From assembly GCA_964199315.1 (NCBI GenBank), contig OZ116702.1:1240001-1304000 (forward strand): 64,000 nt of DNA, in the 5' to 3' direction. The notes under the pieces are model-generated. The model was not told where the DNA came from. It saw only the letters and a program-made list of their open reading frames with translations, and did not search any database. This DNA comes from Orbicella franksi (lineage: Eukaryota). Positions within the stretch are counted from its first letter, which is position 1, and each line of letters opens with the position of its first letter. The translations under genes and the position numbers were made by a program. Shown piece after piece: positions 1 through 64,000 of this stretch.

Positions 1-203
1 AGAAAAAAAAAAAATGCTCGCGAATTTGTGTGCATGGCAACTACTTTTCCTAGTCAGGATGTTATTTTATTTTGTAAACGATACAATGGTTTTCGCCTGT
101 ATTTTTCAGTTCTTTATAATCTGAAACAAGTTTAAATTTCTTAACTAGGCTAAGCTAAAAACCGACAATAAAAAAAGAATAGACCCAGTCTTCCTGGCAT
201 CTG

Positions 204-3200
204 TTATCGAGCTTTGGAGCGTTCCATATCTTCAATAATGGCCAATAGTTTCTGTTTTCCTTTTTTGGTCACGTGAGAACCCACACCACACATGACCAAA
301 CTTGTAAGCTGCTTTGCAGTATATTCCTGAAAACCAAACACAAACCTCCAGATATTTTGCTACACAAGGGTAACTCGAACTGTTAAATGTTCAGCATTTT
401 ACGAGGATGAGGCAAAGATAAAAAATCTCGTCAGGGTCGACAGGGATTTTTTTTTTCTTCGTCCCATGTTTACGACATGCTGAACACTTGATCTTTAACA
501 ATTTTTCGCCTGATTCAAGGACTTTCGCACCCAAATGTTCCCACGTACAATTTTTTAAAAACTTCCTTGAGGCAGAATAAGCCTTGATAAAGAATAAATA
601 GTATTCTTGCCTGTCCACATTCGAAAATATTTTCAGTCGCACGAGAGTAAGTCAAATATCTTTTAACATCTAACGTACAGATTGTTTCTGTTGTGTTTTT
701 TTTTTTTTTTTTTTTTTTTTTGAAAAAAACAACAGAAACAAAATGGAGACATTCGATAAAGGAAGCGATTTATGAAAGGCCGACCATTTAAGAACGCGAA
801 CTCTAGGTGAAGTTAACAAAACCTGTGCTAAATCCTATACTTGCTTATCTTTCTTCCTTAGCGCGCGCTTGATGTATGACTTGGCGTGACGTTGTGACAT
901 GAACTACGTGCAGAGTGAGGATGCACAGAAACAATGGGCGCGAACGTCCTTAAAATCTATTTGGAGTTATTATTATTTAACTTTCATACACTGTACGAAT
1001 TCCGATTTTCTGATTGGCTGATTTGTACCACGTGATACTGGGTTGTGACGAGACAACCACCTTGACGTCATTATCGTGGTGTAATAGCCCGTGGTGTAAA
1101 TTCAACACACCACTGTCCTTACACCATGGCTTCGGCTGACTCAAATATAGTGGTTTCAATGCAGTGTTTCTTTGTGCAGTGTATTCGATTTGAATAATAC
1201 AAATGTTAACGCACTCATTGCTCGTGAATTATCGAGATTTACCTGTATTCGTTCACTGACAATGAACTAGAAACTTTCAATACAGCACTCGGCAAAGCCT
1301 CGTGCGGTATTGAAATTTCTCGTTCATTGTTAGTGAACTCGTGCAGGTACATCCCGATAAGTCACTCGCTGAGTGCTTTAACCTGTAAATATGTGAGAGA
1401 AATGTTCCTCTATAAATAATGGCAGCAAAAGGTTGTCTTCATGCTTTAAAAAATTCTTGTGTACTTCGTACAAAGTTTTAGCAAGACATACATGTTCAAA
1501 CGTTGTCACCAAAAAATACAGTATCTTCTGAATGAACTCAAAATGAAAGTAAACATCATGCATGTACCGCATAGTAAACAATCAAACTTTAGAACATCAC
1601 CTTGTGTTCTCGGATCCATCTTTCCATTTCATTTTCTGTCAAATAAAAAGCCTTTACATACGTTTCCACAAACTCTCTGTCGGGAATAGGTCTATATAAA
1701 GGACGACAATAAATCACATGAGTCTTATGAAAGAAATCGAGTGTGCAACATGTGCTATCGTGTGCAATTTCTTTCACTGTTTTTTTTTTTTTCCCTCGAA
1801 TTTGACAGGGTTAACTCCCAACTAACTGACCACACAATACCAGTAAGAAGGAGGAGGAAGAGAATACAGTTAAAACTTTTTCGCCTCGATATTGCTATCT
1901 AGAAGTGCTAGCACTAGGCACCAAGAGCCCTAAATGCACTTACCGAATATCTGTGAGTTTCTCCAGCTTCATGAGGTATTGTTGAAAGTCAAGCTGCATC
2001 AATGCTCGTCCCTCGTTGCTACATTTCTTTGCACTTGCAAACCTTGAATATAAAACGTAGCTGTTAAAACACAAGCACAAAGGAAGCTATTCCGGTCAAC
2101 ACGTCATGAAAGCACAGGAAGGTGGTTGGTTGCATAGTTTTTGATCATTTGTCCAAGTAAGATACTCACCCCTCCACAAAGGTTCTGTTAATAAGTCGAA
2201 TGCAGTGGTCCCATAGCACTGCTCGAGTCTCCTGTGGAACTGGTATTTGTCTGCACGGGATGGAGAAATCACCTTCCTTATTACATATTATTATACTATC
2301 AACATTAAAGGAACTCTATCAATACACTTTTGAACGTAAACTTTCTTCTGAATCAAATCATAAAGGCCTGAGAATAATTATAGTTTTGGTAGTCAGAAAA
2401 ACACACAACAGTCAAACTAATGTGTTGGATAACGAACGAAGAACTTGACAAGATCACTGCAGTTGCGCGTTGCTAATTATTCCCAGAGTCACCCCTCCTT
2501 GTTTCTGTCCTGAAGTAAGTTAACTGTTAGTCTGAAGAGCCAGTTTTCTTTTAAACACCATTTTTTCAAGACTCCTTGTTTGGTCACATGGATTAGAACT
2601 TTTTTCGGTCTAGTATAATTTATCACTTCTACTCAGCTTCTACTTCGTCAAGAAATAATAGCAAAAGGCCTATGTTTTTTGTTACTTTCGGACATAAGCT
2701 GCTGACAAAGTGCAAGTGTACATTACATAATCAAATAATCAAACTTGCGAAACTCACTTTGCTAACTGGGTCAATCTCATACTAAAAACTTGTAATTCCT
2801 GGATTAAAAAAGAAAAGTCGCCAATGAAAACATCATGCATTTACTTTTACATAGTAACAACCAAATATTGGCAAATACGCCCTGTGATTAGCAATTGATA
2901 AACACGCTGCAAAGCGCGCTCAGTTTTCGTCTACCTGTATGTTCATCCGGTGGTAAATATCGTAAAGACTTACACTGCTCCTTCTCAGTTAACCTCGATT
3001 GGCATAGTGGTTCCAGTCTTCAATCCAAAATAGAAATCTCAAGCTCGCAAAAGCCAATCATTAAGAGAAACTGAGTATCAAAAACATTAAAGTTGCACTC
3101 AGGCTTAAGTCATCCACATTGCCGCTACTCCAATGCAAGTCAATGCCAGGTTCTCCCCAGCATTTTACCACCTTGCACTCACAATTCGCCGCTACCCATA

Positions 3201-6200
3201 TACGTTTCAGGAAGTGTAAGAATAAATGCTATTGTACACAGCACAGAAACCCTAGTCATCAGGGGCCCGCTTGTTCAAAACAGAGTTCACTTTGGATTAG
3301 AGCTAACAGACGTCTACAGGTAAAATTACGTTCCCCAAGGGTGGATTAGTGAGTCGATTAGGTAAACTCGGGTTAAGGGAGTTTAACTCCCTAACATACT
3401 CCTTGGTAGTTTTTAACGCTGTTATGTCTTCCTCTTGAAGTCAAATTACCACGCGTCAGCAAGCGGAACTTTGATGCACCAAAACATCATCACGATGTGA
3501 GTTGAATTGGACCCGCTGTTTTTCACAAGGTTAGCCGTAACTAGCTTTTAACAACAGAAGTAAATTTCGACCTCGATTTACTTCGATTAATTAGCCGTAA
3601 CCAAGCTTTTAACAACAGTAGTGACGTGCCGTTTAATTTTGACCCCGAGTTAATTCGATTTAACCTGAGGTTGGACTTAACCAGTCACAGAAGTACCACC
3701 GCATCACCGTATGCAAGTACTCCCTACTGGCCACAGTCCATTTCTTACAGCACCAGTTGAGAGAATATCATTATGTATCAACCCTTCAAAACCTGATGTC
3801 AACATACAATTTCTCTTAACAGGTCCCCATAGATTTCTTATAGAACTAGACATCGACTCTGAAAAGCCCCGTGAGGACGAGCCAATAGAGTATGTGTGTA
3901 TGTATGTAACTAGCTGGGAGAATTTAATGATTTATTATCCCTTTTAAACTGCGACGTCAACATACTAATATTCCCTACTGGTCCCACTGCATTTGTTATA
4001 GTACTTGTACGGAGAGATTGTTCATGACATCGAAACAATTTACCTATCTGATGAGCTGTACGCTTGATTTCGCGCTGATATTTCAAACGAAGAAATGAAA
4101 CGAAGATCTAACTTAACATCGATATGCGTAGAATACTATCCGGTAAGTTTACATAAAGTATTACCCGCACAAGAATGTCCACATAAGCGTTATGTTGTGA
4201 CATAATATCACGAATGTCCCATCGTACTCCAGTCATCAACTGAAGCGTCTGAAACGCAAAACAGCAATGTCTTTGTTTCTGATAATAAAATCTCAAATAT
4301 AAAATACAATAAAAGTACATTTAGATTTTGAACAGGAAAAAAACAGCCACAGGATAAAGAACCTTCTATTATAGAACAGTTAAACTCTGGAATTCACTGG
4401 ACTATACTCTTAAGTTGAAACCGACACTAACGGACTTCAAACGTTGCCTGAAGAGGAGTTTAATTTCAAAATGTTTCGAGATTGTTAATTAGTTGCTTAT
4501 TCATCAATTAATTGAATTGTACATAGTTTCTATCGTTATTCCGAAAAGCCCTTTTGGGACGAATAAAGTACGTGTGTATGTATTATACATATCGGTTGTT
4601 GATGACGAGACTGCAGGCTTGAGGTTTTCGAGTTATCCTCCCGCCTTTTCATGTTTATTTGTACAAAAGCAGAAAGCAAGAAAAAAGAAATTTCAGTTAA
4701 GGCATTCGTTATAACATGAAGCTGCCAAATAACCCAGGAAACTTGACATGAGGAATGGCAGGAGGCACAGTTCTCTTGTAGAAGCTGTTCAGTCTTAGCG
4801 TGGAGCCTACCTGATCATAGTCAATAACTCTTGAGGCCACACTTCTGTAGACTGGCCGCCGTAATTCCTGGGCAGTACTCACCGTCTGAAGTGGAATCAG
4901 TACAGGCTTTATTAGATTCTTTGTGTCAAGTCATCTTTCGAACTCTCAGTTGTGAAGATTGGACAAAAGATTGTAAGATGATTCTCTCTGAACCTACCTG
5001 AGAGTAGAACTGAGAAAGAAATGCTCGCTTGTTAGCAGGTATCATGGCCTCCAGGTGTGCATGGAGAGATTCAAACTGACCAGCTAGAAACACCCTGAAA
5101 TACAAATAGTAAACTGAACAACTCATCAATACACTACAATCAATTTATTAATGTCAATACACGGGATGAGGCTGCCCCCATGTCCAAGCCACAAGCTCAT
5201 AACTATTAAGCACTTGATAATTAACGAAAAGTTAAAAGGAAGTAGCTAATATGTATACATAGTTACTTATGGAGCAGCTATGAAACGCAGTACAATAAGA
5301 GCTCCAGAACTTTTACCAAACAATAAAAAGAAAACAAGAATTTCAACTCACAACGATTCCGTAGCAATGATTCTCTCAGACAAACCAAACATGGTATCAA
5401 CTCGAGTTAAGTCCACAAGAGGTGACAGATAAGGATGCAAAACCTAATAAAATGGAAAGAGACTTAAGTGGAGTCCTTCCCACGACACACCAACAAAATT
5501 CACATAAACTGCCATAAAACAATGCAATGAAAACCTTCATGTCATTTCCGCCAGTCATCAGTTCAGGTGGCTGTTCCTGTAAAAAAAAATATATAAACTG
5601 AATCAGAAAGCAACGCTTATGAGACAACATGCCTTAAAAGACGTCAGACACATTCATAATAACACCGTGGATGACAGCTAACGCCAAGCAAATCAGTCAC
5701 AAAACATACGTCACTAACAAGTTCCAACAAAGTGGCTTCCGCATGCACTTCTAGCGACACAGAAAAAGGCTTCAACACTCACTTGAAAGACTTACTCATT
5801 CAAGTTATTGAATACCCGACTCGAATGTACAGGACTCTTTTATCAGGTAGCGAAGATTATTGGACCGATCACATCACATCTTGAACAACGGAGATTTTCC
5901 AAGCAAAACCAAACTACCACTGAGGAGGGTTTTTTTTCGCATAGTGTGATCGTCCGGGTGAGGATAGTTCTGAAGTTCTGTTCCAATAGTTGTTAGTAAC
6001 TGATATTTCGACAATCCTGGCGGAAGTCATCTTCAGAGTCAAGGCCTGATAAAAACAGCCATGACGCCATAATGGTTTTTTAACCAGCTTCCTAGAACTG
6101 TGCATATCGTGCAGTATTGTCGAGCATTTTCAGCGCGGCAACATTGGACATTGCAAATTTCCAATAAGAAAACACCTCATTTTCCAAAGGAGACAAGGAC

Positions 6201-9200
6201 ACAAATATGGCTAACTTGACGCCATATCTACGCTTTTGTGAAAAATAAACGGATTGCATCATTCAAAGGCAAGCAAAGAGAATAGCAATTGACAACAATT
6301 TGATGAAATCTAAACCAAACCCTAAGATAATACGATGCAAACTTTCATCTCAGGCAGAGGGCAGAGGTGCTATAGTAAAACGTCAGAAGAATCCCACCAA
6401 TCAGAAGTATCAACTAAACGTTTTGTGACACTTACGTGATGAATAAGATTATCTGAGATTCTCTTCAAACTTGTCCTCAATTTTATACTCAAACCATGGG
6501 CACTACCGTCAACCTGATATAAATCAAATTTAAGATTTCAAATCAATTACTTGATATAGTAAACAACTAAAGGAATATTTTATATTTTATACTCTTGATC
6601 AACAACGAAGTGAATAAATTAATGCGAAGATTTGATTTTGATAGCATACAGTCTCTAAAATTTAGCATAATAAGAAAGGCTCACAAGTTCTTCAAGTGAA
6701 TTCCTTTGCGCGAATCGAGTCCGTATGCACGTTTAGAGATGGTTAAAGTTTTCGCATAAAAAGCACCCTTTAACTAGGCAATCAAATTTGATCGAGCATT
6801 TAGCAAGCACCTGAAATTGTTCTGAAAAACAAGTAGGTACTTTCGAAAGAAATCTTCCATTAAATTGCTCGAGCACACGGCGACATGTAGACAAACTAGT
6901 GTTTGGCATGTAGGGAAAATGCGTGTACCTGACAGTGTACGATAGCTCAGCCAATCGGATTGCAGCATTTGCATTAGTTTCCAAGTAGAATTGTACTAAT
7001 AATCGATAGTTATTGATTAATCGGTATGCGTCTAAATCATACACTACAAGCAGCAGTCTTACCATAACTTCAGGGGCAAAAAATGATGCAACCTGTGAAA
7101 TACGTTAAATGCAAAGTAGAATAAATAACCTAAATGCAACATGAAAGCATAAAGATCGACATGACATTGGCCCATCATATGGCTGGCCTCCCGTAAGCAG
7201 CTGAACACTTGCGGACTAGCCGAAAGACAACTGACTGCACGGAGCTTCGCTCACACACAATTTCACCCTACTTTCTTCCTTGGGAAACCCCGATGTTTTA
7301 ATTTTAAACTCTGAAATTTGTATTATTAGTTTTTTCGGGAGTGTGCAAATTAAGACTGCAAAACTGCATATCACTTGTCTCTTACTGACAATCCGAGAAC
7401 GAATTAGGAGTAACATTACATCACACACACAAAAAATTAAAATCAGTAAAAACAGGCTGAAGTGAATAACGTTACTTTGTATTTTCCTTAAGTCATTTGG
7501 AAGTTGTCTGAGTGTAATCTTTATTCCTAATAATATCCGGTACAGATCTTATTCATAGCAGATAAACGTAATACTCACGGCAAACAAATAATAATCAAAC
7601 AACTGAGACATGCAGATTACTACATCAAAGGCAATAGGCTTCAACACATTCATCATTTGCATGTATTTACCTACAACAAACAATTAACAACAGCAAAAAT
7701 ACATATCAGGTACTTTATGTAATACAATATAATATTATAAAAGTGATGATCGAGCCACTGATGCACAATAAATTGACAGCTTCCATTTGAATTGTCAAGT
7801 TGAAATTATTTTTACGGCAGTTTCTCAATTTAAGCTTGTATTTTAGAAATCGAGAGCAACACTATATCTTAACGGAGGACGCCCTTACGCTGAACTACGC
7901 CGAGTTGCTGTGTAGATAGCACGCATTAACACAAAAATGCAAGATGTCTGTCATAAATTAGGACGGCGGATAGAATTCTAACGCTCAGACTTCAGGCGTG
8001 TGTCGGCCGGAGATGACGTAGATGAAGTCCGTGGAAAACAATTGAAATGTAACCAAATACACAACACACTTTGGTAAGGCCAGATGTGTTACACTCATCC
8101 AAATAATTTATTTTCCATGTAGACAATAAGGAAAGGCTCACTCTTGTTATGTCTAACTATGACTGTTTTGCACATAGAGGATTAGTCTTATCTACACCTT
8201 TCTTCACACCTCTTTCACAATTAGGCAAGTTACTTAAACTGCATAGTCAAATGATTGGGTCAACAGTAAACTCACCGAACACTCTCAGGACATTGAGAGT
8301 CGTGTTGGTTATACAAGGAACTTTAGACAGGAATTTCTGATGTTTCCTGCTATGAACTGATGTTTCTGTCCTAAGAATAAATTATAACAGACTGTTAATT
8401 TAAATATAAACAAGGCTCCAACATTAATTTAACATCACTGTTTGGAACTTATCCATTCTTGCAGCCCTGGTTATTTTAACAATTGTAAGCGCATTGCATT
8501 CTTATTACTGTACATATCTAACAAACATGGACATGTGAATTGACGGATATAACTATGCTGCCAAAATCATTCTGTCTTTTATTCTTGCTGCCTTTCCTGC
8601 ATGTCGTTTCTCTCAAAAACCTTAAACAGACAACCAAGTACACCAAACCTGCTTAAAGGTATTTCACCAGTCTTTTCATCCACGTAATCTAATTTGAGCT
8701 CTTCTGTAAACAACAAAAAGGATAAAATAAATGATCTTGAATACTGCACACTGCGAATAACACGATGAAATCTTTCACCTGGAATGTCTTCATCTTCATC
8801 GTCTTCTTCCTCATCGTCTTGACTAAGTCCTCTTGATCTTTTATCATTTTCATTCACGTCCCCGTCTGCTATTTCCTTTTAAAACAGAAAGAATACCTCC
8901 ATTAACAGTTGCGTAAGCTTTCTAGCCTGGGATTAAAAGTTAACCAAGGCATTATTTTCTATTTTGACACATGTTAAAAATTAACTAACAATTTGGACCA
9001 ATTGCATGAGAAAAAATATTTGATTTGGTGCAAAGGTGAACCATGGATTGCAAAAATGGAATGATGTTAAGCAAGCTTTAAAGGCATGTTTTCTACTCTT
9101 TTCTAAACTAGATTGCGTATCTACATTTCGATTTTCAGTTTTACCCTGTTCACCAGCACTGCCACCCTTGCCACAACCCGCCAGGTAGAATGTGGATGTA

Positions 9201-12200
9201 GATGATTGTTAATAACTTGAACTAAATTTTGAAACTGACGCTAATCTTGCTTTGAAAAACTGGAAAAGACCAGACACTTAACTTTACAGGACTATAAAAA
9301 AAATAATAAATAATGCTGAACTTGACTGTCAAATGGAAAATTGAACTCCAATCTGTGACTGAAAAAGGTCAACAAACAGACAAACAAACAACAAACATTT
9401 CCCCAACAATGACATAACCAGAAGGAAACGCATGCAGTAGGACTCACTCCATTCTCTGCTAAGACATCCTCAGCTTCATCTTCGACATACACATAATCAA
9501 AAGGATTGCCATGACTAGAGTACCGCGAGAAGAAACCTGTTCATAAGAGATCTTAAATCAGCACTGAAAATATCCTATTACTCTCAACTGAAAAGACTGA
9601 ATTTATTATGCCATTACTGCCATTATTGTTCCATGAATACACTGAAAAGCACAACTTTTTAACCTTTGTCCTGGAGTAAAAGGACAGCAGGAGATTCCCA
9701 CAAATGTTAAAAATAGACATGTGAGGGAGCTCATCACAACATGTAAGTATAAAGCTGAACAATCATTACAGTATTGAACCAGCTTTCCACCCCCCCCCCC
9801 CCCCCACAAAATGTTCACACTGAATTGCACAGTTGTCTTTACTGACTTGAGGTTTGAGAGGGATTGCCTGATTGGTTAAAATCAAGAACTGCAACCTTGC
9901 TGATTGACTAAAGATTGACTTTGTTTATGGCAACTGACCACAGTGTGTGTAACATATCAAGCTGGACATAGCAAGTACAAGTACTCCAAGGATTACACAC
10001 CTGTATCCGTGGTAACATGGACTGTTCCAGAAGGGGTTCTTTTGTGAGTTTTGAGAAGAGGTTGTTGATGTTTCATAAAACGGAATTCCTGCAATAAATG
10101 CTCCAGTGATCAGATGTGTGTGTATAAATGCTCTAGTGATAAAATATAATGCTCTAGTAATCAGATGTACGTATGTACTGTATGCATGTCTGTCTGATAC
10201 AACTACTGCAGTCAATAAAATACCAGCTGCAGGGTACACTGTTTTTTCAATACACTATTTATGTCAAGTATCTGTTCCATGTATGTATGTGTCAACATCA
10301 GCTTGGAAATCCTCCACTCCTGACTCCTAATAAATAGTTGTGCCTGCAGTTCTTGTTGACTTACTACACACCAAGATTCGTTCTGCATAATGGGATCGGA
10401 ACCTTGGTAGTTACAGGTCATTATACATGTCCGTCACTGTGCCCAGATGTTAGAAATGACTGGGTTTCACAAAGATGGTTCATTACATGTTACCAAAATT
10501 TGGATGTACACATACATTTATCATGGATATTAGATAGTCACTTATCCACTAGAACTAACTCAGAATTGTACTCAAGAATGAAATGGAAGCTTTTTACTAC
10601 ATATATGTATTAAATTTTCTTAAGTGAAAATGAGTATAGAAAATAGCAAATAAAGGATGATTAATATTTTACATGCATGTGACACACAGCTCTCAGGTCT
10701 GCACAAAATGTGGACTAGCGAGTCACGTGAGCCACTCCAGTTAGCCTAAATATTACATTCTGTAAAGCCTGGATAGCACCTGGTTAGCCTAAATAGCCCC
10801 TAACCCTTCATAAATTTTGTTGGTTTGTGGTTAGCCTTAGAGACAGCAGGGATCACTTGCTTCCATGGCTTGTATGGCTCACTTCCTGGTTAGCCTAAAT
10901 AACACTCCTATTAGCCTAACTAGAACTCTGGTTAGACTAAAGAGCACTCTGCTAAGCCTAAGCTAGCTTAAATTGCTTGTGGTTAGCCTTTAACAGGAGG
11001 GGGGGGAGGTAGGGATCCTGACTCACATGGCTTGTATGGCTCACTTGTTGGTTAGCTTCAATAACATTCCTATTAGCCTAACTACAGTAGAACTCTGGTT
11101 AGACTAAAGAGCACTCTGCTTAACCTAAGCTAGCTTGATTTGCTTGTGGTTAGCCCTTTTGAAAGGTTAGGGATCCTGGTTCACATGGCTCACACGCTTG
11201 ACTCACTGGCTTGCAATTTGTCTATGCTCCAGCTCTCCATATCTATACAGCTTAATCACATTATGCGAGCAGAGCTTGAAAATAGTGCCATCTGGGAATC
11301 CACAAAATGTAGCTTGTCCTGGCGGGCAAGTAACTTCTCATTCTCACTTGCGTGATGGGCAGAGGCTCAGACAAGTCATCTGCCAACTAAATTAAAAAAA
11401 GACCAAACTAAGACTTGCTTGTCCAAAGGGCAAGTTGGAATTCAAGTTTTTTCAAGCCCTGTACACACAGTGTGGTATCAGCTTTATTTATTTACCGAAA
11501 GATCAATGATTTTGAATGACGCCTTAACAGGACATAACTCCCAAGCATCATTTTCCAGGAACATGCGTAGCTCATCCATCCTTGACCTGTGGTATGTCTT
11601 AAAGTACTTCACAGTCTGTGTTCGGATGGAATCGTGGAGATCTTCTGATGTACTGCCACAAAATTCTTCACCAACAGCAATCAATCTGGGAAAAGGACAA
11701 TGAAACATGTGGCTGTGTTGTGTATTCTTTGCACTTCCATACATAAGTAAATAACTGTCTGTTATATTCATTGTACACTATTACACTCTTTCTAACAAAC
11801 ACCAGCGTACTAAATTTTAAATGGTGGAAAGAAAAAACATGTATTACCTGTTCACAAGATCCAAGACGTAAATGAAGTCATCATATTTAAAATAAGACAG
11901 ATCATGTGCAAGAATGTGTGTTTTTATTCTCTCTTGGACTTCCTAGACGTAACCATTGACAGAAATCATCATTTAAAATGTCTTAATATTACAACTTGTT
12001 CACTGTTTCATTTAATTGAACAACACAAATTTGGTATTATACACCATATATAGATAAAATATAAATGATATTACACGGCCGCAACAAGATATGATTCTAT
12101 GTTCAAGATACGACAACAATAATTCATCAGTGAGCACAGTGACCAAGTGAGATTATATTTTTATTTATTTTTTGGATTTGCCACACAAACAAAAATAAAT

Positions 12201-15200
12201 ATTGTGGTTGCATGGGTTAGTAGCGAGATATTGTGGGTGCATGTAGAATTACATCATATTCCAAATATCTGTTTTATGGGGATCTTAAATATGCATTTAG
12301 GCAGTGTAATGGGGCAGGAAAAAACCCAGGTCCATTAATTCCCTGGGCAAGTAAATTTTGCTCTTGGGCAAATGAAAATAGAAGTTCAGAGGCCCAGTGG
12401 GCAAGTGAAATTAGCCTCAGTAGTCTTGTGAGTGTGAATGAAAACGTCAGCTTGATGAATGATAATTTACAGTCAGAAGCTATTTGAATGCAAGATTAGT
12501 TATCCACTGAGTTGAAAGCATGGATTAGTTAGGAATCCAAGCATACTTTGCTCCCATTTGTCCTCTGATTGCCATACTGGCTGCCACATTGGCAAGTGAT
12601 ATTTTAGTGGGGGCAAGTGAAAACTGAAATTTACTAGTCCACTGGGCAAGTGGAGTTGAATTTTTTTTCCTGCCATGTGTAATAACAATTATACAGTATT
12701 TTAAAAAATATTTGCCTTGGAGTGATAAAAAGAACTTGCACAGGACTGGGAATATTTTTCCCTGTCAGTGTGTGTCAAAGGACTCAATGCTCTTGTCCAT
12801 GCATATTTGGCCTTCTCATTAGGACAAATACAAGTAACAGTTCAAGACACTGGCAGCTAATGACTAATGTAACAACTCTTGCCGCAAACAAGGCTGCAAT
12901 GCTTGAATCAATTGATTACATGTAATCTTCAACAGGCACTGAACAATAAGGAATCGATTACCTTCCATATCCTATTGAGTCCATGTTCTAGTTTTTGCTG
13001 AATGTAATTTTTGTTGTACGTGGCCTCAGCAGAAGGCTCATCCTGTTCAGCCTCACTTACATGCATAGCAGGGTCATACTGCTCATGCCATTTGATTATG
13101 TGGTGATAGTTTAACATGAGAGACCACAGCACCTGAAATATAAGAGTATCAACATATAGCTAGGGGACAACAGCATCTGTGAATATTTATTTTATCTCAA
13201 CAGGATTCACCTTACATACAGTAGCTGCACCTGCAATATGAATGGCAGTCAAAACTGAGCTGTCCAAAATGACACAACAATAGTCTTTTTCTTCTCAGTA
13301 AACGAATATAGAGACAATGCTAATGTCGACTTGGTCTCTTCTGATACTTAACTCTAGAATTCTGGGTTTAATTTGATGAGTAACAGCATTATTTTGTTCA
13401 AAATAAGGTAACTACAGTATTTTCCCACTTGGTGACACTTGACGAGTAGCAAGGGAGTTGACAGATGCTAGCAACCCATTTTTTGTGTCATACTAAAAGC
13501 TTGGAGACATGACATGTTTCTTGTTTTCACTTCTTACAATCTGATATGGTTTTTGGCAGTATAAATCTCTTTTCATGAATATTAAATGCAATCTCCATTG
13601 ACTGACTTCATGCCTTTTGCTTTAACATGGTTTACCCTTTTAGTTCACCTACGTAGGAGAGCTCTTCATTTTTCAAAACTAATTTATAATATCATACATG
13701 TAAGATATATACATGTTGTAAACAGGATAGGATGATAAGCGCAGGAACAGTTGTACTTGTGTAATAACACCACTTGTCATACCTTGCAGAGATCCAATAA
13801 ACAAGGGGTAAAATGGTCCAATCCAACTTTCTGAAATACAATTATACAAATAATTCAATATTTTCAATTACAGCAGCAAACACGAGGGAGACGTATGACT
13901 TAAAAAGCTGCACATATACCTTGCACTGCTCTTCAAAATGAAGATGCTGAAAGCCATCTTCAGACACAGCTTCTGTGGAATATTCCTTAAGAACATACAA
14001 AAAATAGTTAAATTAAGGGGACAAACTGATCAGAAAGCAACAAATATTGTTACATCTGCACACTTTACTAACATTAATATAGTATCAAAAAGAATATTTT
14101 AAGAAAACATTTTGTTCTTAGTAGACAGATATAAGTATTGTGCAAAATATATACAAAATATTAAACAACATTATTATATACTAGACTTCAGTGTTTTGCT
14201 GGAAAATACACCACTCATAAAATTCACACAAAACTACATCTGGAACACCTGAGTGGCATATTTTCAATATCCTCACTGATGACAATGTTGATGTCATCAT
14301 TTCTCACTTTTTCACAGTGGTTTGTACAAACAGTCAATTTCTTTGATATAATAACAAGAAAATTACATGGCGCCTTGAAGATATGAATTTTTTTCTCATG
14401 TTAAAATCAATATTATAATAATATCTTTTTTACTACCAAAAAAATAAAATTTGTATCTTCGTACCAAGGTGTAATATCCTCAGTGTATATATTGAAATAT
14501 TACATTCAAATGGAAATAATAATTATTACAAAGCATTACAGCAAACTAGTCTAACTTACAATATTAATAGCTTGCTCTTAAGAAAGTATAAATCATAAAC
14601 TTTGTTTTATGCACTTTTTAGCAAATGCAATCTTCAATTAGAAGAATACAGTAACATGGGTGGAGACCACATACACTGTAGAAAAGAAAATAGGAAAAAA
14701 CTTTACAAGTACTTCAACAGAGAAATCTGCTAACGTAACAAAATGCCTCAGACCTAAAAAAGAGATTATTATTCTCAATAATTTACATACCCCATTATGA
14801 TCCAATAAAACAGAAAAGGATTCATGATTAATAGCAGTCATAAAATGAATGATCAGCTGGTCCATAGCAATCTGTGTCTTCCCAAGGTATCGATAAGCAG
14901 TCAGTAGACGTTCGTAATTTACAGGAGTGAAGGTTTTGCACATCTTTCCCAAGGCCACATCAAGTTGTTTCTGTGTATGGACAGTACAAGTATAATATTA
15001 AACTGTTACACACAACTACATATAGGTTTAATAGATTCAACTGCAGAAATCATAAACTGCCAGCTCACCTCAATGTCTATAAGAGTCTCTTGGAGATTGG
15101 AACTCAGTTCACTGAAAATTACATAAGATACATGTACTCAAAACAATTTTTTTAACCACAAAATGTTCCATTGGAGATGGGTGGACTTCAATACAGTGCA

Positions 15201-18200
15201 ATGCAGTGCAATACAGTGCAACACAGTGCAATACAGGGCAATACAATGCAATACAATGCAATCAAAATTTATTAATATGTAAGAAAACATAAAAGGAAAC
15301 ATCAGAGGTTATGAGTTTCCCAATATAATCATCTGTGTTCTGTTGGTTCAACTTTGTAGAAGGTAAGTTTGCAACTAGTTGTACTGTTAATAAAACCTGA
15401 AACAGACTTAAGTGTATGTACATGCACATGTACCTTATACAGTGTATATGCCACTCAATCCCAGAATGCCCAGTGGCACATAGGGCTTCAATAGTGTATA
15501 TGAACATATACCTTATACAGTTGTAATGTTTGAATGCTCTAGCTGCCTTCTCACACTCAAGGCACAAATCAATGGCACCTGGGTAATCCTCTTCCTACAG
15601 AAAGTAACATTCATTGACTTGTACATGTAATCTATACTGACAAGAGATACATCTGCTAAATTAAAATATTCTTTAACTAAGCCAAAGAATGACCTTTTCT
15701 CCTGACCTAAAATATTAATGTTATTGTCAAAGAGGTCTGCATGATATGATATACATATTTAATTATAACACATTGAGATGGCACAACATGACTTGTACAT
15801 GTAACAATTGACAACTGAGATAGATTGTTGTTTTCATTTGTGTTCTAGAGTGAAGATTGGCCATGTAAGTTGCCCTTGCTATCTTCTTCATATATTTCTA
15901 TAATCTAATAATAACCACGTAACAAATTATATCAGAAAACATTCTTTGATTACGGGTAGTCACTTCCATTCAAACTCTAAGCAATAAATTAAGCTCCACA
16001 CAAATCCATATATACATTTGTATGTTAAAAAACTTGTCTGAAAATGAACGATAGCCCACATTTGAGAGAGTGTAATTATAACATTTTGAGGAAATTTTCA
16101 ACTGAGGGTCTTACAGTGTGTTAGTCTTAGGAACAGTGTTCTAAGATAATTTGTCAAAAGTTCATCAGTAGTCCTATCCTAGCCAAAGCTTTTTAAAAGA
16201 CTTCATGTGATTAAAACCATGCCTTGAGCATGTCACTTTCAGGTGTTCAGGAAGTCACATTTTTCCCATTACCAAGATAAATGTAACTCTGAACTAGCCA
16301 GGATTATCAATAGAGGTTGTGTATTACTGTTGTTCTCAAGTTTGACCAGTCAGTAATAAAAGGAGACCAATAATTGCTGGAAAATATCAGTATTAATTTG
16401 TTTGCATGGGCTGAATGGGCCACCCTGTTTAAATTAAGTTTTACTTTACTTTACTTTACTTTGACATCAGAACTACCATATTGCTGTATAACATGATTAT
16501 AATTGTAATTCTATCCCAACTTCTTTCTCCTCCCCTTCCACCCCTTATCTTGAAGTGAATATATATAGATATCTTGTTTGTAAAGAATGTAATGTACCTC
16601 AAGCATTTCTTTCAGTCTGACATCTGTCCTTTGCTGAGAAAAATAAGATAATAAAAAGTTAATAATTATTTAATTTACTTGGCAACTACACTCAAATACT
16701 CCACTCCAACTTTATATATTTAAAAAGTTAAATCAATTGTTGTTGGAAAGACAATGATTCATTGTTAGGCTTAACAAGCATGACATCATCGGTTCTTCAG
16801 GTGTTTCACAGTACACATGTCTCATATGGACAAAATCTTATTACGGGTTATGCAAGTAATATCCACATGGGGTACAATGTATCTTCTTCCTTACCAAGGT
16901 CTTAATTGTTCTCAGAGACTCAAGCAGAATGAGTAGATGCTGTTTCTTGCGGTGTTTGGCCAAAATTCCTAATCCACCAACAGATACTCCTCTTTTGGCC
17001 TTGTCCAAGTGTCTTGAAAATAATAAAAAAGGAAATTTTGGAGGCAAACTACTTGTATCATCCTCACTTGACCAGTATCAGGGTGTCATTTAACTCTATC
17101 AGTTTTTATATATTAAGCACATCAGAGAGGGAACAGAACCTTTAAAAAAATTAAAATGGCTATAAAATGTGTCCAGTGAAAATGTTATTGTATTGCTCAA
17201 TGCACTGCTTGTCTCTATTTGAAATGCCAGAAAACAAGACCTGTAAATTAATGATTGCTCTGATGAATCCTTGGTTGCCCATTAAAAACAACATTTACCC
17301 ATTGATTTGAAAGTGTGGCTTTCCGCTGGCAGAGGAACTAAAGAAGCAGAAAATGTTTTTCTCACACACGGCTGAGAGGCTGAGTACAAGTGTGCTGGGG
17401 GTTTTCAGGTCATGTGGCTTGTGTAAGGTTCAGTTTTTGTCTTTCCATCTGCCATTGCCTGACATGCCCCACCCACCCACCCATGAAGTATTTTTAGAAT
17501 GCATTAAGTTGAAGTGAAATATTATTCTCTAGCTATTTTTTTGTGTCATTGTAAGACAGCTATGTTGTTCTGTTAATATAGGTCAAGCTGCATGGTTGGG
17601 CTTGGCATGGCTCCCAGCAGTGTGTGAGAAGTGTTTCACATGTGTTATTGCAAAAATTAGATTTTACAAGAATGAAAAAAATGAGCCAATTTTGAAGTCC
17701 AGCCAGACTCTTGACTTCACTGTAAAATAGTTGACTGTTGAACTAGTTGGTCATCTCAGATGACTGAATGGCCACTAATATTTCAATAGTTGACTGACAG
17801 TGAACTTGTTGGTCATATCAGATGACTAAACAACCACTTTTTTTCAAGCACTGTATGTTGTACTGCACTTTCATTAATTATTTTTTGAAAACATTTTCAT
17901 GTCCAGTACAGAGAGGTATTTGCAATGTGCAATTCAACAAGCTCAAGAAACTTTGATCCAACCTTCTTCCTCTGTCACAGATTGAAGAGGCAGTGTGTAA
18001 TGATTCTTGCAAGTCCATCACTCTTTGTAATTCCTGGAAAATATTCAAAGTATCACAAGGCACAGTGTTTCTTCTTTAAATAACTTAGTGGTCAAAAGAT
18101 CAAATGACAGTTGATGACACAACACTTTTTTCACAGACACATGATCGTCATCACATGCATTTCTGATTAACTGAATGGCAGAGATTATAACTGATGATTG

Positions 18201-21200
18201 TTAGAAAGGGTATGTATGGAGCCTACAAACTCCTTTAATTTCAAACTTCAGCATTAACTATGTACCCCCTCTGGCTGGACAGAAACAACCAAACAATAAA
18301 GCTCAAAAGCCACAGCACCAGTTTGATAATTCAACAATCATAAAAACTTTATTCTACACTGCTCTAAATTTATACACTAAACTACATGTAATAAAAAAAA
18401 TTGCTGAATACTAGCCATACTATGTAAACTACAACAAGGGGTTTGTTTTTATTTTTTTATTTGGAAATATAATAATTTATAACTCCTGAGACTAAAACCA
18501 TAACTGCCGTTCTACATGTAGCAATTGAAACATTTTGCACCAGTTCAAAGTATTTTGTACCGGTTCAGAAACAAACTGTACCAAAGGCAAAATTGAACTA
18601 CAACATATACATGTATATTTATATGCCAGGAGAGAAGTTGAGGTCTTTTGCAGCAGTCACTACAAACCCTCATTCGCTGAGTCCAGCAGGACTGATAAAG
18701 GCCATGCTTTGAAACACAACATATATAAATTACATAATGTGTCAAGTAATTCTTGTATTTTGATTAGTTCTTAGTTATGATCTATCAGAGGAGAGATGCA
18801 TTGGTGTCGTCATTAACATTTTTTTTTTGGTTTGTTTCTTTATTACACAAAACAAGTAAATTCCATGTTGCAATGCATCTGTTCAGTAATAGATCACAGA
18901 AGACACCAAAAAATGTGAAATGAACAACAGCACTTCACACACTCACCTGATGGCTCATTTCCCACTTTTCTGTTCTTACCACATTTTGACATCAGCAGCA
19001 ATCTATTACTGAACAGACACATGGCAACATGGAATCTATTTGTTAATCTGACAATGTCAAGGTGTTTCTGAATGTTACCTGTACATATGCACTGTGATTT
19101 TCAAGAACCTTTGTGTACAGTGTTTTTGAGACCTAGAATAAAAATTAAATTTTTAAGAATTCAGCATGTCATCAGATGATAGTTTTACTAAATATTAAAA
19201 AGTTTTTTAGGTCTATCCATTTCAATTGATCCATTTGAGTTGGAGTTTCACGTCTGAATTCAAAGTTAAAATATTCAGAGTTTGAGTTCAGGGTAACAGT
19301 CCCTATTTTTAGTCCCAGTGTGCTCTGGTTATAACCTATATTAGACTACTTAGGTTAGATTTATTAGGGTTAGATTTGGGATAATAGCTTTTATTTAAAG
19401 GTACATGTACGTGTAAGGTAATACTAAATTAGATTCATTGAATTACAACTCTAAAAGTCAAGGAACATAAAAAGATGGAAGTTAGACTCTGACTTGAAAT
19501 TTCAATGCAAACACAATATTATTCTAACATGACTTTAACTGTGACTTCAACTAAAAAATTAAATGAAAGTCATTCAAATTCCCTCAAATGGGTGTTGTAG
19601 AGTAAACATTCCATGAACCCACTATCGGTGAGGAAAGTTAAACAGCAAATCCATCCTTTAAGAGAATCAAGAGGAGTCGGTTTTCTTAGATCTGTAAATG
19701 CCTGGTTCCACATTATTACTGGTAACACATTACAGTGAGGTGACAATGTTATATCAAAAATATCAAATCTAAATCCTTAGCCACAATAATGAAAACAAAT
19801 AATTAGTCTTACTGCCTGGAGTTGTCGTCGAAGATCATTTCTGTAATCATCCAGTTCATCAAGATCTAGAACTTCTGGAAGTTGCTTTAAAAAACATCAA
19901 ACAATAAAATTACATTTGATCAATTTTTAATAATTATACAACAGGAATACCAACTATAAATATTGTACATTCAATAATATTATTCTAAACTATCTGAGTG
20001 TGCTTCCTGCATCGTTCACTCTACAAACACTAGCAATAAAATAAACATTCCGATGAAATAGTGGATGTACAGTGTAGAGCCTCTGTGTGAATATGCCACT
20101 ACTAATTAATCTTAGTTATTATTTATTAATTACTTATTTAATTTATAATTGGATAATGCATATAAAAGAGTTCTTGTCCAAGAAACTGAATAATTAGAAT
20201 TCTTTAACAGACTAATAAACAGCTGCACTGCATATATATAAATATCTCCAGGATTTATGAAAACCGTGTTAAATTTTTGCCTGACTGTCGGCTATCACTG
20301 GCAGTCAGGCTTTCGCAGCACTTGAAAACCCAGGGTGTCTTCCATCAAGCGGGGTTGTAGCAGACAGCCCAAGGTTCTGGTTACCAGCTGGTGCCCAGTT
20401 GGGCTTCAAGGGCCTTAACCCAGAGGGGTGGACTGGGCCACGGAGAGAGGGATTTCTGTCAGTAAAACTGATGTTTCCTCTGCAGGACAGTTTTGCCAAC
20501 CAAGCTAAGCAAGTTTAGGGACTGGTAGCCAGCCAGTTACACACAAGCAAGGTGGTTAAGTAGGCTGTACAGTGACAGACTGCCTGTGATTAATTGACTG
20601 AAAAGCCTGTGTATTTCCTGGAGAAGTGGCAGGGTCACTATGCTGAAATTGACACAGTTTTCATAAATCCAGACATATACATATATACACTGTATATTGG
20701 TTAGAAGCTATCAATAAATGTTTCTGCAGCTACTGCACTTACATGAAGTTCATAATCACTGGAATCAAATGAGGTGTCACTGAAATATATCTCTTTTATT
20801 GATCCTAACACCTGAAGAAATAAAATGTTTGCAAGGGAGAGGAGCTAGTATTAATCGTGAGGTAAACAGGTGTCAGCAAACTGGGAATATATGTCAGCAT
20901 TGATAAACAAATGGGACAGAAAACAGGCACAAACCTCTTCATCACTACGAGGGTCATCCTGGAATTCACGCACATCATCCTAAAAAATAATGAACAATTA
21001 TTAGACGAGGTTGAACAAAATATCATGATTTGTCAGTGGTGAGAAGATCAATTACTTGTGCCAAAGGATGAGGCAACTAATTGATCTGTGAAACACTGAC
21101 AAATCATGATATTTTGAGATAACTGAGTTCAATAAATATATCTATGACAGCTAAGGAAAGCGATCTGCCATTTTCCACCCAAGAGTGTGGTTACAATAAT

Positions 21201-22386
21201 TGTTATGCAGGAGCAGAATATTATTTCTAGCTAAACACACTTAGATAATACTATGCATGAGTAGACAGTTATCTGTAGTTAGTTATTTGCAGGTCACAAG
21301 ATGGGCTCTTAGCCAATGAAAAGGAAGAAAAAAGTTTCAAATGATAATCAAGGTTATTGGATTAAGTTATTCTCTCCCTGCGTTATCTACTTATTATTTT
21401 TTTCTTGTTAGACATAGACATAGACATAGACAAAAATACAATAAATAAAAAACTTTATTATTAACTTTATTAATTAATGTGCCAAAATCCTACATGTCAC
21501 TGTAAAATAGTGAGCTAATTTGGGACACCTATACTAATTTAGAGCTACACATAGATGCATAGACATAAACACAGACATAGTTTATTTTACTTGGTCGCAC
21601 ACTTAGGTGTGGTAACAGTGCATCCCATAGACTTGATAAGAGTCTACAGGATGCACAGCTAGTATAGAGGTGTGCCAAGAAAACAAAATAACAAGGTAAA
21701 ATGTTCATATTTTAAAACTAAATATTAACTAAACTAAGATTATATAACAATTAACTTTAAAATATCTAAAAATATATAAGAATATAAAAAAATGTATAAA
21801 AATTGTACAGATAAAAACTATGCATAAGTAAGATATGAAAAGGAGAAAGATATATATAAAAAGAGGAGTGATATTGTACATGTGAGCTTTATAAAAGGGT
21901 TAACCAATCTACTAAAGCTGAAACAATCGCACTTAAAATTAAGCATTAAGCTCTAATTATAAATACATGATCATTTCCTCAAAATAAAAGCGTTTGTTAG
22001 TAATTCTCTGTTGTCAAACAGTAGCTGTAACCCTGCATTTGAGCTTGGGCTTATTAAGCTTAATTTAATAATTTATTTAATTTATTAAGCTTTAAATGCT
22101 TAAAACAGGCATCGGGTTCCGATCCGTTCAAAGACAAATAAGTATTACTCACAGACCTTATATAAAATTTCAGATAGGTTCTCCGTAGAGCCTCCATCAA
22201 GAGAATCTTTCTGAGGACGCTAAACAGAAAAAGAGATACAAATCGAACTTCACAACATTGAGCATATTTTCCTACAAACTGAGCCGATATTTTGACAAAC
22301 TGACTCGCATAATTTGTCGTCACCAAGTAAAATACTGCACTTACGTCTAGGCCAAGAAAGGTGCGAAATCGATTCCGTAGAGCCAT
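204..22386 (-). CDS. VPS50: Syndetin / VPS50 (CCDC132), EARP complex subunit; 35 coding exons, about 964 aa
   Basis: Exons read on the minus strand, all with GT-AG ends and consistent phase: 22345-22386, 22157-22219, 20935-20979, 20743-20811, 19813-19884, 19079-19132, 17963-18033, 16895-17012, 16598-16633, 15512-15594, 15069-15111, 14791-14970, 13920-13985, 13783-13830, 12962-13132, 11848-11942, 11496-11685, 10001-10088, 9448-9536, 8779-8875, 8649-8703, 8276-8370, 7579-7670, 7063-7092, 6436-6513, 5535-5576, 5352-5443, 4998-5094, 4811-4885, 4165-4248, 2758-2798, 2170-2250, 1944-2042, 1601-1691, 204-326 (sum 2895 nt = 965 codons). Peptides match vertebrate VPS50 as I recall it: [147 protein letters not shown]. 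Exons 2, 24 and 26 are poorly conserved and were placed mainly by splice signals and phase. Confidence 0.95.
1211..1376. repeat. Long imperfect palindrome (terminal hairpin of a repeat element starting near 965)
   Basis: Arms of about 75 bp (..GTTCACTGACAATGAAC.AGAAACTTTCAATAC.GCAC / GTGC.GTATTGAAATTTCTCGTTCATTGTTAGTGAAC..) around the loop TCGGCAAAGCCTC; CTGATTGG at 1010. Confidence 0.8.
10735..11195. repeat. Minisatellite: about 160-bp higher-order unit built from (GG)TTAGCCTAA subunits
   Basis: CATGGCT recurs at 10864, 11026 and 11184; about 13 degenerate GGTTAGCCTAAA copies. Confidence 0.8.
15190..15262. repeat. Tandem 10-bp repeat (CAATACAGTG)n
   Basis: About 7 degenerate copies visible. 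Confidence 0.85.
18855..19046. repeat. Long imperfect palindrome in a VPS50 intron
   Basis: ATTCCATGTTGC.ATGCATCTGTTCAGTAATAGAT versus ATCTATTACTGAACAGACACATGGCAACATGGAAT; centre TCACCTGATGGCTC. Confidence 0.75.
20246..20673. mobile_element. MITE-like element in a VPS50 intron
   Basis: Inverted ends GGATTTATGAAAACCGTGTTAAATTT and AAATTGACACAGTTTTCATAAATCC, flanked by TA-rich runs. Confidence 0.6.
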
Positions 22387-22755
22387 AAACTTCACGTAGT
22401 TGCACAAACTACGGTGTTGGAGTTTTGACTAATTTCTTTATGATAACTCCATGATTCTTCTGATTCTCCATGATTAGTTTTCGAAAATCGAGCAAAGAAT
22501 TTATTTAGTCAGCGGTCAAAGCTTTTCTCAGGAAGATACGTCATATAACTTAAGAGCACAGTTCACCTTTGATATATAAAGCTTCCATTTAGCGCGAAAA
22601 TATGCTTATGCGTCAGTCAATACCAGCAGTGCCCATCCTCCCCCCGGGCTAACCCCCGGACATTAGTATTTTTCTAAAAAAATGGGCAAATTCCCCGGGG
22701 TGGGGACACATCTAGTTCTAAGATATCTTAGGCCATATCTTCATGAGTTGATATA

Positions 22756-22900
22756 GCAGGTATATGTGGGGGGTTAGTGAGATGTAGGCTGTGTAGGTAT
22801 GTGTAGGGGATTTTTGAAATGTGGACTGTGTAGGTATATATGGGGGATTAATAAGAGGTGGGCTGTGTAGATATGTATGGGATTAATGAACTGCAGGCTG
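22756..22900. repeat. Purine-rich minisatellite with a 36-38-bp unit, upstream of VPS50
   Basis: G(C/T)AG(G/A)TAT units start at 22756, 22793, 22831 and 22867, each ending G(G/A)CTGT. Confidence 0.75.
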
Positions 22901-23086
22901 TGAGGGGATATTGGGGGGATATTTAAAGGGGTGGTTGAAGAAGAATACTTTATTATATATCCGGGAGGTACTGTTTTAAGAGAGATTAAGAGAGATGTGT
23001 ATATTGCGGTGGAGTTAACTGACCGCCCAACCATCCGGGTGGTGTCGCACTTATAAAGCGAAAAAACAAAAAGATTTGGCTGTGAG

Positions 23087-23169
23087 CCAATGAGAAAGCC
23101 TTGACGTCATAGCCAAACTAGACAAACGAGTTTCTGAGACCGGCTGGATTTGATTATTCAAAATGGCGG
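23087..23169 (+). promoter_or_regulatory. Cluster of promoter-type motifs: CCAAT (23087), CRE TGACGTCA (23102), YY1-like AAAATGGCGG (23160)
   Basis: Exact motif matches about 0.7 kb upstream of the VPS50 start; they could instead belong to a transposon end. Confidence 0.3.
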
Positions 23170-24149
23170 ACATACCTTAATTAATTTAAGGTTATAATAT
23201 GTTAATTTGCCAAACATTCTTTATATGCACGCTTATGTTCTGTAACGGCTTTGTAATTTATGTTATATATACAGTTATATATTAAAATACGCGTTCACCT
23301 TCTGTATCTTGATTTACAGTAGCCACATTAGGCCTTGCTGAGTGATGACGTTCGTTTAAAGTTCTCTCTGCCCTCTAATATTACATGTTGCAGCGAAAGG
23401 GTAGTTCAAATTCGTCGACAACGTCCACCGTCTACGAATGCCTACGTGCGAGCGAAAACAACTTCCGGTGCCTCGCCGCCTAAAGCATCACAATTTTCAA
23501 TGTTACTCCACCAGATATAATTATTTCCGCAGCATTTAGATTTGTGGTCAATTAAGTAGCGAGATCTCCGAGAACTGGAAGCTATGGAAAGAGAAATACT
23601 GTAATAATTACTTGGTTTGGAGCGGGAAAGCCCCGAGTTTCATCTCGCCACGTTCAGAGGAAGATGCAAACGATATTGCCATGTAGCAATGGGGAAGATG
23701 AAAAGGTATTGCATCGGCGGAGTAACGTAAACGAGATTGTTTCAGCAGGAGAAAAAAACTTCCCACCGAAACGCTCGACAACTTAATCGCTGAATTAAAA
23801 AGAACCCATGGCAAAGAGCTTCAATTTATGTGATTTTTTACGGTTTTTATACGATACTCTCATCTGCGTTCGACTGGTCTTGGGATAAAACATGAGCAAA
23901 GCACAAAGCAGCCCATGACTCTAAAACCTCGCTCAGGCTAAATACGTAATGACATCGTTCAATTCTAAATGGAAATACGAAAAATTAGCAGTTCGACTCC
24001 TCGTTCGCGTTCGCGGTCATTTTGCGTTGTTGTTTTGCAGAGGACGGCTATGAAATGTACAAAGGTTTACGGCTGAACACACTTGTACAGACTTTGTTTT
24101 GCTCATTAAACCTTTTGTTTGGTGGTGCTTATTGAAGTCGTGGTTTGCT

Positions 24150-24458
24150 CCAGACTCCATCCACACTACGCCGGAGGAATTTAACAACGCATACAGCTTT
24201 ATTTCTGCGGTTAGGCCTACGGTCCAGAGTAATCCATCACGAAAACGGAGCTTTTCGAAAACGCTCGTCAAACCAGAGGAATTTGAAAACGCCGACTTTG
24301 AGTTTTCGTGTGGACGGAAAACATTTTAGAACGGACCTTTTCGTACACGATAGGATCAGGAGAACCATGTGATTTCCCTGGCCGAGATTTCCTCAAACAA
24401 AAATATAAAACGACCGGTGATGGTTACGTTTTTAAATTCCTCCGGTGACCGGGCCTAA
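24150..24458 (-). repeat. MITE-like repeat (CCACACTACGCCGGAGGAATT family), copy 1
   Basis: Reverse-complement similarity to 48377-48760 across about 300 bp (AGCTTTATTTCTGCGGTTAGGCCTAC, AAACGGAGCTTTTCGAAAACGCTC). Confidence 0.8.
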
Positions 24459-25189
24459 GCTTCCTAGGCTCCTAATGAAGTCAATAATCAGACGGCGTTC
24501 TTCAATGAGTCCAATGAGAAAACAATCGGAGGAGGTCCCACGCAAAGGAAAAAAGCACCATAAATAAACACCATAAACAAAATAAAAATTTAGGAGCGGA
24601 ACTCTAAAGACCTCGATCAAATTTAATATTCGTTATATTTTACTAGCATTATCAAAAAGGCTGACCCGGTGGCTAAATAAAGTTTTACTTTACTTGCCGG
24701 CTTTTACTGTCGAATTTATCAGATGGAACCTGGAACACATACACGTTTAACAAAACGAGCGGCTTGTCGTTGTACACCTTTAAATCTGGATGTCATGAAT
24801 TTCCCTTTAGGTATGCGAATCACATACCCTGGTATTCGATAATAAATTGTATACCCAAGATCTGGATGTCGTGAGTTTCCTTTTGGGTATGTGAATCCCA
24901 CACAGATGGTCTCTTACTAATGAATAACAAGAGTTTTACTTAATATACAGGCAACATTTGTGTCAAGATCTTTACACCTGCAAATCTTTTTCTGTGCGGC
25001 AACGTTCCTATGTCTGTAAAGGTTATAACGTGGCTTTTGAATTCAGTTAGGTCTTTATGACGACGTTCATTAAGTAGCACACAAAATCTTTCCTCTTGTA
25101 GTCTCTCTTTGCTTACACAACTGTCTTCTCGAGCGGTATAAAATGACACCAAACTCTAACGTGTGTCAACCATGACAGCATCAATATAA

Positions 25190-25759
25190 CTATTGGGATG
25201 GAAGACATTTTCGTTGCAGCATTAGTAAGTTTATTGAGGAGGGAGGCAAAGGTTTTGCATGAGACAACCAAGTCGGACAACCGATTCTCAGAAGCTGCTA
25301 AGGCCTACATTTCTGATTCCTTACCACCAGCCTTGGCCTCCTCTGATAGTGAGAGCCTCAGTGATTCTGACTCTGATTAGTGACAGACACTGATCTGTGA
25401 CCTGTGACATTTAATAACCAATCTGCGTTAACCAAACTTCTCTTTAACAGTTTCTTTCAGATATTAAAAGATGTTGTTGTTGTTGTATTTTTTGTCAAGT
25501 TTAAATAGGATCTAAAAATGACTGCGACTGGGACTTTTATATAGTTCAGTGGCACAAAGCTCATTTATATTAGCTCTGTAACGTTATGAGTTCAAAGATC
25601 ACTGTTTATATAAACTTGTATAATGTTAAAAAAAATTAAGTGCCTCCCTCAATGTTGTGTCAAATTTATGTTAACCCTCCCGTTTTGGGTTGGTAAAAAG
25701 TTAATGACCCTCCCCTGAATTCCTCCGGCTCATCCCCCCTTCTACAAATGAATGCTCCC
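25190..25759. mobile_element. One-ended remnant of a related TIR element (right terminus ...GAATGCTCCC|TTA)
   Basis: On the reverse strand the end reads TAA GGGAGCATTCATTTGTAGAAGGGGGATGAGCCGGAGG, similar to the 39152 TIR. It is preceded by a short ORF with an acidic tail (25198-25380, SSDSESLSDSDSD). I could not find the left end. Confidence 0.4.
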
Positions 25760-26808
25760 TTACTTCCAATATTTCCTGCCGCGTTGGGAGAAAGTAAATC
25801 GAAGGAGCGCTCGGCATGACGGGAAAGCATGTTTCGCGAGATAACCAGGACGTTCCTTTGATTGCATTACCTTTTGCCTTTGGTTCAAAATGAGGATTGG
25901 CCAAAACCAATTTTTCCTGACATGTTCATTTTCATGTAAATTGACCACAAATTCCTTGTCATTAGAAAGAATTTACCCCAAGCCTCATTTTGAAACAGAG
26001 GCAGGGCTAAACAGAACCGACAATTTATTACCAAATTTAAAAGGTTTTCTTTCGGGTTACAATGTGCCGCTATGTAACGATTTAGAGGACATGATGAGTT
26101 AAATTAACTCCAAGTGAATTATCTCTGAAGTTATTTGAAGTGTTGGAAATCAACCCAACTTTTTCCTTTTGATTGTTAGCCCCAAAAAGGAAGTGGGAGA
26201 CCACATGAGGTAAAGAAAAACTCTTTGACTTCACTGACCAACTGAGCTACAAGACCACAGCAGGTCGTAAGAAACTACGCTGGTAATTCATGGCAAGGTG
26301 GATATTGAGGGTCAACATTTTTGCCTCGTGTGGTCGGTTGTTTCCTTTCTAATGGAAAATCTAGTCCGTTCAATTCGCCCCCAGCCCTTCCCAACCCCCC
26401 TTACAGAAAAAATGGCTCAAACTAGGCCCAGCAAAAACCCAATCAAGAAAAAAAGACACACGTTCCTGAACAATCATATCAGAAAGCAGCTTTCATTCAC
26501 TGTTCATTTGACCGTTCACGCTGGGATGTGCAAATGGCCAATAAAGTAAGCAAGTCAAATGATGGTATTTCTGCTTGATTTAACACACTTATAAATGTTT
26601 AATAGACCACCTGGCTGCCGTCAAATAACATAGCCAAGCAGTTATGTGGAAAAACAGAGTCAAGAAAATCGTGAAGGCTGCGACCGAAAAAGAACAAGGA
26701 TTTTGTATTGTTTCTGGCCTTGAATGTGCAACTTAATTCATAACTGAGAACAAGTGATCCCAAGCGATTAACACTACAAACTGAACGAACATATCTCTAC
26801 ACGCTGAC

Positions 26809-29800
26809 ATGTCCGATAGGTCGTGGTTTCGGATTAATCGTGATTTACTAGTGTACAAAGCTTTCTATTTCTTTTTTCTCAGCGGATTCGGTTCCATATT
26901 TCCTTATCTTCCGGTTTATTTTCGTCAAATTGGTCTACCCGCCAGTCAGGTTGGGTTATTACTTGGTTTGCGGCCCATTGTTCAGCTGGCGAGCGCTCCG
27001 TTCTGGGCCATCATGGCGGATAAATACAGGAAGCGGAAATCGGTGCTTGTAATGTCAGTGATGTCTTGGCTTATCATGACCATGGCTTTAGCGTTCGTCG
27101 AGCCTACCAACGAAATCTGCGAGATTCGCCGAGGCAATAATACTCATAGTCTCGTTTATAATTATACCAAAGTAAAGACTGGATTCTTTAGACGAACTCT
27201 GCTGTGGCACAAAGCTGACGTTGGAGAGGAAACTGAAGACGTTCAGCACCCTGGCATAGACATTGTACCCATTTATATTGATGGTGAAAGAAAACGACAC
27301 TTCAAGTCTGTTTCAAGTTCAAACATCAAACCGCATTCAGCAGTTACGCTTACACAACTAAACCACACAAAGTTTGAAATCACTAACCAGCCAAGAGCAT
27401 TTTATCCAAGCAACGTCACTGACTTCTCTCAAAAACCAGACAAAAAGCACCGGACAATTCCTGATCAAGAGGGCAATAGGTTATCTTTAAACACATTGAG
27501 TTCCGAACGAAATTTAAGTGCGCTACTAAACTTTATAAACAATACGCAACAGTATGGCGAGTACAGCAAGCAAGGTCCAACGTTAAAAGCAAGAACTAAC
27601 AACACATTACAAACAACCACCAGCCGAATGGTGGTACCAACTACTCAACAAATTAACCGCTCAAATCACCTTTCACGTTTTCACAAATTCAACAATTCTC
27701 CCGGTCAAAACAAGAGATGGAAACACTTCTCAAACTCTGGAAATTTAGGGAAACCCAAAAATGAAGGAACAAAACTGCGTGAAACAGACACAGCAAACTT
27801 GACGTCCAATTTCGTGTCACCCGCAAAACACTCTGAAGAGAAAAATGATGACTCGTCCATTGACAAGAGAAGGCAAAATAAGCGAGTGCCACCTGTAGTT
27901 ATTGAGTTTTCAAGGATCGTAATTCCAGACAGTAAAGACTCCTCTGCAAATGATAATAGTGATGACATCCACAATTATTTCAAAGGCTTGAAAAAGGAAA
28001 ATACGACTAAATATGTACATGCGCACAAAACTGCTTTCCACTTGTCTCAGCCGGCCTCGGAGCAAGAACATGATAGCATCTCTGAACCATTGGTGAGTAA
28101 GGCAGGATTGTTACCACACGTAAACAATTCAAAGTACAAAGATTATCAAACAGGATTTAAACCTATTAGCAAAGGCCTGTTGCAGTTGGAGGAAAAACTA
28201 TCAAAACTCGTAGAATTTGACTCCAAGAGCACCTTGACTGTTAATACCCCTCTTGACGCGAGCAAGGGAGACATGCACAAGTTGCATATAAACAATACTG
28301 CTGTTGACAAGTCAGGCTTTTCCAATCAATCTCTGACTCGAACCTTTCAAATTCATATTCGCAATAAAAACATTTCCAAGGAAATTGATAAGCTTCATCA
28401 AGGAGAAAGTCAAAAGTTGGAAGCAGAATTTTTACTTCACCGCATGAAACCAGCCTTCGACATCTCAGCAGACCCCACCAACAACACAAATGGCTTGAAC
28501 GTAAAACCTTTAAATGATAGTAATTCAACCAGCGAGCATCTTCCACTGAATAACTCTCTAAGAAGCTCTGGAACTACGTTACTTAAACCTCTTTGGCAGC
28601 AGAATGTTAAAAGTGGTAATGTGACATCTGATGGTGCGCAAAAAGGAAAACCCAAATACAATGAGCTAGAAGACAACGAAAGTACGTTTCAAACAATCCA
28701 AAATTTTACGCGAAGTAACGTTTCAGGCAGTTACCAAGAAAGCTATACAAAAAAAGGCCAAAGTTATCTTTTACAGAACCTTAACGGAGGGAATACACAA
28801 CTACTGGGAAATTACGAGTCAGATCAGAAAATATGGATGACAAATTTGTTAAAAACAAACTCTTTTGAACTTAAGAGAATTTTCACAATTCTGCTCGTTC
28901 TAGTAGTTGTGGGAGAGTTTCTAGAGGCTCCATCGACGACTTTAGCAGACGCCTCCCTTCTTGAGCACCTCGGGGAAGAGCGACGATTCTACGGAAAACA
29001 ACGACTTTGGGGTTCGCTTGGATTCGGATTATCTTCGTTTCTTGTAGGAGTCTTATTGGAGAGGTCACGCCACGTTGTTTGTGGTGATCAATACACAGAT
29101 TACATGATATGTTTCTGTGTGTTTGCCCTTCTCATGGTTATGACTTTGTTTATATCTACCACATTTAAATTTCAGTATAAAGAAACTGATGCAAAAAGTG
29201 CAAGCGTGCTCTCCGCGCTTTGTAACGTACATTATGGATCTTGCCTTGCAGCGGCCTGCTTCATGGGAGTTGGTCACGGAATGTCTCATAGTTTTCTCAA
29301 CTGGTTTCTCGAGGATCTTGGTGCCACTAAAACATTAATGGGTGTGGCTGTGATTTGCCGCAGCACTCTGGATTTACTGACATTTTTCGCGGCGGGAAGT
29401 CTCATAAAAGCCATCGGACAGATTAAAATCATGATATGGGCGCTCATATCTTATGGAATAGCTTTTACACTGTACTCTTTGCTAACAAACCCTTGGTGGG
29501 TCTTGCCGATAGAAATGTTAGTTGGCTGCACGTACGCTGCTTCATGGTCAGCTTGTACTTCATATATGGCAGGTGCATCGTCCTCAGAATCAGTCACAAC
29601 TATTCAAGGTAACAAAAGAACCACTCACATACCAAGGTTGAAACATTTAGTCACGATCGTTGCAAACTGTCGTTATCGTATCTAACGCATTTAGCTTTCG
29701 TGCACCATTTGATATATCAACCCAATTTCAGTAGCTGACGAAGATTCCCAAAACATGGATTCTTTACAGTGTCGTGACAATGCAAGGAGAAATTAAGTGC

Positions 29801-30221
29801 TCATCACTCTTGACGATTGCTAAAAGCTGTATCAGTGACGTAGTTTTAGATAGAGTGTAAATTGGTGCTTGGCTATTCAGTGATGACATAATGTTTGTGT
29901 CAACTTTTTTTTCCTATAGGAATTCTTCAGGGTGTGTACTGGGGACTGGGGACTGGGTCAGGTACTATTACAGGTGGTTTTCTGATTCATCATATCGGAG
30001 CTGTGGCCACGTTCCGCTGCGTGGCGTGTTGCGCGTTTGTGGTCTGTCTGTTGTTTTGTCTCGCACAGTGTAAGTGGACACGCGAGTCGACAGAATATGC
30101 TGAGATGAAGTACACCTATCTCCCAACTGTAGAGTCTAAAGATACCGAGGAACTTCTACGAGGATACCGCGGAGTATCTAAGACTTCAAAGAACAAGCAT
30201 AGCACTACAAGGAGATACTGA
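26809..30221 (+). CDS. MFSD6-like MFS transporter, paralog 1 (exons 26809-29608 and 29920-30221; about 1033 aa)
   Basis: N-terminal YKAFYFFF..G..FPYLPVYFRQIG, RPIVQLASAPFWAIMADKYRK, GEFLEAP..LADASLL, YGKQRLWGSLG, NWFLEDLGA and the spliced junction TIQG|ILQGVYWGLG are typical of MFSD6. Donor CAAG|gtaaca at 29608, acceptor cctatag|GA at 29920; total 3102 nt, in frame. Confidence 0.9.
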
Positions 30222-31196
30222 GTCATATCAAATTATATAAATAGCTACTACGTTAATACGTTGGAAATATTACCTGGCAAAGCTTATACCCATAAATACT
30301 AGATCATTGCCTGATTAGTAGAGAGAATTTACCAAACCTTACGTCTAAATATTTTGTACATTGTCAGGCAATGTTGCAAAAATTTTAAATGCATGCAGTA
30401 CATATCTTGCTGTGATGAAATAAACGGTTTCTTAATTTGATAGAACGAAGCTAAGCAAAACCTCGTTAAAATTATTCTAAAAAGTATTTGAAGTTGAACA
30501 ACAGTCAAGTGTATCCTAAAGTAGAAGAAATACAAGGAGAACAGTTTTACATATCTTTATTTCCCAGGGCCCCTATGGATGCTGAATGGGCTACCTTGGT
30601 AAAATAAGGTTACTTACTTACTTATTAACAAGAAAGGTAAAAAGAAGATGACGAGAGTGGAGGAACAAGAGGAGAATAAACATACGATTTCTTGACACCA
30701 TAGCCGTGATGGGGCTAAAAACTGTACTGGTCCATAACATTCCTCCATCATGTTCAGTCTAAGCAGACTGACTTGAAATAAATGTCGAGCAGTTGCTTAA
30801 ACGTTTGTCATCGCAATTATTGAAATATATTGTAGTTGAATGTCAGTCTTAACCCATTTCTTTATTATTTTTGGATATTCACTTTTTACTAAAAGTGTTA
30901 GATCATAAATGGCGTAACTATTTAGTTTATTCGCCTCTCAATAGTTAAGACTTCACTTCATTTACATTAGTTGCTACCGAGGCGGCGCACTCTCCTCAGA
31001 CTTACTGAGACATTAAAAACAAGAGGCTCAAAAATGTTGCACACCTCTTTATTTTTTTTTTTACCTTCGGTTGAAATAACGTGTAAAACACGTTACACGA
31101 CACGAGTAACAACAATCTGAGGATCATCATAGAACATGATGTGCTAAAACTGCGACATGGACATTTTACGATATTTCAATTATTATTTTAGTTCTT

Positions 31197-31330
31197 ATTA
31201 ACCGAGTTTGGTCGGTTTATACGGAAAAATCTTGACCGAGGTCAGACAGATCGAACACAGCGAGGTCTGTACTCACTGCGACCGATCACGAGGTCAAGAT
31301 ACAGACTGACCAAGCTCGGTTAGTAAAATG
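31197..31330. repeat. Degenerate long palindrome (element extends to about 31800)
   Basis: TTAACCGAG.TTGGTCGGT...TCTTGACC versus GGTCAAGA...ACTGACCAAGCTCGGTTA; CCAATCAG at 31707. Confidence 0.6.
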
Positions 31331-31972
31331 TTTAATTATATCGCCAAACAAGAAAACTTCAATTTGCTGAAAGTTGCTAAATCAACGGCTATGTTTTCAA
31401 TTTCCCTAGCTTCTTATATTGACTAACAAATTTGTTACACTGAGGCGTTTTCTATTTTACTTGTCGGCTAGTTACAAAACTTCTCAATTTCTATTCTTCT
31501 GGTGTTTGATTGCCTCGGTTTACATTCACCAAGGTTTGCTCTTGATATCTTCATTTTTTTTTTCTCTTCGTCTTTGGGCTCTTCCATTGTGTATTGTCAG
31601 CAGAAACAAGCCCAATTATTTTTGAAATTTTTATTTGCATCTTTCTCACGGCGAAAGTAAAAGGCAGAGCGACCTATGTGCCGGTCTAGATGGGAGAATC
31701 AAGACCCCAATCAGTATCGATTTTAGCCAACCATATTTTTGAATTTGGTAGTTCCCAGTCCTTGCGAGTTACGGCCATATCATAATACTTCTTATCAATA
31801 ATAGCTGGGTGATTAAGACAAGCAAATTGTTTTCTTTCATTCACCATTTCAGATAAAATTTAAACAAGCTTCTCCACCCCCACCCTCTCCTCATCCACCC
31901 ACCAACTCTCTCCCGTTGGATATAAGCCTGTATGGATATCACGTAGCTTTCTAAACTGTTTGCCTGTTTTCT

Positions 31973-34349
31973 CTAATACTTTCCCCAGTCTTCTTTTTGT
32001 GAAGTACTCGCCCCAGCATCCAAGCAAAAAGAAACGGCTGTATCCTGGTCATTGAAATGGTCCTCTTCTGAAGTGTTATTTACGTTTCCACTTTTGGTTT
32101 GTTCAGTTTTTTTCGTATCTATGCAGATATTAAACGTATTCAGCAGCACAGAGTAGTAATTACGGTCTCGGAAATTGACAGATGTCAGTCCTGTAGTGAA
32201 TATCACGATAAAAGTCACAGCTAACACGGTGAATAGACGAAACGCAATGGTCGGCCCTGCTACACGGATAAGGCTCCCCCCAATCACAAGGCCGAGAATG
32301 CCACCCAGGCCCCAGTAGATGCTCTGAAAAACGCCTGTGAAAAACAGAGAGAAGTACAGCGTTAGTTTTTAAAATCGATGTTAAATGCAAAAGAATTTCA
32401 AAATAGGCAGGTTGTCTTCATCCAGGATAGCAACAGTTGTTGGTGCCCGTTTAACACGGATTAATCCTGAGCCGTTTAACGAGTAAGCACCTGGTACAGA
32501 AACCATAATAACTTACTAAATATAAGTTATTCTCTAGTCTGTCGATAAAGCGTCAGCTGTCACAGGACTTATAGCTTTTTTATTCATAGAAAATAATTTC
32601 GCTATTCTCGTTATTTTGTAATTGGAATACAAAAGCGAATTTTTGCGCGAGCTAAAGTGTTTGTTTTCACTACTGACTCAGGTACTAGAAACTGGTGACA
32701 ACATTTGTCTCATTGGTACCGGTGTTTGGAGAAGTTATCCAAAGAATAATTAAAAGCACTGTTTCTTTACCTTGCATGGTTGAGAGGCAATCCAGAGGCG
32801 AAGAATGTGCTAAATAAGTGACACATACCACGAATGAATTTCCAAATGTGAATCCTTCGACGAAACCAAGTGGAATAATCTGCCAACAGCTTGTGACAAA
32901 CGAGCAGGCAAAGTGATTAAACATGTACAACACGAGAGAGGAGAATATCATATTTATATTGCCAATATGGTTTATTAGTTTGTGGCTCACAAATAAAGCC
33001 AGAGGCTCGCCAAGAAAGCGAAAGAGATTTATTGTAGCCAACGTCGCGTGTGCCACTTTAGCCTCAGCGAGATATGAAGAATGAAAGTTTAAAATAACTG
33101 TGTGTGAGAAGCCCATGAAAGCCGCACTCGCGAAAAATGTTCCATGATGCTTCGTGTAATATATAGTTTTAAGCCTTTCGTATGGAGAATTTTCAGATGT
33201 TCTTTGCGGTACCTCAAACCTGATTAAAACAAGTAATGTCACAATTGTAAGCACACAGAAAAAGCAAAAGTTGATTATATAGTCCGCGTAAATGTGTCCA
33301 CAAACAGGCCGCTGAGAATTGTTAACTAGTGTTCCAGTGATTAAGAAGAACATTAGGAAACCTACTGAGCCAAACATCTTCTGATATCCGTACGCACACG
33401 TTCCTTCCTCAGTTTGCTTGGCGAGTAAGACAGCGTCAGCTACAAAGAAAACTGGACAGAAGAATATCTCCTCAAAAACAACAAGAGCTAAAGCTCCAAG
33501 AAAGATATGGTAGAGACGGGAAGTGTTTTCTCTCAGCTCGTTTCTTATGGTAAAATTTAACTCGATGATACTTGGCAAGTTCTTGGATTTTGATCCAAGA
33601 TGTGAAGCCGTGAAGTGTGACGAAGCTGACATGAGGAAGCTGTGATTCTTGTTTACATTAGTGTCGTTCAGTTCTTTGTTATGATCCAAAGATTCTCCAT
33701 TTCCACTTCCCGATAAAATATCGTTTTCAGTTACCTGTAGTAGTCCTGAGCCAGAACCAGTCGTTATTTCGACACGCTCAACTAAGTCGTTACTGCTTAA
33801 GTTGTCGACGGGATTCTTAGGAATCAGCTTTGATTGTAATGTAAAGTACTCAGTTGCTCTTCTTCGACGGAAAAATCCTGTCTGCATCACTGTAGAGTTG
33901 ATGACTGTCGAGTCAGTTTGGTTAAGAGAAACCAACTGACACATCTGTCCAGTGGGTTCAACAAACGCCAGTGAAATTGTTCCAATAAGCCACACAAAAC
34001 TACAAAACTGAAGGATTATTTTTTTAGGTAAACAATGATCCGCCAGTAAGCCCCATAATGGACTTAGAAGAAGTTGTACAAACGGCCGAACCCAACAGAG
34101 AATTTGTACTTGATAGGAGGAGAAACCAATCTGTCGAAAGTATGAAGGCAGAAAAGGGAACGTTGTTGCCATTGAGCTGTACACGAAGAAAAAGAACATT
34201 TTAAAAACAAGAAGAGGTTTGTCAACCCTCGCAAGGTGGACATCTCGTTGAGCGATAAATCTCTTAATCGTGGAGTGGCTGTAATTGGCACACATTTGTT
34301 CAGCAAATTCAACATGTCCCTTTTCGCTCTTTTTACGCTTTAGTTCCAT
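31973..34349 (-). CDS. MFSD6-like MFS transporter, paralog 2 (exons 32771-34349 and 31973-32334; about 646 aa)
   Basis: FKMFFFFVYSSMATTFPFLPSYFRQIG, RPFVQLLLSPLWGLLAD, YGYQKMFGSVG; junction TMQG|VFQSIYWGLGG with donor CAAG|gtaaag and acceptor ttcacag|GC; 1941 nt, in frame. Confidence 0.88.
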
Positions 34350-35972
34350 TTACCCAGATACGTCTTAGCCTTAAATAAAGAAGTTACGCTACTCTACCAG
34401 AAATATCCTATGAGATCAGTAGGAAGATCTCTCGCTTGGACAAAGTGACATCCGGGACTTGATACTACGGGTGGAGGGAAAACCTGCCGGTGGCCTACAG
34501 GCTCTGTTGTCAATCACATGACGAAAAGGAAGAAACAAACATGTGGAATACATGTAAGGTCGCAGATGTTTGAAAACAAAGCTCAGATATGGAATCTAAG
34601 AATGTTGCTATCATTACAGTGATTTGACCAGCCTGAAAGAGAACATCTCCAACTTAAAAACTGTCCTGTCCAAGTTGCTGATGAACAAATGCGTAAAAAA
34701 AATGTAGATTTGAGAGGATGCACTAGCAAACCAGTTATAAGTGAACAACTGAACAGAAAACTGAAAAAGAAGGAGCGCCGGAGCCGACGTGATTTCAACC
34801 CATGAGCATCTTTGGTACCAGCACGATGCTCTTGATGCAATTAGTGGACTATTTCTTCATTTGACTCACCTGTACTTTTCAAATAAATTCATAACTTTCA
34901 TTCCCTTAAACTAAAAAAGATCTGGTCAGTTGTAACCGATCGCGATGAAGCCCCATATTGATCCTTCTTGACTTGAAGACAATGTTGAAGTTCCTAGCTT
35001 ACGTACTAGCTCCCTACTGATTTTCTGTTCGTCAAAATTTACGTTGAAGTTGGAAAAGGTAAAGGTTTACGATTTGAAGACTCATTGGTATTGCAAATTC
35101 TTACTGGTTTAGTTGAGCGCCATATGTACTACAAAACGAAAGAGTTACACAAGACGTGCCTTTTGGGTCGAGTTTTAAATAAACGCTCTCGAAGTTTATT
35201 TGAAGTCTGGCGTTGCTTTGAATGGGATATTCAATAGCCGATTCGTCTCACTCAATAGGCGTATTTTTCAAGAGAGGCTGCAAACAGACTCATCTCTGCA
35301 ACCACTAAGAAGAGTTTCCTGTTGAACGTTAAGGTTGCCTAAAATGGCGAATTGTTTAATACGAGAACGAGTTTTAAATAAACCGGCCTTGGCGTTTAAT
35401 GACCTTTAATCGAGAGACGCTCGATCAAAAATAGCTGAATCAATGATCTGCATTAATCCTTGAATTTAAGATCTTCGTGTTTTGTTCAGTTAACCGTAGA
35501 ATATCCAATTTGGGCCCAAACTTAAGGACCATTAAACGCTCTGACGGGACCTAATCTAAAACACTTCAGTTCTCTTCAACAGTGATTTGACCGAATCGCC
35601 GCCAAGATCGCACCAAACCAAATGTTTTACCTTCAGTTTTACCGGGATGGAGTTAGCAAGCAGGTTACGAACGTTTTCCATTCACTGATTTAATAATTTC
35701 AGTTGATTCTTGTTATTTGGCACATAAACACCATTTTTACGATACAATTAAGATTGGACTGGTGGAAAAATGGTGCTTTCAACAGGTACGCTTTTGGAAG
35801 GTTCTTGACATCACAGGTCTTAGTTTATATTCTACCTCTGGGAAATCTCGTCCGCTGGAAAGTGTGAAACGACGCTGCCAGTACAGGAAGAAATTTGATT
35901 CTTTTATCTGTCGCCTCTCTGAAGAAGATAAAAATTACTCAAGTGGAAGACAATTGCCCCATCAAAGGAAGG

Positions 35973-37991
35973 ATGGAAGGAAACGAAAGCAGAGCAGAAA
36001 GCCCAAAGACTCTCACAGATTCACTATGTGACGAATTACATGTGGATAAGAGACTGTTACTCTACAAAGCATTTTATTTCCTTTTTTTCGCCGGATTTGG
36101 AGCCTCCTTTCCATATATGTCGTTGTATTTCAAGCAAATAGGTCTGAATGCAAGCTCAGTTGGGATCCTAGCGGGAATAAGACCCATTATTCAGTTTATC
36201 AGTGGGCCCTTTTGGTCCATTTTAGCCGATAGATTCAAGGCGAGAAAGGCAGTTTTGCTGTTTTCGATTTTATCATGGCTAGTCATGACTGTGGCTCTTT
36301 TAATTCCTACACCTCACAAGACACAATGCAGAAATTTGATGGCTAATGTGAACAGTACTCAGAAATATTTGTCAGTACTTAGACGGCAACATTCGACACA
36401 GCCTGTTATTGATAAGAGGAGAGAACACAACATATCAGTCCCTGTTCTCGATGAAAGCATGAAAGTCTATGGCAGTGCTAAGGTCAAACAAAACACGTTT
36501 TCATTCCTTAGGAATTCCCCTTTTGAAGTGTATTTCTTAAAAAGTTCTCATAAAGAACCTGAATACGCAGTCAGAACCAGCTCTAACCTGACTTATGAAT
36601 TGGTTTATGACGACAACGAAGTTTATCAAGTGTTTATTTATCTGCTGATTTTAGTCGTATGTGGAGAGTTTCTTGAAGCACCAACCTTTATTATGGCTGA
36701 TACTGCCCTGTTGCAAAAGTTAGGAGAGAATCGAAGACACTATGGTAAAACCCGATTATTTGGCTCGTTGGGTTTCGCGTTTGGTTCCTTGATAGTCGGA
36801 GGGTTACTCGATAGCACAGAGTACAGATACTGTGGACAAGTGATGAACAATTATAACGTGCTGTTTTACTCGTTTGCTATTGTTATGGCAATTGCATTTG
36901 CCTTTGGTGCTTGGATGTTTGAATTTACATACGAAGAAGCCGAAGATAGTAAAAATGGCGAAAACGATGGTTCTACAATGGAGATTTTGACGTTACTTCT
37001 GAAATTCCAGTACGCTTTTTTCCTGTTCATATCTTTCTTTCTTGGCTTCTCCAATGGCCTATTTTTTAATTTTCTAAACTGGTACCTTGAGGACCTCGGC
37101 GCCAGCAAATTACTGATGGGCATTGCAACAATTTTCCGTACTGTCGCTCTTATCATTGCTTTCATATTTAACGCATTCTTGTCAGATTTATGCGGACATG
37201 TTCAGCTTATGTTATTTAGTGTTGCTGGATATTTCGTTCTGTTCGGGGGTTTCTCCATTATCCAGAATCCTTGGTGGGCATTGCCACTTGAGTTCTTGGA
37301 CGGGATAACATACGGTACTACTTGGTCGACAGCTGTTACTCATCTTGCAGATGCCACGCCCAAAGGAGGAGCTGCCACAATGCAAGGCTAGTACTGAGTG
37401 ATCTTTGATCCTCCCCATAATAATGGTTCCTGTTTTACGACTTGTTGAGTATCTGTAAGTCATTTTAGTTGGGTGTCTTATCAGTTTAGTATTAAATTAA
37501 AAAACGATTTTTCGGTTCTAATAAGGAATATGCGTTCTACACGGACAATAATAAATTGCTGAAAACGGCTTCCAGCTCTTTCAATCCGTTATACTTTGAT
37601 TGGTCAGAACCACTACGTCACCCCATGTCAAAATTGTATTGTGGAATTGCAATTAGCATGATAGGCGCACAACGTTTTGCAAAGTAGCTAGGTCTCAGGG
37701 CAACCTCAAAATTAAGAAGCTTTGAGATTGCTGGGAACCCTTTCACACGTTTGTTTCAATTTCTGCAAAACATTGTACCTTGACTTGTTGACACAATTCG
37801 ATTAGAGAAAATGGGAGTCGCCTAGCTCGTTTTTGAGTTATAAACACTTGAAGCTAAAATAATTGGCGTTTATAACAGGTTGTATTGTTGCTGCGGCAAC
37901 CTGTTTTACCACAAATTATCCTAAATTTTACCAATGATTGAGTATTTGTATCATGTCAATATGTATCATCACTGTTACCTTAACTATTTAC

Positions 37992-38029
<38 letters not shown>

Positions 38030-38488
38030 ACAGTAACCATTTGAATTTGTGTTAGAAGTAATCAATTAAGTCAACTGATACACAGTGAAAAAGAATGAGC
38101 GATGAGCTGTGGACAGAATTTTCTGAGTACTGAATGTCTTGATCACAACAAGCAGCACTCTCATGAATGAATTTTGTCCTAGCACCTTCTCTTATGTTTC
38201 CACATTCAGTAGATTAGATATACAAATATGCGAGGTCGAGTAACATTGATTATGTTTTTCTTTCAAGGCATCCTTCAGGGAATTTACTTTGGACTTGGAG
38301 GAGGCTTGGGCGCCATTCTCGGTGGAGTACTTATAGATGGATATGGTGTAGTTCCTTCATTCTGTTTGGGGGCTCTCATGTCGATTGCGGTTTTTATTGC
38401 CAGCGGATTTATTCAACTTTGTATTTTCAAACAAAAGGAAAACATGAAAAGGGAAGCAAAGCAACCTGTGGAACATACAATGGAATAA
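35973..38488 (+). CDS. MFSD6-like MFS transporter, paralog 3 (exons 35973-37386 and 38268-38488; about 544 aa; GC-AG intron)
   Basis: YKAFYFLFFAGFGASFPYMSLYFKQIG, GEFLEAPTFIMADTALL, YGKTRLFGSLG, NWYLEDLGA; junction TMQG|ILQGIYFGLGG requires donor CAAG|gctagt at 37386. The first in-frame ATG is at 35973 (the ORF track starts at a TTG at 35895); 1635 nt, in frame. Confidence 0.88.
37990..38026. repeat. (ATT)n microsatellite in the intron of MFS paralog 3
   Basis: About 12 ATT units. Confidence 0.9.
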
Positions 38489-39151
38489 ACGCATCCAAAG
38501 CATTATCACGCAGAAATTCAATTCAATTACGAAAATGATAAGGGAGACCATAGAACGGGTATAACTACTGAGAAGCACGAAATCAGAATTAGAATCAGCG
38601 CAGATATTATACAGGTAATACGTGGTACCACAAAGATCACACTGGATCAGCTAAGACATATATTATACAGGTGACACCACAAAGATCACATTGAATCATT
38701 CGTTGCTGGCTTTGACTTTACCGGTTTTGATTTTAAAAATGCCGCTAGGAACATATCACCAGGGTTCAGTTTATCGTCTGAGGCACCCTCCAAAAATGAG
38801 TGCGGTAAAGAGCAATTTGAATGAATTGATATTCAGTCTGTAATCGAGTTATCAATTTGCCAGAAGAAAACACTACTCGAAGTTAATTCGCTGTTGTTTT
38901 CAGATTTGCCTAGAGATGAAAAAACGATAAAGTAAAATGAAGTTCAGTGCATGGGGAACAATTATAATGAAAGTTGTTTGAAGGTTTTTTGTGTGATAAT
39001 GCCTTGGTTCCTCGACCAGGGTGACAATTTGGCCATTTTATGCTTAATATGTATCAATTATAATCATAGTTAGTCGACAAGACGAGCTTTCCGATTTAGT
39101 TAATCCTGGGCGACAAGTTTGGCCGAGTGGGTAGTACTTCTGGATGTATAA

Positions 39152-41011
39152 GGGACCGTTCATTTTTTATGAGGGAGGGGGAGCTGGTGGGATTTGGGAA
39201 GCACCATTTAAAAATTGCATGACCCCCCCCCCCCCCTCAGCTTACCAATTTTTTCACATGGCCCCCCCTTATAGCGGTCATTTTTTGGGATGACCCCCCC
39301 AAAAAAATTGAACAAAAAATATTTAGATTTCAACTTTTTTAATATTTCTCTATTATCCCCCTACTTCACGTTATTGTGCTCACCATGAAGACAATATTTA
39401 CAATCCCTATACTACAGAGAGCTGTTGATTAAAAAAAACAAATCAAAAGAAAGAGAAGTCAATTTCGGATCTCCTAGTTATGGCTCGCCCTGAGCGTGTG
39501 GCATTTGGCCTCTCATTGGCATCTTCCTCATCTGAATTGACGAATGCAAGAATGACGTCACTTGAGTCATCTTCTCCCCCAGAGTCAATGGCATCACTGT
39601 CATACTCATCGTTGTCACTTTCATTCGTTTCACTGCTGTCAGCACTTGCCCTGTTGTCATTTTGTGTCAATGTCCTGGCAATTCTCAGTGTTGGTTGGCC
39701 AGCTCTGAGAGGACTCTTCTGCTGCAAGCATGAATGTCTTACAATTGCCTTTACTTTCTCACTCTTGCTGCTTTTCCAATGCGCAAAATTCCAAAATGCG
39801 CAATCATGGCGAAAGCGACGAGTCGTTTAAGAAAAGGTTTACAGCTGAACGATCCAGGCAGTTTGACATCTTACAAGCAAAAGAAGCAATCTTTCTAAGT
39901 GCGAATGGCTGTTCAGAAAGGGCGAGTGAGTTTTCCATACCAGGGTACCAGTTGAAGCCCGGTGATAGAAGAAAACTGAACTTCTCCATCAAAGAGCACA
40001 GAGTAACGGTGGAAAAGTTGAATGTCATATTGAAAGATGTAAAGAAACACGATTCCACACTCTTTCAGTCCAATGGGCTTGCTTCAAAGCAGGGCGAAGA
40101 ATTTGCCCACAGTTTTAATGTAAAACAGATCAAATGTATAGAAGCTAAGTTGACGAAGGTCACGCAGGACATGGAAGCACTAGAAACTAAGAAGAGCAAT
40201 TATAACAGCATATTCAAGGGCATACTCAAACAGCACATCAACAAAAGGAGAAGGAAAAAAGAAAACCGCAGAAAGTCAAATGAAAGAAAGAGGAAGCGGA
40301 CTGAAAACAACGTCCAACGAGTTTATGGAATCTGTGTTGGAAACCCGCTAGGAAATGATCTTCCACAATGCCTTGAGTACCCTCCTAAAACAGCCGTCCC
40401 GGAAGAGTGTATTAAAGTTGAGGATGTTGCCACGTCGTTATTTAGAAGAGATGGGCCATACATCGCACAGCTCTTGGAAGGGAATTATTTCACCAATGCT
40501 GCAAGAAGCAGAATCACCACAAACCTTGAGCAGGAAGTCAGAGATTATGTTTACACCTTCGTGTACCCTGAAGAGTACACTCTGACGGAAAGCATTGCTG
40601 CTTCTTGCAACATTGGTGAAAGAGACTCCCATAGCAGCACAAGCGGCGACGAAGAACTCGACGATACCGAAGATGAAGATGAGTGCCAGTGAAAGTTGTA
40701 TTCGAAAATAACAGTGTTAAATACTTCTTTTCGGTAGCTACAAATGTTTTTTGTCGCCAAACGTTTTTTTAAAGCAAAAGGAAAGTTTGTAATAAATTTG
40801 TATCCTGCCTCCTATGTTTATTCTATAGCAATTTTTTTGATATTCAAACATTATACCATTTTAAAGTTTTACTAAAATATTTCACGTGACCCCCCCTTTT
40901 TCCCTTATTTTTTGGGGATGGCCCCCCCTCTAAAGCCATTTTTTTCGCATGCCCCCCCCCCAAATCCCACCAGCCCCCCCCCCCCTACCTTATAAAAAAC
41001 TGAACGGTCCC
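39152..41011. mobile_element. Non-autonomous TIR DNA transposon, PIF/Harbinger-like, 1860 bp, with cargo ORFs
   Basis: About 48-bp TIRs GGGACCGTTCA(G)TTTTTTAT..GG.AGGGGG..GCTGGTGGGATTTGGG at both ends; identical TAA on both flanks (39149-39151, 41012-41014), consistent with a TWA target-site duplication. No DDE transposase is recognisable. The superfamily is inferred only from the TSD and terminus. Confidence 0.7.
39730..40692 (+). CDS. Uncharacterised 320-aa ORF inside the TIR element (coiled-coil-like segment, basic NLS-like tract, acidic tail)
   Basis: Uninterrupted 963-nt ORF containing KRRRKKENRRKSNERKRKR and a C-terminal DEELDDTEDEDE; no family recognised. Confidence 0.5.
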   Translation: MNVLQLPLLSHSCCFSNAQNSKMRNHGESDESFKKRFTAERSRQFDILQAKEAIFLSANGCSERASEFSIPGYQLKPGDRRKLNFSIKEHRVTVEKLNVILKDVKKHDSTLFQSNGLASKQGEEFAHSFNVKQIKCIEAKLTKVTQDMEALETKKSNYNSIFKGILKQHINKRRRKKENRRKSNERKRKRTENNVQRVYGICVGNPLGNDLPQCLEYPPKTAVPEECIKVEDVATSLFRRDGPYIAQLLEGNYFTNAARSRITTNLEQEVRDYVYTFVYPEEYTLTESIAASCNIGERDSHSSTSGDEELDDTEDEDECQ

Positions 41012-42957
41012 TAAAGACAGAAATCCTGATAGGAATTATGCATCTGCATAGTTAATACGACTTCGTAATGAGTAAACGACAGCCACATCTACATCTACAT
41101 GAGTTAAGTCGGTGAAAACCTTAAGACATCACACCGACTAAGGGGGACAAAAGGGACTATATAGTTAAGTGCATTGTGAATGACGAGCTAAAAGCTTAGC
41201 GAGACACATCTCAATTTTACAATGGAGGCATATGGCAATGGACGCATAATTCAGTCGTCTGGACGGATTAGTCGTCTTAAGAACAACATAAAGGAAACGG
41301 CAGTAGCTGAATCTAATAACTTTAAAAGCCTCCCTAACAAATAAACAATGACAATTTAGTTGTTTTGGGCGCGAGTTCGATCAATCTGCTGCTTGCTTGT
41401 GGTGTTGTTACCTCCAGCAGTCTCTGTCAACAGGATCGACCGGCAACGGTAAGATTGACAAATCACACGGGAAATTGATAGCCGTGAGAGTTTGCAGTGG
41501 ACCTCAATAGCTACCGGCTGTACCTCAACAACTACATTACACCTTAATGAATAGCTCCCTCTATGAGAAGTGCCTGCAGGGAATCATGGGATCCCTCTAT
41601 GAGACGCGCCTGTTGGTAATCATGATAGCTGTATTGATGACTCTTGATTCCCTGCAGGCGCATATCATTGGGAGAATTGGCCATACAATACACTCACTTA
41701 CTAAATCAGCTGAGGATTTTTAGCCTATGAGTAGAACAGGGGACAGAGAGATACACTAAAGTTAGTAATAAGATGAAAAACGTCGTACCATATATTGATT
41801 AACACAACAATGTCATGATAGCTATGAAGTGATTACTACATTTCTAAACCGGTCTGCAAACGAACTCAACAGTGCGAGACAATGCGCCCGTTTTACTTGC
41901 ACGTAATTGCTTATTTGGCTGGCACGTCGTTAGATATATTTTGGTATTGAGTACGGCCGTGCTAGACATAAATCCATTCGGATGGAATAATATCTACTGT
42001 TTTAGACACTTTCAGCGGACGAAATGTGAAATACTGCATTTCTTGTCGCGAGAGTCGTGAGGTCAGTGTGTTGCTAATTCGACTGACAATCATTAGCAAA
42101 CTCCTCTTTTGTTGTGAGGACTTTTACCTCCAAACAGTCCAAACATAATCCCAGACCAAATTTTCATTGTGATCACGGTATCTTTTCGACTCGAGTGCAT
42201 TTTAGCCAAAAAAAAAGTGACATAAAAAACTACATAATTTGCGCTTTGTTTAGACTTATGATTCATGTAGCTTTTCGTTTCAGACTCATCTGAATCACGA
42301 GCAAGCTTTGTTTGACGATAGAATTCTCATTAGCCTCTGTTAGCATGAACTGTCTCTGTTTAAGCCAGCATAACAATAATAATTCATTGCATTAAGACTC
42401 ACTGAACAATACCCATGAAAACCTTTTGATGCGAATCAAAGCAAAAGAGTTTTAAATTACTTTCAAAGTAATTTAAGTTCCCAAGCAACAGACTGTTTAC
42501 TTTTTCCTCACAACAGCTTGGTTGGTTTTTTTTCTAGGTTTCTCTTCTGTGTCACTATGTTAAAAATACTGTCGTCTTCAAACTTTTCCTCGGAGACTTG
42601 CGAGCTGTCACAATTAACGTACATATTTTACACACCTCAATAAACATGCAAATTGCCTTTCTCGGCTTTCATCATTTTAGGGACAACACTTTGGTTACCT
42701 GGGCAGTGGTGCATAAAGATAAATTTCTTGCATAATTATTATGACGGGCTTACAATTATTAATACATGTAAGAAGAAAGCTTCATGAAGCACGATTGTAA
42801 TCCAATACGAAAAATCAGGTAACATCACGATAACTGGCTTCTGTCTGGTAAGTACAGTACATCTGTTCTAGCCAGCCAACTGTTGCTACCCGGCATCACA
42901 TGTATTCTTTAATAATTATAAGATAATTGTGCTGCCTTTCACAGAGATCGATTAAAC

Positions 42958-45900
42958 ATGGAGAACGAAGAAGAAATGAGAAAAGCAGTTTCCCTACAAG
43001 AGCTGGAGAAGGCAAGAGACAGAAAAAGAAAGAGAGACAAAATTCAGCAGTCGAGCTATTTCAAGTGTTTTTACGAGGCCGATTACCTAGTTTTCAAAGG
43101 ATTCTGCTTCTTCTTGTATGGAGCGTATGGCGGCTTTATCCCATATCTGCCTCTGTATTTTAAACAGCTGTTCTTAGGTGCTAGCTATGCAGGGATAATA
43201 GTTGGCATTCGACCACTCATTCAGTGTATTGGAGCGCCATTTTGGGGCGTTATAGCTGATCGCTATCACGCAGGAAGAATCATATTTCTGGGAAGTGTTA
43301 TTGCATGGATTGTGAAGGCTTTTGTTATCCTGGCGGTGCGGCCTCACGACCAACATTGCATTGAAATGTATAGTAACAAAACTGCAAATGTGAGTTATGT
43401 CTATGCTTACGATCTTTGGACAGAGACCAAACAAGAGGAGAAATGGGTTGTTCTTCCACTGGATAACCCCATCATTATCGAGAAAAATAAAATTGCTGTT
43501 GTCGAGGAGCACGAAATCAAGCATGCGCCTGATGAGTCTCTCCCCAAGGAGGTATTAGAAAATAGCGGACCTCTTGATCAAAAGGGCAAGACCAAAAAAG
43601 GACGAAGAACGTACAAGCACCAAGCCTACCCTGAAAAGGAAGTTTTAGACGAAAAAATGCCAAGCAAGATGTCGAGGAGGAGCGAGCAATTAGCTAGACG
43701 TGTGATGAATAAAACAAAAGCTGACGACGATGTGCTCTATGAGTCAGAGGTAAAAATTGATCTAAATGAGAACAAACAAAATGAAGCATTAAGCTCAAAA
43801 ATAACACATGTGGTGGAAGTTTACAAGGAGGAGCTAAACGCATCAGTAACATTCATGACTAACATTGACACAAAAGAAGTTGACTTCATGTTTGTGTTGT
43901 TTATGATTATTATCATTGTGGGAGAATTTCTTGAGTCTCCAACCTATGCGCTGTCAGACGCGTCTCTTCTAAAGCGACTGGGTGACGATAGAGAGTACTA
44001 TGGGAGAATCCGCATGTGGGGCTCACTTGGCTGGGCTGTGGCATCAGCTATGGTCGGACTGCTTATTAACTATTCTACCTTCAAACTTTGTCAAGTGGTC
44101 CAAAACAATTACATCATTGCCTTTTACGTTTTCGTGGGTTTTGTAGCTGCCGCCTTCGCAAACAGCTTGTGGTTTCGCTTCAGTTACGATGACGAAAAAA
44201 AGTTCGAAGATATTGGAAAAGTTGCTCCGATGCTTCTTAGCCTTCGCCATACTTCATTTCTTTTGGCGACGTTGTATACTGGTTTTTGTTATGGAATCCT
44301 GGTTCATTTTGTCAACTGGTACATCGATGATATTGGAGGCTCGAGTGCAATTATGGGTGCTGCCGGCGCCGCAAGAGAGATATCAGCTTTAATTATGTTC
44401 GCAATGAGTGCTACAACTCTTCAAGCTCTTGGCAATGTGAACAGCATGGTACTCTGTCTATTGGTTTACATTATCTGCTTTATTTGTTACTCTATTCTTG
44501 ACGATCCATGGGTTGCAGTAGCTCTAGAGGTGCTGGATGGAGGCACGTATGGCCTGGTATGGTCCACCTGCGTTAATTACATGAGCGCTGTCGGATCTAG
44601 CTTGGGAGTTATAGAAACCACCCAAGGTAAGACGCAACCAGCTGCTAGTTAATATACGACTAGTACATTATAAAATATGGGAATGAGCTGGAGAAAATAT
44701 AACTGCAGTAATTTCCTTTGAAGGCTACGTACAAATTATTGCCTGTACTGGTTCCTTACTTAGTTTTTGAAATTTGAAATGCAGGAGACGCGAAATTTCA
44801 GCGTTAATTCAAAATTTCACATATGAAATTACAAAATTGCCATGACAACGTTTGGCGCGAAATTTCTCGATACACTAAAATAGTCAAAAACTTGAGGTCT
44901 GTTTAGTACCCTCGGTGGAGTAGGGGGTCACTTGTTCCATGCTTGGGTATGGGGTGCCGCTCAAGGATTAAATTGCCGCTGACCCAGTTCAGAACAAAAC
45001 TTGCCTAACATCAACACCCAGTGGAGGACAACACCCTTTACAGAACACAGTTTGGGACAAGAAGCTAAACATGCACTCTCCTGGTTTGCACGAATTTGAA
45101 GAGTTTTATTGATCCTCTCTCGGGGCGATTGCGGTAGACCAATAGGTCTTATTCGTATTCCCGGTATTGGACTGGAACTAGCTTGCAACTGAGGCTAATG
45201 CGGGGAGTCTTTTCAATTGCAAATGACATCAATCTCTTTTTAATGATATTCCCCCGCATGAGCCTCCATTTCAAGCTAGTTCCAGTCCAATACCGAGAAT
45301 ACAAATATGGCCTATTTTGATATATTAAAATTCAGGCAAAACAATAGACCTCAGTACGAGGCTATGGGGAATAACTACAGAGTTTGTGGGGTTTACTCCC
45401 CAGAGCCTCGTGCTGAAGTCTATTGTGTAAGGCTGAATTTTAATATATCGAAATTGGTCTATTACAAAAATCATTTTGGATGGTTCTAAAAACAGTTCTT
45501 TCGTCTATATACTTTTCCTCCACAAAATGTAATCCAGCGTCCAGACGTCTAAGTTACATAGTTTCGCAAAATTCAATATTTCGTCATGATACCCGGGGTA
45601 ATGGCAGTATTACAGGTTATGCACTTCTACAGAGAAAACAATCCGAAACAAACTCCTTGTTTTGTTTTTGATTGTAATCCCACCAAACCTTAACCATCAA
45701 TCGTTGTTTCTTTTTGAAGTTAACGCGCTGATGTTCTTTGTAATAGTAAAGTTTATTTCTTAGGACCTTTCAATTAACAAATGGTAAACGCCATAGCGTG
45801 CACTATTGAATTATGGATGCACGCGGGAGGTTGCTAAGCACGAAAGAAGCGTAAGAGTCGCACGAGGCGATAGCCGAGTGCGACTCTAGCTTCTTGAGTG

Positions 45901-46677
45901 CTTAGCAAACCTCCCAAGTGCATCCATAACTCAATAGTGCACGCTATGGGGTTTACCATTTGTTTTATAACATAACATTGAGACATTGGAACAACAGAAG
46001 TCCTTTTACTGAGCTACATCACAAAAAAATGTTCGTGTAGTCTTACATGACAAGAGAAAACAAGCGCGCGAAACTTCATTCATGACAACCGACTGCACAC
46101 CAGTAACTCGATAAAGTTTCATCTTCAGACAACTGTGAAGACAGTTTCGCATTTCTGGCAGAAGAACGTCGGCCATTACTTTGGAAACAATGTCTGTCAA
46201 AAGATTTGCTTTGTAAACATTAGCACACACGTCAGCAGCGTACACCCATGGGCAAATAGTAGACGCTAAATTAACCAATCAGAGCGCGCTCTTTGCCTTA
46301 GTTATGTTATAAAAGTGCATATCTGTCACTGTCTTAACGTGGGGACACAGCTTCTTTGAGATGAGATGATTTCTGTAATGTTTGTTTGGTTTGCAGGAAT
46401 TCTTCAAGGAGTATTCTGGGGACTGGGTAACGGTGGCGGAACTATGATGAGTGGTGTTTTGATTGAAATGTTCGGCCTCACAAACACTTTTCGCGCATTT
46501 GCAATAGGTGGGGCAGCGGTATTAGCGATCCTACTACTCGCACAATACACAGCGAGCTGTCTAGAGCACCGGCGAAAGGAAAGGCCAGATTATGAACTTT
46601 TATCTGATAGTGAAGAATCAAAGAGTGAAGAACCGAAAGAAGTTTTGGACGAGAAGCCAACATCAAAGACTACATAA
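42958..46677 (+). CDS. MFSD6-like MFS transporter, paralog 4 (exons 42958-44626 and 46397-46677; about 649 aa)
   Basis: FKGFCFFLYGAYGGFIPYLPLYFKQL, RPLIQCIGAPFWGVIADRY, GEFLESPTYALSDASLL, YGRIRMWGSLG; junction TTQG|ILQGVFWGLG with donor CAAG|gtaaga and acceptor tttgcag|GA; 1950 nt, in frame. Confidence 0.9.
45141..45463. mobile_element. Stack of short fold-back MITEs with AATAG termini in the intron of MFS paralog 4
   Basis: Inverted pairs GTATTCCCGGTATTGGACTGGAACTAGCTTG (45155) / CAAGCTAGTTCCAGTCCAATACCGAGAATAC (to 45302); CAATAGACCTCAGTACGAGGCT / AGCCTCGTGCTGAAGTCTATTG (about 45340-45425); GATATATTAAAATTCAG / CTGAATTTTAATATATC. Confidence 0.7.
45777..45963. repeat. Long palindrome (element extends to about 46315)
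   Basis: ACAAATGGTAAAC.CCATAGCGTGCACTATTGA.TTATGGATGCAC.. versus ..GTGCATCCATAACTCAATAGTGCACGCTATGGGGTTTACCATTTGT; loop GAGGCGATAGCCGA; TTTTATAACATAAC/GTTATGTTATAAAA inverted pair; CCAATCAG at 46275. Confidence 0.85.
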
Positions 46678-47368
46678 AATCACTAAATCAAATGAACACA
46701 CCTATGTAACAACAGCAACTTGCGTCCGTTTTTGTCCGAAACCATAAAAAAGTTATTATTTTTTTTAATTTTTTCTATCAGGAAATCGCGTCAAGATGAT
46801 GATGTATGTGCGTGTGCGCATATGATTGTGGTGGGGAGGGGACGGGAAAGAAGAGAGGGAAAGGAAGGGTCGGTGGGAGGGGATGTACGTCAGTTTTGGG
46901 AGTCTAAAGAACCACATTTGTTTTTGTTAACGTTTTTAGACGTTGCAAAACATTCTTTCTTCATTTGCATAGTATGTTTTAAAAGGTTTTATTACTAGAC
47001 AAGAAATCATTTCAATTGGGAGCACAACTCTGATTAAAAGCCGTGAGAACATGAATTAGTGTTTATCGCTGTTTATTTGGTGAGCCCATCGAACATACAA
47101 CTGATCACTGATCGTTAGGAGTAGCAGAGAAAATGTACATGGGGGTTACAAGATGAAAATAACACACCGCGTTTTACATACTAGTGTTATAGAAGGGACT
47201 AGATGGGTGTGTGTTGTCAGTCATCAATTGAATTTTCACAGGAGCCATAATCGGGGACGTCTCCGTCCCCGATTATGGCTACTGATTTTCAGCGATGTTT
47301 CAGCTATTAGTTAAAAATACAGCCCATTTAACAGCTAGAAGCAAACTGATTACATCTCAGATCTCAGT

Positions 47369-47820
47369 TATACCGTATTTACTCGAATAAGTACCGCCCC
47401 GAATAAGCATCCTCCTCTAATAAGCGCCGCATTCAGGACAGAAAAGTTAAAAAGCGCCGAGGTCCCGATGCGGCGCTTATTCGAGGAATTCCGTATAACT
47501 AAAAAATCACTACAAAGCAACTCCAAAGCAGCATTGGAAATTTCTTTTCCATCAAAGCGATGCTAGTCTAGTCCGTTCAAAGTGATTATTCTCTGTCCAG
47601 AATTCTTACAATACGTAGATCTGGCGCTCAGCCTGCCAGCACAGCAAGACCAACTTCTCTTTTCTTTTTCCCAGTTGTTTTCAGCGTTCGCTTCCAGAAA
47701 GTTTTTCAAAAAGCGCGAAAGTTCAACCGGAACATGACCAGCAAGCAATAAGCGCCGCCCTCAAGTGAGCGCAGCATTCGAGGAGCTAAAAAATTTTTTG
47801 GGCGCGGTCTCTTTTGTCCT
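47369..47820. mobile_element. pogo/Tc1-like non-autonomous element fragment
   Basis: Starts TA|CCGTATTTACTCGAATAAG, has an inverted CTTATTCGAGGAATTCCGTA at about 47477-47497, and repeats of AATAAGCGCCGC. Confidence 0.45.
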
Positions 47821-48376
47821 AAGAACGCAGAAAGCGATATTTGAGAGCCGATCTGCGAAAATCGTATTTGTTTTGTTCTTTCCCGCAGTTTCTGTATCCT
47901 ACCACCCGGATTATAGAGCAAAAGGGAGACTGCGCACTATGCTAAAAGTATCGTTATAGTGTAGAGAACACATCAACGCAATAGTAAAGCATTGGTAAAG
48001 AGGTGTACCGCAATTGGAACTTTAACATCAGCCAGGCACTGACACGAGCGCGAAACGTGGCAGTGACGGCGGAAAGCGAGTTTTTCCTCGCACTCTGCAC
48101 CCGCCCTTCTGGCCACTCGCGCTCTGGCCTGCTAAATCGCCGATATTGGCCTCATTGGCATAAGCGATTTAGTTTATTATCGTGCTGCAGAAATATTAAT
48201 TCTGAATATTGAAAGGGTATAGCACAATTAACTGTCTCGATGAATTTGAGCCCGATGTATTAAATACTTTTTAGGCGAGGAGGATTTAAAACATTCTAAA
48301 TTTATTATCTCCTTCAATACGAAGAGCTGAAAATTTGATCACGCATGAAGTTTACAACTGGAAGACAATTTGTATC

Positions 48377-48760
48377 TAAGGCCTCGTCCACACTATGCCG
48401 GAGGAATTTGAAAAAGAAGGTTTCACTCTGAAAACGCATCCAATGCTGGTTTTCCGGTCCGTCCACACTACGCCGGAGGAATTTAAAAATGCAACAATCA
48501 CCGGCCATTTAATTTTGGATTTGTGTTTGAGGAAAACTCGATCAGGGAATTTACATGATTATCGTGGCGTCATCTTTTACGAAAATCTCCGTTTCCAAAA
48601 TGTTTTCCATCCGCACGAAAACGAAAAGCCGGCGTTTTCAAATTCCTTCTGGTTTGAAGAGCGTTTTCGAAAGGCTCCGTTTTCGTGACAGATTAGTGTG
48701 GACGGTAGGCCTAACCGTAGAAATAAAGCTGCGTTTTCAAATTTCTCCGGCGCTGCCTAA
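48377..48760 (+). repeat. MITE-like repeat (CCACACTACGCCGGAGGAATT family), copy 2
   Basis: TAAGGCC...GCCTAA ends, internal duplicated GTCCACACTACGCCGGAGGAATTT, homologous to 24150-24458. Confidence 0.8.
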
Positions 48761-49166
48761 AATGCCTTCTCTGTGCAAAGTCGTATGCTAATGAGGCAAA
48801 ATGCAGACAAGGAGCAGCAAGGATTGCCCCCCCCCCCGGATCGTTCGGGCGCAGCGCCAAAAACTGACGGAACGCAAAAAGGAGAGATGCTTGGTGTAAG
48901 AAGCGTTCTCACCCTTAATTCTTTCGTGCGCCATTTTGCGCGCTCCCCCAACTAACTGGACACCTGGAAGAGGCCTGGAGTGCCTTATTCTACAGGCTAG
49001 TATTGAGATAAAAGATTTCAAACGCTGTAAAGGGCAGCCCGAATTTCCTTTAGAGCTCTGCGGCCATGGTTTCGTATTGCTCTGTTTATTCGAAATATTT
49101 AATCACAACAATCATTTTTAGGGATATTGAGCAATAAGCTGCATTCAGTCATTTCCGAGATGATTT

Positions 49167-49558
49167 CCCGGGGGGGTACCCCCTTATATGGGCTATATAG
49201 GTATGTGCGTCCCCAAAGGGTATAGTATTTCAGCCGTTTCGCTCATAAATAGGGTATCGATTTTGGCCACTTCGGCCTAAATAGGGTATGGGTTTTGTGC
49301 TCTAGTCTTGAATCGGGTATGTTTTTTAGAAGCTAATTTTTCATCATTATCGAGAAGACCATAAACAAGAGCCCTTCAAAAATTATATTTAAGGCAACTG
49401 TGTCAGCCCCAACGGTCACAAATAGGGTATCAAATTTTTGGTCTGGTCATAATTAGGGTAGGAAAATGGCAGATTTTGGTCATAAATAGGGTAAGGGTTT
49501 TGGGAAGCAGGTTGCACACCCCCACCAAATTTTTCAGGGAGTACCCCCCTCCCCTGGT
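49167..49558. mobile_element. MITE with CCCGGGGGGGTAC-type ends and internal AAATAGGGTA repeats
   Basis: CCCGGGGGGGTACCCC at the left end, GGGAGTACCCCCCTCCCCTGG at the right end, and five (A)ATAGGGTA/TTAGGGTA repeats inside. Confidence 0.6.
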
Positions 49559-50377
49559 GGTTGCTTGTTACCCCTTTTTAAAATGGAGTCCTGCTGTACA
49601 TCTTTTCATACGGAAACAAGTTTGATTTCCATGACAGTGAAAGTGCAAAAAAAACTCACTTCCATATGAAAGGTTGTGCACCCAGACCTGTTTTGAAACA
49701 GAGGTAACAAGAAACTTGGAAATGGGTTACTGGTACACCAGTGAAAACAAAACTGAACAGGAAATAATTTGAAATCCATGCAGTCAACAGGGACAATCTT
49801 TTTGTTAATCATGCACTTCTCCCCATCACTGCTGAGGACTGCTACCAGAACTGAGTAAGGCAAAACACTCATCTGGGGACTGGGGTCAGGATGCACAAGG
49901 TTTGTTACAGAGGGATGTTAGATGACAATCAGGGTAAATTAGGAAGAAAAGTCAACTTAGCTTTTGATTAACTTGAGGCTGATAGAGGCAAATTACCTAT
50001 AAAGGCAAATTACCTGCTGCAGTATGTTTGTGAAGCTAACATTTTGAGCATTAGCCCTCCGTCAGAGCACTTCTGACACAAGAATTACCCTTGACCATGA
50101 TAAGAACAAGGCTATGTAAAACCTCAAATTGCAACCTTTTTATTTATATACAAATATAAATACAATGCCGCAACACAATGATAGTAAAAGACATGTCTTT
50201 CAGACCTGTGTTTTCACTAATTCAATACAATGATTAGTGGAGTAACAATGGGGTCACTCCTTTAAATCAATCCATTAAAACATTTTTAGACTCAGAGCAA
50301 CTAAGAATGCTCACAAAGGTTCTACAGAAAAAAGTTTAAGTATGTTAATTTGCAGTGTGGCCAGGATCTATCCTCCA

Positions 50378-52351
50378 TTATTCTTTGTAATGTTCCAGGG
50401 TTCTTGCGGAAGGATCAGTGGCATTAGTCCACTTTGGCATCCACACATATGGAATAAAATGGCTCTGACCAGGAAACAATTCTTCAAAAATCTGGCGGTA
50501 GTAAAAGCCTTCCTTGGTCTTAGGAGTGTTGTACGGGTACAGTTCAGCAGCACCAGCCAAGGCCTCATCAGGAACCTGGTTTTTGATGTGATTCTGTAAC
50601 AGCTCATACCATGACTGCCCAGGCTTGGTAGATGACACTCCATCAGAGAACGCCTCCTTAGCACGCCACAAAATCTCTTTGGGTAAGGCATCAGTGTTAT
50701 CAAAAGAGGCTCGAAGAAGCCACTTCTCAATGCCATCCTTAGGTTGGCGGATCTCTGGATTAAGGGACAGGAAATAAGATGTGAAATGAACATCCAGGAA
50801 AGGTACTCGGATTTCTAGACCATGTGCAGCAGTTGACCGGTCACCTCGCAGAACATCATAAAGGTAAAGATCTTCCAGCAGTCTTCGGGACTCTAGGTCA
50901 GCTTCCTCTGGGCTTGGAGCTTTGTGGAAATAGATGTAACCTTGACACAGCTCATCAGAACCTTCACCAGAGTAAATAACCACTGTGTCAGTTTCTTTAC
51001 TTATGTACTTGCTCACCAGATACATTCCCACAGAAGCACGGATTGTTGTTATGTCCCAAGTCTCCAGGGCATAAATGACATCGCGCAATGCTTGGATTCC
51101 TTCTTCAGCTGTGAAGATGACCTCGTGATGTTCACTACCTGAAAGAAAAGACAAATTCACAAACTTGACCCAATGGCTTCTTGCTGTTAACCAACAATCC
51201 AATGTTAAATAATTCCTAAAAAAAATAATTCTTGAGCACTCACAGGGTAAATACAGAAGATTTCTTGCAAAGGAGATCCCTCTAGAGAAGCCATCTACCA
51301 TGCACACTGCAGGTGAAACCCTTTTTACTAAATATACCCCCAACCTTAACCTTAAGACCCTTCCCCAATCATTCTTATTCCTTTGAGCACTTCTGTATCC
51401 ACTTTTCTCAGAGATCCACTTTTCAAGACTCAACTTACCAATATGTTTGGCCACTATCCGTGCTGCTGCAACATCTGTACTTCCTTCCATTCCAATTGAG
51501 AATGTTTGGATTGGGTAGTCAATCCCACTTTCCTTTGCCAGCTTGGTCAGATAAGAAGCCACTAAACTGGAATCCAGGCCTCCTGAGAGCAGACAGCCAA
51601 TTCTACGGTCAGCCATGAGGCGTTTACGCACTGCCTCAGAAAACAGCTTTCTGATATTTTCCATGACATCGCTGGAGTCTGGCTTTACACCGGTTTCAAA
51701 CACTGGTGGCTTGCCTATCTTTGTGTAGGCTTTTTGCTCAATAAACGTAGTTTGTCCATCGGGGGACAAGCTATATGATGCATACTGACCTGGAAAAAAT
51801 GGCTTCACAACAATTTTACTGCCATTTTTTTCAAACTGCTTGATCAGAGGGACAAGAGCTTTCGCTTCAGAGCTCAGAGCCAAAATTCCTGTTTCCTTGC
51901 CAGCCACAGACAATGTAAACAATGGACGGATCCCAAAAGTGTCTCTTCCAATGTGTACTTCTTTGTTCTTAGTGTCAATGATACAGAATGCAAAAACACC
52001 ATCCAGCATTTGCGCCATTTTCTCTGCTCCAAACTTGTCATAAAGATGTAGAATGACTTCTCCATCACATTTTGTGAAAAAGTCAAAGTCGTACTGCTTT
52101 CCAACTGCTTTGTGGTTGTATATTTCCCCGTTGTAAATAAGGTAGAGGTGTGGTAGTGCTTTAATCCTCATTGGCTGCATTCCATAGAGATCATCAACAA
52201 TGGCAAGCCGGTGAAATGCCACACAGCAGTTCTGGAAGTGAGGAATGGTCTCCATACGGAAGACATCAGGTCCTCTTTGGCAGATTTTCATGGCACAGCT
52301 GGCATACTTTGAGTACTCTGGGATACCAAATATAGCCCAGATACCACACAT
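50378..52351 (-). CDS. ASNS: Asparagine synthetase (glutamine-hydrolysing); exons 51439-52351 and 50378-51138; about 557 aa
   Basis: N-terminal Ntn nucleophile MCGIWA, RGPD, NGEIYNH, PP-loop [32 protein letters not shown] and C-terminal DPSARTL. The non-homologous 100-aa stretch in the 657-aa ORF is bounded by G|gtaagt (51438) and ctttcag|GT (51139), so it is an intron. A 5'UTR acceptor (atttcag) lies at 52377-52378. Confidence 0.96.
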
Positions 52352-52437
52352 TTTGCACAGCAGTTTAAGCTCCCACCTGAAATTACAAGTCGAAATGTAT
52401 TATTAATATGTAAGTACTACTGTCTACAGGAGCACAA

Positions 52438-53096
52438 GGGTGTCTGAAAAACCCAAATAGTGAATAATCGTGAATAGCGAATAGTACGAATAATCTTGAA
52501 TAGTGCAAATAGTGGCAAAAATTTATGAATAGTCACGAATAGTGACAAAGAGTCATCAACAGTCACCACTTTAGTTCAGCACTGATCTGGATTCGTTGAA
52601 ATTGATAACATGGAGCAATAGCATTTATCCACGGATGCTGATAGATTCAACCAAGCTGGAGAAATTATATTTCATAGATAAGCTTATATTATTCCCAAGG
52701 CAAGTAGTTGTTTGAATTTTATCATCTGTGCAGTTGTTGCAGTACAGTTTGCAGCTGTTGTTATAATCTAGGGCAAAAATATTACTTCATATCAGGGGCG
52801 GATCCAGAAAATTTAAAAAGAGGGGGCCGAAGAAAATCCTATCCCATGTTAATTGCTGCAAGTTTGACTGTGAGGTGCTGGGTACCAAATTTCTGTCATT
52901 TGTCACTATCCCTCCTCCCTTAATAGCCACTATTTGCCACTATTCCCGACTATTCACGACTGTTTGCCAGTATGCAGACTATTTGAGACTATTCACATTA
53001 CTCATACTATTCGCACTATTTGTATTATTTGTACTATTCGCACTATTCGCTATTTGCGACTATTCGCTATTCACTATTCGGGTTTTCCAGACACCC
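52438..53096. mobile_element. MITE with GGGTGTCTG TIRs and (C)GAATAG subterminal repeats, in the ASNS upstream/5'UTR intron region
   Basis: GGGTGTCTGAAAAACCCAAATAGTGAATA at 52438 versus TATTCACTATTCGGGTTTTCCAGACACCC ending at 53096; the direct repeat GAGCACA flanks both ends as a candidate TSD. Confidence 0.75.
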
Positions 53097-53870
53097 AGAG
53101 CACACTTCTTGAAATTCAATTAGATAACTGAAAAAATGAAGCAAGTTTCTTGAAAATTTTAACTTGAACTTGTCTCCAGGGTTTATCCAAGGCCAAAAAT
53201 AAATAACAGTGTTGTCCAGTCAACATTTCAGTTCTCTTAAATATACAAGGTATGAAAGAAATGGGGACCCTTATTGCTCAGACAGACTGGGGTCATAACA
53301 ACAAATTACAGCACCCTAGCTAAAGCTATGACAACTATCCATTCAAATGACAAGTTAGCTAGATCACCAGGGTTGCTGATGTAGGTTAGGAGTTTTGGCA
53401 AACATTTTTCAGTCGCTTAATCGCGTGACTGACCCCCTGTGTTGATTTCCAAAACTATCATCACCGCTGGTGATTATTAAAGCTGTGGCTTTTCAAGCGT
53501 AAACACACTGAGTAAGCTTGTGTTAAAAGAGAAGTGTTTCAAACACAAGGCATTACGATCTGATTTTGAAATCACCCAGGAAACCCGTCGAATTATTGTG
53601 GTCGAAAAACTCTCCAAAAATAAATTACAAAGGTCCCATTCAGTAACGATTTTACTCCTTTGTATAAGCTTTGTCTTACGTGGCAAAGCGGCTGAACGCG
53701 AAAGATTATACTTAGGCGACTCCCGCTTTTCAAGTAAATATCTGTGAGCAAGATGTCAACTACGCAAGCAAGATCTACGCGAAGAAGTCTACATGACAAA
53801 TTCTTACCAAGTTGCGGCTTCCAGACAAGTAAATTCAGAAGAACAACCTTGAGTATACGGTTAGGAATTC

Positions 53871-53879
53871 TGATGCAAT
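53871..53879 (-). promoter_or_regulatory. Candidate C/EBP-ATF (amino-acid response) element ATTGCATCA upstream of ASNS
   Basis: Exact TGATGCAAT on the plus strand, about 1.5 kb upstream of the ASNS ATG and 63 nt upstream of a strong minus-strand donor (CTTG|gtaaga at 53807). A second TGATGCAAA lies at 54681. Confidence 0.35.
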
Positions 53880-56347
53880 CCTGAATCGATTCGAGGACGA
53901 CCACGTGCCAGGGAGTCGAGTATCCTGGCAGTATCTGATTGGCTGCTTTCAAGCGTTTTCAAGCCATAATCAAGACATCTATCGCATTACCATATACATA
54001 TTACTGAGAGCCCGGCTGACTATTGTTCCTAGAGACAGGCTAATGGGAACTCTAGTCAATGTCTAGGCTCAATTCCAGCGTCACCCTCGAACTACGAACA
54101 TCCAGTCTACATCCCTACGGGTAATTTCCTTGGCAGCCGCTCGGGACAAAGTCACGCAACGCTCTCTGGGGACGGGGAGCTTTACGTGACTTCGGCCCGA
54201 GTGGCTGACTAGGCCTTTCCACGAATATCCGATAATTTCTTGCAAATTTAGAAGTTTCCGAGACATTTAAAACATATTAAGTTATTGAGAAAATTTTGGG
54301 ATATTTTAGTGTTTTCCGCACAATTTTCCAGGCGTAGTCAATCGATAAAAATCGATATCGGAAATCAGTCGCTGTCAATCGCCCATTGCTATCGATTGAT
54401 ATCGGCATCGATAACAATCGATCACTTACTCACAGAAAAATTTCTTTATCGATTGCTATCGATTAGCAAAAAATGATAACAATCGATAATTCCTGTCTTA
54501 AGGAATGTTGCATGCGGTATCGATTTTTAAAAAAATCGACCCAATAACCACCCGGACTATCCAAAGATGGCTTTGTTATTGTGTAAAATAATACCTGGAG
54601 CAACACGAGACGTTCATCTTCAGCATACTAGCTAGATTATATTTAGGCCTACTCCCGAGATCTATTCTTACGTTTGTTCCTGATGCAAATAGTTTAAATC
54701 ACGAGAACACTGACTCTGTTGTTTATTTCGTTTCATCATAATGCCAACGCTACAATGAGACTGGAGCCCGAGGGTTTTACGCTGCTACTTTGTGATGAGT
54801 CGTAAGCCAGCTAAGTCCATCTCTTTCTTGAAAAACATAATGGGCCAATGCCAGAACAGCGTCAGACACTATACGTGAAGACATCATGGATGGATTGCCC
54901 AATGTTGTCGCAATACTTTGAGCTATTATTGGCGCTATGACACAGCAGAAAATGAAACCAACACTAATATCACATGACACTTTTACAGGGATTTCATTGG
55001 GTGGTCTGACCCACGTTGTTGCATAAAGTATTGGCGTGTCCTGGTTTGCGGCCATATTGGTCCAACATAGGTGCAGAGAAGCAATTCAGGAGCAGAAATT
55101 TTCAAGGTAAATCTTTCGATTTTCTATTATCTGGGAGTTCTCTCCTATGTGCCGCATACTCTTAGGTTTATCTTTTTGAAAGGCTGTTTTTGTTTCCCGT
55201 CATCTTGCTTAACGTCCCGTTTCGGTTTGCTTGAGTGGCGTTCCTCCTCCACTAGACCGTTTCGCATGTCGTCGATGGTGGCCAGTGTTGTTTTGATGAA
55301 GCTCATTTAGAATTCTTCTGACTGGGCGTTCGTTCGGTTCATTTTCTCGGCAAGTTTTTTCGCGACATGTTATGACTAGGTATGTAAAGACATGTCTCCG
55401 GTTTAAAGACAGAGTTGAACAATGTACATCCTCCTCATCCGTTTCCTTGTGCTAAATTTCGAAGCCAAATGGCGCGTGGTTTTCAGGCGTATTCCGTATT
55501 TGTTTCTGTATTTGTTTCTGCGTATCAGTGAATATTTGAAACTGGTCACCGTACATGTCAAGTTACAAAGGGCAAAGGAAAATTGGTTAAAATAATGAAC
55601 AGTCGGTCAGTACGAAATATAGACTGCATACTGCAGACCAGGTAGAAAATGCAGACTAGGTACAAAATACAGACTTCACTCTGCAGACCGGGTACAAAAT
55701 GCAGACTAGGCACAAAATGCAGACTGCAGACTGCAAACTTGGTACAAAACGCAGACTGAGAATAAAGACTTTTTTCGTCAAATACGTAATAACATGTCAT
55801 TTTATGACGTACCAAGTGTCAGGCAATCGCTTTTCCGCGGTCATCTTCGATGGAAATTTGGCCTGTTTCTTCATGTATTTTGTTTTTGATAAAGCATCGA
55901 GGTCATGCTAGTTCTTAAATATAATGTGAAGCTGTTGTAGTCTTCTCACTTCCCTCGCGAGGTCAGAAGTAAACCCAAATCAAAATACACAATATTCACC
56001 AAGAAACAATAATGGTCAATGATCAATCAGTGTTCATTTTTACAACAACTGTCTAATTTCTTGCATGCTGATTGGCTCATTTTTATCATCAATAAGAGTA
56101 CAGTCGGATAAAATTTTAATTTATGCAAACTTTCAGGTTCAACTTTCGGCTGTCAAACTGTCGACATTTTAACCAATGAGATTTTATGAACGTTTTTAAG
56201 GAACCAATCAAAAAGCGAGAAAAGCTATTGACAATGTTCGCATCATTTTAAATAAATTTCACTTACCTTTGTTTACGGCAAGTTTACAGCGTCTTTTCCC
56301 CTCATTTATTCCTGGCATTTGACCATTTTGGGGTCTTGTTATTGTTA

Positions 56348-56540
56348 AAAACAAATTGATGTCAGTTTTTATGCGTCTGTCCTCTTATTGATGATAAATT
56401 TTGTCATAACATAGTCAAAGTTTACTGTGGAACCACTCGCCTGCGGCTCGTGGCTTCACAGCCACGTTGACAATGTTATGACGCAATTTATCATCAGTAA
56501 GAGGACAGATGCATAAAAAACTGATGTCGATTTGTTAATT
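56348..56540. repeat. Long palindrome (element starts near 56040)
   Basis: TTTTTATGCGTCTGTCCTCTTATTGATGATAAATT.TGTCATAACAT versus ATGTTATGACGCAATTTATCATCAGTAAGAGGACAGATGCATAAAAA; loop TCGCCTGCGGCTC; CTGATTGG at 56068. Confidence 0.85.
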
Positions 56541-57073
56541 TGTAGCCAAGTTCAGACTTCATGAAATTAGGATGAAGGGAAGAAGACTTGAAGCCAAACT
56601 GTTCCTTCCTCTTGATATATTTTCAATGTCAAGGGTAAACTTGCACTGATTGGTACATATGACAAGATTGTGTAGTTAACTAGTAACCAAACAGTGACAA
56701 GAAAAGTAAACAAACAACCAGTCATGAAAATGACGCTTTGCTTTTTCCCGGAAGGATTCACCGATTGTTCTTCATAGACAAATTGTACATTGTAGCAAAC
56801 TTTGACATTCTTCAATTTAATACAAGATTCTTCTTCACTTGTTCTTAGATAATAATAATAATCCCTAATTTGGAAGATGACCACAGAAAACACTTAGTAA
56901 GTTATAAAATGACATGTTACAGCATGTTATCACTTATTAGACAAAAACAACAGTGAAAGATGACCGTGGAAAAGCGATTGCGTGACGCTTGCTAAGTTAT
57001 GTGTATAAAATGACATGCTATCATGTATTTGAGGAAAAAACAGTCTTTATTCTCAGTCTGCGTTTTGTACCTA

Positions 57074-57341
57074 CAATGGGCGACAAAAGTGTTGAGACAC
57101 TTGGCAGTAAAATTCAGTTTTCGAGTGTCTTGGACACATGTCCCCCCCTTCCCCCCTCCCCCAAACAATGTTGATTTTTCTATTTCTTGGACTGCACAGA
57201 CCACAGCACCAACACAACATTGAATTGGGGGGCCGGGAGTATCAGAGAATCAATGCTAGATGCAAATAACAAAGAACAAGTGCTTAAATATCAAAATGCG
57301 TCTTTTCCTAAAAGTGTCTCAACTACTTTTGTCGCCCATTG
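57074..57341. mobile_element. TA-flanked MITE (Tc1/mariner-type TSD) nested in a GCAGACT-repeat element
   Basis: TIRs CAATGGGCGACAAAAGTGTTGAGACACTT and AAGTGTCTCAACTACTTTTGTCGCCCATTG, with TA on both sides (57072-57073, 57342-57343). Confidence 0.8.
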
Positions 57342-58367
57342 TAGTCTGCAGTCTGCATTTTGTACCTGGTCTGCATTTTGTCCCCAGTCTACAGTCTGCA
57401 GTCTGCATTTTGTACTGAGCGATTGAACAGTCATTCCTTCACTGCTGAATGTTTGCTGTCTTGCATTATGTTTGCATGGAAGCTATAAGCTTATATTTAT
57501 TAAATCATATCTCGTCTCACTGGGTACGTAAGCTTAAATATTATACTATCAAAATTTTGATGAAGTACTTATTTTAGATTCGTACGTTTGGAACTGTCGT
57601 TTTCATCTGCTATTGTCTTTTGGTTTTGTTGGGTTTGCTTTTTGGGGGGGGGGGTGGGTGGTGCAATGGTGGGGTGAGAAAGGGAGTTTGTTATCATATG
57701 GTTATTTGTGTCAGTGTAGTATTTGACAAGCCCCAGGCATGAGATTTTTATCCTGGTATAGTAATTCCTGGATTTTCAAGGACGACCTAAATGTATTGAA
57801 AGATGTCCAAAGATTTCTGAGGACATTCTGATGTCTTCCATCTAAAATAGCTTGGAAGTTTACTGTCATTTGTTGAACTTTTCTTATCTTTGATTGGCTG
57901 AAGTGTACATATGCAGTTTAGAATGTCTATTCATAGCTCATATTTTTCAGTTGGATGTGACAAATTGGTCCATAGGCATGGATATCCACGAGATCAAAGT
58001 TCTCTCAGCCTCCATGTAGGTTTAAGACGCCCTTCTTGGGTGTGAGAGTTGGCAAGTATATACAAATGGATTTCTCATTCCAGTCTAAGGGCCATCAAAA
58101 TCTTGATTCTGTAGTTCCAGAAAATATCCATACCTCCCTCTCAGAAGGGATTTTTTCTAACACCTCCCCACCCTTCTGGAAATTCCAGTTAAGCTTCATA
58201 CATTTCTTTAAATTTTTTGGTCTTATAGAGTCCCCCACCCCCTAGGAAATTCCAATCCCTTCTGTGGGGGAAGTATGGATATTTTCTGGAACTGGACATA
58301 TGCAGGAAACTCAATTTGCCTTGGTATTTAAATTGGCTCTTAATTTTCATTTAGAATTCCTGTCATC

Positions 58368-61300
58368 ATGGAGGCTTATGCTGCAGAATTTGTTTCTGAA
58401 AGCTGCCCTGCTTTTAAGGATGGCTGTCCCTATTCCAAGCTTACTGAAGATCTTTTCATAGAAGAAATCAAGAAATGCCCTGAGTTCAAACAAGGCTGTC
58501 CATTCAAGAGTACAGGCAGTGTGACTGAAATCCTGGAAGAACTATCCAAGATGCCAGAGTCAAAGCACCACACAGGTGTAGCACATGAGCAGCTACTGAA
58601 CATGCTAAGAGTTGTTCACTCTGAGTCTAAAAGCTTGGAAGAGAAAGTTGGAGAGTGTCCTGTGTTCAAGACAAAGGAAGGATGTCCTTTTAAAGATGCC
58701 AGCAAGGAAGGAAAGCCTTTGATAGAGCCACCCACTGCCGTTCTTGAGAGTCTGACAGCATTGGATGTCAGTGGGCTTAAGGAGAAGTGTCCTGCATTTA
58801 AAGAAGGATGTCCATTTGCCAAGATGGATAATGAAGCCCTTCTGAAAGAAATCAAGAAATGCCCTGAGTTTAAGGACGGATGTGCTTTCAAGGATGCCAA
58901 AACAATAGAAGAAATCTACAGTAAGTTGTCGCAGATGCCGAATAGTGACAAAGATTGTCACCATAAAGATGCTCTCATGAAGACCATGAAAGTCATACAC
59001 AGTGTTGGCCATGAGAAAGCTGACAAGTGCCCAGTGCTTCAGAAAGAAGGCTGTCCTTTCAAGTTTGTTGAGAGTGAAGGGAAGCCACTTGTCAATCCAG
59101 CAGAAACTGTACTTCATGCAGTAGAAGAAAACAAATCAGAGTCTGAAAAACCTGTTGTTCACCTTGTGCCCCTCACAGATTTAAGAGAGACCTGTCCTGC
59201 ATTTGAATCTGGATGTCCGTTTGTGAAAGTTGGGGAGAGAGACTTTGGAAAAGAGCTGGAACTGTGTCCTGAGTTTAGAGAAGGTTGTCCTTATAAGGAC
59301 AGTGAAGTTGTAGGAGATATCTATAAGAAGCTTGTCAGTTTACCTTCTTTCTCCACTGAGGGATCCCATGGTGCAAAACTTTTGGACATTTTTAAGCACA
59401 TCCATGAAGTGTCCCATTCTTTGAGAGAGGAGATGGGTGAATGTCCAGTGTTTGTGACAGATGAGGGATGCCCATTCAAGACAGTCTGCAGTGATGGCAA
59501 GCCACTGATTGAAGTGCTGGATGGTCATCGCTGGACAAAGATTCTGGAGAGCTCTGTTGATGATGTCATAGAAAATGTGAGTCAAGAGATTGAGAAAACA
59601 GAACCACCAATTCACCTCTCTAAACAGCTTAAGAAAGGTACCAAGAAAGTTCACAGAGAAGCAGAAAATGTTCATTTTGTGAAGGAGTTTGCCAAAGGAA
59701 GAATTCAAAGACAGTGGTACAAAGAACTTCTTGCTGATCTCTACTTTGTCTACAGGTAAGATGAAGTCCATTGATATAGTTTTTATTGTGGGGTTGTGTT
59801 TGTTTTTTAAAGAAATAATGAAGGAGTACATGTAAAATTTACTTGTACTTCTTCATTATTTCTTTAAATACTATTTAATAGTATGTAATGTATGATACAC
59901 GTAAACACAACAATTATCCTTGCTAAATTTAGACCCACAGATTTTCTATATTTTATGAAACTTTTTGCGAATTTTGAACTTTGTGAAATTAAAAAGCCAA
60001 TGGGGGCCAACCAAGGCAGTGCTTTAAGGTCATAAGGTGATTATTTTCCATTCTCTCATCACCTGTTTCTGGACATTTTGTTGATAATGTAAGGAGATTT
60101 CAAGTGCACATCAGTCCTGAGAATGCACACAAACTAGGATTTAAAAATTCCTTTGACTGTTCTGAATCTAATTTACTTCACATTCGGAGCCAGCTATGCA
60201 GGGCTTTATTACATAGCTGTGCAGTCATATAAGTCTGTTATTTTTAGGGTTACATTTGCTTGGGAAAACCACCATTTCTCATAACATATATTTGAGCAGT
60301 TCTAGAAAATATCCACCCCTCCCCCCACAGAAAAGATTGGCATTTCCTGAGGTTGGGGGTTCGATGAGACCAAAGCATTTAAAGAAATGTGTGAAGCTTA
60401 ATTGGAATTTCCAGAAGGGTTGTTGGGTATTAGAAAAAGTCTCATCCATAGGGGAGGTATATGGATATTTTCTGGAACTATTGCTTAACTTTCCAAATGT
60501 TGAGATTTTGTTTACTTGTAACATAGCAGAAGCTCATGAAGTGTCTTGGTATCGCTTGTTAGAGCAGTTTTCAATTAAGCGCCCCAAAACCTGCAAACCG
60601 AAGTGCTAGCCTGCGTAGCAGGCATATAAAGGGGAGGGGGTAGGGGAGGAGGAAGGGAATTCGCGAAAAGAAAAAAAAAACAGAGGAGTGGGAGAGGAGA
60701 GGGGAAAAGGAACCGAATTCTCTTCCTCCTCCCTCACCTCCTCCCCTTTATACGCCTGCTATGCAGGCTACTAAAGTACCAGTACATGTAATCATTCTGA
60801 CCTGTTACAAAGGATGCAGACTATACAGTGACCAGATCAAAACTAACAGTTATTACACGTAACTGACACAATGCGTGGGAAAACATGTGCTAATGAGTTA
60901 CAATTGGTTGTGGTTTTCTTATGGATGGAAAAGTGGCATGCAGTTGATGCATAACCAATTACTCAAATGAAAACTGCTCTACTTGTGTGCAGACAATTTT
61001 AACTTGGTGGCAGCCAGTCAGAGATAACTGGGCATTGATATCTGTGCCATTATATTGGTGAGTAATACCAGACCTCTGGTATCCCAAGGGATTCGAAAGA
61101 AGCATTCATTGAGAGACATCTGTTCAGGCTAATTATGTTAGAGTGTTTATGGTGCCCATCCTGATCATTTACATGTATCTTTCTTCCCTCAGGGCTCTTG
61201 AGGAAGAGAGTGAGAAACACAAGGAACATGAATTGTTCAAGGTGGTGCATTTTCCAAAAGAGCTTGGGCGTCTGCAGTGTTTGGAGGAAGATATGGAGTT

Positions 61301-61919
61301 CTATTTTGGAGAGGAATGGAAAGACAGAGTTCCCATGTCTGATGCTACAAAAGCCTACGTTGACAGAATCCATGAAGTTGCTGGCAAAGATCCTGCTCTG
61401 CTGATAGCTCATCACTACACCAGGTACCTGGGCGATTTGTCTGGAGGACAAATCCTGCGCAAAATGGCAATGAAAGCAATGGATCTTCCAAGCACAGGTG
61501 AAGGGGTACAGTTTTATGTCTTTGAAAACATCTCTGACGCAAAGAAGTTCAAGAACATGTATCGATCACGCCTTGATGAACTGAACATCGATAAAGACAA
61601 ATCAGATGAGATTGTTAAAGAAGCAAATTATGTTTTCATGCTGAACATATACTTATTTCAAGAGATAGATGCCTTGGCTGGATTTGTGGACGAGGAACCA
61701 AAGAAGAAAAAGCTGACTGTTGAAGAGATTTACAGCAATGTCGACACCAGTAAAGAATCTGCTGGGGTGTGTCCTTTTGCCACTATGGCTAAGAAGCCTG
61801 CACAAGTAAACACAGCAACTCCAAGTGGTGAAGTAAGAAGCATCAGTCCAGTGCTTTTGGCCATAATTATTGCAGTTGCAGCTATTGTGATAGGGCTGCT
61901 TTTTACCAAAATGAGGTAA
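58368..61919 (+). CDS. HMOX: Heme oxygenase with an N-terminal triple Cys-Pro repeat extension and a C-terminal TM anchor (exons 58368-59755 and 61193-61919; about 704 aa)
   Basis: HO domain: LSKQLKKGTKKVHREAEN (proximal His), LYFVY|RALEEE, FP-KELGRL, AHHYTRYLGDLSGGQIL (HO signature with the distal Asp), F..MYRSRLD; HO-2-like CPF motif (AGVCPFA) and hydrophobic tail VLLAIIIAVAAIVIGLLF. Donor AG|gtaag at 59755, acceptor ccctcag|G at 61193; 2115 nt, in frame. The ATG has a catcATGG context just after a 5'UTR acceptor (catttag). Confidence 0.95.
60560..60981. mobile_element. Nested MITEs in the HMOX intron: outer TAGAGCAGTTTTCA-TIR element containing inner TA|GCCTGCGTAGCAGGC element (60607-60770)
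   Basis: TAGAGCAGTTTTCA at 60560 and TGAAAACTGCTCTA ending at 60981; inner TIRs GCCTGCGTAGCAGGC.TATAAAGGGGAGG and CCTCCCCTTTATACGCCTGCTATGCAGGC, each flanked by TA. Confidence 0.75.
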
Positions 61920-63069
61920 ACTAGAATGTCCTTTTATGTTACATTAAGAGCAGTTAATCTAGCATTAACATAGGAACATACTGTATGGTTTCCTTTAATT
62001 AAAATTTGTTACTCTGTAGTTGGTAAACATGGGAAAAACTTTAAGTTACTAAGGCTAAAACTGAATTGTTAAATTATAACTTTCAAAGTCTTGATTATTA
62101 CTTTTTTGGATTGTTGCCAGAAAATCACAATTATACTCTTGGGGTGTCTGAATTCAGAGTCTTGAAAGCTCAAAAATAGCTTGAGTTAAAACTTTTATGC
62201 AGTGAGTAAAAGGGCTCTTGAAGAAAAAGGAAGTATCTGGGAAGACTCAGAATTATCCAGACAGACCCTAGCTCAAAAATGCCATTAATAACTGTTGCAA
62301 AGTAAAATTTTGGAACAGTTTTTAGATCGCAGTGTGAAAATGCTGTGATGCAGATAAAAATGAGTCAAAGTTTGATTTTTTATCGAGCAGAGAAATTGAA
62401 TCGTGATTTTGAATCCATTGTAAACAGTCAATAATCCTTGGTGAGACACAGTACATGTCCAGGGGTTCAATTAGGGTTTTCAGCAAGAGGGCAACTGATT
62501 TTCACAGGTGGGCAAAACTATTTGAACTGAACTTTTTTGTAGGACAAGCTTTCTTCTAGATGGTCAAACCAGCTAGGCAAAATTGCCCTTATTGCCAGTC
62601 AATTGGCCAGGTGCCCGGCCCTTGATGAAACCCCTACATGTTTATTAGTTAACTAAAGGTATCCCAATAAGGAATTCAAAAGATCAGTAGATATGAGCGA
62701 CAGGTGTTATGTCAGGTGTGTAGATAAACATAGTTCTTGTCAGGATTTTAACCTAAGATGCCTCTGTTATCTGAAACTCCGCACTAGGCTTAAAAGGTTA
62801 AATTTCTCAATGGGGAAAACAAAAAGAAACAGTATATTACTTTTTTCTGTAAAAGATTATAACTTCTCTAATGTTCACGTTGTCTATTTACGCCTGCAAA
62901 ACCTGAAGGGCAGCATACCCCAGTGGCCTCTTCATGCATTGTGGGCCTGTGGTCTATTAAACATATGATTTGTCTTAATTGTCCACTCCTCAATGGGATT
63001 TTTCAAGGGCCATCTTAACTATTTTTTGAAACAAATATCATAAAAAAGCAACATAGTTCAAGATACCAA

Positions 63070-63235
63070 CTGTTAGGAGGCAGACCAGTTGGCTAAATAC
63101 AAAGCTTGATTAAGGAGTTGAACCCAAAATTACAGCAAAAAAAATTCAGATAGTGGCTAGGGGAGAGGGAAGGCTTAAACCTGGGACCCCCCAGATTACA
63201 ACATAAGTGCCCTTAAAGTTAAACCATTCTGGCAT
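63070..63235 (-). mobile_element. Degenerate tRNA-derived SINE-like copy
   Basis: GGAGGCAGACCAGTTGGCTA..TACAAAGC..GGAGTTGAAC..GGCTTAAACCTGGGACC resembles a SINE abundant in coral genomes as I remember it; the reverse strand has a B-box-like GTTTAAGCC. Not verified against a library. Confidence 0.4.
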
Positions 63236-63791
63236 CACAGTGATGATTACTAAACTTAGATCTGCATTGGGTTATTAAGTGTAAATAACATGAATTACAC
63301 ATGTAACTAGTCACTAACTACATGAAGCTGTTGAGTTGCCAAATTCTCAGAACCAAAATTAAAATAATGTATGGTACTAATCAATGAGGAGAAGTGAAAA
63401 AATGTTGTATTGAAAGGGGTGCCTGTGAACAGAATTGCAGTTAATCAAGAGGTAAACCCATCAACAGAGATGATCTTCAGCATAGAGTTTTAGGTCACCT
63501 GTGGGAATGAGTATGGAGTCGCATTCAGTTTGGTTAATGGCTGGGCTTAATTAACTGTCCAACTTGCCTTTACAAGAGATATTTTAATGAAATTGTTGAC
63601 TGTAGATTTGAGTTCTAAGTGTTATTACAATTCTCATAATCAGGAAAATATAGCTAATTTGTTGTGATTAGGACATCGACATTATAGGTAAGCATATAGA
63701 AGTATGTGATTTAAGCTCATTATTAGAGTACTTGTACCTAAGAGTATAAGAAGGGCCTCCAAGCTCTGTCAGTCCGTCTCCCCTTTTTGGG

Positions 63792-63832
<41 letters not shown>

Positions 63833-64000
63833 CAAGAATAATGTTAATACATGCCCATGGTGGGCCTAGAAATGCCCACGGGACCACAAATGCCTGACCC
63901 AACTGCAAGGTACAGGGTAAAATTTATACACTGAAGTACATTTAAGGAAATGCCTGGGGAGGGGATGATGGGGCTTGGAATAGATAGAGCCATAAATTGC

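Follow-up and report, generated by a model that had tools for sequence, protein, structure and literature searches.

A coral heme oxygenase with three N-terminal Cys-Pro-rich units, a candidate module for heme capture or sensing

The window analysed here, a stretch of 64,000 nucleotides from the coral Orbicella franksi, contains a gene whose predicted product is identified from its sequence as a tail-anchored heme oxygenase (HO) of the HO-2 type, held at the membrane by its C-terminus, in which three tandem units rich in Cys-Pro precede the catalytic domain. We lean towards the view that this N-terminal extension is a multivalent module of heme-regulatory motif (HRM) type that captures or senses heme, and we infer heme to be the ligand.

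What the HRMs of HO-2 are for has been a matter of debate for decades, conducted over two motifs of a single vertebrate protein. The present comparison shows that Cys-Pro motifs beside HO are ancient and widespread, and that most lineages have them within a conserved domain of six Cys-Pro motifs, which has been multiplied repeatedly in evolution. Proteins with one, two or three units, and others that lack HO, occur naturally and could serve to test heme hand-over, buffering and redox gating. For annotation purposes the unit is a new domain family; it also points to possible carriers of labile heme among protist and cnidarian proteins. In corals, where HO already serves as a stress marker, heme turnover and oxidative stress are relevant to symbiosis and bleaching.

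The gene and its product

The gene and all the features described below lie on the forward strand. Exon 1 (58368..59755) is an open frame of 462 codons plus 2 nt, and contains the start codon, the three Cys-Pro-rich units, a linker, and the first HO helix with its proximal His429. It is followed by a phase 2 intron of 1437 nt (59756..61192), which opens with the donor GT at 59756 and closes with the acceptor AG at 61191-61192. Exon 2 (61193..61919), whose frame is read from 61194, encodes the remainder of the HO domain, an acidic/basic linker, the C-terminal HRM and the tail anchor, and ends in a stop codon at 61917-61919. The initial annotation had proposed this two-exon splice (58368-59755/61193-61919), and it is borne out by the GT and AG sites and by the PF01126 profile, which continues unbroken over the junction; the coordinates and counts given there for the HO gene were all found correct on retranslation. 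The spliced protein has 704 aa and 22 Cys, 18 of them in Cys-Pro. The sequence across the junction (LYFVYR/ALEEESE) is the same in an intron-less contig from a relative, L001, and the layout of the O. franksi gene is matched by the two open reading frames of a related coral contig, L003.

That the units and HO belong to a single product, as originally claimed, is established by the shared exon 1 in O. franksi and by one spliced message in the relative, since L001 encodes, after a 5' leader, the three units, then HO and finally the anchor in a frame that a single stop interrupts. This stop, which falls in unit 2, is the observation that speaks for the fusion being an artefact of the gene model, with cells making an ordinary HO without repeats. 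We find such an artefact barely credible: the units and the catalytic His429 are encoded in the same open exon, which has no in-frame Met from M356 to His429; the L001 frame is otherwise continuous; full-length NCBI models of the fusion exist for Actinostola (707 aa) and Desmophyllum; and many protists have transcripts for a one-unit HO as a single open reading frame. An isoform consisting of HO only is ruled out by the exon structure, because His429 shares its exon with the repeats and no Met follows M356, so that skipping the repeats cannot yield such a product.

The catalytic domain itself is complete. Its N-terminal part, with the proximal helix, is encoded at 59613..59755, where aa 416-462 match positions 2-48 of PF01126 with 48.1 bits (cut-off 23); positions 50-204 are matched in exon 2 with 190.1 bits (cut-off 23) and E 5e-56. 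The proximal His is H429 in KKVHREAEN (codon inside 59652-59669), and the Gly-rich motif of the distal helix, YTRYLGDLSGG, occupies aa 538-548. Both motifs align with those of the HO-2 structure PDB 2q32. The catalytic features, HREAEN included, are intact, in agreement with the first reading of the sequence. Among PDB sequences the HO part matches HO-2 and HO-1, with E about 1e-52.

A further Cys-Pro between the HO domain and the membrane anchor, also reported previously, is present in the motif VCPFATM (61767..61787; aa 655-661). In alignment A3, which comprises coral, anemone, five vertebrate HO-2 and four protist HOs, C656 and P657 are invariant columns, and the alignment identifies this motif as homologous to an HRM of vertebrate HO-2. 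The anchor (61848..61904) is a hydrophobic segment, aa 682-700, followed by TKMR and the stop codon, and it aligns with the membrane segment of HO-2. Vertebrate HO-2 proteins, at 41-51% identity, are the nearest named relatives of the O. franksi HO outside the cnidarians. In the HO tree the cnidarian enzymes fall outside the clade of vertebrate HO-1 and HO-2, with weak support (49/63), and the O. franksi gene is probably a pro-ortholog of both. Transfer from a dinoflagellate symbiont was considered and rejected, as the cnidarian HOs form a clade of their own, apart from that of Durusdinium.

The Cys-Pro unit as a conserved domain

Upstream of HO lie three units of about 125 aa each, and translation confirmed that this tandem array holds 17 Cys-Pro and one Cys-Ala, as had been stated. 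Unit 1 (58392..58742; aa 9-125) has the Cys pairs C13/C20, C37/C44 and C97/C106, and the histidines His67/68, His73 and His84. Unit 2 (58776..59117; aa 137-250) has the pairs C141/C148, C165/C172 and C221/C229; the Cys-Ala is the second Cys of the pair C165/C172, and the change is common to Actinostola, Desmophyllum and the Stylophora paralog. Unit 3 (59181..59552; aa 272-395), with pairs C276/C283, C300/C307 and C359/C368, adjoins HO and includes the connector GKPLIEVLDGHRW, which is kept in one-unit HOs. The three units are 46-50% identical to one another, and each consists of three CPxFxxGCPF pairs and a helical segment with conserved His. After essentially every conserved Cys come a Pro and an aromatic residue, in the contexts CPxF or CPF/Y, often with Lys nearby. 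Within aa 1-385 Pro follows 17 of 20 Cys (binomial p about 4e-17 at the local Pro frequency). The spacing within pairs ranges over 6-10 residues (C-x6-10-C), and the stretch linking pair A to pair B is of very variable length. Tandem Repeats Finder detected no tandem repeat at the DNA level, which implies that the triplication is old, and tblastn found no other copy of the unit within the window.

The initial annotation described this region as an array of Cys-Pro motifs. The run of Cys-Pro stands, but a loose string of motifs it is not: it is rather a conserved domain of about 125 aa, in which an alignment of 31 units from corals to protists reveals 18 invariant positions, among them all six Cys, three of the following Pro, one His, and CPFK. 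Nor is the architecture peculiar to the O. franksi protein. The order single unit, HO, Cys-Pro, membrane anchor is seen in a jellyfish, an oomycete, amoebae (Amoebozoa) and dinoflagellates, in proteins labelled in the databases just as 'heme oxygenase', 'hypothetical' or 'uncharacterized'. No published description of the architecture was found in the literature outside subscription journals.

An exhaustive profile search for the unit yielded only 242 cluster representatives. Of the matches at least 250 aa long, 53 have HO and 17 do not; long multi-domain matches likewise contain HO, and most of the 17 without it are nearly pure Cys-Pro (41/42, 24/24, 20/20 and 19/19 of their Cys). The unit is thus near-exclusively linked with HO. 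The arrays without HO, found in a choanoflagellate, slime moulds and corals (Salpingoeca and Physarum are examples), are tail-anchored in the choanoflagellate and soluble in the slime moulds and corals, and include proteins built purely of repeated pairs, without the His helices.

Units 1, 2 and 3 of the protein of the sea anemone Actinostola pair respectively with units 1, 2 and 3 of O. franksi (support 99/97, 100/99 and 98/97), and the triplication is older than the split between corals and anemones. The unit has been amplified independently in Hexacorallia, in Octocorallia, in a choanoflagellate, and in coral and anemone paralogs, and this repeated amplification suggests selection for capacity.

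Possible ligands and roles of the unit

In favour of heme stand the near-exclusive link with HO, the homology of the C-terminal Cys-Pro to an HO-2 HRM, the repeated amplification, the weak ALAS hints described below, and features of the unit itself. The surroundings of its Cys-Pro motifs, with an aromatic residue and Lys, fit those of HRMs; and the spacing within pairs drifts between 6 and 10 residues, unlike that of rigid metal knuckles. By analogy with the two HRMs of HO-2, the Cys-Pro thiolates of the units, some paired with a conserved His, would bind ferric heme reversibly. The cytosolic module would then form a multivalent heme antenna or sensor adjoining the catalytic pocket, which might concentrate labile heme and hand it to the active site, and might gate activity, reductase docking or turnover by heme load and thiol redox state; the redox gating would depend on disulfides that each C-x6-9-C pair could form. 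According to published work, a second heme is bound by the HRMs of HO-2, whose Cys can join in a redox-sensitive disulfide; these motifs lie close to the reductase and affect both enzyme activity and contact with the reductase (PMC11900463; PMC8808069).

There are also observations that weigh against heme as the ligand. Positive local charge around Cys-Pro favours heme binding in peptide studies (PMC6356037, also our source for the CP-motif concept), but the N-terminal region of the coral protein, with a net charge of -18, is acidic, and only nine of the 18 Cys-Pro 9-mers are positively charged, five being neutral and four, mostly in unit 3, negative. In human cells the HRMs of HO-2 are dispensable for heme buffering (PMC8808069), so that HRMs, even genuine ones, may have no buffering function. 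Finally, six Cys and two His per unit is the ligand count for two tetrahedral metal sites.

It might be proposed on the strength of these eight conserved potential ligands that the unit is instead a structural or redox-active metal domain, its six invariant Cys and two His forming two Zn sites or an Fe-S cluster, and that it serves HO as a reductase docking platform or electron relay rather than binding heme. HO does require an electron donor, and the HRM region of HO-2 is near the FMN domain of the reductase (PMC11900463). AlphaFold models offer some encouragement, in that they predict a helical domain, ordered in part, in which pair C is followed by a beta hairpin: the confidence is pLDDT 61 for unit 3 alone, and better yet still moderate for the unit within a full-length one-unit HO modelled from 71 sequences (pLDDT 63-81), where helices and hairpin are defined. 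Given such a model, the unit may be a folded, cofactor-stabilised domain and not a set of flexible HRMs.

Database searches lend a metal site little credence. No Pfam family was found for the unit when both exons and ten relatives were scanned, only sub-threshold scores or Cys-driven noise attached to no particular stretch. In the relatives there are faint matches to Fer4_11 (17-23 bits, under the cut-off of 26), to zf-TRAF_2 (P0022; 30.2 bits against a cut-off of 27) and to the CCCH finger zf-CCCH_DUS3L (P0071; 36.9 bits against 30), but the latter two exceed their cut-offs for the whole protein without any single stretch that passes. The O. franksi protein has no Pfam match to a Zn-finger or Fe-S family, and no CxxC-type spacing; its intra-pair distances and the variable A-B linker do not suit metal knuckles. 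A profile search of PDB sequences with the unit gave at best a chaperonin subunit (E 0.08), dismissed as chance, and Foldseek with the unit 3 model retrieved from PDB and the AFDB clusters only its Stylophora ortholog. Moreover, a Zn or Fe-S site gives no reason for the Pro behind essentially every Cys, a feature by which HRMs are defined, and proteins made of pairs alone dispense with the His helices. We consider a metal domain unlikely. The only hints of a known family, both weak, are to the HRM-bearing presequence of ALAS: PF09029 scored below its gathering threshold (11.1 bits against 21, E 0.55), and the top clusters of an ESM Atlas feature search, whose best score of 0.54 is a lead only, point the same way. 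By these searches the unit is best classed as an unnamed domain family, without a named relative in Pfam, among solved structures or by fold.

Short-range pairing of every Cys could alternatively make the unit a ligand-free thiol/disulfide switch, in which oxidative stress closes the C-x6-C pairs and so tunes HO activity or degradation with neither heme nor metal. The two HRM Cys of HO-2 do form a disulfide that responds to redox state (PMC11900463 and its references 30-31), and HO is a stress enzyme in corals. However, a pure switch leaves unexplained the invariant Pro, aromatic and Lys context, the conserved His, the cytosolic stand-alone arrays of 20-40 Cys-Pro and the repeated amplification of the unit; nor does a disulfide switch preclude heme binding, with which it could coexist. 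As a complete account we judge the ligand-free switch improbable. It seems very improbable indeed that the unit is a product acceptor, a built-in iron chaperone that captures Fe(II) from heme cleavage and passes it on. A Cys/His-rich unit that adjoins, and is tightly associated with, an iron-releasing enzyme invites the idea, but the unit resembles no known iron chaperone or Fe-binding family, tail-anchored and soluble arrays occur without HO, and the Cys-Pro context would again be unaccounted for.

If heme is indeed what the unit captures, a broader evolutionary proposal can be put forward tentatively, and with more doubt than conviction. The unit would be a dedicated, ancient eukaryotic 'poly-HRM' heme-capture domain of the ancestral ER HO, and all that is left of that system in vertebrate HO-2 would be its two HRMs. 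The arrays without HO would buffer or carry labile heme in the cytosol at high capacity. We know of no dedicated protein class established for that role.

Comparison with known systems

The O. franksi protein shares with vertebrate HO-2 (HMOX2) the catalytic core, the C-terminal tail anchor, and Cys-Pro-Phe/Tyr HRMs placed between the two in the same alignment column. HO-2 has an unstructured N-terminus of about 28 residues and two C-terminal HRMs, whereas the coral enzyme has one C-terminal HRM and about 395 extra N-terminal residues, which make up three domains with 17 more Cys-Pro. The one-unit HOs of protists and jellyfish (Aphanomyces euteiches, Balamuthia mandrillaris, Durusdinium trenchii, Gymnodinium smaydae and Sanderia malayensis, for example) are closer in plan. 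Their invariant positions (Cys, Pro, Phe, His and Lys) are those of the coral units, as is the order of unit, HO and membrane anchor; they too have the connector ..G.PL..EL...W ahead of HO, and in most of them a Cys-Pro lies in the segment that joins HO to the anchor. They differ in possessing a single unit, where hexacoral HOs have three that are orthologous by position.

Several Cys-Pro motifs clustered in one region are likewise a feature of yeast Hap1 (HRM1-7), Bach1 and the presequence of ALAS1/2, where they bind heme reversibly. The likeness is not one of homology, the ALAS presequence family reaching 11 bits against its cut-off of 21. In Hap1, Bach1 and ALAS the HRMs are located in poorly conserved, disordered segments; in the O. 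franksi enzyme, by contrast, the Cys-Pro motifs hold fixed positions in a conserved domain, are arranged with a paired geometry, and are fused to an enzyme that degrades heme.

Structure of the fusion gene and its product

The first exon of the heme oxygenase (HO) fusion gene, on the forward strand of the window (58368-59755), stays open in one frame for 462 codons and two further bases, and a GT splice donor follows directly at 59756. An AG closing a pyrimidine-rich tract stands just before the second exon (61193-61919), in which the frame is carried on to the stop in the phase implied by the splice, and the Pfam HO profile runs unbroken over the junction, its positions 2-48 ending exon 1 and 50-204 beginning exon 2. 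The spliced protein has 704 aa and 22 cysteines, 18 of them followed by proline; for the N-terminal cysteines the proportion is 17/20 (p about 4e-17). The latter include nine C-x6-8-C pairs (first Cys at C13, C37, C97, C141, C165, C221, C276, C300 and C359), among whose second cysteines C172 is the only one followed by alanine. The pairs fall into three units of ~125 aa with 46-50% pairwise identity, and no DNA-level repeat is left among them in the gene. The HO domain contains the proximal His at position 429 and YTRYLGDLSGG at 538-548; VCPFATM occupies 655-661 and a hydrophobic tail 682-700. Rechecked by translation and Pfam, the exons, Cys-Pro counts and landmarks described in the initial annotation proved correct throughout.

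The proposed splice is matched by L001, an intron-less 2.3-kb contig built from the publicly available reads of one run on a related coral, in which leader, Met, three units, HO domain, VCPFATM and anchor follow one another in one frame, and in which the junction LYFVYR/ALEEESE is identical to that predicted for the window gene. A single in-frame stop in unit 2 of this contig (L001:2-628, between KSVE and IYSRL) may stem from an error in sequencing or assembly, or may represent an allele or a truncating variant. The two-ORF layout is repeated in a related coral genome (L003), and the NCBI models from Actinostola (707 aa) and Desmophyllum (645 aa, N-terminally truncated) have the same architecture as the window protein. 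That the fusion is an error of gene modelling is scarcely credible. Neither exon skipping nor internal initiation could produce an active HO-only isoform, since one exon encodes both the repeats and the catalytic His, and the stretch separating M356 from H429 contains no in-frame Met.

Elsewhere in the window, at 50378-52351 on the reverse strand, there is a long ORF starting MCGIWAIFG, which we take to resemble a glutamine-dependent asparagine synthetase; an unusual stretch in its middle, which keeps the frame, may be an intron that has been read through.

The Cys-Pro unit and its distribution

Alignment of 31 single units revealed 18 invariant positions, including six of six cysteines, three of the prolines that follow them, Phe residues, one His, CPFK, and the Gly and Leu of G.PL; a further His is close to invariant. 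Pfam scans returned no family for the unit, no solved structure similar in sequence was found, and neither the PDB nor the AFDB clusters yielded a fold relative, the sole AFDB match being a Stylophora ortholog.

A search with residues 1-385 of the window protein matched 156 proteins, from corals to protists; the fusion noticed initially is not confined to this protein. Stony corals and sea anemones have HOs with three units, and the soft coral Xenia one with two. A single N-terminal unit precedes HO in the oomycete Aphanomyces, the amoeba Balamuthia, the dinoflagellates Durusdinium and Gymnodinium, the jellyfish Sanderia, and many transcriptome entries. HO-less paralogs are found in Stylophora, Desmophyllum, Actinia, Xenia and Dendronephthya, while proteins of units or pairs alone occur in Physarum, Planoprotostelium, Spongospora and the choanoflagellate Salpingoeca. 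One of these, P0041 from Salpingoeca urceolata (EukProt), combines three units with a Cys-Pro and a hydrophobic tail or membrane anchor at the C-terminus; the HO domain is absent, and the protein is the module alone in tail-anchored form. The jellyfish protein P0060 (Sanderia malayensis) has HREASS and GDLSGAQ where HREAEN and GDLSGGQ are expected, and lacks the C-terminal Cys-Pro; its divergent catalytic region may indicate altered function.

Exhaustive profile searching of 1.84 billion cluster representatives (E <= 0.001) gave 242 matches. Among the matches listed that are at least 250 aa long, 53 carry HO and 17 do not, and in most of these 17 nearly all cysteines are Cys-Pro; HO is again present in the longer multi-domain matches. 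Single matches in the representative library join half a unit to three tandem HO domains (P0249), ubiquitin to a partial unit and HO (P0189), and a partial unit to HO and a ketoacyl synthase (P0201, perhaps a merged gene model); another has F-BAR and RhoGAP with half a unit at the C-terminus (P0202).

The initial remark that no described HO of this architecture was known agrees with full-text literature searches, in which no such description was found (subscription journals being outside coverage). Public databases already contain unit-HO proteins, labelled just heme oxygenase or uncharacterised. An HO bearing heme-regulatory motifs (HRMs) is itself known; what is new is the arrangement of such putative motifs in an undescribed, conserved and amplifiable domain.

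Descent of the units and of the HO domain

In the unit tree, every unit of the window protein clusters with its positional counterpart in Actinostola (support 99/97 for unit 1, 100/99 for unit 2 and 98/97 for unit 3), so the triplication is older than the split between stony corals and sea anemones. The domain itself is far more ancient than this triplication. In Stylophora, the two-unit paralog is nested in the clades of units 1 and 2, which identifies it as a copy of part of the HO gene. By the same tree, units were amplified independently in Salpingoeca, in a divergent Desmophyllum paralog, in an Actinia protein and in octocoral stand-alone proteins. In a related coral, one 743-kb contig carries the HO fusion gene (L003:6001-8736) and, ~32 kb downstream of it, a two-unit paralog (L002:10001-10813); this HO-less, stand-alone protein of 270 aa goes back to units 1-2 of that gene, with which it has the Cys-Ala change in common. 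No copy was found inside the window, and the Orbicella franksi equivalent would lie past the window end.

The HO-domain tree places the cnidarian HOs in one clade with moderate support (93/86), which also takes in two one-unit HOs, P0059 and P0145. Its position apart from the dinoflagellate clade speaks against transfer from the symbiont. The cnidarian clade is weakly joined to vertebrate HOs (49/63), and oomycete, amoebozoan and dinoflagellate HOs group by lineage. On the most economical view, the unit-HO-HRM-anchor order is ancient and was passed on by vertical descent, with expansion in Anthozoa and loss of the N-terminal unit along the line to vertebrates.

A putative heme module and its relation to HO-2

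The most economical interpretation of the N-terminal units is that they are built from an HRM-type motif, because Pro follows essentially all conserved cysteines, with an aromatic residue one or two positions on and Lys frequent; because conserved His residues lie on the preceding helix; because spacing within pairs is loose (6-10 residues); because association with a heme-degrading enzyme is near-exclusive; and because the unit has repeatedly been amplified, as a capacity-type function would predict. On these grounds we lean, by a little, towards a putative multivalent module for heme capture or heme sensing. At the cytosolic surface of the ER, this module would take up heme reversibly and in a thiol-dependent manner, possibly gated by disulfide closure within Cys pairs, and would feed or regulate the neighbouring HO active site; a ligand-free redox switch seems an improbable role for the unit, and that of an iron acceptor more improbable still. 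Against a heme-binding role, the N-terminal region is acidic and just half of the Cys-Pro 9-mers carry positive charge, which favours heme binding when local in Cys-Pro peptides (PMC6356037). Also counted against it are the AlphaFold models of the unit, which are of moderate confidence (pLDDT 61 for the isolated unit, 63-81 for the unit within a one-unit HO modelled from 71 sequences) and contain defined helices, compatible with a fold stabilised by a cofactor. Six Cys and two His per unit could supply two tetrahedral metal sites, and a Zn or Fe-S domain, though unlikely, deserves to be taken seriously.

Beyond the units, vertebrate HO-2 provides the best named matches to exon 2 outside Cnidaria (E about 1e-54); the top PDB matches are HO-2 and HO-1. 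In an alignment of C-terminal halves that includes five vertebrate HO-2 and four protist HOs, neither the Cys nor the Pro of VCPFATM varies, and the five HO-2 have a Cys-Pro-Tyr/Phe motif at these columns. HO-2 has two C-terminal Cys-Pro motifs, as do two of the four protist HOs. Those of HO-2 are experimentally established HRMs, which take up a second heme (shoulder near 365 nm), make a redox-dependent disulfide, lie close to the reductase FMN domain and, when heme-bound, reduce activity in vitro (PMC11900463). They are not required for heme buffering in HEK293 cells, and are implicated in the loading of heme into the catalytic site (PMC8808069).

What the first reader, a model, noticed from the sequence alone, without database searches (positions are those of the whole stretch)
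58404..59507. The ~130-aa repeat itself looks like an unnamed domain produced by intragenic triplication inside one exon
Seen: the repeats are 128 and 135 aa apart. Units 1 and 2 still share an exact 25-nt stretch (AAGAAATCAAGAAATGCCCTGAGTT), while unit 3 is more diverged. Six Cys and two His positions (H73/H84, H199/H211, H334/H346) are kept in all units, there is no intron between units, and one CP has decayed to CA (C172-A173). Inference: selection has kept Cys, Pro, Phe, Gly and His while linkers drifted, which points to a folded ligand-binding module with three Cys pairs and two His rather than disordered linear motifs. Copy number may vary between species, and the unit may occur alone or fused to other enzymes.
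Basis: partly seen in the sequence, partly recalled or inferred. Interest (0 to 1): 0.7.

Follow-up and report, generated by a model that had tools for sequence, protein, structure and literature searches.

The report
Tripled Cys-Pro domain on heme oxygenase
The first exon of a coral heme oxygenase gene carries three copies of an old, unnamed ~112-residue domain with six Cys-Pro motifs each, which most likely binds or senses heme for the enzyme it is attached to.

Summary
Window 58368-59755 is exon 1 of a two-exon, expressed heme oxygenase (HO) gene of 704 aa. It encodes three ~112-aa units, each with three CPxFxxGCP[F/Y] pairs and a helical hairpin.

The unit is a real evolutionary module:
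- In 227 distinct units from 155 proteins, the six Cys are 98-100% conserved. Pro follows five of them in 91-100% of units, and one His is 90% conserved.
- dN/dS is 0.06-0.08 in the units and 0.30-0.40 in the linkers.
- One unit precedes HO in choanoflagellates, oomycetes, dinoflagellates and Perkinsus. Octocoral HOs have two and hexacoral HOs three.
- Free-standing forms exist, including a 2-unit paralog 29 kb away, and a chytrid has a RhoGAP fusion.

The triplication is old: each of the three units is orthologous between stony corals and sea anemones.

No Pfam or NCBIfam model, PDB sequence or known fold matches. I found no paper describing it.

The AlphaFold2 model is moderate (pLDDT 72.7, pTM 0.58). 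It places the CP motifs in loops around helices.

The function is inferred, not shown. I read it as a structured array of heme-regulatory (Cys-Pro) motifs that captures, buffers or senses heme for the HO core, as the C-terminal HRMs of HO-2 do. Zn or Fe-S binding is the main rival.

The parts
58368..59755 (+). Coding exon 1 of the heme oxygenase gene (aa 1-462 plus 2 nt): three CP-rich units, linkers and the first 47 residues of the HO catalytic domain
   Evidence: ORF. Pfam Heme_oxygenase positions 2-48 match aa 416-462, E 9e-13. RNA contigs are contiguous over 58265-59752 and the donor is at 59755|59756 GT. The start Met is conserved in orthologs L011 and L012.
58392..58733 (+). Unit 1 (aa 9-122): CP pairs at C13/C20, C37/C44 and C97/C106; His 73 and His 84
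   Evidence: The U1 clade includes sea-anemone U1 (99/94). The AF2 model has pLDDT 72.7 and pTM 0.58.
58776..59102 (+). Unit 2 (aa 137-245): C141/C148, C165/C172 (C172 followed by Ala) and C221/C229; His 199 and His 211
   Evidence: The U2 clade has 100/99 support and includes Actinostola U2.
59181..59519 (+). Unit 3 (aa 272-384), next to HO: C276/C283, C300/C307 and C359/C368; His 334 and His 346
   Evidence: The U3 clade includes Actinostola and Actinia units (94/90). The AF2 model has pLDDT 65.6.
59756..61192 (+). Intron 1 (GT..AG, phase 2), 1437 nt; contains an inverted copy of a MITE-like repeat
   Evidence: A joint skipping 1437 nt is seen in contigs of three RNA runs. The acceptor sequence was read. 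Repeat pairs are I1 and I4.
61193..61919 (+). Coding exon 2: rest of the HO catalytic domain, a C-terminal CPF motif and the tail anchor; includes the stop codon
   Evidence: Pfam PF01126 positions 48-204, E 1.6e-54. The best PDB sequence match is human HO-2, E 1e-52. The spliced CDS is 2115 nt, 704 aa plus stop.
61764..61787 (+). C-terminal Cys-Pro-Phe motif (aa 654-661; Cys656), 24 residues before the membrane anchor, positioned like the HRMs of HO-2
   Evidence: The same motif occurs in the HOs of Desmophyllum, Actinostola, Actinia, Aphanomyces and Balamuthia. HO-2 has its HRM Cys at C265 and C282, before the TM segment at 288-316 (PMC8808069).
61845..61904 (+). Hydrophobic C-terminal tail anchor (aa 681-700); it places the N-terminal units in the cytosol
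   Evidence: Read from the sequence. The topology is inferred by analogy with HO-1 and HO-2.
58617..58946 (+). Tract that is 95-100% nucleotide-identical to the free-standing 2-unit paralog 29 kb downstream; probable gene conversion
   Evidence: Sliding identity against L004: 95-100% inside the tract, 67-82% on the 5' flank and 87-92% on the 3' flank. dS is 0.25 for U2 and 0.76 for U1.

Best explanation
SHOWN
- Window 58368-59755 plus 61193-61919 is an expressed, two-exon heme oxygenase gene of 704 aa.
- Its N-terminal 384 residues are three copies of a conserved ~112-aa domain.
- Each copy has three 'CPxFxxGCP[F/Y]' pairs: two before and one after a helix-loop-long-helix segment that carries a conserved His.
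- The domain is old and widespread in eukaryotes. A single copy sits in front of HO in choanoflagellates, oomycetes, dinoflagellates and Perkinsus.
- It was duplicated stepwise to two copies in octocoral HOs and three in hexacoral HOs, before stony corals and sea anemones split.
- It is under purifying selection as strong as in the catalytic core.

INFERRED (about 0.55-0.6)
- The domain is a structured array of heme-regulatory (Cys-Pro) motifs.
- The protein is tail-anchored, so the domain faces the reducing cytosol. There the Cys thiolates, helped by the following Pro and the aromatic residue at +2/+3 and possibly by the helix His as sixth ligand, would bind Fe(III)-heme reversibly.
- The three units plus the C-terminal CPF motif give 18 CP sites. 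They would act as a local heme trap, buffer or sensor that hands heme to the catalytic pocket or gates it.
- This would be an enlarged version of what the two C-terminal HRMs of vertebrate HO-2 do.
- The C-x6-8-C spacing within a pair may also allow a thiol/disulfide switch that turns heme binding off under oxidation.
- The free-standing 2-4-unit paralogs would be soluble or anchored heme buffers or chaperones.
For: Gene model and expression
- ORFs, Pfam HO matches and the RNA splice joint.
- HO catalytic residues are present: the proximal His in KVHREAE and the GDLSGGQ motif. The best solved relative is human HO-2.

Domain reality
- In 227 distinct full-length units from 155 proteins, the six Cys are 98-100% conserved.
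- Pro follows them in 98, 100, 97, 76, 94 and 91% of units.
- Phe at CPxF is 99-100% conserved and the His 90%.
- dN/dS is 0.078 and 0.063 in the units, 0.40 and 0.30 in the linkers, and 0.04 in the HO N-terminus.
- AF2 gives the same helices for U3 and U1. The better model has pLDDT 72.7 and pTM 0.58, with all CP motifs in loops or single turns between helices.

Age and distribution
- The unit tree.
- Named taxa.

HRM reading
- Cys-Pro followed by an aromatic residue is the defining HRM signature.
- The Pro bends the backbone away from the heme face, and CP motifs typically lie in loops joining two helices (PMC10377097).
- HO-2 carries CP HRMs that bind heme through Cys, often with a distal His. 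They form a redox switch and help load heme into the catalytic site (PMC8808069 and the references quoted in it; PMC2742820).
- The host enzyme's substrate is heme.
- The same protein keeps an HO-2-like C-terminal CPF before the anchor.
Against: - No heme binding was measured, and no tool here could place a ligand.
- Six Cys plus up to two His is also the arithmetic of two tetrahedral Zn sites. Several units give weak, sub-threshold hits to Zn-finger or Fe-S models: zf-TRAF in 13 of 73 units, plus zf-TRAF_2, Fer4_11, CCCH types and TAZ.
- Classical HRMs are short motifs in disordered regions, not parts of a conserved fold.
- The fourth Cys tolerates Ala instead of Pro in 19% of units.
- In human cells the HO-2 HRMs were not needed for heme buffering (PMC8808069).
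- AF2 confidence is only moderate.
Confidence: 0.58

Rival explanations
1. The unit is a structural metal-binding domain. The three Cys pairs and the His would chelate Zn, for example as two CCCH/HCCC-like sites, or an Fe-S cluster. The domain would then mediate protein-protein contacts or electron or redox signalling rather than bind heme.
For: - There are six invariant Cys plus one fixed and one frequent His, giving up to eight ligands.
- Recurrent weak hits to zf-TRAF, zf-TRAF_2, zf-CCCH types, TAZ and Fer4_11.
- The C-x2-F-x2-G-C layout resembles the first half of a CCCH finger.
- The AF2 model is only moderately confident without a cofactor.
Against: - No Zn-finger or Fe-S model reaches its threshold in any of the 73 units.
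- Pro after nearly every ligand Cys, with an aromatic residue at +2/+3, is the HRM signature and is not typical of Zn or Fe-S sites.
- Well-defined Zn modules are usually predicted by AF2 with high confidence.
- The first His is not positionally fixed.
- Amoebozoan proteins repeat the CP pair alone, without the His-bearing helices.
Confidence: 0.22
2. The unit is mainly a thiol/disulfide redox sensor. Each C-x6-8-C pair would cycle between dithiol and disulfide and regulate HO stability, localisation or activity without binding heme itself.
For: - The pairing of Cys at short, conserved spacing.
Against: - In HO-2 the switch acts by gating heme binding, so this rival overlaps the main reading.
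- It gives no explanation for the invariant Pro, Phe and His.
- Nothing here tests redox potentials.
Confidence: 0.1
3. This is not a folded domain. It would be a repetitive, mostly disordered array of independent short linear CP motifs, with the ~130-aa periodicity a leftover of duplication.
For: - Classical HRMs are linear motifs.
- The first AF2 model is weak, with pLDDT 65.6 and pTM 0.42.
- Amoebozoan proteins carry arrays of the 24-aa CP pair alone.
Against: - The whole 112-aa unit (profile positions 1-112) is conserved as a block from choanoflagellates to dinoflagellates.
- Non-Cys helix positions are conserved (L51, P55, H77).
- dN/dS is 0.06-0.08 across entire units against 0.3-0.4 in the linkers.
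- The second AF2 model has pTM 0.58 with the same helices.
Confidence: 0.06

Closest known systems
Heme-regulatory motifs (HRMs) of vertebrate heme oxygenase-2 (Cys265-Pro266 and Cys282-Pro283)
   Same: - Cys-Pro followed by Phe.
- Attached to a canonical, tail-anchored HO.
- One CPF motif here sits in the same place, just before the membrane anchor.
- Proposed role in reversible heme binding, redox switching and heme loading.
   Different: - HO-2 has two or three isolated motifs in a flexible C-terminal segment.
- Here 17 further CP motifs lie N-terminal.
- They are organised as three pairs per unit inside a conserved ~112-aa helical module that also exists on its own.
Multi-CP heme sensors: BACH1/BACH2 CP motifs, Hap1 HRM repeats and the ALAS presequence HRMs (Pfam Preseq_ALAS, PF09029)
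   Same: Several CP motifs per protein are used to sense or respond to heme. The link to heme metabolism is shared.
   Different: - No sequence relationship was found. The Preseq_ALAS hits are sub-threshold: best E 0.019 in 4 of 73 units, against a cut-off of 21 bits.
- Those motifs are single CPs in disordered regions, not CPxFxxGCP pairs in a conserved fold.
Cys/His zinc modules (CCCH, TRAF-type and TAZ fingers)
   Same: Cys-x2-Phe-x2-3-Gly-x0-1-Cys spacing, and a Cys6His1-2 ligand count in a small helical domain.
   Different: - No model reaches its threshold.
- Pro follows almost every Cys.
- No CxxC or H-x3-C knuckles.
- No structural match: best Z 4.2, and Foldseek finds nothing at E 0.001 or better.

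Membership tests
Heme oxygenase (Pfam PF01126), for the host gene | Profile match above the curated cut-off over the whole domain | tested here: met
   Positions 2-48 in exon 1 (48.9 bits) and 48-204 in exon 2 (192.6 bits), against a cut-off of 23. Human HO-2 matches at E 1e-52.
Heme oxygenase (Pfam PF01126), for the host gene | Proximal heme-ligand His and the distal-helix GDLSGGQ motif | tested here: met
   KVHREAE at aa 426-433 and GDLSGGQ at aa 543-549 in the spliced protein.
Heme-regulatory motif (HRM / CP motif) | Cys-Pro dipeptide | tested here: met
   There are 17 CP in aa 13-369 and one at aa 656. Pro follows five of the six unit Cys in 91-100% of 227 units, and the fourth in 76%.
Heme-regulatory motif (HRM / CP motif) | Hydrophobic or aromatic residue just after the Pro; motif in a loop between secondary-structure elements | tested here: met
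   Phe at CPxF in 99-100% of units and F/Y at CP[F/Y] in about 100%. AF2 puts all CP motifs outside the long helices. The criterion is from PMC10377097.
Heme-regulatory motif (HRM / CP motif) | Reversible Fe(III)-heme binding through the Cys thiolate, with a regulatory effect | not testable with these tools
   This needs spectroscopy of purified protein. Complex prediction with heme was unreachable.
Zinc fingers (zf-TRAF PF02176, zf-TRAF_2 PF15965, zf-CCCH types, zf-TAZ) and Fer4_11 | Profile match at the family's gathering score | tested here: not met
   The best E-values per single unit are 0.0019-0.06, all below the cut-offs, in at most 13 of 73 units. The 30-bit zf-TRAF_2 score of the 4-unit protein P0023 has no single stretch that passes.
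5-aminolevulinate synthase presequence (PF09029) | Profile match at the gathering score | tested here: not met
   11-12 bits against a cut-off of 21. Only 4 of 73 units hit at E 0.019 or weaker.

The most novel reading that the evidence does not exclude
The unit is an undescribed, ancient eukaryotic heme-binding domain: a folded scaffold presenting six Cys-Pro sites. It would have been the ancestral heme-capture and regulation module of ER-anchored heme oxygenase. In this reading it was kept singly in choanoflagellates and many protists, amplified to 2-3 copies and spun off as free heme buffers or chaperones in anthozoans, and lost in bilaterians, where only the C-terminal HRMs of HO-2 remain.
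Probability: 0.4. Interest if true: 0.75.

Novelty: new variant of a known kind. Interest (0 to 1): 0.62.

Why it matters
HRMs are treated as short, disordered, lineage-specific motifs. How labile heme is captured and delivered to heme oxygenase is still an open question.

A conserved, foldable domain made of paired CP motifs would add three things:
- A tractable model for multi-site, redox-gated heme binding.
- An evolutionary origin for the HO-2-type regulation.
- Candidate cytosolic heme buffers or chaperones, in the form of the free-standing paralogs.

The domain is fused to HO from choanoflagellates to dinoflagellates and amplified in corals, animals in which HO is already used as a stress biomarker. 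It also deserves a family entry, since Pfam has none.

Tried and rejected
1. Complex prediction (HO core P0013:350-570, unit 3 P0013:210-326, plus heme) was sent five times and never answered. There is no result, so docking of the unit on the HO core stays untested.

2. The protein-atlas search gave no usable hit. Foldseek on PDB, AFDB clusters, Swiss-Prot and the ESM atlas, and VIA-align wide, returned only the family's own members or unspecific helical matches with Z 4.2 or less.

3. The profile search also listed large STAND/TIR/Schlafen NTPases with many 'stretches'. Reading P0149 showed a different repeat (QPQFADKCPWEKL...). I reject these as spurious.

4. The 25-nt identity is not evidence of a recent duplication. 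The unit tree and another coral's DNA argue against that.

5. P0247 (HO plus ketoacyl synthase) and P0249 (ubiquitin plus HO) are probably merged gene models. I do not use them as fusions.

6. Six literature searches found no description of the domain. The library lacks most subscription journals, so this is not proof of absence.

7. A region-restricted homolog search with the choanoflagellate unit was uninformative, with 3 hits.

8. The raw RNA reads of run X24 were too few (34 laid, mostly on the flanking repeat) to map transcript ends.
Full report
**What is at the coordinates**

The + strand is open from 58368 to 59756 (463 codons). The last 47 residues match the start of Pfam Heme_oxygenase (positions 2-48, E 9e-13). 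The rest of the domain (positions 48-204, E 1.6e-54) lies in a second open frame about 1.4 kb downstream.

Contigs from three RNA libraries cover 58265-59752 without any joint. They carry one splice, 59755|61193, with GT..AG ends. The acceptor and the reading frame across it were checked.

The gene is therefore 58368-59755 plus 61193-61919, 704 aa. It has:
- the proximal His and the GDLSGGQ motif of a working HO;
- human HO-2 as its best solved relative (E 1e-52);
- a CPF motif at aa 656;
- a hydrophobic tail anchor at aa 681-700.

The closest named protein is the HO of the stony coral Desmophyllum pertusum (84% identity). The window thus comes from a scleractinian-like coral genome of 497 Mb.

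**The observation**

- the 128- and 135-aa spacing;
- the exact 25-nt stretch;
- the 18 Cys positions, the C172-Ala, and the His pairs 73/84, 199/211 and 334/346;
- the absence of introns between the units.

Unit boundaries from a profile are aa 9-122, 137-245 and 272-384. In window coordinates these are 58392-58733, 58776-59102 and 59181-59519.

**Is it a domain?**

Homolog searches found the whole unit (profile positions 1-112) in many proteins.

In an alignment of 73 units that share less than 80% identity, C5, F8, C12, P13, C29, F32, C36, H75, C88 and F99 are invariant.

In 227 distinct full-length units from 155 proteins:
- the six Cys are 98-100% conserved;
- the following Pro is conserved at 98, 100, 97, 76, 94 and 91%;
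- the Phe of CPxF is 99-100% conserved;
- the helix His is 90% conserved.

A second His lies 11-12 residues upstream in about half of the units. Some His is present in that loop in 92% of them, but the position is not fixed.

I compared the exon codon by codon with two other corals (L011, L012):

| Region | dN/dS vs L012 | dN/dS vs L011 |
|---|---|---|
| Units | 0.078 | 0.063 |
| Linkers | 0.40 | 0.30 |
| HO N-terminus | 0.04 | 0.04 |

AlphaFold2 on unit 3 (73-row alignment) gave pLDDT 65.6 and pTM 0.42. On unit 1 (90-row alignment) it gave pLDDT 72.7 and pTM 0.58. Both models have the same elements: two short helices between CP pairs 1 and 2, a helix after pair 2, a loop, and a 24-residue helix bearing the conserved His. 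Every CP motif lies outside the long helices.

I conclude that this is a real module, probably folded, perhaps fully so only with a ligand.

**Is it named?**

- No Pfam-A model reaches its threshold for the exon protein, for the three units, or for any of the 73 aligned units. Only weak Cys-pattern hits appear (zf-TRAF, zf-TRAF_2, CCCH types, TAZ, Fer4_11, Preseq_ALAS).
- NCBIfam gives nothing.
- A profile search of all PDB sequences gives nothing better than E 0.047.
- Structure searches return only the family's own predicted models, including the Stylophora HO and an uncharacterised Stylophora protein, or unspecific helical matches with best Z 4.2.
- Six literature searches found no description.
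- InterPro members other than Pfam could not be searched.

**Distribution and history**

A profile search of 1.84 billion representative proteins found only 272 hits at E 0.001 or better.

Named members:
- One unit in front of HO: the choanoflagellate Mylnosiga, the oomycetes Aphanomyces and Thraustotheca, the dinoflagellates Durusdinium and Gymnodinium, and Perkinsus.
- HOs preceded by only part of a unit or by CP pairs alone: Mucorales and Basidiobolus (the first ~60-78 profile positions) and Balamuthia (two CP-pair stretches matching the first ~45 positions).
- Two units: octocoral HOs.
- Three units: the HOs of stony corals and of the sea anemone Actinostola. The Actinia tenebrosa HO keeps a single unit.
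- Free-standing forms: 2 units in stony corals, 3-4 in octocorals, and 3 with a tail anchor in the choanoflagellate Salpingoeca urceolata.
- A C-terminal addition to an F-BAR/RhoGAP protein of the chytrid Gonapodya.

A maximum-likelihood tree of 53 units places U1, U2 and U3 each in its own clade that holds both scleractinian and actiniarian sequences (support 99/94, 100/99 and 94/90).

The three-unit state therefore predates the split of those orders, and arose in two steps. An HO-proximal type (hexacoral U3, octocoral U2) and a distal type are already separate in octocoral HOs, though the two proximal clades do not resolve as sisters (83/66, open). U1 and U2 group together (86/84), with octocoral U1 weakly inside as sister to hexacoral U1 (92/74), which fits a later copy from a U1-like unit without fixing when it arose.

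The CA at C172 is shared by all hexacoral U2 copies.

The 25-nt U1/U2 identity spans eight identical residues with identical codons. Another coral shows almost the same identity, and CCT GAG TT is fixed in all eight copies compared. It reflects constraint and codon preference, perhaps with micro-conversion. It does not reflect a young duplication.

This genome also holds a free-standing paralog 29 kb downstream of the HO gene, 24 kb beyond the window end (G000:C5:1328276-1329112, minus strand). It has units 1 and 2 plus a short remnant of unit 3. Stylophora shares that same truncation, so the paralog is old.

Even so, window 58617-58946 is 95-100% identical to it at the nucleotide level, while the flanks are 67-92% identical. 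This points to recent gene conversion.

**How it most likely works**

The following is inference.

The signature conserved here is Cys-Pro with an aromatic residue one or two positions on, lying in loops between helices and flanked by Lys. This is the definition of a heme-regulatory motif. The Pro turns the backbone away from the porphyrin and favours thiolate ligation of Fe(III)-heme (PMC10377097).

The enzyme it is fused to degrades heme. Vertebrate HO-2 has CP HRMs that bind heme through Cys, often with a distal His. They form a thiol/disulfide switch and contribute to loading heme into the catalytic site (PMC8808069 and the references it quotes; PMC2742820).

The coral protein keeps an HO-2-like CPF just before the anchor. 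So do the Aphanomyces, Balamuthia and sea-anemone HOs.

There is a tail anchor and no signal peptide, so the units face the reducing cytosol. This argues against structural disulfides.

I therefore read the domain as a structured multi-HRM heme trap, buffer or sensor for HO, possibly gated by oxidation of the C-x6-8-C pairs. On this reading the free-standing paralogs are heme buffers or chaperones. I put this at about 0.55-0.6.

The main rival, at about 0.2, is a Zn or Fe-S binding domain. The ligand count (Cys6 His1-2) and the weak Zn-finger-like hits leave it open. Against it:
- no such model reaches its threshold;
- Pro after almost every Cys is not typical of metal sites;
- the first His is not fixed.

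A pure redox sensor and a disordered motif array are less likely. The reasons are given under the rival explanations.

**Limits**

- No ligand binding was measured or modelled.
- Complex prediction did not complete.
- Taxon names are known for only a minority of hits, so the apparent absence from Bilateria is an impression and not a test.

**Verdict**

The novelty lies in a conserved, amplifiable domain built from paired CP motifs. It is unnamed in Pfam and NCBIfam, and no solved structure or paper known to my searches describes it. Its biochemistry is predicted, not shown.

An earlier first-stage note on the same stretch (s1-196251) proposed a heme-buffering or heme-sensing HO.

Noticed in passing
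window 58617-58946 versus L004 (G000:C5:1328276-1329112, minus strand): A ~330-nt tract of HO exon 1 (end of unit 1 to the start of unit 2) is 95-100% nucleotide-identical to the free-standing 2-unit paralog 29 kb away, while the flanks are 67-92% identical. This is probably recent gene conversion. RNA-contig depth also rises in the tract. In the unit tree, paralog and HO units pair up within a species in two other corals.
   Followed up: partly
window 58113-58293 and about 60319-60460: A MITE-like element with 40-nt terminal inverted repeats (93% complementary) ends 75 nt upstream of the start codon. A second, inverted copy lies in intron 1. RNA-library contig depth over it runs into the thousands, so it is a high-copy repeat, and transcript contigs break at its edge (58260-58265).
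   Followed up: partly
window 61764-61787 (aa 654-661): A C-terminal Cys-Pro-Phe motif sits 24 residues before the tail anchor. It is conserved in the HOs of corals, sea anemones, Aphanomyces and Balamuthia. An HO-2-type HRM near the anchor may therefore be ancestral to eukaryotic HO rather than a vertebrate novelty.
   Followed up: partly
L005-L010 (G000:C1 at 26.76-26.78 Mb and 40.81-40.87 Mb; C14 at 18.38-18.40 Mb): A second, divergent subfamily of the CP-pair unit (35-42% identity). It has C-x8-C first pairs, an extra conserved Cys in an MRDxCKGK motif, and lacks the conserved His. It is encoded one unit per exon, in tandemly repeated gene clusters. Relatives include 3-6-unit proteins of sea anemones (P0070, P0054).
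   Followed up: partly
P0082 (Basidiobolus ranarum, 796 aa): One partial CP unit is followed by three complete heme oxygenase domains in tandem in a single predicted protein.
   Followed up: no
P0046 (Actinia tenebrosa HO, 530 aa): This sea-anemone HO keeps only the HO-proximal unit. Units 1-2 are replaced by three copies of a ~22-aa repeat, each holding one ECPYKG motif.
   Followed up: no
P0195 (Gonapodya sp., 836 aa) and P0066/P0094/P0106 (Amoebozoa): CP pairs also occur at the C-terminus of an F-BAR/RhoGAP protein, and as long arrays of the ~24-aa pair alone in Planoprotostelium and Physarum proteins. The pair, not only the 112-aa unit, is therefore a reusable element.
   Followed up: no
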